This document shows, in pieces, positions 1-64,000 of a stretch of 64,000 bases of DNA (position 1 is the stretch's first letter; every line of letters starts with the position of its first letter). The notes beneath the pieces were generated by a model that saw only the letters and a list, made by a program, of their open reading frames with translations, had not been told where the DNA came from and made no database searches. Origin of the DNA: Novakomyces olei (Eukaryota). The stretch is from assembly GCA_016906335.1 (NCBI GenBank), contig JADEYG010000005.1, forward strand, positions 310,001 to 374,000, read 5' to 3'. The translations under genes were made by a program, and so were the position numbers.

Positions 1-37
1 CAAATCCAGTAAGGATCAAACGGCGCAAATGACATAC

Positions 38-230
38 CAAACGTTACTTGAGCAATAAATTGATCATTGCGAAAGCTTTCAAACTCGGCCGCACGCTGCA
101 AAATAGCGGAAAGTAAGGCTTTCGCCTGTGGCCCGCTAAGCAGTGTCGATAAGAGATCATTATCAAGCGATAAAAAGCTGGCAGCGGACGATATATCGTC
201 GCCCAAGCTCTTTGGCGCTTCGACCTCCAT
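38..230 (-). CDS. First exon of a Tpr/Mlp1-like nuclear basket coiled-coil protein (gene continues off the left edge)
   Basis: Not in the ORF track. ATG at 230 (minus) gives MEVEAPKSLGDDISSAASFLSLDNDLLSTLLSGPQAKALLSAILQRAAEFESFRNDQFIAQVTF, then a GTATGT donor at 37. Resembles, from memory, the N-terminus of fungal Mlp1/Tpr. Confidence 0.55.
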
Positions 231-444
231 TGGTTTTTCCTTAAAGCCCAGCGCTCAAACCCGCATTAGTACTGCATGCGCAATCAATAAGCGTCGGCCG
301 TTATTGGACGGGTGTAGCCCTCGGTGCCCTCGTTTGATTTGATATTGGTGAAATGATTTTGGCGTTACAATTTTATTATGTGTGTTTTTGTGTTTATTAT
401 TGTGTTACAGCCTGCTACTAGCTTTTTTTATTACTTTTATTTTA

Positions 445-446
<2 letters not shown>

Positions 447-523
<77 letters not shown>

Positions 524-560
524 AATTAATTAAATTAAAATATAATAATTAATTAAATAT
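447..560. repeat. (AAAT)n microsatellite / AT tract in divergent promoter
   Basis: Long run of AAAT followed by AATT-rich sequence between the Mlp1-like gene and YME1. Confidence 0.95.
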
Positions 561-674
561 ATTTGAACTCCTACAGTCTAGCGTACTATATTAAATTCTC
601 AGATAAACCAAAGGCAATACGCAATTCATATACGGGCAGAGTGCGCCGTGGAGCATTGTTAGGTTCCGTCACAC

Positions 675-3455
675 ATGCGGCCGGCGGCGACCACATGCGG
701 GCTTTCGCGGCTGGTAAATTTGATCATTAAATTTTAGTTTAATAATTTAATAAATCCGGCCGATCTTCACCTTCTTATTTTTTTTGCATTTTCTCTTGAT
801 TTATTCCGATTTATTGCGACTAACAATACTTCAAGTTTCTTCAGCGTTATAGCTTGTCTTGCCTCCATCGAAACAACGCAATTGTATGCGCTCGTGCTCG
901 ATCCGTGGTAGAAAATCACAAATCGAATACTCGGTTTTTCTCCGTTTCAAAGCAGACTGCTTCAGCTTCGAATTGGGTGAGCGGTAAATGGGAGCAATAT
1001 GCGAATCGCGATCTCGGAGATGCAGAGAGACAGGCGGCATTCTACAGGGTAATGATTTGCGACACCAGGAAAGAAGAAATAATGAGTCTCAAGACGCAAA
1101 AGTTGTTTTATTTCTATACACGTGCCAGATTAATGCTAAATAAGAATGAATAATAATGATAAAAGAATAAATAAAAAATTGAATAAAACAGACGACAAAT
1201 AAAATCTAACACGATTAGTATCTTCTCCCTAACAATCCGGAGGCGATTGTGCGACGGTACGAGAATGACAGAGTCGCTCGTAACACAGAATGCGAGCAAC
1301 TTTACAATTCGGCATTAAACAGGCTCGGCGTGAGTGGAGAAAATTCAGAAAAGGCCCAGGCGTCTTCCATCTCGACGGAGGCAACTGGAGAACCTAACCG
1401 GCACGAAACGTCCTTGCCTGCATTTGAGAGAGCATTTGCGGATCGACAAGAGCCCATCAAAGTTCAGCTGGAGGAGGCCCCACGTACACGGATGTTGAGG
1501 CTACTAAGATCTTTGTTTGCTGCTTCCATTGCTGTTTACCTGATAATGTATGGGGTAGATGCCGTTGTAGAATCTTCCGGGCTTAAACGTGTCTGGTCTT
1601 CCTCCAAGATTGAGGAGGTGATGCCGGAAGAAGGGACTACTGTACGGTTTAATGACGTATGTGGAGTAGACGAGGCGAAAGAGGAATTGGAGGAGACTGT
1701 GTCATTTCTCCGGAATCCAAGGCAATTTACAGCTTTGGGAGGGAAACTTCCCAAAGGAATTCTCCTCACGGGTCCACCGGGTACAGGCAAGACTATGTTG
1801 GCTCGTGCCGTTGCTGGAGAGGCTAATGTTCCTTTCTTCGTTATGAGTGGAAGCCAATTCGACGAAGTATTTGTTGGTGTAGGCGCAAAACGTGTACGTG
1901 AGCTTTTTGCTACAGCTCGAGCTCGTGCTCCCAGTATCGTTTTCATTGATGAGCTCGATGCTATTGGACAAAAGAGAAACGCAAAAGAAGCTGCTCACGC
2001 TCGGCAAACACTGAATCAGCTCCTTGTCGAGCTGGATGGGTACGCTAATACTGTATATTATTAATGATTAATGTGTACTTATTAATTATTAATGGCTATC
2101 GATGTTCACTAGCTATATTCATTTATTCTACTAAATTTTAAATTTTTTTTTTATCTAATTCGCAGATTCAATACATCAGCAGAAGCTCCAACTGTATTTA
2201 TTGCAGCTACAAACTTCCCCGAGTCACTTGACCCCGCACTCACTCGTCCCGGCCGATTTGATAGGCACATTCATGTCCCTCTACCGGATGTACGAGGGCG
2301 TATAAAAATTTTGGAGCATCATTGCCGAGATATTCGTATAGCACGCGACATTGACCTCAGTGTACTTGCTCGAGGAACACCAGGATTTTCTGGTGCTGAT
2401 ATTGCAAATCTGGTGAATCAAGCGGCGGTCAAAGGCAGCAAGGACCGGCATAGATTTGTTACCATGCAGGATTTCGATTGGGCCAAGGATAAAATAATGA
2501 TGGGAGCAGAACGCCGGAGTCATTATATGACAGAAGACAACAAGCTAATGACAGCGTATCACGAAGGTGGACACGCTCTTGTTGCAATGCTGACTGACGG
2601 AGCAAACAAGCCTTACAAAGCGACAATAATGCCTCGTGGCCAATCGTTAGGGATGACGATTATGCTGCCAGAAATGGATAAAGAAAATTACTCTTTCAAG
2701 GAATACCGTGCTCAAATTGATGTTGCTATGGGCGGCCGTGTTGCTGAGGAGCTTATATATGGCCGTGATGGTGTTACCGGTGGTGCACATAGTGTAAGCC
2801 TTTACATGATTTAACCAATTTGTTTATGATTTTTACGTGGTTCAATTTATTATTATTAAACGTTTGCTTTATCATTTTTATCATGTTTTATTTTAAATTA
2901 TGCTTTTGTGATAATGAGCGAGCATATTCATTATCCAACTTTCTAAATATCATTTAATGCACTGAGACTGCAGTATTTGCGATGCAGGTTTTTTTTGATT
3001 TAAATTGCTTTACAGTCAGTATCCAGTATTATTGATCCTGCCTTTGACTACAAAAGCCAACTATATCGCTTCATTTTATAGTTTATCATTACTGCCATGA
3101 ATTTATCGGCTCTTGATCTTTATATATTAACGCTGCCGCAAAACTAACGTACGAGGACATCAAAAATGCGACCAGATTAGCGAGGTCACTGATTTCTGAG
3201 CTCGGATACAGCGATAAAGTTGGCCCGATTTCTCACGAAGATCCAGAGCGTGTTTCCCCCGAAACAAATTATATTATAGAGCAGGAGATGAAATCGATGC
3301 TAGAGGCATCACTGGCTAGGGTTACGAAGCTGTTGACGGTGAAGAGAGCAGAATTGGATCGTCTAGCAAAGGCATTGGTGGAGCATGAGTATTTGACGTA
3401 CGACGAGATGCGTCAGGTCGTGGAAAACAAAGATACCTACGCGAAAAGATCATAG
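675..3455 (+). CDS. YME1: Mitochondrial i-AAA protease Yme1 (FtsH family)
   Basis: Exons 675-713, 836-1048, 1219-2039, 2166-2793, 3156-3455. Walker A GPPGTGKT, Walker [29 protein letters not shown], Zn motif HEGGH, then GAHS/DIKNAT. The last intron ends in GAG. Confidence 0.95.
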
Positions 3456-3958
3456 ACAAATCCGGCAAAAAAGACACATATATGATGAAGCCCTTTTTTA
3501 TGGATCAAGAACAGAATCTAAAACTAAACCTGTCCCTAGTCTTTCGGCTTACGCAAAAGAATACCTTCAAAAGTCTCCCGTATTTAGCATTAGAATCCGG
3601 CTGTCTTCACGGCACTTTGGTGGCACAGACCATTTGAGTAGCCATATTGATCGCCATACCATTTTAAGCTTACGAGACGCAAAGCCTTTTTGCCGTGGCT
3701 AACCTTGCAATAAATTGACCGTTGTCGGCCGGGATCCAACTTCTCGGCCGATTCTCGGCCGAGAAGTTTTATTAATTAATATCGAATTTACAAGCTGCCC
3801 CATCTGCCATATTACATAATCCAATTAATTTACTAATAAATTAATTCATTACTCTCGGTAGCTGAATCAGCACTCGGCAGTTCATTAACTTGACGTTACG
3901 AAACGGAAATTGCTTTTGTTGATAACCTTTTCTGTTTTCGTTACAGAAGTACTTTTGT

Positions 3959-6342
3959 ATGACTCAGGTATTGCTGTTTGCGGTGTTACGCTGAAAGAAA
4001 ATAACTTGACTTCATTTGTGTCGCTGATTTTCTTATTTTACGTGAATGGACATATGCACTAAAGAATTTTGGAATTAATGACAGGCAATGCATCACAAGG
4101 GACAAATGGATTCAGATAAAAGCGAATCCGTCGAACTCGTGGAGAATATGCTAAAGATCTGTTTCGGAGTTATCACTTATATTCGGTTTGTGTCTTGCAG
4201 AGTTTCTTTCCAACTCGCTGGTGCCAATATGCATATATGCACACGGAGCTAACTGATCTAATTTTCTTGATTCAGGGGAATGTTCTCTGACGATGCTTTT
4301 ACCGAGGAATATTTCGGGGAAAGTAACGATCGCTCGACTGAAAACGATGGCTCTGTGAAAAGGGCCGTAGGGCTTCGCGTTATGAAGTTACGTCTTGGCA
4401 GCTCTGCTGGAGTCAATAAGCTTTTAAATGTGCTCGTGAGTTTCATGCATTCGCCATCTCGTTTGCTTTGTTTTCTGCTTTGCTTTGCTTCTTGCTTGCT
4501 CTATAGTCTACAACTCTTTGCTTCAACCAGCTTTTTTCTAAATACTTGACCGACAGGAATATGGAATATTTGATGCGTTGAGACGCAAATACCTAGCTAC
4601 CATGTACTTTGTTATATTCTTGAATGCGCAAGAGCCCTCGAGCATTTTTGAAAAGTACGAATTCTCGTTCAGTTACAGCGAGAACCAGGCTGGAATGAAT
4701 TTGTACAAGCAAGGAAAGCAGATTATTGCCAGTGAAAGCTGTCTTTCTGGCGATGGTGTTAAACGACAAATCCAGGCTTTATTGCGATCCTTGATAGTTT
4801 CGACTCAGAGCTTGGAGATCTTACCGAGTATGTACTATATTTGATCTGGCTGCTTTGAGATTAATTCTTTTAATCTAGGCTGTCGTAAATTTCTGACGGT
4901 GAAACTGGTCTTTAATGAAAACTGCCCGTCAGACTATCAGCCCGACTATTTTCGCGATGCAACAAAAGATCCTGCGTTTTACTTTAGTACTGCCAACGAA
5001 GGCGAGAAGCCTATAGATATCGATACGGGAACGGTTCAAACGATTGAGCATTGGTACATTTTACTAATTAATTCGGTTATGAAAGCTAATCTCGTTGCAG
5101 CGTGAGCTTGAAGCTGTCAAGTATCTCAGATTATAGGCCTCCGATTTATCCACGCTCTTCTTCAAAGCTTTGGGGTGCAGAACAAAATCAAGCTGCAGAA
5201 ACTGTGGAGAAATTGCCTGGAATTATTGGAGTAGCTGAATCTACACCGGCCGCTCCCCACCATAAAGTGACCCTAGCTGAAACAGTATGCTTCGTCATTT
5301 GTAAAGCATTTAACATTCCTAGTTAATTCCTGCCAAACCGAGTGATATTGAACTGACGCAAAAACTGGACGAGTCTTTGAGCCAGTTGGACATGGACGAA
5401 TTTGATAGCAGCGACCTGAGCGATCTAGACGATGCAAGCGAGTATGAAAAACATTTTTCCGGAGAAAGCGGTTATGACTCGGACGAGTTAATTGTTAATT
5501 GTGAATGTGAACACGACGAACACGATGAGCATGATGGCGACTTGGTAGGTTTTCGTTCTAGTCAAATTTATTTTGCTTAATTTTCCTATTTTTTAATTCT
5601 CTTGATTGCTAATTTATTTTATTATATATTGCTGTTTCTTTTTCAATGACTAAGCTTTTCCAAGGTCGAATGCAGCTTCTGCCATGAATGGAAGCACGTT
5701 TGGTGTTATGGATACCACTCTGCTCAAGACGTCAATATACCCTCCGAGTTAAAATGCTATCGTTGCTTGTATTTGCCATCTCGACCTGACAAGTATGATG
5801 ATCTGTGCAAAGTAGCAAAAAGTCGGAGGGAGCTTAAGATTATTAAGGGCATTAAGGAGGCTTCGAGGACAGGCGATATTGCCCGTCTAATGCGTAATGC
5901 AAAAAAAAGATCCTTTTAGTTTCAACTATTGATCATTATAGACTGCACAGTATCAAAAGCGACGCTTATCTGTGCGCGCCTAGTGCACGAGGGGCTGTTA
6001 AAACCGCTCAAGGCTTTGAGCAAAGGTGCTAGACCAAAGTATTTGCCGAACGTGCCCCAGATTAAAATGCAAGAGTCTGTTTATTTCGATCAGCGCTGCG
6101 CGGGTCCAGAACCAGTTGAGAGTTCAATTCCTGAGGACAGTGCGAGATCTCGATCTCGTAGAGCCTCTACGCAAGTGGCGAGTACTCCTTCGGCTCTGCC
6201 CTCGAACATGCATCAAAATCAGATATGGCAAGCAACCCCAAAGCGGGGACGGCAGAGTGATGAGGGCATATTTGAGGCGAGCTCTGTTTCACCCCGTAAA
6301 CGTGGCCGAACGGTCCTTGCACGTTCGCCTATTGTGTTCTAG
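3959..6342 (+). CDS. HOP1: Meiotic HORMA-domain axis protein Hop1 with PHD-type zinc finger
   Basis: Introns 3968-4084 (first micro-exon ATG ACT CAG is tentative), 4186-4275, 4436-4556, 4828-4878, 5054-5100, 5285-5322, 5545-5664, 5894-5941. HORMA motifs ITYIR/GMFSDDAF, EYGIFDALRRKYL, LLRSLIVSTQSLEILP. Cys/His finger VNCEC..VECSFCHEWKHVWCYGY..CYRC. Confidence 0.88.
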
Positions 6343-6662
6343 ACTCTCTAAACCATAAACCCGGGAGTGCCGTGTGCCAATCAATAGTTTGTGGTATGGC
6401 CTCTTGCCAAGTGACCGGTTTAGGCAGATGGCTTTAATCTCCAATTGGACTGTATTTTAAGCTTATTTTTGACGAGTGCTGACTGTTTGACATTTCGATA
6501 CACTTGATATCGCTCGTGGGTCCGACAATCTGGAAATGAGGGTGAGACCGGATTTATTTCTGACCGTTAATCATACCGACTGAGTTTATATTTGATCCTT
6601 TATCAGTTACGATCAGCACGATCTACACTATAAGCGGAAGGTGTTTATATTAATATATAGCA

Positions 6663-6756
6663 GCAAACATATTCGCAAATACTCCACTCGCAAATATTCT
6701 ACCAGCAAATACTCCGCTCACAATATTCTCCAAGCAAATATTCTACCAGCAAATAT
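6663..6756. repeat. Degenerate ~15-bp tandem repeat with GCAAAYA core upstream of the velvet gene
   Basis: GCAAA(C/T)A at 6663, 6675, 6690, 6705, 6734, 6749. Confidence 0.8.
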
Positions 6757-7474
6757 ATCGAGTGTCACATATTTGAGCGTATGGCTCAAATATCTCGCCA
6801 GTAGTACTGGTATTTTAGTGTATTTGCAAAATATACATTTTTGTGTAATAAATGCAGTACAAACTCGCTCGGCGACTCTACTAGCGTGCAAACCCAACCT
6901 GCCTTGTTCAGGCAATGTGTGTGGAAGGAGTCTGCAAAACAGACCCTTTTCAGTGGCAGAGCACGTGTCTAGTCAAATTATCCATCCGCGCACGCAATTG
7001 CTTACTGCACTCGACCGAGCGCAAGTAACCATAACCCGTCGTGTGCAAGTAGAAACAGTGGCGATAAGTGTATGTGCAAACAGAAATAGGACCGGAGCAT
7101 TAATTCTTGCACTTGCGCTAGCACTTTTTAATAAAACGACGGCATTGAATCGTACATGACATATTGAGGTTAATTAATCGGAGACGAGTGCTTCGCTTCT
7201 ACCATACACTGTCGCGAATACAACGTTTAATACATTGTATTTTTATACATTTTAATTGTACTTCGATAAATTCCAATTAATTCAATTACTTTTACATTTA
7301 CTTCCCCCTTCTAATGAATGTATAAAACATCCATTATAAAACAGTCCTGCTACAATGCAATTTACATACAGATCCACTCGATCCTTATATAAACATCCAC
7401 CCTCGTGGCACGCAATAAATACAAGCTGCCCTCCTGCACAGGATAAGCTTGTAGCGCTATTCATATGCAAACTG

Positions 7475-9265
7475 ATGCCAAGACCGTTAGCGTATGAGCA
7501 CGTTTACGTTCGCCGGCAAGCAGGACGTGCTCAGCCAGAGCGTGCTGGGGTAATTTTATTTATTTTTTTATCTATTTTTATTTATTTTTGTTTATTTTAT
7601 ATTTGTATATTTGTATATTTTCCCGTGTCGGTGCTCTGCCCTGGCGTGTCTGAACATTTACATGTACTTTTTAACAGAGGCTAATCGCAGATTGGAACAT
7701 GAGCTCATAATCCGCCAGCAGCCTGATCGGGCGCGTGTTTGCACCATCAAAGAAAGAGGTATATACGGCTTTGCCTTGTGTTTGGGATTAGCTTGGCTGA
7801 CTTTGGCTAGAGCGCCGACCTGTGGATCCGCCGCCTATTGTCCAGATCAAAGTACATGATTCACACGATACCGCGTATGCTGAATTATTATTATAGAAAA
7901 TCCGGAAACCTAACAAGACTAGCAAACTGTTCCTTCATTCTCCCCGGCTGTTTATGTGCGCGACTCTTCAGGATGTTGGGCGGCCCGATATGGTAGAGCC
8001 TTATTACCAGACAATGGCGGGGAACATTGCGTCTTCTCTACATCGGCTCAAGGACGTGGACGATACAGGTAAACTTCAATCTAACTGCTACGTATCTGAC
8101 CCGTACAGAGGCCGGGTTTTTCATCTTTGGTGACCTCAGTATTAGAGTTGAGGGTCATTACCGTTTAAGGTTCTCTCTGTTTGAGATTATGGACACGGGT
8201 ATAGGGTACATCAAATCTGTTACGAGTGAACCGTTCATGGTCTACACTGTGCGCACGTTTCCGGGGATGGCTGAAAGCACTTACTTGTCGCGCATCTTTA
8301 GTGACCAGGGAGTGCGTCTGCGGATCCGAAAGGAAAGCCGGTTTCACCTGTATGTACCTTTTTCTTTTTTTTTTTAATTTGTTTTTAATTTGTTTTGTAT
8401 ACAGCCAAACTCGCGAGCGCTGATATTCGTGTATTTGGCCGTTTTCTAATCGTTCCTGAACCCATTTTGCGCTGAGTGTGTGTATCATTTATTTATTATT
8501 TTATTTATTTATTTATTATTTTATTTATTTATTATTTTATTTATTTATTTATTATTTTATTTATTATATTATATTATTTATTTATTATATTATATTATTT
8601 ATTTATTTATTATTATCAATTCGTTATATACAACTCCACTTTAACTACATTTTTAATTTCTACTTTTCACCCGCTTTATATTATTTAGCACTATTGCTGC
8701 TTTTAAGCCTACTTGTGTATCTCCCTTTAGAGTTTTTATTCGTGTAACGTTACTTGAGTTTACGTTACTTGAATTTAAACACGGTGATGAATTTCCTCAT
8801 ATATTATTTACCGTATACGGTCTGGCTATTTAGCTTTATACTTTAGCTGCTCGCGTTTCCATACTACATTCTAAATATCTGGCGCGTTTGTTTACCATCT
8901 TATCTGATTATTTGGCTTTAACCTTGTTTTATTGAGCTCATTACAGTTTTTCACCATTTTTCTTCATTCGTTCGCTCCCCCATCTGTCAATAGACTCATC
9001 GCTTACATTTGCTTGATTCAGGAAACGTGCTCGGCAATCGAATCCGGATGAAACACCTCGCCGATCCTCGGCAGACAGCATTGGTGGTAAAAGCACCAAA
9101 CGCCTGTCTTCCGCTTCTGCTGCTACCTTTGCGGCTATTCACAGGCACAGTGTATCATCTGAAGCTTCTTCAAATGCAGATAAGGACACCGTTCCTCTCC
9201 CTGCAACTATCCAGCAGCTGCCTCTCTCGACTCAGTCGCAACCTGCCTCTCAATCAATCAATCAT

Positions 9266-9297
<32 letters not shown>

Positions 9298-10402
9298 GCA
9301 GCCTCCTCCTGCACATGCGCGTCCGACAGTAATAGCAATGCCGGCCCCGACCCACCATGAGCTCGACCCTAGATCTCTTCTTGATCAGCAGGCGCAGCAC
9401 TATGCCAATGTAGCCACTGATTACTATTCACAGAGAGCCTCTCAGCGAGGCTCCTTTGCCGAGAGCTGCAGCAGTGTAAGCTCAGCTGCCTCTTCGTCAC
9501 TCACGCCTGGAGGAGAACGAGGACCGCCTGTGTGGAGGATTCCTATTGCTTTTTCTCAGGATGTACGCTACAATCCCGTTACACCAAAGACTCCCTCTTT
9601 TATCGACACTCAGCAGTCTGCCACTTATGCTTTTCCACCCGCTTCAACTGCAACTTTTACTTCAGCTGCAAATGCAACTGCAACTTCAACTTCACGAGGC
9701 ACAGTGGGCAATGTCGTTTCTCCACATGGCTACTTTCCCACCATCGATCCTCGACGGCCAATGTCGCCCCGGTCAGTAGCTGTGCCTGGTTATATGCGCC
9801 CATCTGCCTCTGGCACTGCCGGACCCTCTACGCCTCCAGCAGCAGCTGCTGCTGCTGATGCTCCACAGTACCAGGCCGGCTATACCGCCGTCCTGGCCTC
9901 TCAGGGCTACCACGGCTCTCTGTCGGCAACTGCACTGGGCAGTTCTAGCGGCAGTTCTGGCTTTATAAACAGTGCCAGCAGCAATAGCAGTGCCACGGGA
10001 AAGGCACCCGCCCGGGCCTGGCACAGTTTTTCAACTACTGACTCTCGTAAAGTCTCCTCCATTGCAAACGAACATGAAAACGATGTCTTTGAGGGACTCG
10101 TTAGACGGTCTATTGCCTCTATTCCAACCTCGCCGGCTCCTGTGGCTCCTGTTGCTCCTCCAGAGCCGGTAGACGCGCTGCTCGGTGCTCGAGCTCCTCC
10201 TCCTGGGTTTCATCACCTGAAACTGCCTCCGATTCCTGCGGACAGTGCAGTCAGACCTGCTCAAGGTCCCCCTGCGGCTGTTGTGCCGGGTCAGCCTCAG
10301 CCTCAGCCTCAATTGCAGGCCACGCCACAGCTGCCGGCAAGACTGACTCAAACATTGGGGGAAAAGCCTTCAAGCTTTACTCGTAGCGGTGATGCCGTGT
10401 AA
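7475..10402 (+). CDS. vosA: Velvet-domain transcription factor, VosA-like
   Basis: Introns 7492-7690, 7759-7810, 7875-7922, 8069-8108, 8350-9021. Velvet motifs [88 protein letters not shown]. Long H/Q/P/S-rich C-terminus. An in-frame upstream ATG at 7355 is an alternative start. Confidence 0.88.
8486..8615. repeat. TTA/TTTA low-complexity tract inside velvet intron 5
   Basis: Reiterated TTTA/TTA units. Confidence 0.9.
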
Positions 10403-11630
10403 AGAACAAGTGCAGAATAATCCGGAGCTGATTAAAGGGAGAATGAAAAGGAATCGATAATTGCAGTCGAGAATTGCAGTCGAGAATGGCAGTCGAAAAG
10501 GTCAGCCGAGAATAAGGAGCCGAGAATAACATGAAACAGAATGAAATGAAAAATATGTCTTTTTTTTTTTTTTTGAGGCGGGATTATGTGGGTCTATGTT
10601 CCTATATTGTTTCTGTTTCCCTTTTATATTTCAGAACTTATATTTATAAATTTACATGGGATGATTTGTTAGCGTTGGCTCTAGTTTATTCAGTTATTAC
10701 ATACCACATTTTGTTTACACTGGCCCGTACCGAATTGATGATTAGTTTCGAGATGAATGTCAAAGGTGCAAGAGCTCTACTTGATACTTTATATACAAAT
10801 TTATATATACTAATGTATACTAAATATTTCATGCAAGTGCCGATACAAATTCTCGATGGGTATTACAATTTCATTTGCTGTATTCTATTCGTTCTTTGCA
10901 TGGGGAAATATAGATAGGCTTGTGCATATGTCTGCGCTGTTTGCCGTTTTCTTGCGCTGTATTCGATAGCGTCTTGTACATTGATTAGAGAAATATACGG
11001 ATTAAATATGTGAGAACGTTCATTATTAGTGTGGGACAGCTTTTGAAGGTCCAGACTCGGGCGAGATTCCGAGTATCTACACAAATGACTTGTAGACTAC
11101 CTGATTTTGCTATACAATTAACTCAGTTTGCTAAACCATTAGTCACGTCTATTTCTTCACCTTTGTTTTTAAGTACTTTGTTGAGTTTTCCTGACCAAAA
11201 CCAAACCCTAAACAGGGCTAATTATATTTTCACGTTATTTTTTAACCGCAGCTCTTTGCAGAGAGCATTTAGTAGCAATTTGGCGTATTTCCAATAAACA
11301 TTAATATTTTAAGAGCCAGTGGATTTAGATCTATTTACTTATTTATCTATGATGGATCCTTCTGATAAATCATGGATAAAATAAACCAATAGTTTGGCTT
11401 ATCCCAATCATCGTCTGGGAGACAGTAGACCAATACTTTTTTGTCAATAAGGTAATTTAGCTTCTCTGCTGGATGAAAAAAGTATGTATTTCTGTCGTCC
11501 TTGTTTTTGTTGTTGTTAATGGGTCTATAAATACTGTTCGCTCTTCAGCAGGGTCCCTCGTGATTTTGTTATTGTTTCTACTGTTGCAATTGATTTCAAT
11601 TTTAATTTATTAATATATTCTATATACATA

Positions 11631-13983
11631 TCAACGCCTAAACGAGCTACTCACATCCTCGAGCCCCCATTGTAGCGACAAACCAAAAGACGGATAGCAA
11701 TGGGCCAAAGCAATGGCCCCTCGTTGGTGAAGATTAACATATTCTTGTTTGGCTGCCTGAACAATCGTTTGGTGCAATGAACTGCTAATTGCTCTGTACG
11801 TAGATTTGCTCCCAGTATTGCTATTATTGTTGTTATTGTTATTTTCATTATTATTATTGTTTGCGTCAGCATCACCAGCTTCATCATTATCGAAACCGAA
11901 ATGCTTATCAATTCGCTCCAGCAAATTACGAATCCCACGTTTAACTTCCTTCGAGTCGCACTGTGCTAAAATTCGTTTAAGACTCGATTGAGTGTAGGGT
12001 TCAGCTCCCTTTGCCGCCGTCTTCATATAAGCCTCTGAGGCCTCAACAAAATCAATAAACTTGGCCATTGGCCTCCGCATTACTTGCTTCAAGTACATTG
12101 ACCGATGATCCTCAAACAAGTATTTTGCTTTTGCATTGAACTGCAAAAGCACTCGGCTCTTCTCTGGTTGCCGTATTTCTTCCAAGTACTCGTACGTATT
12201 TTGTACCATTATTATATGAAAGTTTAGTTCCTCTTTATCCTCTGGGTCAAAGGTCCGAGATGCATTAACGAGTGATCCTCTAGCAATTACCTGCAGACTT
12301 TCAAACATTGCAGAATTAAACTCTTCGTAAGCGGTTTCAATTAATTGCTGAATCGGTAAAGCACCGCGCTTATCGGCATCTGCTAACCCGAAATTGTCGA
12401 AATGTGCTTCAATACGATCATGAAACTTTGCGAAAACCCTAATGAACCAGACGTAGCCACGTTTTTTCCGTACCGTATGACGACACTGCTCAATTACTTG
12501 AACCTGATCGCGGATGAACGTATTTATTTCGTGGCTGCCTTGCTCATGCACTTTATCAACAAGCAATCTTACAAGGAACGAGTGCATTCCCGCTTGATTA
12601 TCCGCACGAAACTGCTCAAGTGCAATCATTAACCCAATCATTTGCACAATATCACTGCCCACTACTTTTGAAATTTGCTGCTGCGCTTTTGCTATTGTTT
12701 GCTGAAAGATCGCAAGGCAAACCTGACCAGCTTCCTTGGGCAAATCTTCGTCAGAGGTGAACGCGCCATCGATTCCAATTTTATTATTTTTATCTTTGTT
12801 GTTATTTTTAATATGTTTGGAAGCAGTGATCAAGTCTGGAAAAGTTTGGGCAGTAGGGGAAGCAGAGCCAGCAGGTCCTGCGATATTTTGCAAGTTGAAA
12901 AATTCAAGCACAAAATGTAGTTCGGCAGCAAAAGCCTGGAAGAGCAGTCGGCAGATATGTGCAATTGTCTGTGCTGGCTCGGGCATGGGCGAGTGACCTG
13001 CACCGCTGGCCTTTTCACTGCTATGCTGTAACCCCAATTCTGATCTCAAACTTCGAGCCACGGTACCCGTGCGCCTAAGCGTGGCAGAACGTACGTGCAG
13101 ACTCGAGCTCGTGTTTTTCTGTGCGGAAAACACATAATCTTTCCCGTCTTCCCCACCAGACTTTGCGTACTGCACAGAGTATTGCTTGGTCAGAGCATCA
13201 AATTCAGTATTGAAATTTTGCTGAGCGTGCCGAATGTAGAGTTTCTGTAATTGCAAGTAGGCTTCCGGGTTAATCTCTTTTGCGTACTGTATGCACGGCG
13301 TGTAGATTAGTAGATTAGTGTAAGCAACCTGACGGGCACCAATAGCATCAAGTGCCGGGGCAGACTGCAACTCTGCCTGAATTTTTATGTTCAAGTACTC
13401 TTGCAGCCTTTGTAAGAATGCATCACTAATACTACTGTACTTTAAAAACCCTGACTCTGCTGCTGAACGTTCTCCACCAGCATTGGCCAGTAATTCGCTC
13501 AGTTTTCTTACAAAATTGTACAAAATTAGGAGCTGCTTTTCAATGACTGCCACGTTGCTACTGTCCAGTGAAAGTTGCTTAAGAGCGTCCAAATCCGCGT
13601 CTGGAGACTCAACTGCACTGAGAAATGTCTCCAGTTCTTGCAATAGTCGGCGCTGATTTACAGTTTTAACTTGTAAGCCCTTGTTTTGTGCTTCAATGTG
13701 TCCAATTTCCGGAGCAATTTGGCCCAGTAAAAGTGTGTAATACGAGAGAGCCGATTTCAATGTATTTGTATCCCGAATGACATCATCAATAGCAGACTGA
13801 ACTTTAAGCGCTCCGGGGGCTTCTGAAGCAGAAAAGACGTGAATGCTTTCGCCCTCAATTTTATTTAGTTCATCGTATAATGCGCAATTTAAACGGTCAA
13901 CCGCATAATCTTTTTGCCAGTCAAAAGAATCTAGTATTCTAGAGACTAGACTAAACGAGGTATGGTCTATTATCTCTGCAGAC

Positions 13984-14022
<39 letters not shown>

Positions 14023-15699
14023 GAGCTAATTGCCCCAGAGTCTTCTTGTCTGGCTGCATTAGAAATTGCTCGAGCCCGGCCACGTGCTCTTTGTGATTCT
14101 GATTTAACAGGGTCAGTAATCGATTTGGACTCGATATTAGAGCCGCTTATATTATCATTTGCGTTATTATTTGCAATAATATTAGCAGCGGCAGAGTCAA
14201 CACTGCCAGGCACAGCCAGACTGTCGGCCTTGTCCTCATAGTCCTGGCCAATAATATCTATTACAGACCGTCGTCTTTCTGTAGCCGGTCGTTTTGCAGC
14301 TTTACGCAGGCGAAACCGTTCACTATCCTTCGAAGACGAATTGGCTCCTTGAGAGGCAACGACAGGGTTTTCCAAAGGTTTATTCCTAATCTTGTTTTGA
14401 GTTGAACTCGGTTGAAACGGTTCAATGCCAGCAATGGTTTGTTTAGTCGGTGACGAATCTGCCGGCTTTGTTTTACCAGGGTCTCCCAGAGAAATCTGGC
14501 CAGATTGACCGTCTCTCTCTCCGAGTCCTGGTTGGAAAGCATTTTTGACCGGAATTTTGAGAGAAGGAATTGAAGGTGCTTTTGTGTTTCGAGTAGCGGA
14601 AGGTTTTACTGACGTTTTATCCAGATTCTGAGCAATATTTGCCAGTGTTTTATGCTCTTGCTTTTGCGCCGACTGAGACTGCGATGTTGAGGATTGTGAA
14701 ACGTTAGCTTTGGAATGCTCATTAGAATTATTTCCCTCTTCGAGAGCGGTTCCTTCTCGCGGAGGACCTGTAGAGTATAATCTTCGCCCTACCGTAGTCG
14801 GATCAAAAACTGGTCTTTGCCTCGTACTATCTTTTGTACTGTCTTTAAAAGTTTCTCCCGATCGCCCTGGACCGGTATTGCGCAGGTTTTCTCCATTGCT
14901 TTTTTCTAAAGGTTTGGAATTGGCTGTAGTATCACTTCGCAAAGGGCTTTTCGGTGTTACTGACCCGGAAGGTATGGGCCGATTTGAGGAAACTGTATTC
15001 AGAGGCGGCGTCGATTTTTCCGCTATATTTTGCTTTGCCTTTGAGGGCAAAGACTCTGAGCCATTCGGGGCAGTAAAAGGTGTTGCTCCATTTTCCGGGT
15101 TAATCCCCACTATGCTGGGAACAATATGGCCCGTTTGAGTTTTATATGTCTTCAGAATCATTTGCAAAAGGTTTTGCTTGGCTGATGTAGAAGTGAATCG
15201 CCAAACGTATGGCTTTTGAAAGACAATGGAGTACGACAGTTCGTCCATATCTTGAAGCGATCGTAAATCACTTAATTCCCAAGTTTTGCCTATCCCAAAG
15301 GAGCCATTACTATGACGTTTTGCCTTGTGTACGGCTACTGTGCGAGTCGAGTTTTTTACTATTCGTCAGAGAAGGTAATTATTAAAAGAAGCAATAAACA
15401 AATAATAATATATGAATTTCAAAAAAAAAAACAAAATATTCAGTCCAGATTATTCATTTTTTAGGCAGATCAACTGACTAGGGACGATAGACAAAGTAGA
15501 ACTTACGAGCTAATATAATATAGCGCTCCTTAACGGAGCTCCGCTTGTCTCCGGAGCCGTCCGACTCATCTTCAAAGATTTGACTATGTCCCAAATACCG
15601 CTGTAAAGGCGCACCGCTCTCGTCAGTCTTCGCAAGACATGATTGTACTATCATTTGACGATCGCTTCGTGAAGTCGTTGGAGCGTCTCTTGCCGACAT
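11631..15699 (-). CDS. SEC3: Exocyst subunit Sec3
   Basis: Exons 15699-15507 and 15358-11631 (GT-AG intron 15359-15506). PIP2-binding PH-like N-terminus (ERYIILA..VHKAKRHSNGSFGIGKTW), coiled coil with IEAQNKGLQVKTVNQRRL, C-terminal DPEDKEELNFHIIMVQN. Confidence 0.92.
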
Positions 15700-16255
15700 T
15701 TTGTCATGAGTTTGTCTTATTTAACGAATTTTTAATTTGTATTTCTCTTGTGCAAAAACTCAAAGCTGAGAGTTAAACTGGGCTCAAAATCGCGTAGACG
15801 GCAGCGTTGCATGCGTATTTGATAGTCGGTTGCTTTCCGTAATGTTACAGTAGTTTGTTGAAAGGCAGACAGCACTCAAAAGAAAGCATTAAAAATAAAA
15901 TAAAATAAAAAACGCTCAGTGCAAATAAAAGTAAAATGCTTGTTTGAATATTTGCCACAGACCGGATCCCGTGTGAGGCTGCACCAAATGTAAATTGCCT
16001 TGTGCCTGGGCCACTAGTAACTTGTTATGGGAACCACTGATGAATTAAAGTTCCCGGAAGTTTACTCTAATCCGGAAACAGTTTTATAGTTTAACTCTTA
16101 ATATTGCCTAACAATAATTTGCGAGTTTTAGGATCTTACAGTATCGAAAGGAATGATGAAAACCAAAGAAAACAACAGCGAAAAATATTATTAAAAATAA
16201 TATTATTAAAAAAAATTAAAATTAAAAAATTACAGAGCAAGGCATTCTAGTCGCA

Positions 16256-17516
16256 ATGGCTGAAGAGCTAAGAGCAGAGCAGCGCACAGAGCTGAACTCG
16301 CTAGTGCTAGACTATTTAGCAAAAAATGGCTACAGTAAAGCGGAAAAGTCTTTTAAAAAGGAGGCTAAAATCGCGGCGAGTGGCGTCGTTCGCAGGACAT
16401 TAGAACAAGTTTATTTATCAGGTCAAGTGCCGAAAAGCGACCAAACTTCTTCCAGCTCAGATGAATCAGACTCGGACGATTCTTCGGAAAGCTCATCAGA
16501 TGATAGTAAAAGCAGTAGTGATGGATCTCATGCTTCGTTAGAGACGACGGCCTCTGATATTGATTCTGATGATAGTTCGTCCTCGAGCAGCTCGGATGTG
16601 GGATCTAACAACAAAGATCCGGTTTCGACTGCCAGTGATATTGATAATAAGAAGAGCGTCAGTAAACGTGAAACTTCAGGCAGCTCAAGTGACAGCTCAA
16701 GCGATTCTGACAGCTCAAGCGATTCTGACAGCTCAAGCGATTCTGACAGCTCTAGCGATTCTGACAGCTCTAGCGATTCTAGCAGTTCTAGCGATTCTAG
16801 CAGTTCTAGCGATTCTGACAGCTCTAGCGAGTCTGACAGCTCTAGCGATTCTGACAGCTCTAGCGATTCTAGCAGTTCTAGCGATTCTAGCAGCTCTAGT
16901 TCGTCGGAGGATTCTGACAGCTCCGAAAACGATGAAAGCGATAGCGATGCAAGCAGCTCAGAAGAGTCAGAGAGCTCGGGGGATAAAGCTGAAGATAAAG
17001 AAACGTCAAAGTCCAGAACAAATTCGACAGAGAATTTAGATAAATCAAAAGACATCGAGAATAAACCAGCTTCAGCCAGCGTCAAACGGAAATTTGAGCA
17101 GGCCAATAACGAATCTGATAACCTGGATGAGTATGTGAATTTAATTAGTCGTTCAAGATTTTGGGATACTTTTAGCAGTATTGTTTTTTATCTTTCTTTG
17201 GTTTTATATCTTGCAAATGAAATACTAAATTTCTAGTCTAGTAGAAGTGGAAGCATCGAACGAGAATATGAAACGGCTGAAATCACATAATGTACCTTTT
17301 TCTAGGATGGGTGACGTTAACAAAATCGTGTTCCATAAGAACGAGCTCAGGAACAATGAATTCAATTTTGGTGATGATGATTATGGAGCAAAGGCGTTTC
17401 ATGATCTTAAAGTTACACGAGGAAAAGGTTTTACGAAGGAGAAGAACAAAAAGAAACGAGGCAGCTATCACGGAGGCGCGATCTCTCTCGAAAGCCGGAG
17501 CATTAAATTTGATTAG
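16256..17516 (+). CDS. SRP40: Nucleolar Ser-rich protein Srp40/Nopp140
   Basis: LisH-like N-terminus, poly-S/D repeats, intron 17131-17236, SRP40_C motif DLKVTRGKGFTKEKNKKKRGSYHGGAI...SIKFD. Confidence 0.92.
16681..16900 (+). repeat. Coding 18-bp tandem repeats (SDSDSS / SDSSSS) in SRP40
   Basis: AGCGATTCTGACAGCTCW units. Confidence 0.9.
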
Positions 17517-18492
17517 ATATAGAAGCGCATGGCTGCAGAGCTATAGTGGTTCATGGATTTTGTTGTAATATGTTTAAAAGGTAAAACACGCTGGTCCAAT
17601 TAGTTGATTTATAATCTGTGCATAATTCAATTTGTCGATTTCATCTGATGTTGGCTATAAAGCGAGACAGTATGACTGGAAAATCGTCCCCAATGCAACA
17701 ACGGGTATGTAGAATACTAAATTCCAAATTACAAGCTCCGTACTTGTCACGCTTCGATGCAGATTTGTCGCTGGTGTGGCTTTTAACAACAACCCTTGGT
17801 TACTCCGATGCGGCTGCTGCAAAGGTAAATATAGCGAAGCAATTGCACTAAGCAATAGCAAGAAAATGCAGGTCAAATGTGCAGCAGTGTGCGTTTTACG
17901 AGAGGTCCGAAAAGATTTCAGACAAATCGCGGGGAAAGAAATGTTATTTTTTTCCGAGAATACGCTGTCGGTCGTTGTAGTTGCCTTTGGCGTCGGCCTT
18001 TCTTGTTGAGTCAGCGGCTGTAGCTGCGAAATAAAAGGCGACTGCTGAACGAGATCGAATGGAGAAGCACTTGCATCTCCGAAATTGTCCACCAACTCAC
18101 GCGTTTTGTTTGATCCAATACGATTTGTCACGAATCGCCGTTTATTTATACGCCATTTATTGCTCTCTTCCAGTCGGTACCTGTACCATCGCAAAGGGTA
18201 CAGTTGCTGCTGCACGTAAAAGTGAAATTTAAACTTTTGCTGCAGACTTTCCATGACATTCACTATTTTTGTTCCCGTAATTGGCTTTGAAAGATGCTAA
18301 TGAGGGTATTTTTTGTCGCCGTCTATTTCCGTTGTCTTTTAGCAGAATGCTTAAAGCTCCTCTTATCAACGAGGCATTTTTGCGACAATATTCTAAAAAG
18401 GGTATATCAGATAATCTGTTGCATTGCTTATTGATTGTCTTGATATTTGTTGAAAATATTGTAAATAAATAAATAAATAATTGATCAATGAA

Positions 18493-18525
<33 letters not shown>

Positions 18526-18755
18526 AATAGTGTTACATTACAGTGCACATCGCATTATAGTCATATACTTCACAGTCTTTAGGACATACTATATCCAAGT
18601 TTCGAAGAAAAGCATCTTCAATCACCATAGAGATTGGCGCTTTCTATACAAATACGTGTAAAATATGAATACAAAATGCTCAGTACGCCTCTCTAAATTT
18701 CCAATTCTTGTATCAGACTTCTTTTTGTTTTTGTTTGTCTCATACATCGTCTTTC

Positions 18756-21017
18756 TTATTCCTTCTCTCCCCGATATATAACCTTTTGCACGCAGACACG
18801 CGTATTTTTTTGACGATTCGGTTTCACGGCGATCGCCTTGTAAGTGAAAGTTCGGCGGGCTAAACCTCCACGATTAATGGCACAATTGACCGCCCGAGTC
18901 GGGCTATGCTTTTGTCCGTCTACCCGCTCCAAATCCGTCGCCCATTTAATTTGTTTTCGAGAAGGAGATGAACTGTATTTAGCAGGCCTCCATCCTTCAT
19001 CATCGCCTGCAGCAAAAGGCCAGCCTTTTAATTTTTCTAATTGTTTGCGCTTTGCTCTAGCTTCCGCCGCTAACTTTGATTGCATTTCGGGGCCAAGATC
19101 AGGCGGTCTTTCCGTGTTTTTGTGAACAATTTTATGGTCAATGTCACATAATAATTGTGCATTTATTCTTGTATTTTTCTTTGTCATATCCATAATTTGT
19201 GCCGCTGAATACCATGATAAATTTTGTGGCGGCTGTGGGTTTTGATCGACAAAAGGCTCAAAGGAATTTTGTCTGCCTAACAAAGTGTCTTTTTGTGGGA
19301 TTTTTTGCTGGTCAATTTGACGACGTGCTGGCTCTCTTTTCACACCAAGTGAACTATTAATTTTTGCTGCATTTTGTGCATCGCTTTTTATCGAATTATG
19401 TTGATTTTCGTCAGTCAAATGATTTGTTGCTGTGGCCTTGGTCGACCGTGATGAGCGCCGCAGAATTTCTGAACCCTGATTTTCACAGTGCCGCTTTGAA
19501 GGAGTCCTCAGGTCTCGAGCCGCTGCTTCCGAAATAGGTCTTTTCCCTAGGGCATTTTTGCCAGGCTTGTTTGGATTGTTTGGCTCGGACTGGATCGTGT
19601 CTTGTTGATTGTTTGGAAGAATCGTGTCTTTTCTCTTTAAAATAGACCTTTTTACGTTTTTGTCGTTGCCAGTTTTGTTTTTATCATTAGAAATCTTGCT
19701 TTCTGACTGTATGCTTTGATTTGAATCAGTCTCGACCTGCTCTTTTTGTTTCAAGGCGGCATTTTTTGCTTCCCACCTTTGAAGAAAGGCTTGCAGCCTA
19801 TCGCCTGTATCAGCTTCGTAAATATTGTACCCAAAAGATGAAATCGCAAGCTCATTGCTACTTGATATTTTGGCACTATTTATCGCACACTTTTCCTTTT
19901 CTTTAGTGCGCCAAATCGCTTGCAGTCTGATTATACAACTCCGCTGTCGTACGTAGTACGTTTTCGCCAACCACATGCGAACATACGCTTGAATTCTTAT
20001 TACGTATTTTTCTTTTTCCGACTCGGTTAATGCCTCCTGATCACGTGTTTGTTTATCTAGTTTTTCACGGTCCAGTTCTAGTTCCGATTTCTGTTCCAAT
20101 TCCTGTTCCAATTCCTGTTCCAATTCCTGTTCCAATTCCTGTTCCAATTCCTGTTCCAATTCCTGTTCCAATTCCTGTTCCAATTCCTGTTCCAATTCCT
20201 GCTCCAATTCCTGTTCCTGTTCCAATTCCTGTTCCAATTCCTGTTCCAATTCCTGTTCCAATTCCTGTTCCAATTCCTGTTCCAATTCATGTTCCGATTC
20301 ATGTTCCGATTCCAATATCTGTTCCCATTTTTGTTCCGATTTTTGTTTAGTATAGTCCCGGTAAGCTCTTTGGATTGTTTGAGCTGCGGTTTCCATGTTG
20401 TTCAATCGCTGACGAACATTGTACGCTCTTAAGCATGGTTTCAGCTTTTCCAAGCAAGCAAATTTATGCGAGTCCGCCAACTGAATGAGCTGATTTTTCG
20501 CATCAGTGCATCTTGAAACAGCCTTGGGCTTCAGTAAGCCACGGTTAAATAGAGTGAGACCCCTCGAAACACGAGTGGCCGAGGGACTGTCGTCTGTTTG
20601 CTCTCGCAATAGTAACCGCTTCTTTCTTGATAGTATTAAAGATCCAAAAGGTGTCGAGTATTTGCGCTTTTTGATACTGGCTGGAGTAGCGCTTAATTCC
20701 AAAAACCGCACATCAGGCGTTCCCGGCATTACCTTGCGCAAAAATGCATCACGGGCTTCCTGTTCATACTTCTTCTGTCTTTTTGTCCAAATTTTTTGAA
20801 GCTCGTGCTCTTTGTATTCAAACCTTTTGCTTCCTTTGCAATTCGCTTTGGCGCTCTGGCAAAGCATGGTCTCGCACGCATTAGGCGATCCAATAAAGAG
20901 AACATCTTCGAATCTAGTGTTTTCGATCGCCCTGTTGTTTGTATACTCTTTCACATTGGCCACTGATTGAGCATTGTCCGGTGCAGTGATGGCATTCACC
21001 AACAATGCCATTCTCAC
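18756..21017 (-). CDS. Uncharacterised IQ-motif (calmodulin-binding) protein with (ELEQ)n spacer; 5' exons unresolved (possibly up to ~21600)
   Basis: 753-aa ORF with three IQ-like motifs (IQRAYR, IQAYVR, LQAIWR) and an acidic coiled-coil repeat. Confidence 0.7.
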   Translation of the reverse strand: MRMALLVNAITAPDNAQSVANVKEYTNNRAIENTRFEDVLFIGSPNACETMLCQSAKANCKGSKRFEYKEHELQKIWTKRQKKYEQEARDAFLRKVMPGTPDVRFLELSATPASIKKRKYSTPFGSLILSRKKRLLLREQTDDSPSATRVSRGLTLFNRGLLKPKAVSRCTDAKNQLIQLADSHKFACLEKLKPCLRAYNVRQRLNNMETAAQTIQRAYRDYTKQKSEQKWEQILESEHESEHELEQELEQELEQELEQELEQELEQEQELEQELEQELEQELEQELEQELEQELEQELEQELEQELEQKSELELDREKLDKQTRDQEALTESEKEKYVIRIQAYVRMWLAKTYYVRQRSCIIRLQAIWRTKEKEKCAINSAKISSSNELAISSFGYNIYEADTGDRLQAFLQRWEAKNAALKQKEQVETDSNQSIQSESKISNDKNKTGNDKNVKRSILKRKDTILPNNQQDTIQSEPNNPNKPGKNALGKRPISEAAARDLRTPSKRHCENQGSEILRRSSRSTKATATNHLTDENQHNSIKSDAQNAAKINSSLGVKREPARRQIDQQKIPQKDTLLGRQNSFEPFVDQNPQPPQNLSWYSAAQIMDMTKKNTRINAQLLCDIDHKIVHKNTERPPDLGPEMQSKLAAEARAKRKQLEKLKGWPFAAGDDEGWRPAKYSSSPSRKQIKWATDLERVDGQKHSPTRAVNCAINRGGLARRTFTYKAIAVKPNRQKNTRVCVQKVIYRGEKE
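20091..20313 (-). repeat. Coding 12-bp minisatellite (GAATTGGAACAG)n encoding (ELEQ)n
   Basis: Plus strand reads (CTGTTCCAATTC)n with a few variant units. Confidence 0.95.
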
Positions 21018-22106
21018 AAGCTGCTTTTTGAGTCTAAAGCATGGATCTTACACAGCTGGAATCATGAGAGACTCTTGTTTGTAGTTGCGACGGCCGGCTC
21101 TATAGCGCTTTGTTTATACTGTAAACATGCGCGCTACCTAGAAACCTACAAGAAAACCCTGATTAGACGATACCGATAGCCCCAAGAAAACCCTGTGCCA
21201 TTATTATACACAAACCTACTTGCTATAAAAATACTTTGATGGCAGCGTCTTACTCGTGTACGAATTAATATATCAGCCGTTACGAACGTTTCGCTTACTG
21301 CCAAGAGCGTATGTAGCAAAGAACAATTAGCGGCACAAACCGATGGCGTAGACAATAAGACTGTTCAGGAATACTTTTTATAGCTTATATCATTAATAGT
21401 GCTTTGGCTCAAACGTATAAATATCTTGTGTGTAGTAACTGCAAAACAAGAGAGCATCTTTTGACCCATAGGCTCATATTTATCAAACCAAGACTCGAAA
21501 TGGCGACACTTTTTAATCAGTGCAAAAGCAAAAATTGTGAGTATGTATTTACGATTGTGGATAAACAGATTTAAAATCAATTTGCCTTGAATCCCTCATA
21601 TCGGCCCAAACATGTACTCGGTGGTCGACTATTTCTTTGCAGCCGAATCCCATCAACTCGTTGATCAGTGACGACATTTTAATACTCGGCGTGAATTCAC
21701 CTAGGCCCACATTCATTAATAAAATGATAAAATAATAAAATAATAAAATAATTAAATAATTAAATAATTAAATAATAAAATAATAAAATAATTAAATAAT
21801 TAAATAATAAAACACTCAATAAAAAATTATTTATACAATATATTTTTACTACTAAGCGTAAAAGACGGGTATCTGATACTTGTACATGATATTGATTGAA
21901 ATACACAATATAATTATAATCATTTACTGCACTCAATCTCCCTATCAAAATCAACATACAAACGTCGCTTCCGACTACGGGTTGACGGGGGAGGAGGCTT
22001 GCAATAAACCCTCAATCCTCGGAGAGAAAAGTAGGGAAATTCTTACAGGAAAGATCGGTTCAAGCGCAGTACAGCGCACGCGCACAAGAGCGCACCGACA
22101 GCAATC

Positions 22107-24154
22107 ATGGCGTTCCGTGGTACTATGAGATCAGTGTAAGTCCTTTAACATATGATGTATTTATATATATTTAAATATACATACCCGCTGGCCAGACTTT
22201 TGGCCGAGATTGAACGGGGTCGTTTGGGCAATTGAGCAAGCAAAAGATAAATGCCAAAACGTGTCGCTCGCTATATCCGTCTCACTTAATTCTCTCTTTT
22301 AAATCCTTACTAAACTGACGTAAAAGGAAAAACTTTTCTAAAGGTTACTCGGATGCTCAAGTCAAAGCACGAAATGCCACGTCTAACGATCCCTGGGGAC
22401 CGAGCGGCTCGGAAATGCAGGAGCTTGCTCAGATGACCTTTGACAATGGCGATTTGATGGATATTATGGATATAATAGACAAGCGTCTAAACGATAAAGG
22501 CAAAAACTGGCGCCACGTCTTCAAGTCGCTTACAGTCCTCGACTACCTTATCCACTCCGGCAGTGAAGACGTTGTCAACTGGGCCAGGGATAACGTTTAC
22601 GTGATCCGCACTCTTCGCGAGTTTCAATACATGGACGAAGAGGGCCGGGATCAAGGTGCTAATATCCGACAGAAAGCTAAAGATCTCACCTCCTTATTGC
22701 GAGACGACGATCGTATCCGAGCGGAAAGACGGTCACGCATGAATATGCGTGACCGTATGGGTCCTGTACGGTCCAATTCCGTATCGGGTGCATCGACTAG
22801 ACGTCGATCTTCCTCTGCAGCTGCTTTAGCCTCGCAAAGCAATGGGGAAGAATTTGATGACGATATGCGCAGGGCGATTGAAGAGTCCAAGCGTGAAGCC
22901 GAATTGGAATCTCGCCGCCGCCGTTCCGAGCAGCAAGACCCGGCAGAGCAAGACGATATCGAGAGAGCCCTGAGACTTTCGCGAGAGGAGGCAGATATGG
23001 AGGCCAGACAAAAGCAAGAGGACGAAAATAATCTCCTTCTTGACGACGAGGGTTATCAACCCGGTGTTCAAGCTCAGCCCACAGGCTACCCATTTCAAGG
23101 CCAACAAGTTGATTTTTTTGGAAACCCTATATACCCACAGCAGCAGCAGCAGCAGCCTCAGCAGCCGCAGATGCCCACTCAGGCGACAGGGTTCGTACAA
23201 AACCTCTACGCACAGCCGACTGGCTACGTTCAGCCCCGGCCTACAGGTTATAACCCTTATCAGCAGATTGGGTACCAGCCTACAGGGTATACTCAACCGC
23301 AGTCACAGCAGCAGCCTCAGGCGACAGGGTACAATCCTTATCAGCAACAGCAGGCTAGTGGCTTCAATACTGCCCCGCAACAGCCTAAACCTGCTCAAAA
23401 GTTAGAGCCGGTAAAGACCGGATCTAATAACCCTTTTGCACAGTTTGGAAACTTTAACTCTGCTCCACAAAAGCCTCAACAGCAACAGTCTTTGAACTCT
23501 CTTCAACAACAACAGCAGCAGCCGCTCCGTCCTAATGTGACTGCTCGACAGAACGATGTTCGTCATGCTAATTTAGTTCAAGCTCTAGCCACTGGCGGGC
23601 CGGACATGGACACGTTTGGAAACACCGGGGATACTCGAATTGCTTTTCATCACACAGCCAACCAGTTTGTTAATTCAACTGGCCAGGGTGTGAAAGTGCA
23701 GCCGACTGGGTTCAACCCTTTTTTGAGTGGGCAAAAGACGGGAGGAGGAGGAGGAGGCCAGTTTTTTGGGCAGCAATCGTATCATAACCCAGGCCAAACT
23801 CAACCTCAGAATCCTAATAATTATACCAATTCTAATGCTAATAACTATGCAAATGCAAATGCAAATGCAAATGCAGCTTCGAATTACAATGCGAATAGTG
23901 CGAATTACTCAAATTATGGCCAGCCACCTGTTCGGCCTACGACTACTGGAGGAAATTATCCAAATTACCAGAATGGCGCTGTACAGCAACAGTACCAGCA
24001 GCCGCCGCGCCAACAGGGCTATGCTGGTGGAATGCAACAGACTGGTGGGTACGGAGGGTATGCTGCCCAACCTCAGCAGCAGCAATTTGCTTATGGACAG
24101 CAACCGGGGACAAATTATAACCAAAATCAAACAGGCTCGCTTATAGAGTTTTAA
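22107..24154 (+). CDS. ENT1: Epsin (ENTH domain, UIMs, NPF motifs)
   Basis: Exon 22107-22135, intron 22136-22326 (AAG acceptor). ENTH motifs ARNATSNDPWGP and KNWRHVFKSL, two UIM-like segments, NPF motifs, C-terminal clathrin-box-like SLIEF. Confidence 0.93.
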
Positions 24155-24676
24155 TTTAGATTGCGGTTTTGAAATTGTACTTTTTCAAACTTTTTTTATT
24201 TACGTTTTCATTATTCAAGTTTTTATTAATAATTTTATTATTTTTGTATGGGAGTATCTCGATATTCGCATATTCTGATAAATGTTGGCGATGAAATATT
24301 CCTGTCTATTGGAGTGTTGTCGTCGACATAGTATGTGTATCATGAATTGAATCCGAATATTACACTGGATCCCAGACTATTGTACCAGAGATGTTTAGAA
24401 TGTAAATTTTTAGACTGTAAATTTCGGACGCATTCAAAATCGTTTTTAATAAGATCTAATTGAAAAAATCCAACAAAACCTTCATAAACTTTGAAGATGC
24501 CAAGACTACTTTGATCCGTCATGTCACAAGAAACTGAACAAACATCCGTAGTATTAGAGCCTATAATCGGAGATAAAGACCACTCAATGCAAAAGCGGCT
24601 GAAGGTTCTCATCCGGCCTTATCCAACAGGATTCTCAACAATGACTGCAAATGCCACACTCCCCTACTGGCCAGTT

Positions 24677-25211
24677 TCAACTCTTTTGCTCCAAGCTTTC
24701 AAATATTGAATCAGTGCTAGAGCCGAGGTAGGTACGAAGCATTGATCGCGTACATGGAACTAACTTGCACCGAACAGTGTCGCGTTTAAGTTCATCGTGC
24801 GCCCGCAGACGATGGCAGCCGCCAAAACTGATATTAGAATGACTGAAAAGACTGATGAAATAATAGAATAAAAATAAATAGAATAAAAATAAATAGAATA
24901 AAAATAAATCAAACAAAATATTAGCAGCTAATTTTATGTTCTCTTTCCTCCGTGACTTGGCCACTGTGCCGTTCAACTTACGCAAAATAGTAGTCCCTTC
25001 CTTTATCGCGTACATGCAGCACGTCTACAGCAGGCACGTGACCTCGATCAGCTCCCTCCTCTGTAACTGACGAAGGCGGCGCTTCGCCTTGTAATGTTTC
25101 CATCATACTCTGTACTTTATCCATATCGAGCTGTGGCGGAATTGGCCGTAATAGCTGTTCCCGGGGAAGGTCGACAATGCGCGCGTTATTTGCCGTTTGT
25201 ATTGAAGCCAT
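24677..25211 (-). CDS. SRX1: Sulfiredoxin
   Basis: ATG 25211, intron 24828-24981. The spliced product has RPIPP..D..KVQSM and the catalytic YFAFGGCHR. Confidence 0.93.
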
Positions 25212-25966
25212 AACACTGAAATGTGATTGGAACGAGTGACACAAAGCGCTCCAGTCGCGCGCTTTAATAATATTTTAATTATTATGCCTTAATAATCATG
25301 GCCTTGTCTAGTCCTGTCTAGTCCTGCTTTTATGACATAACCAATTTATTGGTACTGTCTCGCTGAATAATCATACAATTATAATAAGCAATTAATCACG
25401 GTCTTTGAATAAGGATAGCGATACAGTTTACTGGCATGCTTATCATCAGCTATCAGGAGGATAGTTCAGCAATGGCAAGTTTGACGTTGACCGCATCTTG
25501 TGCGAATCAGTGACTGGACAGCTCATAGAAATACCATAATCTCAAACTGATCGATACCGCAATTAACGTGATTAAAAGTATTCGCAAAGAGAAACCACAA
25601 ACACCTCTGCCGAGAATCTAGTCGAAATATCATTCTTCCTATCATTCTACCTACGAATGACAGACACTTCCTATTCTGTGCATTAATAATCGTCCGGGAA
25701 GGTATGACGCCATCAAGCGTAAAGTACCCGATAGGGTTTTCTGGCTGAGCGATAAGATTGGAGTCAAGATCAGATTGCGCTCACAGGCGTACAGGTTTGA
25801 ACTTGCACAATTGACTTGCTACAGTTTGTATTTGTCTCACTACAATCTACACAATTGACGGCCATTTTCAAAAGTAATTCACAGTTGAAACGTACGAGGA
25901 AAAAAAAAAAAGAACGTTCAATCGACTCGGAATAGTCACTATCTGCTACTTTTCATTTCTTTCAAT

Positions 25967-26653
25967 TTAAGCATTGAAACGCTTCTCTGCCTCTTTCCAG
26001 TTGATGACGGACCAGATGTTTTTAAAGTACTCGGCCTTGTTGTTTTGGTAGTCGATATAGTAGGCATGCTCCCAGGCATCAATGCCGATAAGAGCAGTTC
26101 CCGTAGTGACAGGGTCCTGGTTGGGCGAAGTAGTTACGACCAGCTCTCCCGAGGGCTCCTTCACCAACCAGCCCCATCCGGAGCCTTGGATACCGGCAAG
26201 AGCGCCATTGAACTCCTTGATAAGTCCATCTGGAGATCCAAAGTACTTGTCGATCGCCTGGCGGAACGCTCCGCTCTCAGGAACTTGACCTCCGCCCTCG
26301 GATCGCGGGGCCATGTTGGTCCAGAACAAAGAGTGGTTAATATGCCCGCCACCGTTGAACTTGATAGCCGCCTGCAGAGCGATTTGCTGCTTGACATCGT
26401 TGGCTTTAACAGCGGCAGCGAGCTTCTCAGAGGCAGCATTGTAGTTGTTGACATAGGTCTGATGATGCTTTGTGTGGTGCAGAGTCATAATTGTCTTGGA
26501 GATTGCGGGCTCAAGCGCATCGTAGGCGTAAGGGAGCGGTGGTAGTGTGGCGGCCATAGCAGCAGTTGATACGGAAAAGTAACGGGGCGAAGAGAGAGCG
26601 GGTTTAGTCAATGATCGAAGTACACTGCCGATACGTGCAGTGTTCCCGATCAT
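25967..26653 (-). CDS. SOD2: Mitochondrial Mn superoxide dismutase
   Basis: Arg/Ser-rich presequence, LHHTKHHQTYV, FNGGGHINH, DAWEHAYY. Intronless. Confidence 0.97.
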   Translation of the reverse strand: MIGNTARIGSVLRSLTKPALSSPRYFSVSTAAMAATLPPLPYAYDALEPAISKTIMTLHHTKHHQTYVNNYNAASEKLAAAVKANDVKQQIALQAAIKFNGGGHINHSLFWTNMAPRSEGGGQVPESGAFRQAIDKYFGSPDGLIKEFNGALAGIQGSGWGWLVKEPSGELVVTTSPNQDPVTTGTALIGIDAWEHAYYIDYQNNKAEYFKNIWSVINWKEAEKRFNA

Positions 26654-27712
26654 AAAAATTGCTGTGAAAAGGCAGGAGATGCTTCCAATCTGCCTCTGCC
26701 AAGTTGATTTGCTGTACGCTTGACTATACTATCCGCGCTGGGTTCCGGCTCTATTTATACGGTACTGTGGGACCCCCACAAACGACAGGGTTTTCTCGGG
26801 GATTGCGTGCATGGAGACAATGTATACGGATTCTACAGGCGAATGGATCTCATACCAGATGTCTGGCGAGCGCGCGGTATAACGAACGAACACGAGCTGG
26901 CTTGAACGAATGACACTTGAATGCTGGAAACCGTACAATTATTAGCCGGTCTATACTATACACAAGCATCTGCACTTATCGTGAGGCACTTTGCCTTTAA
27001 CGCAGCCAATTGGTGAGTAAACCCACCAAGGTTTGAAATGTATCATATACTTTTCCAACGGTTTCTATGGGTAATAGCATTATTGGGTAGGCTTGTGATG
27101 TAATTCGTTATAAATTGCAATACGCTATGCTATATACGACGCACGAGATTTATATTTATTTTAGACTTATATTTAATGAACAGTCATTGCGACTGTTCAT
27201 TTATGATATTTTGTACGATAATACTCTATTACTAAAATTTCGAACATATAATTATTAATACTAGTCTGTCCCGTTTTCCCCATAATAAGCGAGATGCTGC
27301 TCAGATATTATGTGTCAGTATATGGATACACTAGGGAAAAAACCGCAGTATTGCAATATCACAAAGTATGTCAATGTCCAAATAAAAGACCAAATTGATA
27401 TAGTTGCTCTTGATAAAGGCAATCTTGATAATGCTCATTTCTCCACTGACCCAATGCCAAACAATTGCGAACATTATCCTTCTATCTATCAGACACAAAT
27501 TTATAGAGCCAATAGCACAGCTATAGCCTACGAGTGCTCTACGACACGCAGTTTGCCCGTCAATTCTTGCCACAATAGTTTAAACGCCGTATACGAGAGA
27601 ATTTAGAGTGATAGTACACAAGAGCCGGCTCAATGATAAACGCAGAGTGGCTCGGCAGGTAGAAACCCTACCAATATCATCACAAGAACAGACACACATG
27701 GTATTAGCCAGT

Positions 27713-28638
27713 CTACTCCAGGAGCATGTTTATAGCGCGCTCGAGATTCCCTCCAGCATCGGCCAAAGCCCTCTCTGCTTGCGGTCTCGACACGTCCAAG
27801 ACACCCATCAGCCGTTCCACATCGTGATCATTTACACTGGAAGGAACATTAGGGGCAACAAAAGAGGAGATTGGATTAGCGCCATCCTGAGAATCAGCAG
27901 CCGATCCTCCGTTAGAAGCCTCCTCCTCTGCTCCCGTAAACTCTTCCTGCGCAGTTGAGCCCACACGCCACGGCAATCGGTACCGTGGCCGATGACGTCG
28001 CCAAGCCCACGCAAAGAACCATCCCAGGGTTGCTGCGGCAACCGAGTGCACATTCCCCGTGCAAGCCTGGACAGCGCTGATGTAAACAAACATTTTATCA
28101 CTGCCCCAAATGGGCACGTTCTTGCGACGGTACGGGGATAGATTAAAGAGGACCGTGCGCGGGACCAACGCCCTAAACTGATACACTAGAGCAGACAAAA
28201 CAAGAGCGGGCCCACTGCCGCGTAAGCCAAAGAGCGCTAAAAGCTGTGACAAGGCCGCTGCGCTTGAAACGTACACCAAAAACTGATCACTGCCCCAAGC
28301 GCGTTCAACGCACCTGCCAACATCGTAAAGCGCAACTGTCCCAAACAAAAGCTCACCAGAGTTAATATACCCTATGGGCAACTGTACCATCAGCATTGAC
28401 GTGAACCACACTAGTCGGCCAGTTTTTGCAGCATGAATATAGCGATTCAGGTCGGAAAAACCAGCATCCTCTACCGGACTTACACGATACAGTATGCCTT
28501 TGGCATCAATGACGGAAAACAGGACCGAGCTTGTGACTGAAACAAGTGTCAGCCACTTTGTTACGGGCGCACCATCGAAACCTTTTGATTAGTTTTGAGT
28601 TGGGATCGAGGTTTACCAGACGGCGTTGGCACAAACAT
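27713..28638 (-). CDS. DSC2: Rhomboid-like pseudoprotease with C-terminal UBA domain (Dsc2/UBAC2)
   Basis: ATG 28638; a 35-nt intron 28582-28616 gives SGFDGAPVTKWL. Also ERAWGS, SDKMFVY and a C-terminal UBA (VERLMGVLDVSRPQAERALADAGGNLERAINML). Confidence 0.8.
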
Positions 28639-28869
28639 GAGACGCGATGCATGTGGTTGTCTAGTTGGTCGTATAATAAATGTAATAAATATAAAATATA
28701 AAATATAATAAATATAATTATATAAAAAGTATTTATATTAATTCCTGTAGATATTTATTCTATTTATAATATTATTTTAAACATTTCATTTATTTAATTA
28801 TATATATATGTTTATAGATGAGATAATTAGCATCTAATTATCAACGTCCATTGTATATACTACGAGAGA

Positions 28870-31034
28870 ATGGCACGGTGGCTCGCCATTCGACGCCGGC
28901 GCCGGCGCCTCGTGCGTTTCATCACTGATCGGCTATCCTGGGCAAAGTTTCTTTTTGCTTTAATCGGTGTTCTATGGCTGTTTTACCTGCCATTGGAGTC
29001 AACACAATTATCTCTTACACGACCCTCCGAAAACGCCTTACTCCCGGGCCAAGTAAATACGTACTTTGGCGCAACAGAGACGGCTGCGCTCCAGGATGCT
29101 TACGCTCTGCTGCAATCGACTGAAAGGTATTTGGTTTTGTTTTTGTTTTTGTTTTTTTTTGGCTGAGTTTCGTCTGATAAAGTAGGCAAATTCTGGAGCA
29201 AGTGTTTGAGACAATGGGGTTGCGGTACAGTGTGCAACACTATACTATTACTGATAGTACGGTCACGTCCGGTACAAACTTTTACGCTGTTCTGGAAGCG
29301 CCTCGTGGTGACGGAACCGAGAGCCTTTTACTAGTAGCCCCGTGGGTTGATATGCGTGGAGATGGTATGATTTGATACTTCGCACAAAGATATACATCTG
29401 TTTCTAAAAGATACCGCTTTCGTTCAGTACGCGTCAAGTCGTCTATTGTTAAAATTTGACACTGTGTTTGGTGTATCTAATAATGCAGACAACCGCGCAG
29501 CTGTAGCCCTCGTTATCGCTTTGGCCCGATACTTTAATAGTAGGTTAACTAATTATTTATTTATTTCTATCTATCTATTCATTCATTCATTCATTCATTC
29601 TAAATGACAGAACTTTCACTATGGTCAAAAGACATCATCATCCTCTTTTCCGAAGACCCGACAAAAGGCATGTCGGCTTTCCTAGCAGCATACTATGACG
29701 AAATGCGTGGAAGTATCGCATCTTCGCCTTTGGCATTCAAAGCCGGGTCTATCCAGGCCGCAATTTCGGTAGAACTGCCCTTTTCTGAAGCCTTTACCGG
29801 TGTAGAAATCGTTTACGAGGGAGTGAATGGTCAATTGCCCAATCTTGATCTTATTTATACTGCCCTGCACGTCCTCAAGTACCAGTTTAGTGTACCAGTT
29901 TTCGTCCAAGGCTCTTGTTCTATTGCTCCCACCTCTTCTTCATACGCTTCCAGGTTTGCGACAATGCTAAAGGGCATGCTGGTTCAAGCACCGGGCAATT
30001 CTACCGGTGCTCATAGTGTGGCAATCCCGTACAGAATCGATGCCGTTACACTCCGAGCACTTCGTATTCCAGGCCAAGCAGAACATCATCCTTATGTCTT
30101 TGGCATGGCGATTGAGGGCATCATGCGATCCCTAAATAACCTGCTCGAGCATTTGCACCAGAGCTTTTTTCTTTACCTGCTACTGGGAACAGGTTCCTTT
30201 GTCAGTGTTGGGATGTACCTTCCATCGGCAATGCTAGTGGCCTCTGCCTATTCTATCCAGGCAGTCTGTGACTATATCGAGGGCGAGAAGAAAGCAGCCG
30301 GCTGCTTTAGACCCGCTTTTGCTGCTGGTGTCTTTCTTTACCTTGCTGCTTATTCTATTGCTTTTTCATTTACCGGGCTGCTTTTTTACCTGGCTGCTAA
30401 CAGTAGCCAAAATCGAGTTTCCTCTTCTTGGATTTTCATTATCTCTGTGCAATTTGTGCTGCTACTATTGGCTTTTGCCTTTGGGGTCTACTTTGCATCT
30501 TCTCAGCGCACAAGTCGTTTGGATGCCCGCTGTAAAAAATCAGCACTCTGTTTTCTCTCCTGTTTTTCCCGATTAACCCTCGGTGCGAGCCTGAGTTCAG
30601 TCGCCACGCTAAACTATCCGCTGGCACTTTTGGCCGGATTACTGGCACTGCCTATAATGCTTGTTCCAAGGGGGAACAGATCAAGGCTTTTCCGGTCAGT
30701 TTGTGCCCTTTTTATCGTCGTCTTTAGCAATCCTCAGTTTGCCTTGCAGGCAAGTGCTCGCTTCCTCGTGCCCTCGAGCGTCTTACAAGACATACACGAT
30801 CAGGGACTGTCCCTGTGGCCTGGGCCGGCAGAGTTTGTTGTTGCTTGTTATAACGACTGGAAAGTGCAAAGCTCATGGGTTTTGCCTGCTGTTGTATACT
30901 TTATGTGGCTGCCTGCGTACCTTTGTGCGATTGTTATTCTCGCCGCCTCTTTCTACCTTGAAGGCGAGGAAAATACGATCCCCGAAGGCGATCATGACCC
31001 GCAGCAAAGTGTTGGAAAATTAAAAGTTTTGTAA
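28870..31034 (+). CDS. GAA1: GPI transamidase subunit Gaa1
   Basis: Introns 29127-29185, 29365-29488, 29540-29610. Motifs SENALLPGQV, APRGDGTE, LWSKDII, NGQLPNLDL, RSLNNLLEHLHQSFFLY. Multi-TM C-terminus ending KLKVL (KxKxx). Confidence 0.95.
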
Positions 31035-31582
31035 TGTTTTTATTGTCTATTCATGCATATACATAATTACGTATACATTTGTGTATATACATTTCATACA
31101 TTTATCATTCTTGTTTGACTTGAACTTGCCGTACGCTTTACGGTTACGTTCAAGTCCTGATCAATCTCGGGGCTCTTACTTTGCATTGCGTCAAAGTACT
31201 AATGATTTGTTTATAGATTATGGGACACAATAGAGGGTTTATTTATTATAATAATTGAATATACGTAAACATTGTTTGCTTGCCCAACATGAAATTAAAA
31301 AAAATAATAATAAATAAATAAATAAACAGTATCGAATAGTTTGGTTGCTCATTATCGCCTATACAATCTAACATTTTACACTTTGAAAAACATATACATA
31401 CTTATTCTTAAACTGCGCGTACTTCTACGGCTATAATTATTTTAAAATCTGCTCTTTCTATACTCTGTAAATTTCCAGATGAACTTTATGAATCGCACTT
31501 TTTCTCACTTTTTTCGGCATTAAAGTTATAATCACCTGATGTCTGGAATAATATACACATTTGTGTGCACAATGGCACGTAT

Positions 31583-34390
31583 TCACTTATTCAAACGCTG
31601 AAAAATATCGTCTAGAGCACAGGGCTTGAAGTTGTCCCTGTCACGGGGATCCTGAGCCCAAATAATATCGCCATGGAGATATAATAGCACTCCTCCTGTG
31701 CCCGCAGCAGACGCAGTAATACGGTACAATGGCTCACCTGTTTCAGCGTGAGCCTTGCGAGTCGGAACGAGTAGCAGATCATGATCAGCGCAAAAAGTTT
31801 CAACAATATCCCGGAACATTAGCTCTGCATTTTCCTCATCGGCAGGAGGCAGACGTGAAAATGAAGAATCTTTGCCAGTGGAAGGCACTTTCTTCTTTGG
31901 CCGTGGAGGTCCGGCAACAGGAGCCTTGAGCTTTGTAGCCGCTTCTGCTCCCAAATCCAGAGATCTGTTCATCATATCAAGGCCCTTACGAAACTCGCCC
32001 TGTACTAGAGGCAAATGCACAATTTCTTCGGGAATAATCGTCTGCCACCATTGGTACCATTGGCCAACTTGCTCATAATTGGGTTCGTTTGTAAGCCAGA
32101 GGAAAAGCACATTAAGCCACTGAGGGAAAAATTCGGTCTCCAAGAGCTGAGCAAACACAGAAGGCCGAAAAAGCGTCCGCCATTCCAACACTGAATCAAA
32201 AACTTGCAGTTCCTGATCCGCTGGGTTTATGACAAAATCAGTCCGCAGACAATTTGCTAATTTCGGGAGAATATTACGGATTAGTAACTGCTCAAATTCT
32301 CCCTTTCCAAGCACTTGAGCCCAGACTTTGAGGTCAGATGGATGGCAATTTGCAGATGAAGCTTTCAGCGAAATGATTGGCCATGAACGTAAAGTGCTGC
32401 CCAGTTTGCGCCGAATAAGGTCCATTAGTTCTGTGGTTGTTTGTGCATTTAAGCGACTAACCCCCAGCCAGGGAAAGATCCACGTGTCAGGGTGACCGGG
32501 ATTGTCATCGTCATTATCATTATCAACATTATTCTTAATTTTAACATCGTCATCACTTTTAAGATCGGTTTTATTTATTTTCTTCTTTTTTGCTGGAGTC
32601 CAGGAGGCCAACGCAAGACGCAATTTAGGAACAATAGACTGCTCCAGTAGATTTTGGTATACAAAGCCTGGAATTATATCGCTCCAAGCATCGAGCAGAG
32701 TAAGAACTGACCAGCTGTCTTGCACAGGATCCCAATCGTTATTAATTGCCGCTCGGACTTTAGGTAGCCAGCACCAGTAAATAAAGGATTCGTAATGAGT
32801 AGCGTACCGTCGAGAAGATGAGGAGCCACCATTGGTACCTTCTAATGCAGCTGATTGAGGGTCAAGTTCGATTAAAAGCAGCTGGCGATTTCTGTATATC
32901 GCTTCACGGTACAGAAAAGGATCATTTAATGGATCCCAATCGGCCAGTGCTTTTTGCATCTGTGGAGCCAATGCGCCTACAGCCACTTCATCCAGCTCAA
33001 GCTGTTCCTTTTCTCCTCCAAAAGAAATGTATAGAGCTTCCATTGTCTGTGAAATAGCAGCAACATCGTCGTTAACTTTAGATTTAGACTTTGTACTTGC
33101 TTTATCGTCGTCAACGTCAATCTGCCGCACGTTTGCTACGGCATTTTTGCTGCTTGTCTCCGCATGTTTCATAATCAATGCTTTCACCTGCCCGATAACA
33201 GCTTCAAGGCGCTGAATCTTTTGCGAGTACTCGTCCAGTTCGATTGTCAAGTTCTCCGATTCCATATCCACGTACTTTTTTCTAGCCTGTAACGTCTCCC
33301 ATTCCTGCATGTACCGTTCAACATCAGCTCGAGCCATTTGTCCCAGCTTTACAATCTCCGGGTCCTGTCCCAGAGTCAGATCGGATTGTATGGCTATCCG
33401 ACCATCTGCTGCCTCGATCTGCTGCGCTTGAGGCCCCGTCATATCAATCAGACTTGAAAGCGTTTTGGGCAGGTGAATTTCTCCCTTAGTTGCCTCTTCA
33501 ATATCGTGACTCGTCTTGTACCGAGTCTTGGGCAAATTACTGCGCCTTTGAGCAAACACTTTTTTGTTGTGTCTATTTGCTCTCCCTCTCGATTCTTGGT
33601 CTTCTTCATCCGAAGAAATCTGGCCCTGCCGCCTGGCCTCCTCACGTGCCTGCTGTGTCTTTTCCTTAATAGTTCCCAACCCCGCTCGCTCTGGCCGCAG
33701 TTTTGTTTCTATCGGCTTCACTATACCTTGTCCAGCCGAACCCAGCCCTTGACCGGAAACATAACCCAGTTTTTCCATCATTTTGGCCCCCAATCCAGAC
33801 GTGTTGAACGCCATCTTTGTGAAGGGCTTGGCAGGTTGGATTCTACCGGCAAAGGGTTTGTTAGGGTTTGTTTCATTCAGTAAAGGCCCGGGCTCGTTTC
33901 CAACTCTACTATTTAGATCCGTTCCTGTGGGGCGGTTTGCCTTCAAGCGCTGCTGTACATTGACAGGCTGATCCTTTCCGAAGTTCAGAGGCTGGCGACT
34001 GTCCGCGCCCGGCTCTTTGACCGCTTGATGTGATTGATCTGCTGGAACTGTGGCACTTTGATTAGTGCCATCAACCGAGCTTTTACCGGTATTATTTGTC
34101 TGCATCTCTACCGCGTCTTCCACCGGCCTCGGAAATTTCTCTTCATTGACTTTATTTACGAAATTAACGCCCTTGTACCTCAGCACCTTATGATTCAAAC
34201 GGCCATCTTGCTCATCGTCCTCTGCAAAGACTCCCAGCATTGCATCTGTTTTGGCGTCTGTTACGCGCCGTCTTTTGCGTGAAATCGAATTAAACTCATC
34301 AGCAGAACCTCCTTCATCACTCGAAGGATAAGACGGTTCATCAGACTCCTCGTCTGAACTGTCTGGCGCGAAGCCCAGCCCGCCAGGCAT
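31583..34390 (-). CDS. NTR1: G-patch spliceosome disassembly factor TFIP11/Ntr1 (Spp382)
   Basis: G-patch GAKMMEKLGYVSGQGLGSAGQGIVKPI, followed by a GCFC-type region (INPADQEL, FFPQWLNVLFLWL). First ATG at 34390; the ORF track starts at an upstream TTG. Confidence 0.9.
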   Translation of the reverse strand: MPGGLGFAPDSSDEESDEPSYPSSDEGGSADEFNSISRKRRRVTDAKTDAMLGVFAEDDEQDGRLNHKVLRYKGVNFVNKVNEEKFPRPVEDAVEMQTNNTGKSSVDGTNQSATVPADQSHQAVKEPGADSRQPLNFGKDQPVNVQQRLKANRPTGTDLNSRVGNEPGPLLNETNPNKPFAGRIQPAKPFTKMAFNTSGLGAKMMEKLGYVSGQGLGSAGQGIVKPIETKLRPERAGLGTIKEKTQQAREEARRQGQISSDEEDQESRGRANRHNKKVFAQRRSNLPKTRYKTSHDIEEATKGEIHLPKTLSSLIDMTGPQAQQIEAADGRIAIQSDLTLGQDPEIVKLGQMARADVERYMQEWETLQARKKYVDMESENLTIELDEYSQKIQRLEAVIGQVKALIMKHAETSSKNAVANVRQIDVDDDKASTKSKSKVNDDVAAISQTMEALYISFGGEKEQLELDEVAVGALAPQMQKALADWDPLNDPFLYREAIYRNRQLLLIELDPQSAALEGTNGGSSSSRRYATHYESFIYWCWLPKVRAAINNDWDPVQDSWSVLTLLDAWSDIIPGFVYQNLLEQSIVPKLRLALASWTPAKKKKINKTDLKSDDDVKIKNNVDNDNDDDNPGHPDTWIFPWLGVSRLNAQTTTELMDLIRRKLGSTLRSWPIISLKASSANCHPSDLKVWAQVLGKGEFEQLLIRNILPKLANCLRTDFVINPADQELQVFDSVLEWRTLFRPSVFAQLLETEFFPQWLNVLFLWLTNEPNYEQVGQWYQWWQTIIPEEIVHLPLVQGEFRKGLDMMNRSLDLGAEAATKLKAPVAGPPRPKKKVPSTGKDSSFSRLPPADEENAELMFRDIVETFCADHDLLLVPTRKAHAETGEPLYRITASAAGTGGVLLYLHGDIIWAQDPRDRDNFKPCALDDIFQRLNK

Positions 34391-34421
34391 CGCGTAAAAG
34401 TCCAGTGCCAACCGTCTTGTA

Positions 34422-34583
34422 ATGAATTATATGAATTATATGAATTATATGAATTATATGAATTATATGAATTATATGAATTATATGAATTATATGAATT
34501 ATATGAATTATATGAATTATATGAATTATATGAATTATATGAATTATATGAATTATATGAATTATATGAATTATATGAATTAT
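34422..34583. repeat. Perfect 9-bp minisatellite (ATGAATTAT)x18
   Basis: 18 exact copies (MNY x18 in the ORF track), ending about 30 bp upstream of the NTR1 ATG. Confidence 0.97.
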
Positions 34584-34759
34584 TTTAATAACCTTATTTA
34601 CACGACGACTGCAACGTCCAAGTTTATCCCATGATTGATGATGATAAACAAACCCTGAACGGCCCTGATTTTACTGGCCTCTCGATTGAATGCAGACTGA
34701 ACTGATTTATCAAATGTAATACAATTTATCTAAGGCGTCCCCATCTCCATTGACGTCAT

Positions 34760-35449
34760 CTATCCAACCATTGTACGCTTCCTTCCACGCAGACGTACAT
34801 CTTCCAGTCGCTTTAATACGGGCCGTGATCCGGAGAAACTGGTACGATAAGCCTGTAAAACAGACTCATGTAAACCTTGACTATTAGGATGAGTGCTGGA
34901 AAATGCGCGTTCCAGAACGTAAAGATCTACGGCCTTGTCCTCATCCATTTTAGATACTTGACCCAGCCCAAAATCGATAAGAACAACATCAGTGCCCCGC
35001 ACCATAATGTTCGATGTGGTTAGATCACCGTGCGTTATATCTGCCGCATGAAGACGCGCCAGCACGACTCCAATGCCCTTCATAAGCTGCTGTAAAGATT
35101 CCAGCTCTTTTTCTTCCATGTGTGCTATATCTCGCGAGCCCAAGAGATCACGAACAGAGATGCCCTCGATCCACTCCATGAAAATAGCGCTTTTACGGTC
35201 GTCAACAGAGAAGAGTGTGGGTACTTGCACACCATAAAGCCGAGCTCGCTGCAGCAATCTTGCCTCTAATAAACATCGCCGCCGCGTTAATTTTGCATCG
35301 AGCACAGGATGCCGATAAGCTTTCCTCGGCCGATATTTAACGAGACACGGCTGACCAGGGAGAAATGTGGTGCGACACACAATCGCCTCTGCACCTTGCT
35401 TAATAATCGTGAAATCCTGCGGCAGAAATTCGCTAATGTCACTGGACAT
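34760..35449 (-). CDS. BUD32: KEOPS/EKC atypical kinase Bud32
   Basis: QGAEA, KAYRHPVLD, HGDLTTSN, IDFGL, EDKAVDLYVLERAF, C-terminal RGRKRTMVG. Confidence 0.97.
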   Translation of the reverse strand: MSSDISEFLPQDFTIIKQGAEAIVCRTTFLPGQPCLVKYRPRKAYRHPVLDAKLTRRRCLLEARLLQRARLYGVQVPTLFSVDDRKSAIFMEWIEGISVRDLLGSRDIAHMEEKELESLQQLMKGIGVVLARLHAADITHGDLTTSNIMVRGTDVVLIDFGLGQVSKMDEDKAVDLYVLERAFSSTHPNSQGLHESVLQAYRTSFSGSRPVLKRLEDVRLRGRKRTMVG

Positions 35450-35666
35450 TATACTGCCAAGGCGCCCGCCCTGTGCAAGGGCAGTTTATATTATTTGTGC
35501 ATATTTATTTAAATTGATATTTATATAAATTAATCAATTTAATTATTAATTAATGGCAAAAGGCCGTTCATTTAAAACTTGAAATAGTTCAATTACTATT
35601 GATTTAATATCAATTATGCAATCCCTCAATGACCGGCATTGAAGTTCGTAAGATTGATAGGTACGA

Positions 35667-37194
35667 ATGACCAGCACTACAGCCAATGAGAAATTTGCAG
35701 ACGAAATAGCACGCTGTGTATTACAAGAATACAGCAAAGGTCCACGTAATGGTCGGCCGACTGTCCGATCAAACGGCGTACAGGAATGGACAACATTAGC
35801 TGGAATCGTTTTATACTCCTCCACTAGCAACCTCACCGAATGTGTGAGTTATGCGTAAGGCTTTGCTTTGCTCTTCAGTGTTTCTTTCTTTGCCTCTTAG
35901 TTTAAATTGATATTAATTTTGTAGCACAGGTGTTCGGTGCGAACCTGCAGAAAGAGTTGAAAGCAATGGTTGTACTCTTCACGACTCGCACGCTGAAGTT
36001 TTGGCGCTGCGTGGGTTCAACAGGTAGACAAAAAAAAAGCCACAAAAAAAACCAAAAAACAAATTAAATAAATAAATAAAAAAAGAGCGCTTTTATTGAT
36101 GAAAAAGGTGGTTAATTCAAGCGGTGCAAAATAAGCATGCCGCTTTGAATAAGAGCGACGGGCGGTATTGCTTGGATCCAGACTGGAAGCTTTGTATGTA
36201 CAGCTCAATGTGTCCTTGTAAGTTGCATTTGATCTTTAGAATTATAATTGGTTGAAAGCCGAGCAGGTTAATCTATGTACGTCAGAAATTTATGCTCTAT
36301 TAATTTGGTCATTCTAATATTTTTTATTTATACAACCTCCTTCCCCCTTCTTAAATGCTGACACGAGCAGGCGGCGATGCCAGTATGGGTCTGGTCATGG
36401 ACCAATGTACAGATGCCACGCCCTGGGACAATAGTTCAAACGAACCCAGCTTCCATCGTGGACGAGCAGACTTTTCCGTCTTGGGCAAAGTTCGCACTAA
36501 ACCAGGCCGTGCAGACTCACCTGTGAGCCTTTCCAAATCTTGCAGTGATAAATTAGCGCTTCGTCAAATTATTTCTTCGCTGATTGCCATAAATGAGGTC
36601 TTATTTGATCCCGTGTACTTTTATATTGATACGCTTGTGCTTCCACAAGACCAAATCGATTCTGACTCTATGGATCGAGCCTTCGTGCTACGTTGTGCTC
36701 CTCTAATGGAAAAGAAATTGGAAGGAAAAAGACGGTTTAAACCCTTCAAAGTTATACCGACAAATTTGAAGTTTTCACATAGCTTTGATGCACATAGTTC
36801 TCCGAGTCCACTTTCACAGGTGTATGTACAGTCTATTGGACATGAAGTGCTAGCGAATGGCCGCCGGCTGGGAACACCAGCAAGGAGCCGAGGCAGTTTA
36901 CGTGCTGCGAGTATACTGAGTCGGCACAAGATGCTCTTGGCTCTGTACTGCCTGTGGCAATTACAGGGGAACAGCGGTCGAATTGGGCCTGAAAGCAAGA
37001 CCATGTCTGGCACTATGGCGGCTCAAAAACAAGCCTTTGTAATACGGGAAGACGAGACTGGCAGATTATCGTACTATGGCACGAAAGCGCGGTTGCTGGA
37101 GAGGCAGCGGCTCAAGAACGAGGCCCTGCATTACTTGACGCCGTGGCCGCATAACGTTCGTGACGAATTTTCAATAGAGACGTCAACTAATTAA
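35667..37194 (+). CDS. TAD1: tRNA-specific adenosine deaminase 1 (ADAT1)
   Basis: Introns 35855-35924, 36024-36107, 36218-36370. Motifs EWTTLAGIV, LHDSHAEVLALRGFNR, PCGDAS, RTKPGRAD, SKSCSDKLA. Confidence 0.92.
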
Positions 37195-37359
37195 ACAAAT
37201 CAGTGTATATATGATCTACTAGCAAGACACGTTCAACACACAATTGGCGTATTTGGATAGTAATAATTCCTCTAAACTCGCTCCATACTATGCAGCATTA
37301 AAGTATATAGCAGACCAAGTCGAGTAAATCCTGTACTTGCTTAAAGTCAAAGTCATGCA

Positions 37360-38260
37360 TTACATAATAACACAGCACGAATTTTGCTTCTTTGCAGTTT
37401 TGTAAAACATTCTTGATTGAGCAGACAAATCGTCGCTGCGCTGAACGAGGTCGTCCAGTTTTTCTCCACGTTTCAATAACTGATCAATCGATTTGTGCAG
37501 AATTTGTTTTGTCTCGTCTAAATCCTGCTGTACGCGCATGATTGTATCCGCCTGACGAGGATCCTGGTAGCGTGTAATGTACTGATCAAGTTCGGTGAAG
37601 GGCAGCGTTTGACCCTCGTGCAACCCCTCCCATTTTGGTCGTGGGTACTTGACGAGAAACTCGTCAAGTATCTTTGAGATAAGGGTGTGAGCCACTCTCA
37701 TGGGATACTCCTTGTCGCTTATAATGACGGCACATAAGCCTTCGGGACGTGTGTAGCAATGGAACACATAGTCTGACGATTAGTCAGAGATCAATGGGTA
37801 TTGAAATTTAAACAAATCTCTCAAGGCAATGTTATCAATTTGACTTTTGGAAAACAAAACTCAAGAAATGAAGGGGAAGATCAAAGAAAAGATAAAAAGA
37901 AAATAGAAACATGTTCAATCGTTAAAACAAGCCGTTTAAATGCATAAAAAATAAATGATGTTTTTTCGCAACAAAAAAAAGATCACCAAACAAACGAGTG
38001 TACAAAGTCCTTTACCTGCTTGCTCAATATCCTGGCGCTGGCCAAGGGCAGTGCGCTCGGCTACTGTCTTTGTGAAAAAGGTCATAAACTCTCCAATGCT
38101 GGTGGATTAAATGTTAGCTAAATCAAAGCCAAACGGAACGAAGAGATACGTACGAAGAGCGTTGAAAGTATCCAAACTGAGATAAATCTTTGACACTCGC
38201 AAGCTCGAGAGCTGGTGTGCCCGGAATAGCGCGAACGATAGCGATACTGTGTAACTTCAT
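37360..38260 (-). CDS. YKT6: Longin R-SNARE Ykt6
   Basis: Introns 38099-38153 and 37773-38015. [16 protein letters not shown] longin domain, [24 protein letters not shown]. Confidence 0.97.
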
Positions 38261-38775
38261 AGCGTCCACGCTCCTGCTCGCAAACGCTGTAGCGAATAAT
38301 AACCAAAAATCGATTAGAAAAACAGAGGAAAAAGCAAAGGCAAACTCTAGAGTCCTTTCTATTCCGAATGTACAGAAGAGTGCAGATGCTCGTCCTTAAT
38401 ATATATGGTGACGACACGTCCGCGCAGCTATGAATACTCTGCGCAAACGGCCGCACTATATAACGAACCGTGTGCGACCCAGCAAACTAAAGATCTGGCG
38501 GCAGTGTTACTTGTTATAGAACAGTACAGCTCTTGGATACAATATTCAATAGGTATAAATAATATGTAATGTAATGGGTAGAACGCTTGGCGACTGACGC
38601 TCCTTCTCGTTTGGTTATTCTCGCAAGTAACTGGCACTGCCAGTTATATTCACGTCTTCCCGAGATTATATATATGAGACACGCATGGTAGTTTTCAAGT
38701 ATTGCACCGGTTATCATACGCATTTTAAGGAGAAAAGCGGCGCTAAAAGGGACTGTCAGACGATGATTTAAAATA

Positions 38776-38816
<41 letters not shown>

Positions 38817-38865
38817 TTTGGCTCTTTTGATCCTTTTCAATTGCATCATACCGGTACCTTTCGTG

Positions 38866-39696
38866 ATGGTAGCAAGATTAGGGTTTAATGAGCTCGTGGA
38901 TGAGATCAAGCGCCAACTGGCTCAGAGTTCAAATAACAGTACGCGCACAGACGCGGCAGTAGTGGACATTGAGCCCGTCTTGGCGACACTTCGGGAGTAC
39001 GTGTCCGAGGAGCGCGAGTGGGCGCGGTACGCTTTATCGGATCCAGTGCGCAATTATACCCGCAATTTTGTGGACGATGTGAATGGCAGTGCTAATCTGC
39101 TGGTGCTTGTATGGAACCCGGGCAAGCAATCCGTTATCCACGACCACAGCAACGCACAGTAGGCCACTCGTCCGCTTCTAGTTTATTCGCAGAATATTTG
39201 GCTAACGAATGCAGCTGCGCCATGAAGGTACTTAAAGGCTCACTGCAGGAGATTCAATATGAATGGCCTCCTGGCAGTAAAAGCATACATGTCGACGGCA
39301 GCGATGAAAGAGTTGATGAGCTTCGGCACGAGGAGGAGAGCATTGCTGCTCAAAAACAGACAGATTCTACCATGACCATAACGAAACAAACTAGATTAAA
39401 TGTGAATGATGTTGGATACATTAGCGGTAAGAAGCGTGCGGGCCATCTACTTGCTGATTATAGATAAAATTGGGTTGCATCGAATAAGGAACGTGTCTAC
39501 CACAGAGCCAGCCGTTTCTCTTCATCTCTATACGCCTCCATGGACGGCCAAGTGTGAGTAAAATATGGGTTTGGAAGGTGTATTAGCTAACGGAAAAGTT
39601 GGGTTTCAAATATTTGACGAAACAACGGGGAAGCATAGGTTTTGTAAGCAAGATCCTTGCTACTCCGTAAAGGGCGTGCTGTCTCAAAAGTCATAA
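38866..39696 (+). CDS. CDO1: Cysteine dioxygenase
   Basis: Introns 39159-39214, 39427-39463, 39554-39598. Motifs [26 protein letters not shown] supply the His triad and the Cys-Tyr cross-link residues. Confidence 0.93.
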
Positions 39697-40415
39697 ACTA
39701 AAGAGATCATAATATACATAGATCATAGTATATAGATCGCTGTAAGCCATTTTGTCTACCTTTATTGCTCCCTTTTTTTTGTGGTGTCGCATCATAGAGA
39801 TCTCATTCAGTGTTCAATATAGTTTCATTTTACTTCATTCCTCGATTATTGCTACTTGTTGATCTTTTTGATTTCTAGTCAATTGAAATATTTATTTTCC
39901 GCAAAATAGGATTATTACTTTATATACATCCTTATCTATTGATCTTCAAAATCTTGAGCTAAATTATAGCTTGCCAAGATCGCTCTTGTGCCCTGAATTT
40001 GGTTGGTCATCAACCTGTCAGATTTATTATAATAATATCGCAGTTATAATAACCACTGTGTTTGTAATTACTGCGCTTACATCTTTTAATCGCTAAAGTA
40101 TCCTGGTCGCAGGACACTTGAAGACTTGCACTTGCCCTCTTCCTGATGTAATTAGTCTCCAGTCCAATATTCCTTCCTAATAAATTTATAGTTTGCAAGT
40201 GCACCATACGTTTTATGATATACTGTTATTATAGATCTCAACATTCTATTTTAACACACACCCTTTCAACAAAAAATTCTCCACGCTTTTTCATACTGGT
40301 TTTTGAAAATTATAAAAACTGAAAAAAACTAAGAATGAATTCATTCTAATTTTTTCAAATATATACATTTATATATTTAATTGCTCATAGATTGAGATTC
40401 TCCCGTCTGCAAAAG

Positions 40416-42342
40416 TTAAGCAGGAGAGTCAGATTTCGCAGACTTAATTTCATCCTCATAAGAGTAAGCATATTTCGAGTAGCGTCGAACGGCCTCGCCC
40501 TTGAAGTAGAAGAAATAGGGAATCGCACAGCAAGCGAGTGTGATAAAAGCAATCAATGAAGTAGCCCATTGATCACCCAAGCGATGGTACATTTGTATGG
40601 TAAAGAGCACGACTCCAGCGCCCCATAAACTCCTTAGAAAAGTCTTTGCCGCCAAAGCAGAGGCTGCATAATGCTGGTACGAATCCACAATGTAATTGTT
40701 TGCACAGTTATATAGAAGGATAAAGCCAGTACCGCATGGCAATGCTCCAAATGCAGGTCCAGCCCAGCTAATACGATGGTAAGAAGACCAGGCAAAAATG
40801 AAAAGCCCAGCCGGAACTAACCAGCAAGCGTACATCATGGGTATCAGCCTTTGCTCTGGTGGAGGTCGCCCATTGAATCGCTCACACGCTTTCAAGTATT
40901 GAGTATTGATAACCGGGGCAAGAGCCGCACCAATCACAGTGCCTCCGGCGATTGGCAAGAACATGAGGCCCGTAATACCAGCACTGAAGCCCTTGCCTTC
41001 CGCAAATACGACGGGGAAAGCGAAGAAAAACATGTACAAGCATCCGTAGAGGACCGACATGTATACCGAAACGAGGAGTACGATTGGTTCTCGGAAAAGG
41101 AGAATCAATGGCCGTGAAAGAGAAACCTTAAGATTCTCGCCCAGTGACTTTCTGTGCAGCTCATAATGGCTACGATAAGATTGATCTCCCGTTTCCTTGC
41201 GTAAGCGACGTGCTCTGCGTGTAAGAATGACAGGCGCTAAAGTTTCTGGCGTGCAAATAATGAGAACCCAGCAGACAAACGTGAAAATAGTCAGGACCCA
41301 ATAGATCCAGCGCCAGGCCGATGCATAACGTGACAAATGGGGCCCAATTCCAGTAGCGATCCAGCCACCTACAAGCGGACCCAAGCTGGGACCGAGGAAG
41401 GGCATCAGGGAGAAAAAGGCCATTGCTTTGCCTCGTTCATGGTGCGCCCACATATCACTCAAAGTACCGCCTACCAGAGTCATCGGTGCTAATTGTTATA
41501 TTAGCCCACGTAAGAAAACAAATAAAACTTGGAAAACGATAAAGAAATATGTGTATTAACATAACAAGTAATGCACGAGCCATCTGCAGTTTTATCTAAT
41601 TCGCTTATTACATGTACGATTTTCAAGTAATACAGGGGCTATCAAGATGGTAAAGGATTTTTAAAAATACAGGTTGAAATGCGAAAAAAAAAAATAATAA
41701 CAACAATAAATAACGACAATAATATTACCTGAAAGGGCAAGACCGTCTACCGCGCGCATGGCGATAAGGCCACCAACATTTGGCGACAGAGCACAGCCAA
41801 TATTAAATACGAATCCAATACCATACGTTAAAATATAAATAGGGCGACGACCGAATATTTCACTAAAAGTTTGTCAGTATATTGCTCAATCTTAGATAAT
41901 AATGTATCTCTTTTTTATCTTTTAAATCTTTCTTCTTTATTTTTTTTTGGTACCTTAAAGGCGAAAACGCTAATGGTCCAACGCCAAATCCGACGACGAA
42001 AACGGTGATTGTAAGAATTATAACTTCCGAGGAGACATGAAACTCCCGAGCAGGTCCATCAATATCGCCAGTAACAATGGCGGAAGCCATTGCGACGGAA
42101 AAGCAAAGCACAGCGACACTGACCGTTACGAACCATTTTCGCGCGTAGGAAAAGTTGAGAGGATTTTCAGGGTCATCGGGTGCAAATTCAACAATTTTCC
42201 ATTCTTTTGTCTCCTCTACCGTAGGTGGCACGTCGTAGTCTTGCTCGTCTTGCGTTGGGAACGCGGCATCGTAGTCTGGGTGCTCGTCTGGACGCGACCG
42301 ATATTGCTCCAGGTTATGTTGGCCTGAGACAGGGCGCTCCAT
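40416..42342 (-). CDS. MFS drug:H+ antiporter (DHA1 family)
   Basis: Introns 41863-41953 and 41489-41728. Motifs [40 protein letters not shown]. Confidence 0.93.
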
Positions 42343-43049
42343 TGCTCAAGCTGTAACACTCGTCTTGTGAAATCAAATTGTCAAATTGCACAAAAAATAA
42401 AGGAAGAGGCCCAAAAGCCAAAAAGAAGAAGCACAGGTTCGTGAAAGCTTGAAGAGTCTCTCATTTCTCCACGAAGCGCGTCTATTTGTATCGCTGCCAT
42501 GTGCGGGAATACAACGGAAATAAACCGGCTCTGCGCTTTACGTTACTTGTGCGCTCATACCCACCCCGGCTGACAGCAGTGTTGCTTATTTCGCTTGTTC
42601 GCGAGCAAGAAAATATTATGTAATAAAACGAATACTTTAATAGAAAAAATTATTATTTGTACAGGGCTTTCTATATAGAAACCTCAGTATAAAACACATG
42701 AAGGGTGCGCTAGAAACAAAGAAATGGAACATTATAGCCACCGCTATATACAATGTCTGTAGGAAGTAATGTAATTTAAAATCTGTGATATACTATAAAA
42801 TCCATAATGTAATATAAAAACCGTGATCCATGTACCCTTCTGCTCTAGTATACAATAAACCCTAGCCCATAATCCTGACAAAAATCCAGTTCAAATTTGT
42901 ACGAAGCTACACTACAAAGACGTATAGCAGCGTAAAAGCCTAGGGTCGCGTATAATATAGCATCGGCAGCTTTGACCAAGCCCTTTGCCAATCAATTGCG
43001 ACACAAATCGAGGGCTATGGATACTGCTTAAGACACTAATTTATCATTA

Positions 43050-43847
43050 ATGGCACAGAGCGAGCGCTTGGGCGATCCTGAACCCGTCGTCAGTAATGGA
43101 AGCGATGACGAGGACGATCTATTCACGTCTTTGCGGGCTCTGCGCCCTCTTTCACGTCACACTGACCAAGCAAGGCTGATGGCGGCAGGTTCAGACTTTG
43201 ATGCCGACACATTTTTAGCGGAGAGCGGGAAGCTTTCTACGCTAACAGACCTTGCTGTTGCCCTTCGCTCCTGGTCGGCAGAGCTGGAATCAGAGCTGGT
43301 GGAGTCAATTCATAACGACTATGGAGAGTATTTGAAACTGGGCCAGCAGTTGAATAGGGGAGGACCTGATGTACAAAAGCTGCAGCATGGGTTGCAGGAG
43401 ATAGGCAACGAGATCAAACTACTGCAAAGTGCCTTGGGATCGCGATCTGCTCATATAAACCGGCTCGTTATGCAACGAGAACAGATTTACAGGAAACAAA
43501 AACTGGCCCAGGACGTGTTGGCTCTAGAACGCACGATTAGCACGTTGGAAAAGTTTACTCTGGAATCAAGCTCGATCCCGATGAGTATCGTGGTGGACGA
43601 ATACATTGAGCTTATTACGTTTCGTGTGCCTGCTATACCGGAAGCACATCCGATCTTACACCGTCTCCTGTCGCGTATAGAGTACGTGCAAAGCAGCGTT
43701 TGTGCTCGCTTGGAAGCAGAGGCTGAGTACGCGAGACAAGGCGGCGATAAGGCTCTGCTGCTCGAAGTATTGGGGAACTTTGGCAAGTGCGGGTTACAGG
43801 CAGCGGGCCTGCGTGTAGCCAAGCAGTATACTGCGGACATTGAGTAA
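43050..43847 (+). CDS. COG2: Conserved oligomeric Golgi complex subunit 2-like
   Basis: FDADTFL..LTDL..L..L..ELVESIHNDYGEYLKLG pattern typical of the COG2 N-terminal domain. Confidence 0.75.
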   Translation: MAQSERLGDPEPVVSNGSDDEDDLFTSLRALRPLSRHTDQARLMAAGSDFDADTFLAESGKLSTLTDLAVALRSWSAELESELVESIHNDYGEYLKLGQQLNRGGPDVQKLQHGLQEIGNEIKLLQSALGSRSAHINRLVMQREQIYRKQKLAQDVLALERTISTLEKFTLESSSIPMSIVVDEYIELITFRVPAIPEAHPILHRLLSRIEYVQSSVCARLEAEAEYARQGGDKALLLEVLGNFGKCGLQAAGLRVAKQYTADIE

Positions 43848-43921
43848 TGCTTGGAATGGTGAACAAAAGTATGTGGACATCAACGATGGCCCAACGGGCT
43901 GTCCATTATTCAGCGCAAAAG

Positions 43922-44001
43922 TTCTTTATTCAGAACAATAATTCTTTATTCAGAACAATAATTCTTTATTCAGAACAATAATTCTTTATTCAGTGCAATA
44001 A
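43922..44001. repeat. 20-bp tandem repeat x4 (TTCTTTATTCAGAACAATAA) between convergent COG2 and CWH41
   Basis: Three exact copies and one variant. Confidence 0.95.
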
Positions 44002-44031
44002 CTAGTTGTTGAGAAAAATATTTGTATATAT

Positions 44032-45215
44032 CTAGTAGACTTCCGCCATGATATTGACAACGAGACTGGTCCAGCCGGTGAAAGCCTTGGTGCGCTGGCC
44101 ATTACCGTACTCGTCATCGTACTGCTCCCAAATGATACCCGTGCGCTGCCATTCGTTGAAGACAGTATTGATTATATTGTCTCGCAGCTCAGTATACACG
44201 GTCTGAGCCAGTTTCTGGTTGGGCCCAGGCTTTTGGATGTAGTTCTTGTACAGCGAAGCCAGGGCCAGATAATTCATGTTCACCCACACTGGACCACGCC
44301 AGTAGTTTTCGTCTGTATGGTAAACACTATCCGACCGGGACAGACTGCGCAAGCCGAACGGCGACCAGAGCCGATCAGGGTCATGCATTTGCTCCAGTAC
44401 GGAGCGCAGGCGTGGAGAGTCAAAGGGGATCAGCCCGAGAGAAAGAGGCAGAATCGTTACATAGCCAGCATGGCAAGCAAAATAGCTTTCGTCACTGCTT
44501 TCATCTACCCCAACATCACAGAACGAAGCATCCGCCTCGCTCCAATGCAAATCTACCAAGTTCTGCAGTATATCCTCCTCATCCCGAGCGTACTCCTGAG
44601 CATCTTGTGTCCGGTTCAGGTACTCGGCAACTTGCTTTAAATTGCGTACAAAGAAACCCATCCAGCTCATCAGATCTACATGCAATTCTCCCGGGCTCGG
44701 AGGCTGAGCTCGGGGATAATCGTCGAGTCCGCTTGTCAGACAATGCGTCAGTGACCGGCCTCGCCAACGGTAAGCCTGTGTCTTTGAGTGGGCGTGGCGA
44801 TCGTACTCGCGTATAAAGCCATACTGCGTTTCCCGGAACCAGTTGTAGTGCCTTTGGAAAAGAGGGTACATGGTTTCGAGGTAGTGCCTGGCCAGAGCCG
44901 GATTCGATAAATGAGCAGACCGTAACTGCTCAATACTCGAGGCACCACCAAGCGACTGATCGCCCTCATTGGCTACCGCCGGCATAGAGCCCAGTGAGTG
45001 TTTCTTTAATCGCTCAATATAATCCGTCAGTGCCATTATCAATGTAGGCGGGTTCGCATAGTGCGGATATTGAATTTGGAATTCAGCGGGCACTTTTGAT
45101 CGGGCTTCCTCACCCAGAATTTGTTCACGGCCGATCCATCCATTTTCGTCCATCAAAAGGAACCAGCTTTGTAGAATTTCCAGACTGTAGCAGGTATTAG
45201 AACATGGACAAAGAG

Positions 45216-45282
<67 letters not shown>

Positions 45283-46989
45283 AATGTATAAAGATACAAA
45301 TGTACACAATTCGAAACATTTATCTAGTATGTAAAAATGACTTGAGAATATAGGTCAAAAAAAACAGACAGACAAAAAGAATTAAACAAAGTATCATATC
45401 AATCAAGAAACTAGAAAATAATGCTAACCTTAGGTCATTGTCCCACTGTCCAATCAGCGCGAGATGAAAGCCCTCGTCCCAATAGAACCCACGTGGAAAA
45501 AAGGGCCGACTTGGTATTGCGGAAAACAATTCGTGCGGAGGTTCTATATTAACTCCGCTTCGTGCCGAGAGTAACCGCTGCGTGGCCTCCCAAAATCCTT
45601 CGTCCAGTTCATCAAACTCAACGGCGTTTGAGCGGTCGACGACAGAATCACCGTAAAAGTACCCAATTCCACCCAGTAAGTTTGAAAGCAGTTGCTTTGC
45701 AAAACTCTTGTGCTTGTCACTGTTATAAGGCGCCTTCAACTTAAGGCTCTCAAATTTTGTTTCAAAATCTTCATGATTTTGTTGTAAACAAGCAGTTAAT
45801 GATTCGCTATCTAGTGGGGCCAGAGCGCTTTTGCTGTTGAACAAAATATCAAAGGCAAATTCGCCAGCAAAGGTTTTCTGTAAGAATTGCATATTGCCCT
45901 CACCAATCGCGTTTGGCAGCAGAAACAAATGACTGGCTGGAGGAGGATTGTTGCCCGTCTCCTCCATGATAGTCTTCACACGGCCACCTACGAGCTGCAT
46001 CACGATTTCTGATATATTAGTATCAGTACTTAGAATAAATGTCATGATTAAGAGTTGCTATATGTATTTTATCATCATATACACAAACTTACGCTTTGCC
46101 TTCCAACACGAATCCTCTTGGACTCTTACGGAAGCAAATTGAAACTTATCCAGATCAATGATACTTGCCACAGCGTGTTCAGCCTCAGGCGCTTTGCCAT
46201 TTAGTATATTGAACGCAATTTCAAACTCGCCAATTTCAGGGTCTTTGCCCTGTATTATGGGCGACGCGATTCCCTTTATAGTTAGTAATAATGGTATTTT
46301 ATTTTTAGGATAGTATGTATTCACTCCAGCAGAACGTACACTTGATGATGCGTCACCATTGAGCCCCAGTGATCCGTGGATATTGTCTTCTCCGGCATAA
46401 AAAATTAACGAAATTTTTTGGTCTCTCGCTCCAAGCGGCTCACCCCGTACACGAAGGCCCCAGCTTTTGCCTACCACTTAGATACTTTTTGACGGGATAA
46501 ATGAGAGAAAAGGCATAGTAACCAAGATAAATAAATAAATAACTAACTTCAAATTGCCCAATGCTTACCATCAACAGACTTGTAGAGTTCTGTCTCTAAT
46601 TTGAACCCATTTCCAGTGTCAGTAATACTCTGCTTGCCTCCACGCCGAGCATCATACTCCATCCAGCCATACGCTCCCATATCATCGCCCTGTTCACAAT
46701 CATGACGTAAATCTAGGATTAGCCATTAATACTAACCAATTGAAAACTCACTGCGAAACCCGTTCATGTCTTGCACACTCGCCCACAGGAGACCTGTGAT
46801 AAGGGAGTCTGGTTTGCGTGGTCTTAGGCCAACGTACAAGTTTGGTCGGTACGGTCCCCATAGTAAAGAGTCGTTGGCCTCCTTTGTTAACCATTGCAAA
46901 GATGATGATGAAGCAATGTCGGGTGAGGCAGTAGCAGTGCCAATGCCACTTAGCGCAATGCCTGCCAATGCCACAAAGGCGCTCTTCAT
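44032..46989 (-). CDS. CWH41: ER glucosidase I (GH63)
   Basis: Introns 46713-46751, 46471-46568, 46274-46324, 46009-46092, 45185-45428. Motifs LLWGPYRPNLY, PSRPFFPRGFYWDEGFH, GWIGREQILGEEAR, LTSGLDDYPR, YWRGPVW, FTGWTSL. Confidence 0.96.
45216..45283. repeat. (AAAG)n microsatellite in CWH41 intron
   Basis: Perfect GAAA run. Confidence 0.97.
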
Positions 46990-47259
46990 ACTAGAAAAGT
47001 TTCATGTATTGTGGGCAATTTATGGTATATACGCCACGTTACGTATGATATAATAATTGGAGTACTTTTTTAATCAGTTGTATACAATTTTAATACAATA
47101 CTAATATAATACGACAATAATACAACAATAATAATAATGCAACAATAATACAACAACAATATTTTTAATACGACAATATTTTATCGAATACAGCTGCCAC
47201 ATAATATAATACACGAGTTTAAAACCAGGCATAATACCCAGCCAATTGAAGGAGCAACT

Positions 47260-48364
47260 ATGGATCTGGAGCCGCGGTACGGCACGGAGACGTACTCCGC
47301 GCTTAACGATTTTCTTGATGGTAAGCGCTTGCAATTTAGCGTCTACTAATGTGGCAAAAGCAATCGAGGCGCTACCAACAGATCTGGTCAGGTACTTTAC
47401 GCTGCTTCGTGAAGTTGACGCGAAATCTTCAGGTATGCTTGTCTGTTACGCTTAACCCTCTCGTCTAATCGTGCAAGATCTTCAATCAGTGCTCGTAACA
47501 GAGATCGACAAGTTTTTCGTGAATGACAAATCGTCCGACGAAGAAGCGAAATCTCACGCTCTAAAGAACATTCGGCAATTGCTCATGCACTCTTTACCGT
47601 GTGCAGACGAAAAAGTATCCGTGGCCTCACAGACAGCAGATCTGGCGGAAAAGCTACTTGTGCGTATCGAGTCAGATATGTCAAAGACTGAGGATTTTGA
47701 AATACCCAAAGAGATTCTGACTGGGGACCCGGATCACCCTGCACTCAAGGGCTCTGATACTACTGCCAACGGCCATGGCGGCGCTGTTACACGAGCAGAG
47801 GCGCGTAAGGAAGCTGCGGCTGCTCAAAGACGGGACCACGCGGCACGTGCTCGGGAAGGTTCTACGCCGGTGAAAAGGCGAAGGGTCGGGAACGCTGTGG
47901 CTGATGGATCAGCCACCCCTTCACGAAGTGGCACACCTTTGGGAGAAACTGCAGGGAAGAGGCAGGCTACTGCTGGCAATGCTTCTGCTGCTGCTGTTAA
48001 TGCTGCTGCTGCTAATACTACAAGCCGCAGCCGTGGACGTGATACTGCGAGGAAACGCAATCTGGACGAAGGCTCTCCGCAGCCTTCTCCTCACGACGAA
48101 TCGCTCAGCACTTTGGCCACGCCGATTGGCATCGGCAAGGAAATGGCTGGGAAAGACGAAGAAGTGTACTGCTATTGCCGTCAAGTCTCATACGGACAAA
48201 TGATCGGGTGCGATGGGGAAAACTGTACTAGAGAATGGTTTCATTTAGGCTGCATTGGACTCGTTGAACCGCCCAAGGGTCAATGGTACTGTGCAGAGTG
48301 TGCACCGTTACGAAATGCTGTAAAAGCAGAGCCAAAAAAGCGCAGACGCGGCGGTCGGCGGTGA
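47260..48364 (+). CDS. ING-family PHD finger protein (Pho23-like)
   Basis: Introns 47321-47360 and 47433-47477. ING N-domain AIEALPTDLVRYFTLLREVDAK; PHD YCYCRQVSYGQMIGCD..C..EWFHLGC..WYCAEC. Confidence 0.92.
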
Positions 48365-49011
48365 CGTCAATTTTATTTTTCATTTATAATTATTATAGTT
48401 TTTGTTTAATTATAATAGTTTATTGACTAGCTAGGTTGATTAGCTGGGTTGAAAGGATTGAGATGATATACAGCTGAATTGGATTTAGTTCGTTTGCATG
48501 ATAGGCGATGATTGATCGGTATAGCATGACGCAGCGCAAAAGTTGAATAAAATAAGATAATATTTGATACATGGTGGTTTCTTCCCAGAAGAGATGGCGG
48601 TATGAGTTTCATGCAGCGCTACATAGTAGACAACCACGTTGAGCAAAACGTTCCTACAGGGCCCAAACTAAACCCAAATAAAATAATAATGACCCTATTG
48701 AACGGAAATACGTACAGCAGATCGCCTTTAAACTGTAATTAAATAAATAAATAATTAATTGTTAACTAATTATTTATTTATGTTGAAAAATCTCTTACCC
48801 CCTCATATTATCTTTGCTTACGCTCTTCTAAATTCATATACATCTATCGTGCGTGTAAGTTGTTTGACTTTAGTTTTACTGATCTCACCTTAAAAACATG
48901 GCCATATATATATATATATATATATCCCAAACGAACTCTCAGAATGTCTACTGTTCGTCGCTAATTCAATTATTCTACCTTGAGAACTCTGCTCCAATAT
49001 AAGAAACAAAC

Positions 49012-49200
49012 TATTTATTTATTATTTATTATTTATTATTTATTATTTATTATTTATTATTTATTATTTATTATTTATTATTTATTATTTATTATTTATT
49101 ATTTATTATTTATTATTTATTACTTATTTATTACTTATTTATTACTTATTTATTACTTATAGTTTAATTATTATTTAATTAATTATTTAATTAATTAATA
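49012..49200. repeat. (TTATTTA)n heptamer microsatellite / AT tract
   Basis: Reiterated TTATTTA units. Confidence 0.93.
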
Positions 49201-49671
49201 TCAACAAAACTGGATTACCATACTAAATCAGGTCCGCCAAGTAGCGCGGAGCACGCGTCACTCGGAACGCAGTACTTTATCTCCTAATCGAGCAAATTAG
49301 CCAATTCGCTATGTCAGGTGATTTTGCCATTGACTAAACATTTCCGTTCTGTGCGCGGTAATGCGTAACATGACGCAAATCTAAAAGGTTACAGAGTATC
49401 GATCGCAGCAAATAAGTGCAGGAGGAAATGGCGAAGCGTCTCCGAAGATATCCGGATCTGCGTCGGCCTATACATACGTCATTTAGCTATACTGAGTATG
49501 GCAGTTAGAGAGTAAACTATTAGAACAGAGTAAATTAAACAGCGGAACAGAGTGGAACAGGGTGGAACAGAGTAAAAGAGTAACTCGAGTAAAAGAGTAA
49601 TCTGGAGTACGAGTATAAATAGTCGAGGACCCGGCCGCAAGTAACGAATCCTGAGTCAGACTAACCAGAGG

Positions 49672-49731
49672 CAGACTCAACTAAGTCAGATTCAGCTAAG
49701 TCAGACTCAACTAAGTCAGACTCAACTGACT
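49672..49731 (+). repeat. 15-bp tandem repeat x4 (CAGACTCAACTAAGT) between TATA and AAD start
   Basis: Four near-identical units. TATAAAT at 49614, TGAGTCA at 49652. Confidence 0.85.
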
Positions 49732-49782
49732 CGACCAGTCAGATTCAAAAGGCCGTTGTAATCCAATTACACAAGTCTAAAG

Positions 49783-50925
49783 ATGTCGCCCTTTGATCCA
49801 GCACCGCCCCCCAAGACGGAACTCGGGCGGTACAGGATCCTTTCCTCTACGGCCGGTGTCCCCGTGTCGCCTCTTCAGCTGGGCGCTATGAGCATCGGCG
49901 AGGCGTGGTCCGATTTTATGGGCACAATGGACAAGCAGCACTCGTTTGCTCTGCTTGATGCGTTCTACGAGGCAGGTGGCAATTTTATCGACACGGCAAA
50001 TATATACCAGAGTGAGGAGTCTGAGCGTTGGGTCGGCGAGTGGGTCAAAGAGCGTGGCGTCCGTGACCGTGTCGTCCTCTCTACAAAGTACACGTCGCCC
50101 TACCGCACGCACGCGTACGGCCCGGGCCACTCTATCAGCCTCGGCGGCAATAATAGAAGGTCAATGCATTTGAGCGTGGCCGACTCGCTCCGAAAACTGC
50201 AGACCGATTTTATCGATATCCTCTACGTCCATTTCTGGGACTATACGTCATCCATCGAGGAGGTGGTCGACTCACTGCACACGCTTGTTCAGCAGGGCAA
50301 AGTGCTCTACCTCGGAATCTCAGACACGCCCGCTTGGGTCGTAAGCGCGGCCAACTACTATGCCCGTGCTCAGGGCAAAACGCCCTTTAGCGTGTACCAG
50401 GGCAGATGGAATTTGCTAGTACGCGATTTTGAGCGTGAAATTCTGCCCATGGCCCGTCATTTCGGTATGGCTCTTGCCCCGTGGGATGTACTTGGCGGTG
50501 GCCATTTCCAGACGAAAAAGCAGCTGCAGGAGCGTAAAGCGAGGGGTGAAAAGCTGCGGTCATTGGTGACACAGGACCAGACTGAAGCAGAGGCCAAGAT
50601 TAGCGAAGCTCTGGAAAAGGTCGCTGACGAGCACAATGTGGAGATTACTGCCATTGCTCTGGCGTACGTGATGGCAAAGGCGCCCAACGTCTTTCCCATC
50701 GTCGGCGGCCGTAAAATAGAGCACCTGCACGGCAATATCAAGGCGCTCTCTGTGAAACTGACACCGGAGCAGATTGCGTTCCTGGAAAGCGCGGAACCGT
50801 TTAACCCAGGATTCCCTCAGAATTTTATCGGCAATGATCCAAAACTGACGGGCGAACCGGTCACGTACATGCGGCCCGCTGGCCAAATTGATTTCGTAAG
50901 GGATCCTAAACCCGTTGGGTACTAG
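49783..50925 (+). CDS. Aryl-alcohol dehydrogenase / norsolorinic acid reductase-like aldo-keto reductase
   Basis: LGRYRILS..VSPLQLGAMSIG, GGNFIDTANIYQ, IDILYVHFWD, YLGISDTPAWVV. Intronless. Confidence 0.93.
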   Translation: MSPFDPAPPPKTELGRYRILSSTAGVPVSPLQLGAMSIGEAWSDFMGTMDKQHSFALLDAFYEAGGNFIDTANIYQSEESERWVGEWVKERGVRDRVVLSTKYTSPYRTHAYGPGHSISLGGNNRRSMHLSVADSLRKLQTDFIDILYVHFWDYTSSIEEVVDSLHTLVQQGKVLYLGISDTPAWVVSAANYYARAQGKTPFSVYQGRWNLLVRDFEREILPMARHFGMALAPWDVLGGGHFQTKKQLQERKARGEKLRSLVTQDQTEAEAKISEALEKVADEHNVEITAIALAYVMAKAPNVFPIVGGRKIEHLHGNIKALSVKLTPEQIAFLESAEPFNPGFPQNFIGNDPKLTGEPVTYMRPAGQIDFVRDPKPVGY

Positions 50926-51412
50926 GAGCAGTGGGCGGCTGGTTTTACTGGTTCGATCTGATTTAATACGAGAAATTACGATTTAATACGAGAAATTATG
51001 AGATACGGTGCCGTGTAGAGTAGAGAATTTGCATGTAGACTGCCACTTGATCCTTGGATTCGGGGGGTTTGAACCGTTTTAAGCTCGAAAGCAATTTAAC
51101 CTTACGAGCAAAAAATAAAAATATAAGTTAAAAAGAAAAAGAGAAAAAATCAAGCCTTATCCTCGACATTAATAGTCTCATAAGGTCAAGGCATAGTCCT
51201 CTGTAACATAATCTGCCCAAAAGATCAACATAAATCCCATAGAGGGCTGAACGCTGCCCTCGTCTGCAATTAAACCCGTTTGTCTGCAACACTCGCTAGA
51301 GTTCCGACAGGAGCAGTGCCGACAGGAGCAGTGCCGACAGTTGCCTTCTACTACGTCATCGTATGCACCATTACGGGTAGAGCTAGAGTATAGCTCGCAG
51401 ATCATCAGTTAT

Positions 51413-51453
51413 CCCTAACCCTAACCCTAACCCTACCAATGCTAACCCTAACC
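51413..51453. repeat. Interstitial telomeric repeat (CCCTAA)n
   Basis: (CCCTAA)3 CCCTAC CAATG CTAACCCTAACC. Confidence 0.85.
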
Positions 51454-51576
51454 ACGATGAAAAAAGACAACTAGTTTAGTATCCCACGTTAGCTGCCCTT
51501 ATCTAATCAACCAATAATCGCACCAAATCCCAGTCAAATGCGGGGCGGCAGATACGGTGTGAAAAAGCGCGAGCAA

Positions 51577-52323
51577 ATGGCACCGATCCAAGTTGAAGCG
51601 TTCGTGTTTGATGTTTTCGGGACAGTCGTCGACTGGCGTGGAGGAGTGGCACGGGAGGCGGCAAAATTCCTGGCGCGGTACTCGCGAGGAATAGACGGCT
51701 TTACTCTGGCTGACGAGTGGAGAAGGAGGTACAAGCCGTCAATGGACGCTGTGAACAACGGGCAAAGGGCCTATGTGCCCTTGGACACTCTGCACTATGA
51801 AAACCTTGTAGCCCTGCTCCCTGATCTCGGCATTGACGTGTCCAGAGTGCCGGCCAATGATATAGCAGAGCTGAACCAAGCCTGGCACCGGCTTGATCCG
51901 TGGCCGGACTCAGTGCCGGGCCTGGCGAAGCTGAAGGAGTCGTACATTATTGCTCCGCTCTCCAACGGCAATATCCGGCTGATAATCGACATGGCAAAGT
52001 ATGGGGGTCTGCCATGGGACGCCGTTCTCGGTGCCGAGCTAGCGCAAACGTACAAGCCTGCGGCACAGGCATACTTGCGATCGGCTCAAGCTTTGATGCT
52101 AGAGCCGGATCAGATTTGCCTTGTTGCTGCTCACAATTCCGATCTGGCTGCGGCTAAAAGCCTCGGGTTTCGAACCGCGTTTGTTCCTCGGCCACAAGAG
52201 TTTGGCGGGGGACAGGTGCAGGACATTGAGCCTCAGCAGGATTGGGATATTATAGCAAAGGATCTGGAGGATCTTGCACAGCAGGTAGCGAAAACCGCAA
52301 GACAAGTGAGCGTAGACGCATGA
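51577..52323 (+). CDS. Haloacid dehalogenase type II (HAD superfamily), bacterial-like
   Basis: FDVFGTVVDW, AWHRLDPWPDS, APLSNGN, YKP, VAAHNSDL, RTAFVPRP. Intronless. ATG 51577 is preferred over 51538. Confidence 0.92.
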   Translation: MAPIQVEAFVFDVFGTVVDWRGGVAREAAKFLARYSRGIDGFTLADEWRRRYKPSMDAVNNGQRAYVPLDTLHYENLVALLPDLGIDVSRVPANDIAELNQAWHRLDPWPDSVPGLAKLKESYIIAPLSNGNIRLIIDMAKYGGLPWDAVLGAELAQTYKPAAQAYLRSAQALMLEPDQICLVAAHNSDLAAAKSLGFRTAFVPRPQEFGGGQVQDIEPQQDWDIIAKDLEDLAQQVAKTARQVSVDA

Positions 52324-52793
52324 ATATGTTAAATATAATAAATATATAAAAATAATTAAAAATAATTAAAAATATTCAATATATTAAATATAAATAAATG
52401 TAAATAAATTAAATTTAATTTAATTAAATCTAATTAAATAATTAAATCTAATTAAATCTAATTAATTAAATATAAATACCAGTCACATTTAATATTTACT
52501 CAGGTATGAGATAACTAGTTAGTAGCAGTAACCATGATTCGTTTTGAAACTCGTGGTATAAAATTCTTTTCTTTGACATAATAAATATAGATAAATAAAT
52601 AAATAAATAAATAAATAATTAATTAATTAATTAATTAAATAAACAAATAAACAAATACAAATAAAAGCAATTCTAGATTCTAGTCGTGGAAACTAAAGGC
52701 CACTAAATGCATCGAGTGTATAATTAAACAGCTATACAAGTAGCAAATGTTTACATGTGCCCACCGAGCATCAGCCCAGGGGTATGTACACAG

Positions 52794-55700
52794 TTAAATA
52801 AAGTAGTTGTGGGACGACATGCCAGCGAGATCGTCGAGCTGTTCGCGAGTAAAAGCCTTTTGGTCGAGGTGCCAGGTATCGCTGCGCAGCTTTCTAAACT
52901 TTTCCAGCTCCTGCCTCACTGTCCTCCTGATCGGGTGAGGGTCGTGAGAGCAGCTGGACAAGAGGGAAACGACGTGGGGCATCCAGGCTGGAGGAGCGTC
53001 GTAAGGACAGGAAGCCAAGACGGCAGCGAGTCCGAGCACTGACCCGTGTCTCCGTACAACGTCGGCCGCTGCCGAGTCAGCGTCAGACAAAGGCACATTC
53101 GCATTTGCTGGACAGCTGTCCATCTTGCCAGAGCGCTCAGTCGCTTCCAGTTCGTGGGCAAAAACGGCAATGTACTGCCTTATCAAACTGTCCCGGTCGA
53201 GCACAGAGCAGTGCAGGAGTGCCGTCATTCCGTCAGAGGCTGCGCTTCGTACTTCTGCCTGAGGATCAAAGAGCAGTTTTGTCATTGTGGCAAACAAGCG
53301 GTCACGCAGAGCTCCACGCAGCCAGTAAGCGTGGCCCCAGGCGAGCCTTATAATAACGGGGACCATATGGATCTTGTGGTGCCAAAACTGCCCTCCGTCA
53401 GCGATGCCCTGGACGACTCCGACAAACAGCTCCAGAGTCCCATAGCTGTGCTGCGAATTAGCGAGCCGGAACAACTGACCGGCTGCCTGCAGCCTCAGCT
53501 CTGGATCATCGTTCACGTCCAGCATAAAGAGCAGTTCAGTGAGGAGCCATTTGGCAGTGACGCTGTACACGACAGAGCCATCAAAGCCAGACGTTGCCTG
53601 CTGCAGAAAGGAGAGGAGCGTCTTGCACGTAGACGTGTAGGTTATATACAGCTCTGCCGAGTGCTCTTTTGTCTCGCGGCCGTTGGCAGTTTGTCTGCCA
53701 AAGGCGCAGAGGGTTTGTACGTACACAGCTGGCACCGTGTACCGTTCACTATACACGTTAGACACATTAGACGCGTTAGCGTCTGTAGACACGCTAGACA
53801 CATTAGACGCGTTAGCGTCTGTAGACACGTTAGAAACGTTAGACACGTTAGACACGTTAGACACGTTAGACACGTTAGACACGTTAGACACGTTAGACAC
53901 ATTAGCGTCTGTAGATTCAGTCATAGACACGTTAGACGCGTCTAACGTGTCAGACGCGTCAGACGCGTCTCTGGCAGAGGCAATAAAATCACCGGCCCGA
54001 GTGTACGGCGGCAGCGGCAGCGGCCCGAGCATCTCGGCGACAGTGTACCCAATCTCTGACCGCACTTTCTTGTAAGGGTTGTCTGCGTGTTTGACGAGAT
54101 GGTCGAGTGCTCTTTTGTCCAGAGAGCAGTGCCAATTGCAGGCGGAGAGCAGTTTACGGTGCAGAGCCAATCTCGCCGACTCGGCAAACGTTCTATCGGA
54201 CTCTGGATCCAACTGAGTGTGGGCAATTACGTCGTACAGCGGCCAGTGCCTTGCACAGTCTGTGCCCGTAAACACGTGGCGCACAAACGTCTTCCAGTAC
54301 GCAAAATTGTCTATATTCAGAGCAGATTGGAGGGCCGATTGTACTATAGGCACAATCAGCAAATGCATCTCGTCCCTCTCCCGCTGAGACGAATGGCTAA
54401 AGGCGGCAAATATACTACACAATACTTCTACGGCCGCTCGATGATGGAACTTTTCTGTGCTCGCGACACACAGCCGCTGCAGTTCTCGAGCTGCGTCGCT
54501 GAGAGAGACAGCTGCTCTGTTTACCTCTGACAACTGCCACACTCCCTTGAGGAAATTGATGACCTGGAACCTGACCCGTACTGCAGAGCCGCCTGTGTCG
54601 GCCAGCCGAGGCTCCTCTGACAGATAGCCCACCAGCCGCTCAAACCAGGAGCGGTCAAAGACGGCCGCCAGTACATGCAGATTCTCTGCCAGCTGGTCCT
54701 GGCGTAGATGGTTCTTTTCTTTGTCCTCTTTGTCCTCTTTGTCCTTTTCTTTATTGCCCTCTTTGTCCTTTTCTTTGTCCTTTTCTTTGTCCTCTTTGTC
54801 CTCTTCCTCTATGTCCATATCTTTATTGTCCTCTTCCTCTTTGTCCTCTTTGTCCTCTTTGTCCATATCTCTGCCCCCTCTGTCAGAAACTACCAACTGC
54901 TCGGGAAACACGAGCCAGCCGGCGGCATAAGAGTCCAGAAAGAACGGCCGGTCACGGCGCTGGAGCACGTCACGCACCTCTGCCTTTTGCAGGTGTGGAA
55001 AAACGTCAGTCGTAGTCCGCCTGTGCTGGTGGCTTTCCAGCACAGTTCCGCAAGCGACTCTCCCAATCTCCGGCACTTTAGTACAGACCCAGAGAAGGGG
55101 CAGAATCGTGGCCAGCATGGCAATCGAGAGCGACCGTGTGGCGGAATGGCTGTCCACCGTATACTCTGCCAGGGTTTTCAGGAGTGCATTGTCGGGACAG
55201 GTTTCCGCCAGGCTGATTGTCGTTACGCCAAAGGAGAGCATTATCACTACTATCCGCCAATGCTTTTGCCCTACACTGCTCGTGATGGAGGATAGAAAGC
55301 GGGCAGCCCCAACTTTGTTGTCCGCATCAGCCTCGGCAAACAGCCGAGCCAGATCGGCAACTCGGCCAGGCAAAGAAGAAGGAGCAGGCAGCTCTGGCAG
55401 GTAGCGGCCAGTGTAGCTCGTCCACCTGACCCGGAAGACGGGCCGAGTTGTCAGCTTTGCAAACAGCTGGTAGGCAAACTGCTTCAGGCTTGAGCCATCG
55501 TGGTTCAGGCCGAGCATTATCCTGTCAAACAGCCTCGATCTCAGCTTCCAGCTCCGTCCTGCTGCCTTTACAAGGATTGTGCTGGCATCAAACAGGTGCA
55601 GTGTCCCAGCAAGAATATGCTTCTCGCTACTGGCAGTGCCCAATAAAAGGCTCTCGCAGATCAGCGTCAGCGACGTCCGCACCCGTTTCACACAATTAAC

Positions 55701-58700
55701 AAGTCCAACTTGGGCTTCAGACCGGACAGCCGAGTAGTGGGAGGCATTGCACGCTAAAAGAGCCCTCAAAACCCGCTCATCCCTGTCCGACATGTCCCAA
55801 AGATGGGCAGATTTTTCGAGACGGTCCGTAAAGTACGTAAAGGCTCTCAGTGCCATCGTCGACCGTGGGTAGTTGCGTCTTATTCCGGGGACACGGAAAT
55901 GCTCAACGTCATTCTCATACAAATCACCGTCCTCCAGGGCATTAGTAGCGCTTGTTGCATTGGGTGTGAGCAGGAAGCAGTACAGACACGTCACCATTGC
56001 CTCCATACACTGAACCTCGTCGGAACAGTGGTCTTGCAGGAGGCTAAAGGTGGAGAGAAGGCAGTCCCCCACTCTGGCTCTGCAGGCTGCCAGTCGTGGA
56101 TCTGTCCCGTCTTCCCCATAACCCGTCCGCAATTGAAAGCTGTACATTTCAAGGGACAAGTAACGCTCGTCTATACCGCAGACACCCGTGCCTTGTAGAG
56201 ATTCTTGTAGAGAGTCTTTTGGAGATTCCGATTCTCGAGTGGCAGAGTCGTCTGGCTGACTGGTCGAGAGCAGTTTGGATACGCCATTGATACAGTTGGC
56301 CAAACGATTGAGAAGCAGTATCAGATCGGCACTCGACGTTTTGTCAAACTTGTACTCTGCCCGTACTACCGCCTCTCTAATTGCTTCAATTCGCTCTACG
56401 GAAACATTAGCTACTGTGGTGAAAATGTCGATTGCAAACTCAATCTCCTCATTGCAGGGGACGTGCCAGGCGATACACAAGCCGGCAAGATCACACGAGG
56501 ATCCCCAAGCACTGAGGAGCGCTGCTGCGTCCAGTGCTTCCATATCCTGTACCGTCCTTCTGTCACACGTGTAGTACTCTACGAGTCCGCACAGTGTACT
56601 GCAGACGAGATCGTTTGCCAGTCCTCCAGCATAGCCTTTCAGGCGCAGAAACATCAGGTCAAAGAGGCGTAAAAGCTTCTTCTTGTACGGCAGAATACTC
56701 GCTCCAGCGGCAGGCATTAGAGCCTTGAGGATCCTCAGCTGAGCTACCAAGTTCCGGTCTCGCGGGAGCACGTCTTTAGCCGTACTACGCCGATCACAGC
56801 CAGCATGAGACTCTCTGATTTCTTCTTCTATACTATCAATGCAAAAGGGCACTATTGCCGGCACGAATAGGTCCTTGTGGATCATACAGCAACTAGCCAC
56901 GGTTTCCACAAAGTTAACCGCCGACCAAGGCGGAGAGTCACGAATAAACTGTGCACAAGTCTCGATGGCAGACTCACACAGCTCTCCAGAGATGGACGAA
57001 AACATGTAGAGAAAAGTGCCTCGCACAAAGATGGTAGTCATACTGTTGGAATCCTCCGTTGAATTCTCGAAAAAACTAAACAGCCTGCCCAAACAAGCCG
57101 TAATAAAATCGTGAAAAGTAGCCGTTGAGGATTGTGTAATCTGATCAAGCGTGTAGCCGCCGTCTCCAAGGTCAGTATCCTGTTCTGCTGACCCGTATTC
57201 CGGACTCGATTGTGGCCCTGGTGCATCTACGGGAACAGTATAGTCGTCGTCAGAAGCGCATTGGTCCAGTGCTTGGATTTGCTCCTGTACCCATTCCGCT
57301 GCAATGTGCGAGGGCAGTGGTCCCGAGACGTCTTTGAACGGGACTAGCTGGAAGACGGTTTGAATAAACTCCAGAGAGGAATGAGTCTTGCCCACGTCGT
57401 TTGCATCAATGCCAGGCAAACACAGCTCTAGCAAGGCTGCAACGTGAGGCCTAAACTGCTTATGGCTGACAATAACCCGTACAAGGCTCTTTAAAAGCTC
57501 CATTGCAGCTGCTGTACGTCTTGTTTCCAGTAGCCCTTGCATCGCTGGATATATCCGTTTCAGAGCACCGGGGACCACCAAGTCTGGTTCAAGGTAGGCC
57601 GAAAAGGTGAGGCATTCAGCTGCATTTGCATAGACAATGGGAGACGAATCATAAATGCTTATAAAGGCAGAGTCTCGAAGGACACGGACCAACTGGATTT
57701 TAGTCGCTTTTGACAACTTTCTTGCCTCGGGTACTTGCAGCTCTCCATTCGCCTCCAGGTTCCATCTCATGGTTAAATGGCCGGCCAGACTGGAGAGAAA
57801 TTTGGCCAGAGTCCTCGTTGCCCGAGTTGAGTTTGACGGGTGAAGGTTTGTCTTCACCCCTATCAGAAAACGTTGCACGTATGAACATATATTCTCGAAA
57901 TCATCAGCAGCAGGATCTGGACCCAGGGAATACACGACAAACCGCGCATAACGATCTTCCACCCGAACCTCACTCTCTGTAATATCTGCACCGGCTCCCA
58001 AAATATGGCCCGCACCAATATCACTATCCGGCCTATACTGTCCCGTTACTGGCACCTCAAAGGCTCTCACAGCGGCAGACGCAATTTTTCTGCCTTGCTG
58101 CGGAGTAAAAACACCAAATGCCCCAAACGCATCAGCACCAGATCCATCCGCTAACGCGTCACGGGCAATCCGTGAAAATAGATCAATCATTGACAGGTCA
58201 ACCGAGATGGAATTTGTAATGTACGACCAGACCAAGAAAAGTGCGGGCAAATGCTCTTGCAGTGGCTGGCTATCCGGTGAAGGGCAAGTTGGAAAAAACA
58301 GGCATAGTAGTGATAGGCATTTAAAGGCGCCATTACAAGATCCATAGGGGTTAGCCAGATCAAAAAGTTCCAAGCATTCACTCAGTATTTGCTGCCGGTC
58401 ACAGGGATTAAAGTAGGGCCGTACTACTTTGACCAGCGCCACCAGCACCTCCTTCCAATCACTCCATCCAGCGGCAAAAGCAGGCGCAAACGGGGTCGTC
58501 AGCATACCCTTGAGCCTTTGAAAAACAGGCCGCCAATCTACGTCGAGATCATTCGGGGCAATAAAGAGTCCGTTGCTATTTGAAACAAAAAAGTTTAGCA
58601 GGTAGAGAAACGACCTGGCATCGCGTGAGTCTGGCGTGCATTGTACGACCTCATACAAGTTCAGAATCAAAGCCTTGCGAGTATGAAGCGCGAGAGGAAC

Positions 58701-58919
58701 TTTGAGCTTTACCAAAGTTTTTATATTCTTTACAGTCAGTCGGGCTCCAATCCAGTCACGCGCCTCTAGCAGAGTCCGCAGATCGCGTAGTAGCTCCGCT
58801 GTCTGGTCTCTGCCGACAGAATCATCCTCTAAAGCGTAAGGTAAGTGTTTTCGATAGTCAAAAAGCCGTGTTCGCGTCGCATAGCCCAATGCATTTGCTG
58901 GACGATCCAGCAGAGGCAT
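52794..58919 (-). CDS. BLM10: Proteasome activator Blm10/PA200
   Basis: About 2040-aa HEAT-like intronless ORF with LCLPGIDANDVGKT, RRHGSVLGLAA..PY..PAW, FRKLRSDTW and a C-terminal HbYX-type NYFI. First ATG at 58919. Confidence 0.9.
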   Translation of the reverse strand: MPLLDRPANALGYATRTRLFDYRKHLPYALEDDSVGRDQTAELLRDLRTLLEARDWIGARLTVKNIKTLVKLKVPLALHTRKALILNLYEVVQCTPDSRDARSFLYLLNFFVSNSNGLFIAPNDLDVDWRPVFQRLKGMLTTPFAPAFAAGWSDWKEVLVALVKVVRPYFNPCDRQQILSECLELFDLANPYGSCNGAFKCLSLLCLFFPTCPSPDSQPLQEHLPALFLVWSYITNSISVDLSMIDLFSRIARDALADGSGADAFGAFGVFTPQQGRKIASAAVRAFEVPVTGQYRPDSDIGAGHILGAGADITESEVRVEDRYARFVVYSLGPDPAADDFENICSYVQRFLIGVKTNLHPSNSTRATRTLAKFLSSLAGHLTMRWNLEANGELQVPEARKLSKATKIQLVRVLRDSAFISIYDSSPIVYANAAECLTFSAYLEPDLVVPGALKRIYPAMQGLLETRRTAAAMELLKSLVRVIVSHKQFRPHVAALLELCLPGIDANDVGKTHSSLEFIQTVFQLVPFKDVSGPLPSHIAAEWVQEQIQALDQCASDDDYTVPVDAPGPQSSPEYGSAEQDTDLGDGGYTLDQITQSSTATFHDFITACLGRLFSFFENSTEDSNSMTTIFVRGTFLYMFSSISGELCESAIETCAQFIRDSPPWSAVNFVETVASCCMIHKDLFVPAIVPFCIDSIEEEIRESHAGCDRRSTAKDVLPRDRNLVAQLRILKALMPAAGASILPYKKKLLRLFDLMFLRLKGYAGGLANDLVCSTLCGLVEYYTCDRRTVQDMEALDAAALLSAWGSSCDLAGLCIAWHVPCNEEIEFAIDIFTTVANVSVERIEAIREAVVRAEYKFDKTSSADLILLLNRLANCINGVSKLLSTSQPDDSATRESESPKDSLQESLQGTGVCGIDERYLSLEMYSFQLRTGYGEDGTDPRLAACRARVGDCLLSTFSLLQDHCSDEVQCMEAMVTCLYCFLLTPNATSATNALEDGDLYENDVEHFRVPGIRRNYPRSTMALRAFTYFTDRLEKSAHLWDMSDRDERVLRALLACNASHYSAVRSEAQVGLVNCVKRVRTSLTLICESLLLGTASSEKHILAGTLHLFDASTILVKAAGRSWKLRSRLFDRIMLGLNHDGSSLKQFAYQLFAKLTTRPVFRVRWTSYTGRYLPELPAPSSLPGRVADLARLFAEADADNKVGAARFLSSITSSVGQKHWRIVVIMLSFGVTTISLAETCPDNALLKTLAEYTVDSHSATRSLSIAMLATILPLLWVCTKVPEIGRVACGTVLESHQHRRTTTDVFPHLQKAEVRDVLQRRDRPFFLDSYAAGWLVFPEQLVVSDRGGRDMDKEDKEDKEEEDNKDMDIEEEDKEDKEKDKEKDKEGNKEKDKEDKEDKEKNHLRQDQLAENLHVLAAVFDRSWFERLVGYLSEEPRLADTGGSAVRVRFQVINFLKGVWQLSEVNRAAVSLSDAARELQRLCVASTEKFHHRAAVEVLCSIFAAFSHSSQRERDEMHLLIVPIVQSALQSALNIDNFAYWKTFVRHVFTGTDCARHWPLYDVIAHTQLDPESDRTFAESARLALHRKLLSACNWHCSLDKRALDHLVKHADNPYKKVRSEIGYTVAEMLGPLPLPPYTRAGDFIASARDASDASDTLDASNVSMTESTDANVSNVSNVSNVSNVSNVSNVSNVSNVSTDANASNVSSVSTDANASNVSNVYSERYTVPAVYVQTLCAFGRQTANGRETKEHSAELYITYTSTCKTLLSFLQQATSGFDGSVVYSVTAKWLLTELLFMLDVNDDPELRLQAAGQLFRLANSQHSYGTLELFVGVVQGIADGGQFWHHKIHMVPVIIRLAWGHAYWLRGALRDRLFATMTKLLFDPQAEVRSAASDGMTALLHCSVLDRDSLIRQYIAVFAHELEATERSGKMDSCPANANVPLSDADSAAADVVRRHGSVLGLAAVLASCPYDAPPAWMPHVVSLLSSCSHDPHPIRRTVRQELEKFRKLRSDTWHLDQKAFTREQLDDLAGMSSHNYFI
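53754..53968 (-). repeat. Coding 9-bp repeat (TCTAACGTG)n = (SNV)n inside BLM10
   Basis: Plus strand (GTTAGACAC)n plus duplicated STDANASNV blocks. Confidence 0.92.
54713..54863 (-). repeat. Coding K/E/D charged repeat (DKE)n inside BLM10
   Basis: TTTGTCCTC-type 9-bp units encoding DKEDKEE... Confidence 0.88.
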
Positions 58920-59415
58920 ATACTCGGATTCTGAGTGTCGTAAGGGACGTGCTTGTGCGCATAAGTATGCGCAAAGTCCGTTCGAGGGAGAGTACGTAGG
59001 CTGGCAGGACAGACTGGAAGGCAAATTTGTATACTATAGGTTTATAATAATAAAATAATTATAGTAATAAAATAATTAATTAAAATAATTAAAATAATTA
59101 AAATAATTAAAATAATTAAAATAATTAAAATAATAAATAATTATAATAATAAAATAATTATAGTGATAAAATAAAATAAAAGAATTATTACAATCATCAC
59201 CGATAAAATGTATAATTATAATATTAGTAATTTGTTTTACTCGTACCTCTAATGACGTACGCACGCCCGATCCAACCTTATCACACGTGTTATTTCTAAC
59301 GCGCCAATTTATATAGAGTCTGCAACACAATAGTATAGGGAAAATAAAACGTTATTCTGAGCATAAAAGACCACCATTATTGCCAGCTCAACACGTTGCA
59401 ATTGTGACAAGGAGA

Positions 59416-60981
59416 ATGAGACTATTGACCTTTGCAGGAGCCATTGCCGCGTGTGCGCTCTCCGTGGCCGCGAAGTAAGTATTCACAGCTCGACTACAGA
59501 ACAAGAGCTCATGGAATTAGACTGCTCGAGCTTGATGCCTCCAACTTTGACAGTATCGTTGGATCAGGCAAACCGAGCCTTATCATGTTTTCTGCTCCTT
59601 GGTGTGGGCATGTAAGTCGTGGTTGTTGGTGAAGGACTGCTCGTCTAATGCTTGCAGTGCAAAAGATTGACTCCAACGTTTGAAGAACTTGCAGAATCTT
59701 ATGCCCATACGGACAAAATTACTATTGCTAAAGTCAACGCGGACGAGCACAAGGCTCTGGGTCAGCGCTACGATATCCAAGGATTTCCCACTCTCAAGGT
59801 AAACGAAGCCCGGCTTATTGTGTGCTATACTGATGGGTGCATAGCTTTTCAATGGCAATACCAAGGACCACGAGGACTATAATTCTGGTCGCGATTTAGA
59901 GTCATTGCAGACTTTTATTCGGACGAAAACAGGACTGGCTCCACACAAGCAACTGGCTAAGCTGCTGAATCCCGAACAGACTGTTACACTGACGGCCCAG
60001 AACTTTGATAGTATCGCGCTAGATCCCTCCAAGGATGTACTAGTCGAGTTCTTTGCTCCATGATAAGTTTTGATTATTCCCGCGCTTTACTGACATATAT
60101 ACGTGTGGGCACTGCAAAAATCTTGCACCCATCTATGAAAGCGTTGCACAGGACTATTCTCGCGACAAAAACGTGAGTTTGAATTATGCGCTATCGACAA
60201 TTTAACATTTAGATCGTCATTGCCAAACTTGACAGTACTGAATTCCCCGATATTGCTCAAAGATACGGTATTCAGAGCTATCCAACCATCAAATGTAATT
60301 TAATTGTTCAACAGATTGAGCTGCCAAACTAATTCTTAGTCTTTCCGCATGGCAGTGCCAGTAAAACTGCGGTCGATTACACCGCTGGTCGCTCACAACA
60401 GGAATTTATCGATTGGATTAATGAGAAGGCGGGTAGTTTCCGTAAACTAGGAGGCGCTTTAAATGAGCTTGCTGCCAGAATTCCGGACTTTGACGAGGTT
60501 GTCCTGGGGATAAAGAGCGCAGCCGATGTTGACAAGGCGGTGGCTACTTTGCAAAAGCTCGCTGGCGCTGGAAGCGATGCGCAAGAACGTCCGCGATGGG
60601 AGAAATACTACTTTAAGGTTCTTGATAAGATTCGTTCTTCTCCTCTATATGTCTCTCAAGAATTGCGACGCTTGGAGGGCCTCTTAGTCTTGCCAACCGT
60701 TAGCAAAGAACAGTAAGTGGTGTTCTGCTTTGATTGTCATAGTCTCTTCTAAATTTGTTTTGTTTTATATTTTGTTTCATCATTTGAATTATGGATTAGA
60801 AAAGATCACGTTTTTATGTCGTCTCATTTCGTCTCGTTTTATTAATTTAATTTATTTTTTCAATTTTTTTTTATCTTTTGGGGTTTCTTTCTTACGAGGC
60901 AGGCTCGATGGAATTCAAGCGCGCCACAACATTTTGTCGGCGTTCAAGGGTCTACAAAATAATGCGCGTGATGAGCTTTAA
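59416..60981 (+). CDS. ERp38/TigA-type protein disulfide isomerase (two thioredoxin domains, helical C-domain, RDEL)
   Basis: Introns 59475-59520, 59612-59657, 59799-59844, 60063-60102 (AT-AC), 60173-60212, 60295-60339, 60713-60902. Signal peptide, two WCGHCK sites, C-terminal NILSAF..RDEL. Confidence 0.93.
60063..60102 (+). other. Non-canonical AT-AC spliceosomal intron (U2-type signals)
   Basis: TG|ATAAGT...TACTGAC...ATAC|G TGT GGG CAC TGC. Removal restores FFAPWCGHCK. Confidence 0.88.
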
Positions 60982-61218
60982 GCTTCAAGGGTGTTAGCTG
61001 GAAAACTTGCAAAATCAAAAATAAAAGGAATGTTTGCACTGCGTGGAATATTTAGAAATAAATGGCATGACGCAATATATTATGCTTTCCAAATAAATCG
61101 TAAAATTAATCATTAACATAGAATATTCATTATATTCATTTATATTCATTATCACATTTTTATTTTATTTTTAATTTCAGAATTGTTGGTTTGTTGGTCG
61201 ATCCCTCGTAGACATAGA

Positions 61219-61973
61219 ATGGCGGCATCAAATGGTGCCCGAGATCTGCCGATGCTTGTCTGCTTTGATTTGGACTATACCTTATGGTTTGTTCTCTCGA
61301 CTATTTTAACTTTACAGTCTCTCGGACGTTTCTTCTAAGCTTTAGGCCGCTATGGATAGATACGCATGTAACGCCGCCGATCAAGAGCACGAATAACGGA
61401 ACCGTATTAAAGGACCAGTAAGCTACTGACAGAATCTCAAATAGTTTTACTGATTCGAAAGATATGGTGAAACTATAAAGTTCTACAAAGATGTTCCGGG
61501 AATTCTGGAAGAGCTTCGAGCAAATCATAACGTTACCGTAGCCGTTGCTTCTCGGACATGCGCTCCACAGTTGGCTCGAAAGGCTCTCAAGCTTTTTATT
61601 TTACCAGACAGCAAAGTATCTGCAGAGAAGGCTTTCGATGTCTTGGAAATATATCCGGGTAAGCAATCAGGGCTCGCCTTCGGTTTTGAAAGATCTCTAT
61701 TGACACGACCAGGCTCCAAGATTACACATTTCAAAGCAATTCATAAGCGCACGGGAATCCCTTATACACAAATGGTCTTTTTCGATGACGAGAAGCGTAA
61801 TGCGGAGGTTGAAACGTTAGGTAAGGCTTTTTGGCATTGGTATACAATTGAAAAGAAACTAAACCTTGTGAAAAGGAGTCAAGTTTATTTTTGTGCCGGA
61901 TGGTGTTAATCGACAAATCTTCGAACGTGGAATAGACACTTGGAGGAAGACGCGCAACCATACTATTTTTTGA
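61219..61973 (+). CDS. MDP1: Magnesium-dependent phosphatase 1 (HAD IIIC)
   Basis: Introns 61287-61345, 61418-61461, 61659-61712, 61821-61875. Motifs FDLDYTLWP, VASRT, EIYPGSKITHF, FFDDEKRN. Confidence 0.93.
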
Positions 61974-62645
61974 AACCAAACTCCAAAATCCTTTGGTATG
62001 GGAATACTTCTATCTTAGAGCGGACAATATCAGGTATTATAAAGATGTTTATGTGTCAAGTTTATCTTAATTGAGGGCGAGATTAGAGATTTTACAGTAC
62101 ATCGCCTTTGGCCATGGATACGTCAACGTTTTTCAACGGCAGCGAGCCATGGTCCCCTAGTTTGCTGATATGCGTACTTTACAGGAAATGAGTTGGCGGA
62201 GGACAAGGGTATAGATGAGGCAGTCGAAAGAGGCATATGGAACATGTGTTATGCACGTCTTGTCTTGAACTCGAATTGTTAACGGTACAAACAAGAATCA
62301 ATTCTAGTAGTATATTAAAACGACATGAGTTCTAGGAAGCATCATACTCTGCGTTGACAATGATACAAGACGCTTTGCAGCATGTTGAGTTTGTGGCACA
62401 GCAAGGTAATAATCACCAACATTAACCCTAACCCTATATATATTAAATTATTAGCATTAATGCTTATCTTGCATAAAATACCGAGTCCAATAATATTTAG
62501 CGATAAGTGTCAAGCGTGAAAAGTACAGATATACCACTGCAGTCTCATACATTATAGGCAGATAAACGTAACAATAGTGATTTTTTTAGTATAAACTTTT
62601 ATTAGAGAGCGCTATATACAAAAATTTAAAGAGCCATCATCGAGA

Positions 62646-64000
62646 ATGGGCAAACCTCGTCGAGGTCCAACCCTTCCCGGGGTTTTGAAAAGCCAGATTG
62701 ACGGATTGGCGGATACAAGCTCAGCTTCAAATCGACGCGACTCTAAATCTCAAAGAAATGGCAAGAAGAAAGCGAACGGTCGAGAGACCTCGCATGGCAA
62801 AGGCAAAAGATTCGACTCCAACAATAGCTCAATGAAACGAAAACTTGGGGCATATGATCTGGCAGAGTCTGAGTCTGACGATGCGGCCCACGATGATATG
62901 GAGGAGCAAGCTGAGGGTGTTCAAGATCGTTATGCGTTTGACAAGGACAATGAGGATATGGACGATGAAGAAATTGATAGTGACGAAGCGTTTGATAGTG
63001 CAGATGATGAACAGTTTGAAGACTGGAAGTTTTCCGGTAGCTCTGCTAATACCAAGAATAAGGACAAGAGATCTGTGGACAAACTCGAGCGAAATAAGGC
63101 AATTTTGAAAGAAGAAGAAGAAGAAGAAGAAGAAGAAGAAAGTGATGATGAACTTGGGAAAGACAATGATGGCATTACACTCTCTGAAATGTTAGATCGT
63201 GGATCCAATGAGGACTCGAGCGACGGTAGTAGTCAAGATAATGACTCTGGGTCGGAGAGTGATGAGGGCAGTAGTGAAGGCGGTAGCGATTTGGAAAGCG
63301 ACGCAAGTGCAAGTGACCTGGAGGAAACGGAGCTAGATCTGTCTGGCGAATCAAACAAATCTTCAAATTTACAAGCTTTTATTGCCAAACTCGATGCCAA
63401 ACGGAAGCGGGATTCACAAGCTGAAGACGCTGTAGAGTCGCGAAAGCGCAAAACACACTCTGATGACCATTACGAGTCTCGTCGAGAATCTCAGTACAAT
63501 GTTCCTTCAACAGCAGGAACAAAGCTAACCCTAAATGACATGATGAAATCGCTGGAAGAGGATTCGGATTCCTTGAAAGTTATATCAAAGTTCAAGCCAA
63601 AAGCGTCGGCTGATACGGATGTGGAGAATGGGCCAATACAGCCGCCATTAGCACGACCGATCAAAGCGCGTTTAGATCGTCAGGCGGCATATGAACAAGC
63701 AAAGACGGACGTCTCCAAATGGCAGGATACAGTAAGGCAAAACCGGCAAGCTGATCATCTCTACTTCCCAGCAGGGCAACAAGACAAATCAGACTCGACC
63801 GTTAATGCAAATACAATTGCTTCCTCACACAAACCGAGCACGGGACTGGAAACGGAGGTACATAAACTGCTAAATTCGGCGGGGCTCCAATCGGAAAAAG
63901 ATCTGGATGGAGTGGATGAGCTGGGCATGAAAAAACTGAGTAGAGAAGAGATTATAGCCCGGAGGAATGAGCTGCGCATGATGAGGGAATTGATGTTTCG
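62646..64000 (+). CDS. UTP14: U3 snoRNP/SSU processome protein Utp14 (runs off right edge)
   Basis: Open frame from ATG 62646 with DEEIDSDEAF, ESRRESQYN and PPLARPIKARLDRQAAYEQAKTDVSKWQDTVRQNRQADHLYFP. Confidence 0.9.
   Translation, partial: MGKPRRGPTLPGVLKSQIDGLADTSSASNRRDSKSQRNGKKKANGRETSHGKGKRFDSNNSSMKRKLGAYDLAESESDDAAHDDMEEQAEGVQDRYAFDKDNEDMDDEEIDSDEAFDSADDEQFEDWKFSGSSANTKNKDKRSVDKLERNKAILKEEEEEEEEEESDDELGKDNDGITLSEMLDRGSNEDSSDGSSQDNDSGSESDEGSSEGGSDLESDASASDLEETELDLSGESNKSSNLQAFIAKLDAKRKRDSQAEDAVESRKRKTHSDDHYESRRESQYNVPSTAGTKLTLNDMMKSLEEDSDSLKVISKFKPKASADTDVENGPIQPPLARPIKARLDRQAAYEQAKTDVSKWQDTVRQNRQADHLYFPAGQQDKSDSTVNANTIASSHKPSTGLETEVHKLLNSAGLQSEKDLDGVDELGMKKLSREEIIARRNELRMMRELMF

Follow-up and report, generated by a model that had tools for sequence, protein, structure and literature searches.

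A 40-nt AT-AC interruption in the second active site of a PDI-family gene is probably a major-spliceosome intron

The PDI-family gene at 59416-60981 (+) raises a question of splicing: the Trp codon of its second WCGHC active site is interrupted by 40 nt that start with AT and finish in AC. Is this piece a genuine intron, which machinery could remove it, and where did it come from? All positions refer to the window, the whole 64-kb stretch of DNA that was analysed. The gene model was obtained by enumerating the acceptors for each donor from the ATG at 59416 to the RDEL-TAA at 60979-60981, which gave eight exons with a single open frame and a predicted product of 370 aa. This product has the a-a'-D architecture of the PDI family, with a signal-peptide-like start, two WCGHC thioredoxin domains (a and a'), an ERp29-type C-terminal (D) domain, and RDEL as the ER-retention signal. 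This layout, from the signal peptide through the pair of CGHC thioredoxin domains and the ERp29 C-domain to the ER-retention tail, is shared by the fungal two-domain PDIs with an ERp29-type D domain, TigA of Aspergillus and ERp38 of Neurospora.

The exons of the model can be assigned to the domains as follows. Exon 1 (59416-59474) is followed by exon 2 (59521-59611) and exon 3 (59658-59798), in which the Pfam Thioredoxin match ends at profile position 32 and begins again at position 33, respectively; the nearest solved relatives of exon 3 among the PDB sequences are TXNDC5, PDIA4, PDI, and PDIA6. Exon 4 (59845-60062), whose final 27 residues correspond to Thioredoxin profile positions 2-28, terminates with TTC TTT GCT CCA TG, in which the TG supplies two of the three bases of the second WCGHC's Trp codon. 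Exon 5 (60103-60172) opens with the G that finishes this codon, continues with CGHCKNLAPIYESVAQDYSRDKN, and covers profile positions 30-49 (E 1.1e-05). Exon 6 (60213-60294) is also matched by Pfam Thioredoxin, exon 7 (60340-60712) carries the ERp29 C-domain (Pfam, E 4.5e-08), and exon 8 (60903-60981) ends with RDEL-TAA. Queried on its own, exon 7 gave no match at E ≤ 0.001 to longer proteins and none to PDB sequences. The two active sites are split at different positions: intron 2 (59612-59657, GT-AG, phase 0) interrupts the first WCGHC after the His codon, whereas in the a' domain intron 4 splits the Trp codon. Besides intron 4 the gene has six introns, all GT-AG, five of them 40-46 nt long and one 190 nt, with the donors GTAAGT (three times), GTAAAC, GTGAGT, and GTAATT and with CTRAY-like branch motifs such as CTAAT, ACTGAT, TTAACA, and ACTAAT located 7-11 nt from their 3' ends. 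Together with these six introns, approximately 200 open codons downstream of the interruption, the ERp29 domain, and RDEL are intact.

Intron 4 (60063-60102, phase 2) reads ATAAGTTTTGATTATTCCCGCGCTTTACTGACATATATAC, with AT at 60063-60064 and AC at 60101-60102, and is followed from 60103 by G TGT GGG CAC TGC AAA. These letters and coordinates are exactly those given in a first-pass annotation of the window, which had claimed that only removal of precisely this piece rebuilds FFAPWCGHCK, that no GT-AG pair can do so, that no AG follows the branch point, and that retention would place a stop at once. All possible GT-AG, GC-AG, and AT-AC combinations were listed for donors within 59900-60063 and acceptors within 60066-60172, and the observation was confirmed. 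The frame stays open as far as RDEL in 40 of the resulting excisions, of which a single one, that of 60063-60102, yields FFAPWCGHCK; the GT-AG and GC-AG alternatives, which are 94-241 nt long, all remove CGHC and have poor donors, for example GTACTA, GTCGAG, and GTTCTT. The sole AG in the 40 nt occupies intron positions 4-5, and the next one is found at 60140-60141. Retention of the intron leads to a stop directly after FFAP, at residue 169. The enumeration supports the reading of 60063-60102 as an intron-sized interruption that would need exact removal.

Coding continuity across the putative junction is precise. The Thioredoxin profile reaches position 28 at the end of exon 4 and restarts at position 30 with the first full codon of exon 5, indicating that exactly one residue is absent, namely the split Trp. 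After the predicted splicing, the a' domain and the protein's own a domain are 41% identical over 109 aa (E 7e-30), and their alignment runs through the junction ungapped. The splice-like signals by themselves are not above chance in the window: the pattern ATAAGT-N14-40-CTRAY-N4-15-YAC occurs 2 times in the 64 kb against 1.05 expected, and at least 2 occurrences were found in 30 of 100 shuffles. The second match (26933-26979, -) is taken as a chance occurrence because it lies in the MnSOD promoter, upstream of the TATA box and the ATG. It is the coding continuity that exceeds chance; our case is built on it, and it is strong. Scans for introns by open flanks and codon bias, intended for splice statistics, were dropped, since some were too strict (8 and 3 candidates) and others gave too much noise, with 96 candidate rows for GT-AG and 42 for AT-AC. 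Many false intron candidates came from tandem 18-nt coding repeats (CAGCTCAAGCGATTCTGA-like) at 16662-16773 (+), within a LisH-domain open reading frame.

AT-AC termini occur in introns of both spliceosomes, and the internal signals of intron 4 were compared with each type. The putative branch site TACTGAC (60088-60094) is a fungal branch motif of the ordinary kind, with the presumed branch A at 60093, 9 nt before the last intron base; this distance and the intron length of 40 nt are in line with those of the neighbouring introns. The U12 branch motif is TCCTTAAC, approximately 10-15 nt from the 3' end; the sequence found there in intron 4 is GCTTTACTGAC, which matches the U2-type CTRAY/TACTGAC instead. 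At the 5' splice site (60063-60068), ATAAGT differs from the U2-type consensus only in having A at +1 and is identical to the /ATAAGT consensus reported for U2-type AT-AC introns (PMC5029451, PMC1557818). The donor ATAAGTTT shares just ATA with the U12 consensus /ATATCCTT, as the latter is given in PMC5029451. The 3' splice site (60100-60102) is TAC, in which YAC replaces YAG. Taken together, the AT-AC termini, the /ATAAGT donor, and the branch motif place intron 4 among the U2-type AT-AC introns by sequence and outside the U12 type, in agreement with the first-pass annotation.

As to the origin of intron 4, the first-pass annotation had suggested a conversion from GT-AG to AT-AC. We scanned metagenomic contigs for AG or AC immediately before the pattern G-TGY-GGN-CAY-TGY-AAR-x-L-A-P with TAAGT 30-60 nt upstream, and obtained 21 matches in 20 loci (L001-L020). 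The acceptor was AG in 21/21 and AC in 0/21. An exon end of the form AP-TG|GT was located 47-1523 nt upstream in 17 of the matches and lay nowhere within the contig DNA in the other 4/21. A phase-2 GT-AG intron in the Trp codon of WCGHC can therefore be inferred in 17/21, with the donors assigned by pattern and not from transcripts, and with near-duplicates that reduce the loci to approximately 14 distinct sequences. In 7/21 (L002, L005, L007, L008, L017, L019, and L020), TAAGT itself belongs to the donor right after AP-TG, and the introns are short ones of fungal type, 47-61 nt in length. The loci are paralogues or distant PDI-family members rather than orthologs, with 35-55% identity over short pieces.

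These metagenomic introns share with intron 4 the exon end AP-TG, the split of the Trp codon in phase 2, and the resumption at G-TGY-GGN-CAY-TGY, but they differ from it in that all of them end with AG and every identified donor is GT. As far as the patterns allow, the matches show that introns splitting the WCGHC Trp codon in phase 2 are widespread among the PDI genes of eukaryotes, GT-AG being their normal form. The proposed conversion thereby gains support: since this position holds GT-AG introns in other PDI-family genes, intron 4 most likely arose from a GT-AG intron through two compensating substitutions. One contig (L012) contained two of the matches (159-231 and 1500-1566, -), with a Trp-codon GT-AG intron in each of the two thioredoxin domains (253 and 296 nt). 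This double occurrence suggests that the intron position is either older than the domain duplication or has been gained repeatedly.

Several other accounts of the interruption have to be weighed against removal by the major spliceosome. One is that the 40 nt are taken out by another machine, which could be the minor (U12) spliceosome, Ire1 together with tRNA ligase as in HAC1 and XBP1, or a ribosome that skips them. AT-AC termini are commonest among U12 introns, and a faint resemblance to the U12 branch motif can be seen in CTTTAC, which lies 12 nt from the 3' end, but the donor is of the wrong type, as described above. The host also argues against it. Among the protein matches of neighbouring genes, those of Blm10/PSME4 reach only 31-33% identity, and the named ones are from Ascomycota; those of MnSOD reach at most 66%, the top one being from Saitoella, a member of Taphrinomycotina, at 60%, and the rest from further Dikarya and, in a few cases, Mucoromycota. 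The host is a fungus with no near relative among the proteins searched and, tentatively, probably an early-branching ascomycete. The best matches thus come from Dikarya, and Larue and Roy's group report no convincing minor introns from Ascomycota and Basidiomycota (PMC10639083). Because the lineage is not firmly placed, the lack of a minor spliceosome in this host is a presumption. An Rfam search at gathering thresholds over the whole 64-kb window (1-64000) gave 0 matches, including no minor snRNA, although 64 kb says little on this point. Removal by Ire1 is imaginable since a PDI gene is of the ER-stress type. In introns of the HAC1/XBP1 type, twin hairpins hold the two borders in their loops, each within a CNG|C motif; here the borders are ATG|ATA and TAC|GTG, in which the CNG|C loop motif is absent, and the predicted fold of 60035-60130 (z -0.98) forms no twin hairpins. 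For a ribosomal bypass, no Trp codon in frame with CGHC is possible. We regard removal by any of these machines as very improbable. In the same fold, the intron segment CCCGCGC (60080-60086) pairs with GUGUGGG of exon 5 (60103-60109), looping out the branch and the 3' splice site, the fold as a whole scoring no better than shuffled sequences. Two further arrangements were also rejected: a nested intron, from sequence and fold, and an antisense GT-AG intron, the reverse complement of intron 4 being GT-AT.

It is also conceivable that the gene was recently disabled, in which case the change of G1 to A would have killed splicing, the C at the last base would be a coincidence, and the product would be a 169-aa secreted fragment of the a domain and linker, or nothing after nonsense-mediated decay. 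The stop directly after FFAP in a retained intron fits this account, and the statement in PMC1557818 that G1>A can be rescued implies that G1>A alone blocks U2-type splicing. However, the second change is the very base at the very position reported there to bring about this rescue, everything downstream is intact, from the exons and their three introns to the ERp29 domain and RDEL, and the a' domain keeps the motifs of the family, so that we consider a fresh disablement improbable. If instead the true termini were GT and AG and the sequence or assembly were wrong, two substitution errors would be required, 39 nt apart and exactly at both terminal bases. Sampled words of the stretch are present at 1.00 and 0.99 in sequencing runs of two studies, which is a weak argument because the words are only a sample and the runs are perhaps not independent, and both of these DNA runs may be the assembly's own source; in two further sequencing runs the words are next to absent. 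The region is otherwise without frame errors, and the unbroken open reading frames of 2079 and 1244 aa nearby make two errors at precisely the terminal bases very unlikely; an error of this kind is the explanation to which we give almost no credence. The first-pass annotation had further imagined a regulatory switch, in which weak AT-AC splicing is modulated, for instance by ER stress, and sets the level of the full-length enzyme. Retention would indeed produce a premature stop, but the region of the intron (60035-60130) has no significant structure. The type II introns found in nature are not known to depart from ordinary constitutive splicing. In PMC1557818, splicing of engineered substrates is said to proceed 'less efficiently' with the A-C pair than with G-G; the natural cases in sodium-channel genes and TAF2 are described, in the part of that paper drawn on here, only as conserved in orthologous genes. 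Such a throttle is pure speculation and improbable.

Our preferred reading is that 60063-60102 is a genuine intron of the major (U2-dependent) spliceosome, of the 'type II' AT-AC kind and derived from a GT-AG intron, and we consider this probable. The letters of the gene show the sequence itself, the unique restoration of the frame, and the fit of the signals; from these we infer that the piece is excised, by which spliceosome, through which branch point, and how efficiently. In the proposed mechanism, the ancestral terminal bases G and G would have changed to A and C (G1>A and last G>C). U1 and U6 would recognise the otherwise perfect TAAGT at +2 to +6, and U2 would pair with TACTGAC, with A60093 serving as the branch nucleotide. 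The non-Watson-Crick contact that the first and last intron nucleotides form during the second catalytic step would involve A and C rather than G and G. The joining of TG to G would then rebuild the Trp codon of WCGHC in the a' domain. Splicing is probably constitutive and possibly less efficient than with G and G, and any unspliced RNA would carry an immediate stop codon. There is, beyond this, an outside chance that the lineage tolerates or favours A and C termini in its major spliceosome, with the PDI intron being one of a set, or that the intron is a conserved and deliberately weak one that limits the full-length ER oxidoreductase. Either case would offer a system provided by nature, in a fungus lacking the minor spliceosome, in which to study how the first and last nucleotides meet during the second catalytic step.

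The basis of this mechanism is already in print. The substitution of paired A-C termini for G-G in U2-type splicing, which the first-pass annotation had cited as established, is described by Sheth et al. 2006 (PMC1557818), who state that in yeast and human a G>C change of the last base rescues G1>A, though less efficiently. Its further statement that natural cases are rare stood as to rarity, with the qualification that the kind has already been described, also for fungi at survey level. According to PMC1557818, 24 of 608,562 U2-type introns in five species are U2-type AT-AC introns ('AT-AC II': human 15, mouse 6, fly 3, worm 0, and Arabidopsis 0). The same paper mentions fungal xylanase genes as hypothesised AT-AC II cases, and our literature search for fungal xylanase AT-AC introns found nothing relevant beyond it. 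Fungal surveys count AT-AC junctions at low frequency (PMC7072748, PMC6176087), and cases like the present one may be among the fungal AT-AC introns listed with PMC7072748.

Intron 4 can be compared with four kinds of AT-AC introns. It resembles the U2-type introns of human SCN4A/SCN5A and TAF2 (PMC1557818) in its AT-AC termini, /ATAAGT donor, and ordinary branch site. Those introns, however, are from animals and are backed, as presented there, by experimental proof or conservation in orthologs, whereas the present one is a 40-nt intron of fungal style predicted from the sequence. With the yeast and human introns engineered to carry both G1>A and last G>C (PMC1557818, PMC5029451) it shares the terminal pair and the rationale, an interaction of the first and last nucleotides in the second step; the mutants are artificial and less efficient, whereas here the pair occurs naturally in an otherwise intact gene. 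The nested AT-AC intron of S. cerevisiae RPL30 (Gould et al. 2016, PMC5029451) likewise represents AT-AC splicing in a fungus that lacks the minor spliceosome, but its donor does not resemble ATAAGT, and it is reported there as a side product of 1-2%. With a consensus donor, and as the sole route to an intact active site and a functional protein, intron 4 would not be a rare side product of that sort. U12-type AT-AC introns have only the terminal dinucleotides in common with it: their donor and branch motifs are absent here, and the likely host group lacks the machinery.

If confirmed by RNA, intron 4 would be a clean natural AT-AC intron of the major spliceosome in a fungus, with the consensus ATAAGT donor. 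It would illustrate how a GT-AG intron at an old and widely shared position is converted by two compensating terminal substitutions. The gene would also be a trap for annotation, as a gene finder restricted to GT-AG and GC-AG would truncate or split it at the second active site. No new question is opened by this case, its kind, consensus, and mechanistic basis having been published before.

The surroundings of the gene show several features of their own. The PDI start codon is separated from the Blm10/PSME4 open reading frame (52794-59033, -) by a divergent spacer of approximately 380 bp. At 59040-59170, this spacer contains an AT-rich tandem repeat with approximately 7 copies of AAAATAATT and related units around them. 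The intron load differs sharply between the two neighbours: the 2079-aa frame of Blm10/PSME4 has 0 introns, whereas the adjoining PDI gene has 7 in 1.57 kb. Elsewhere in the window, at 31583-34426 (-), an unbroken 947-aa frame encodes a G-patch and GCFC protein, presumably a spliceosome-disassembly factor of the TFIP11/Ntr1 kind.
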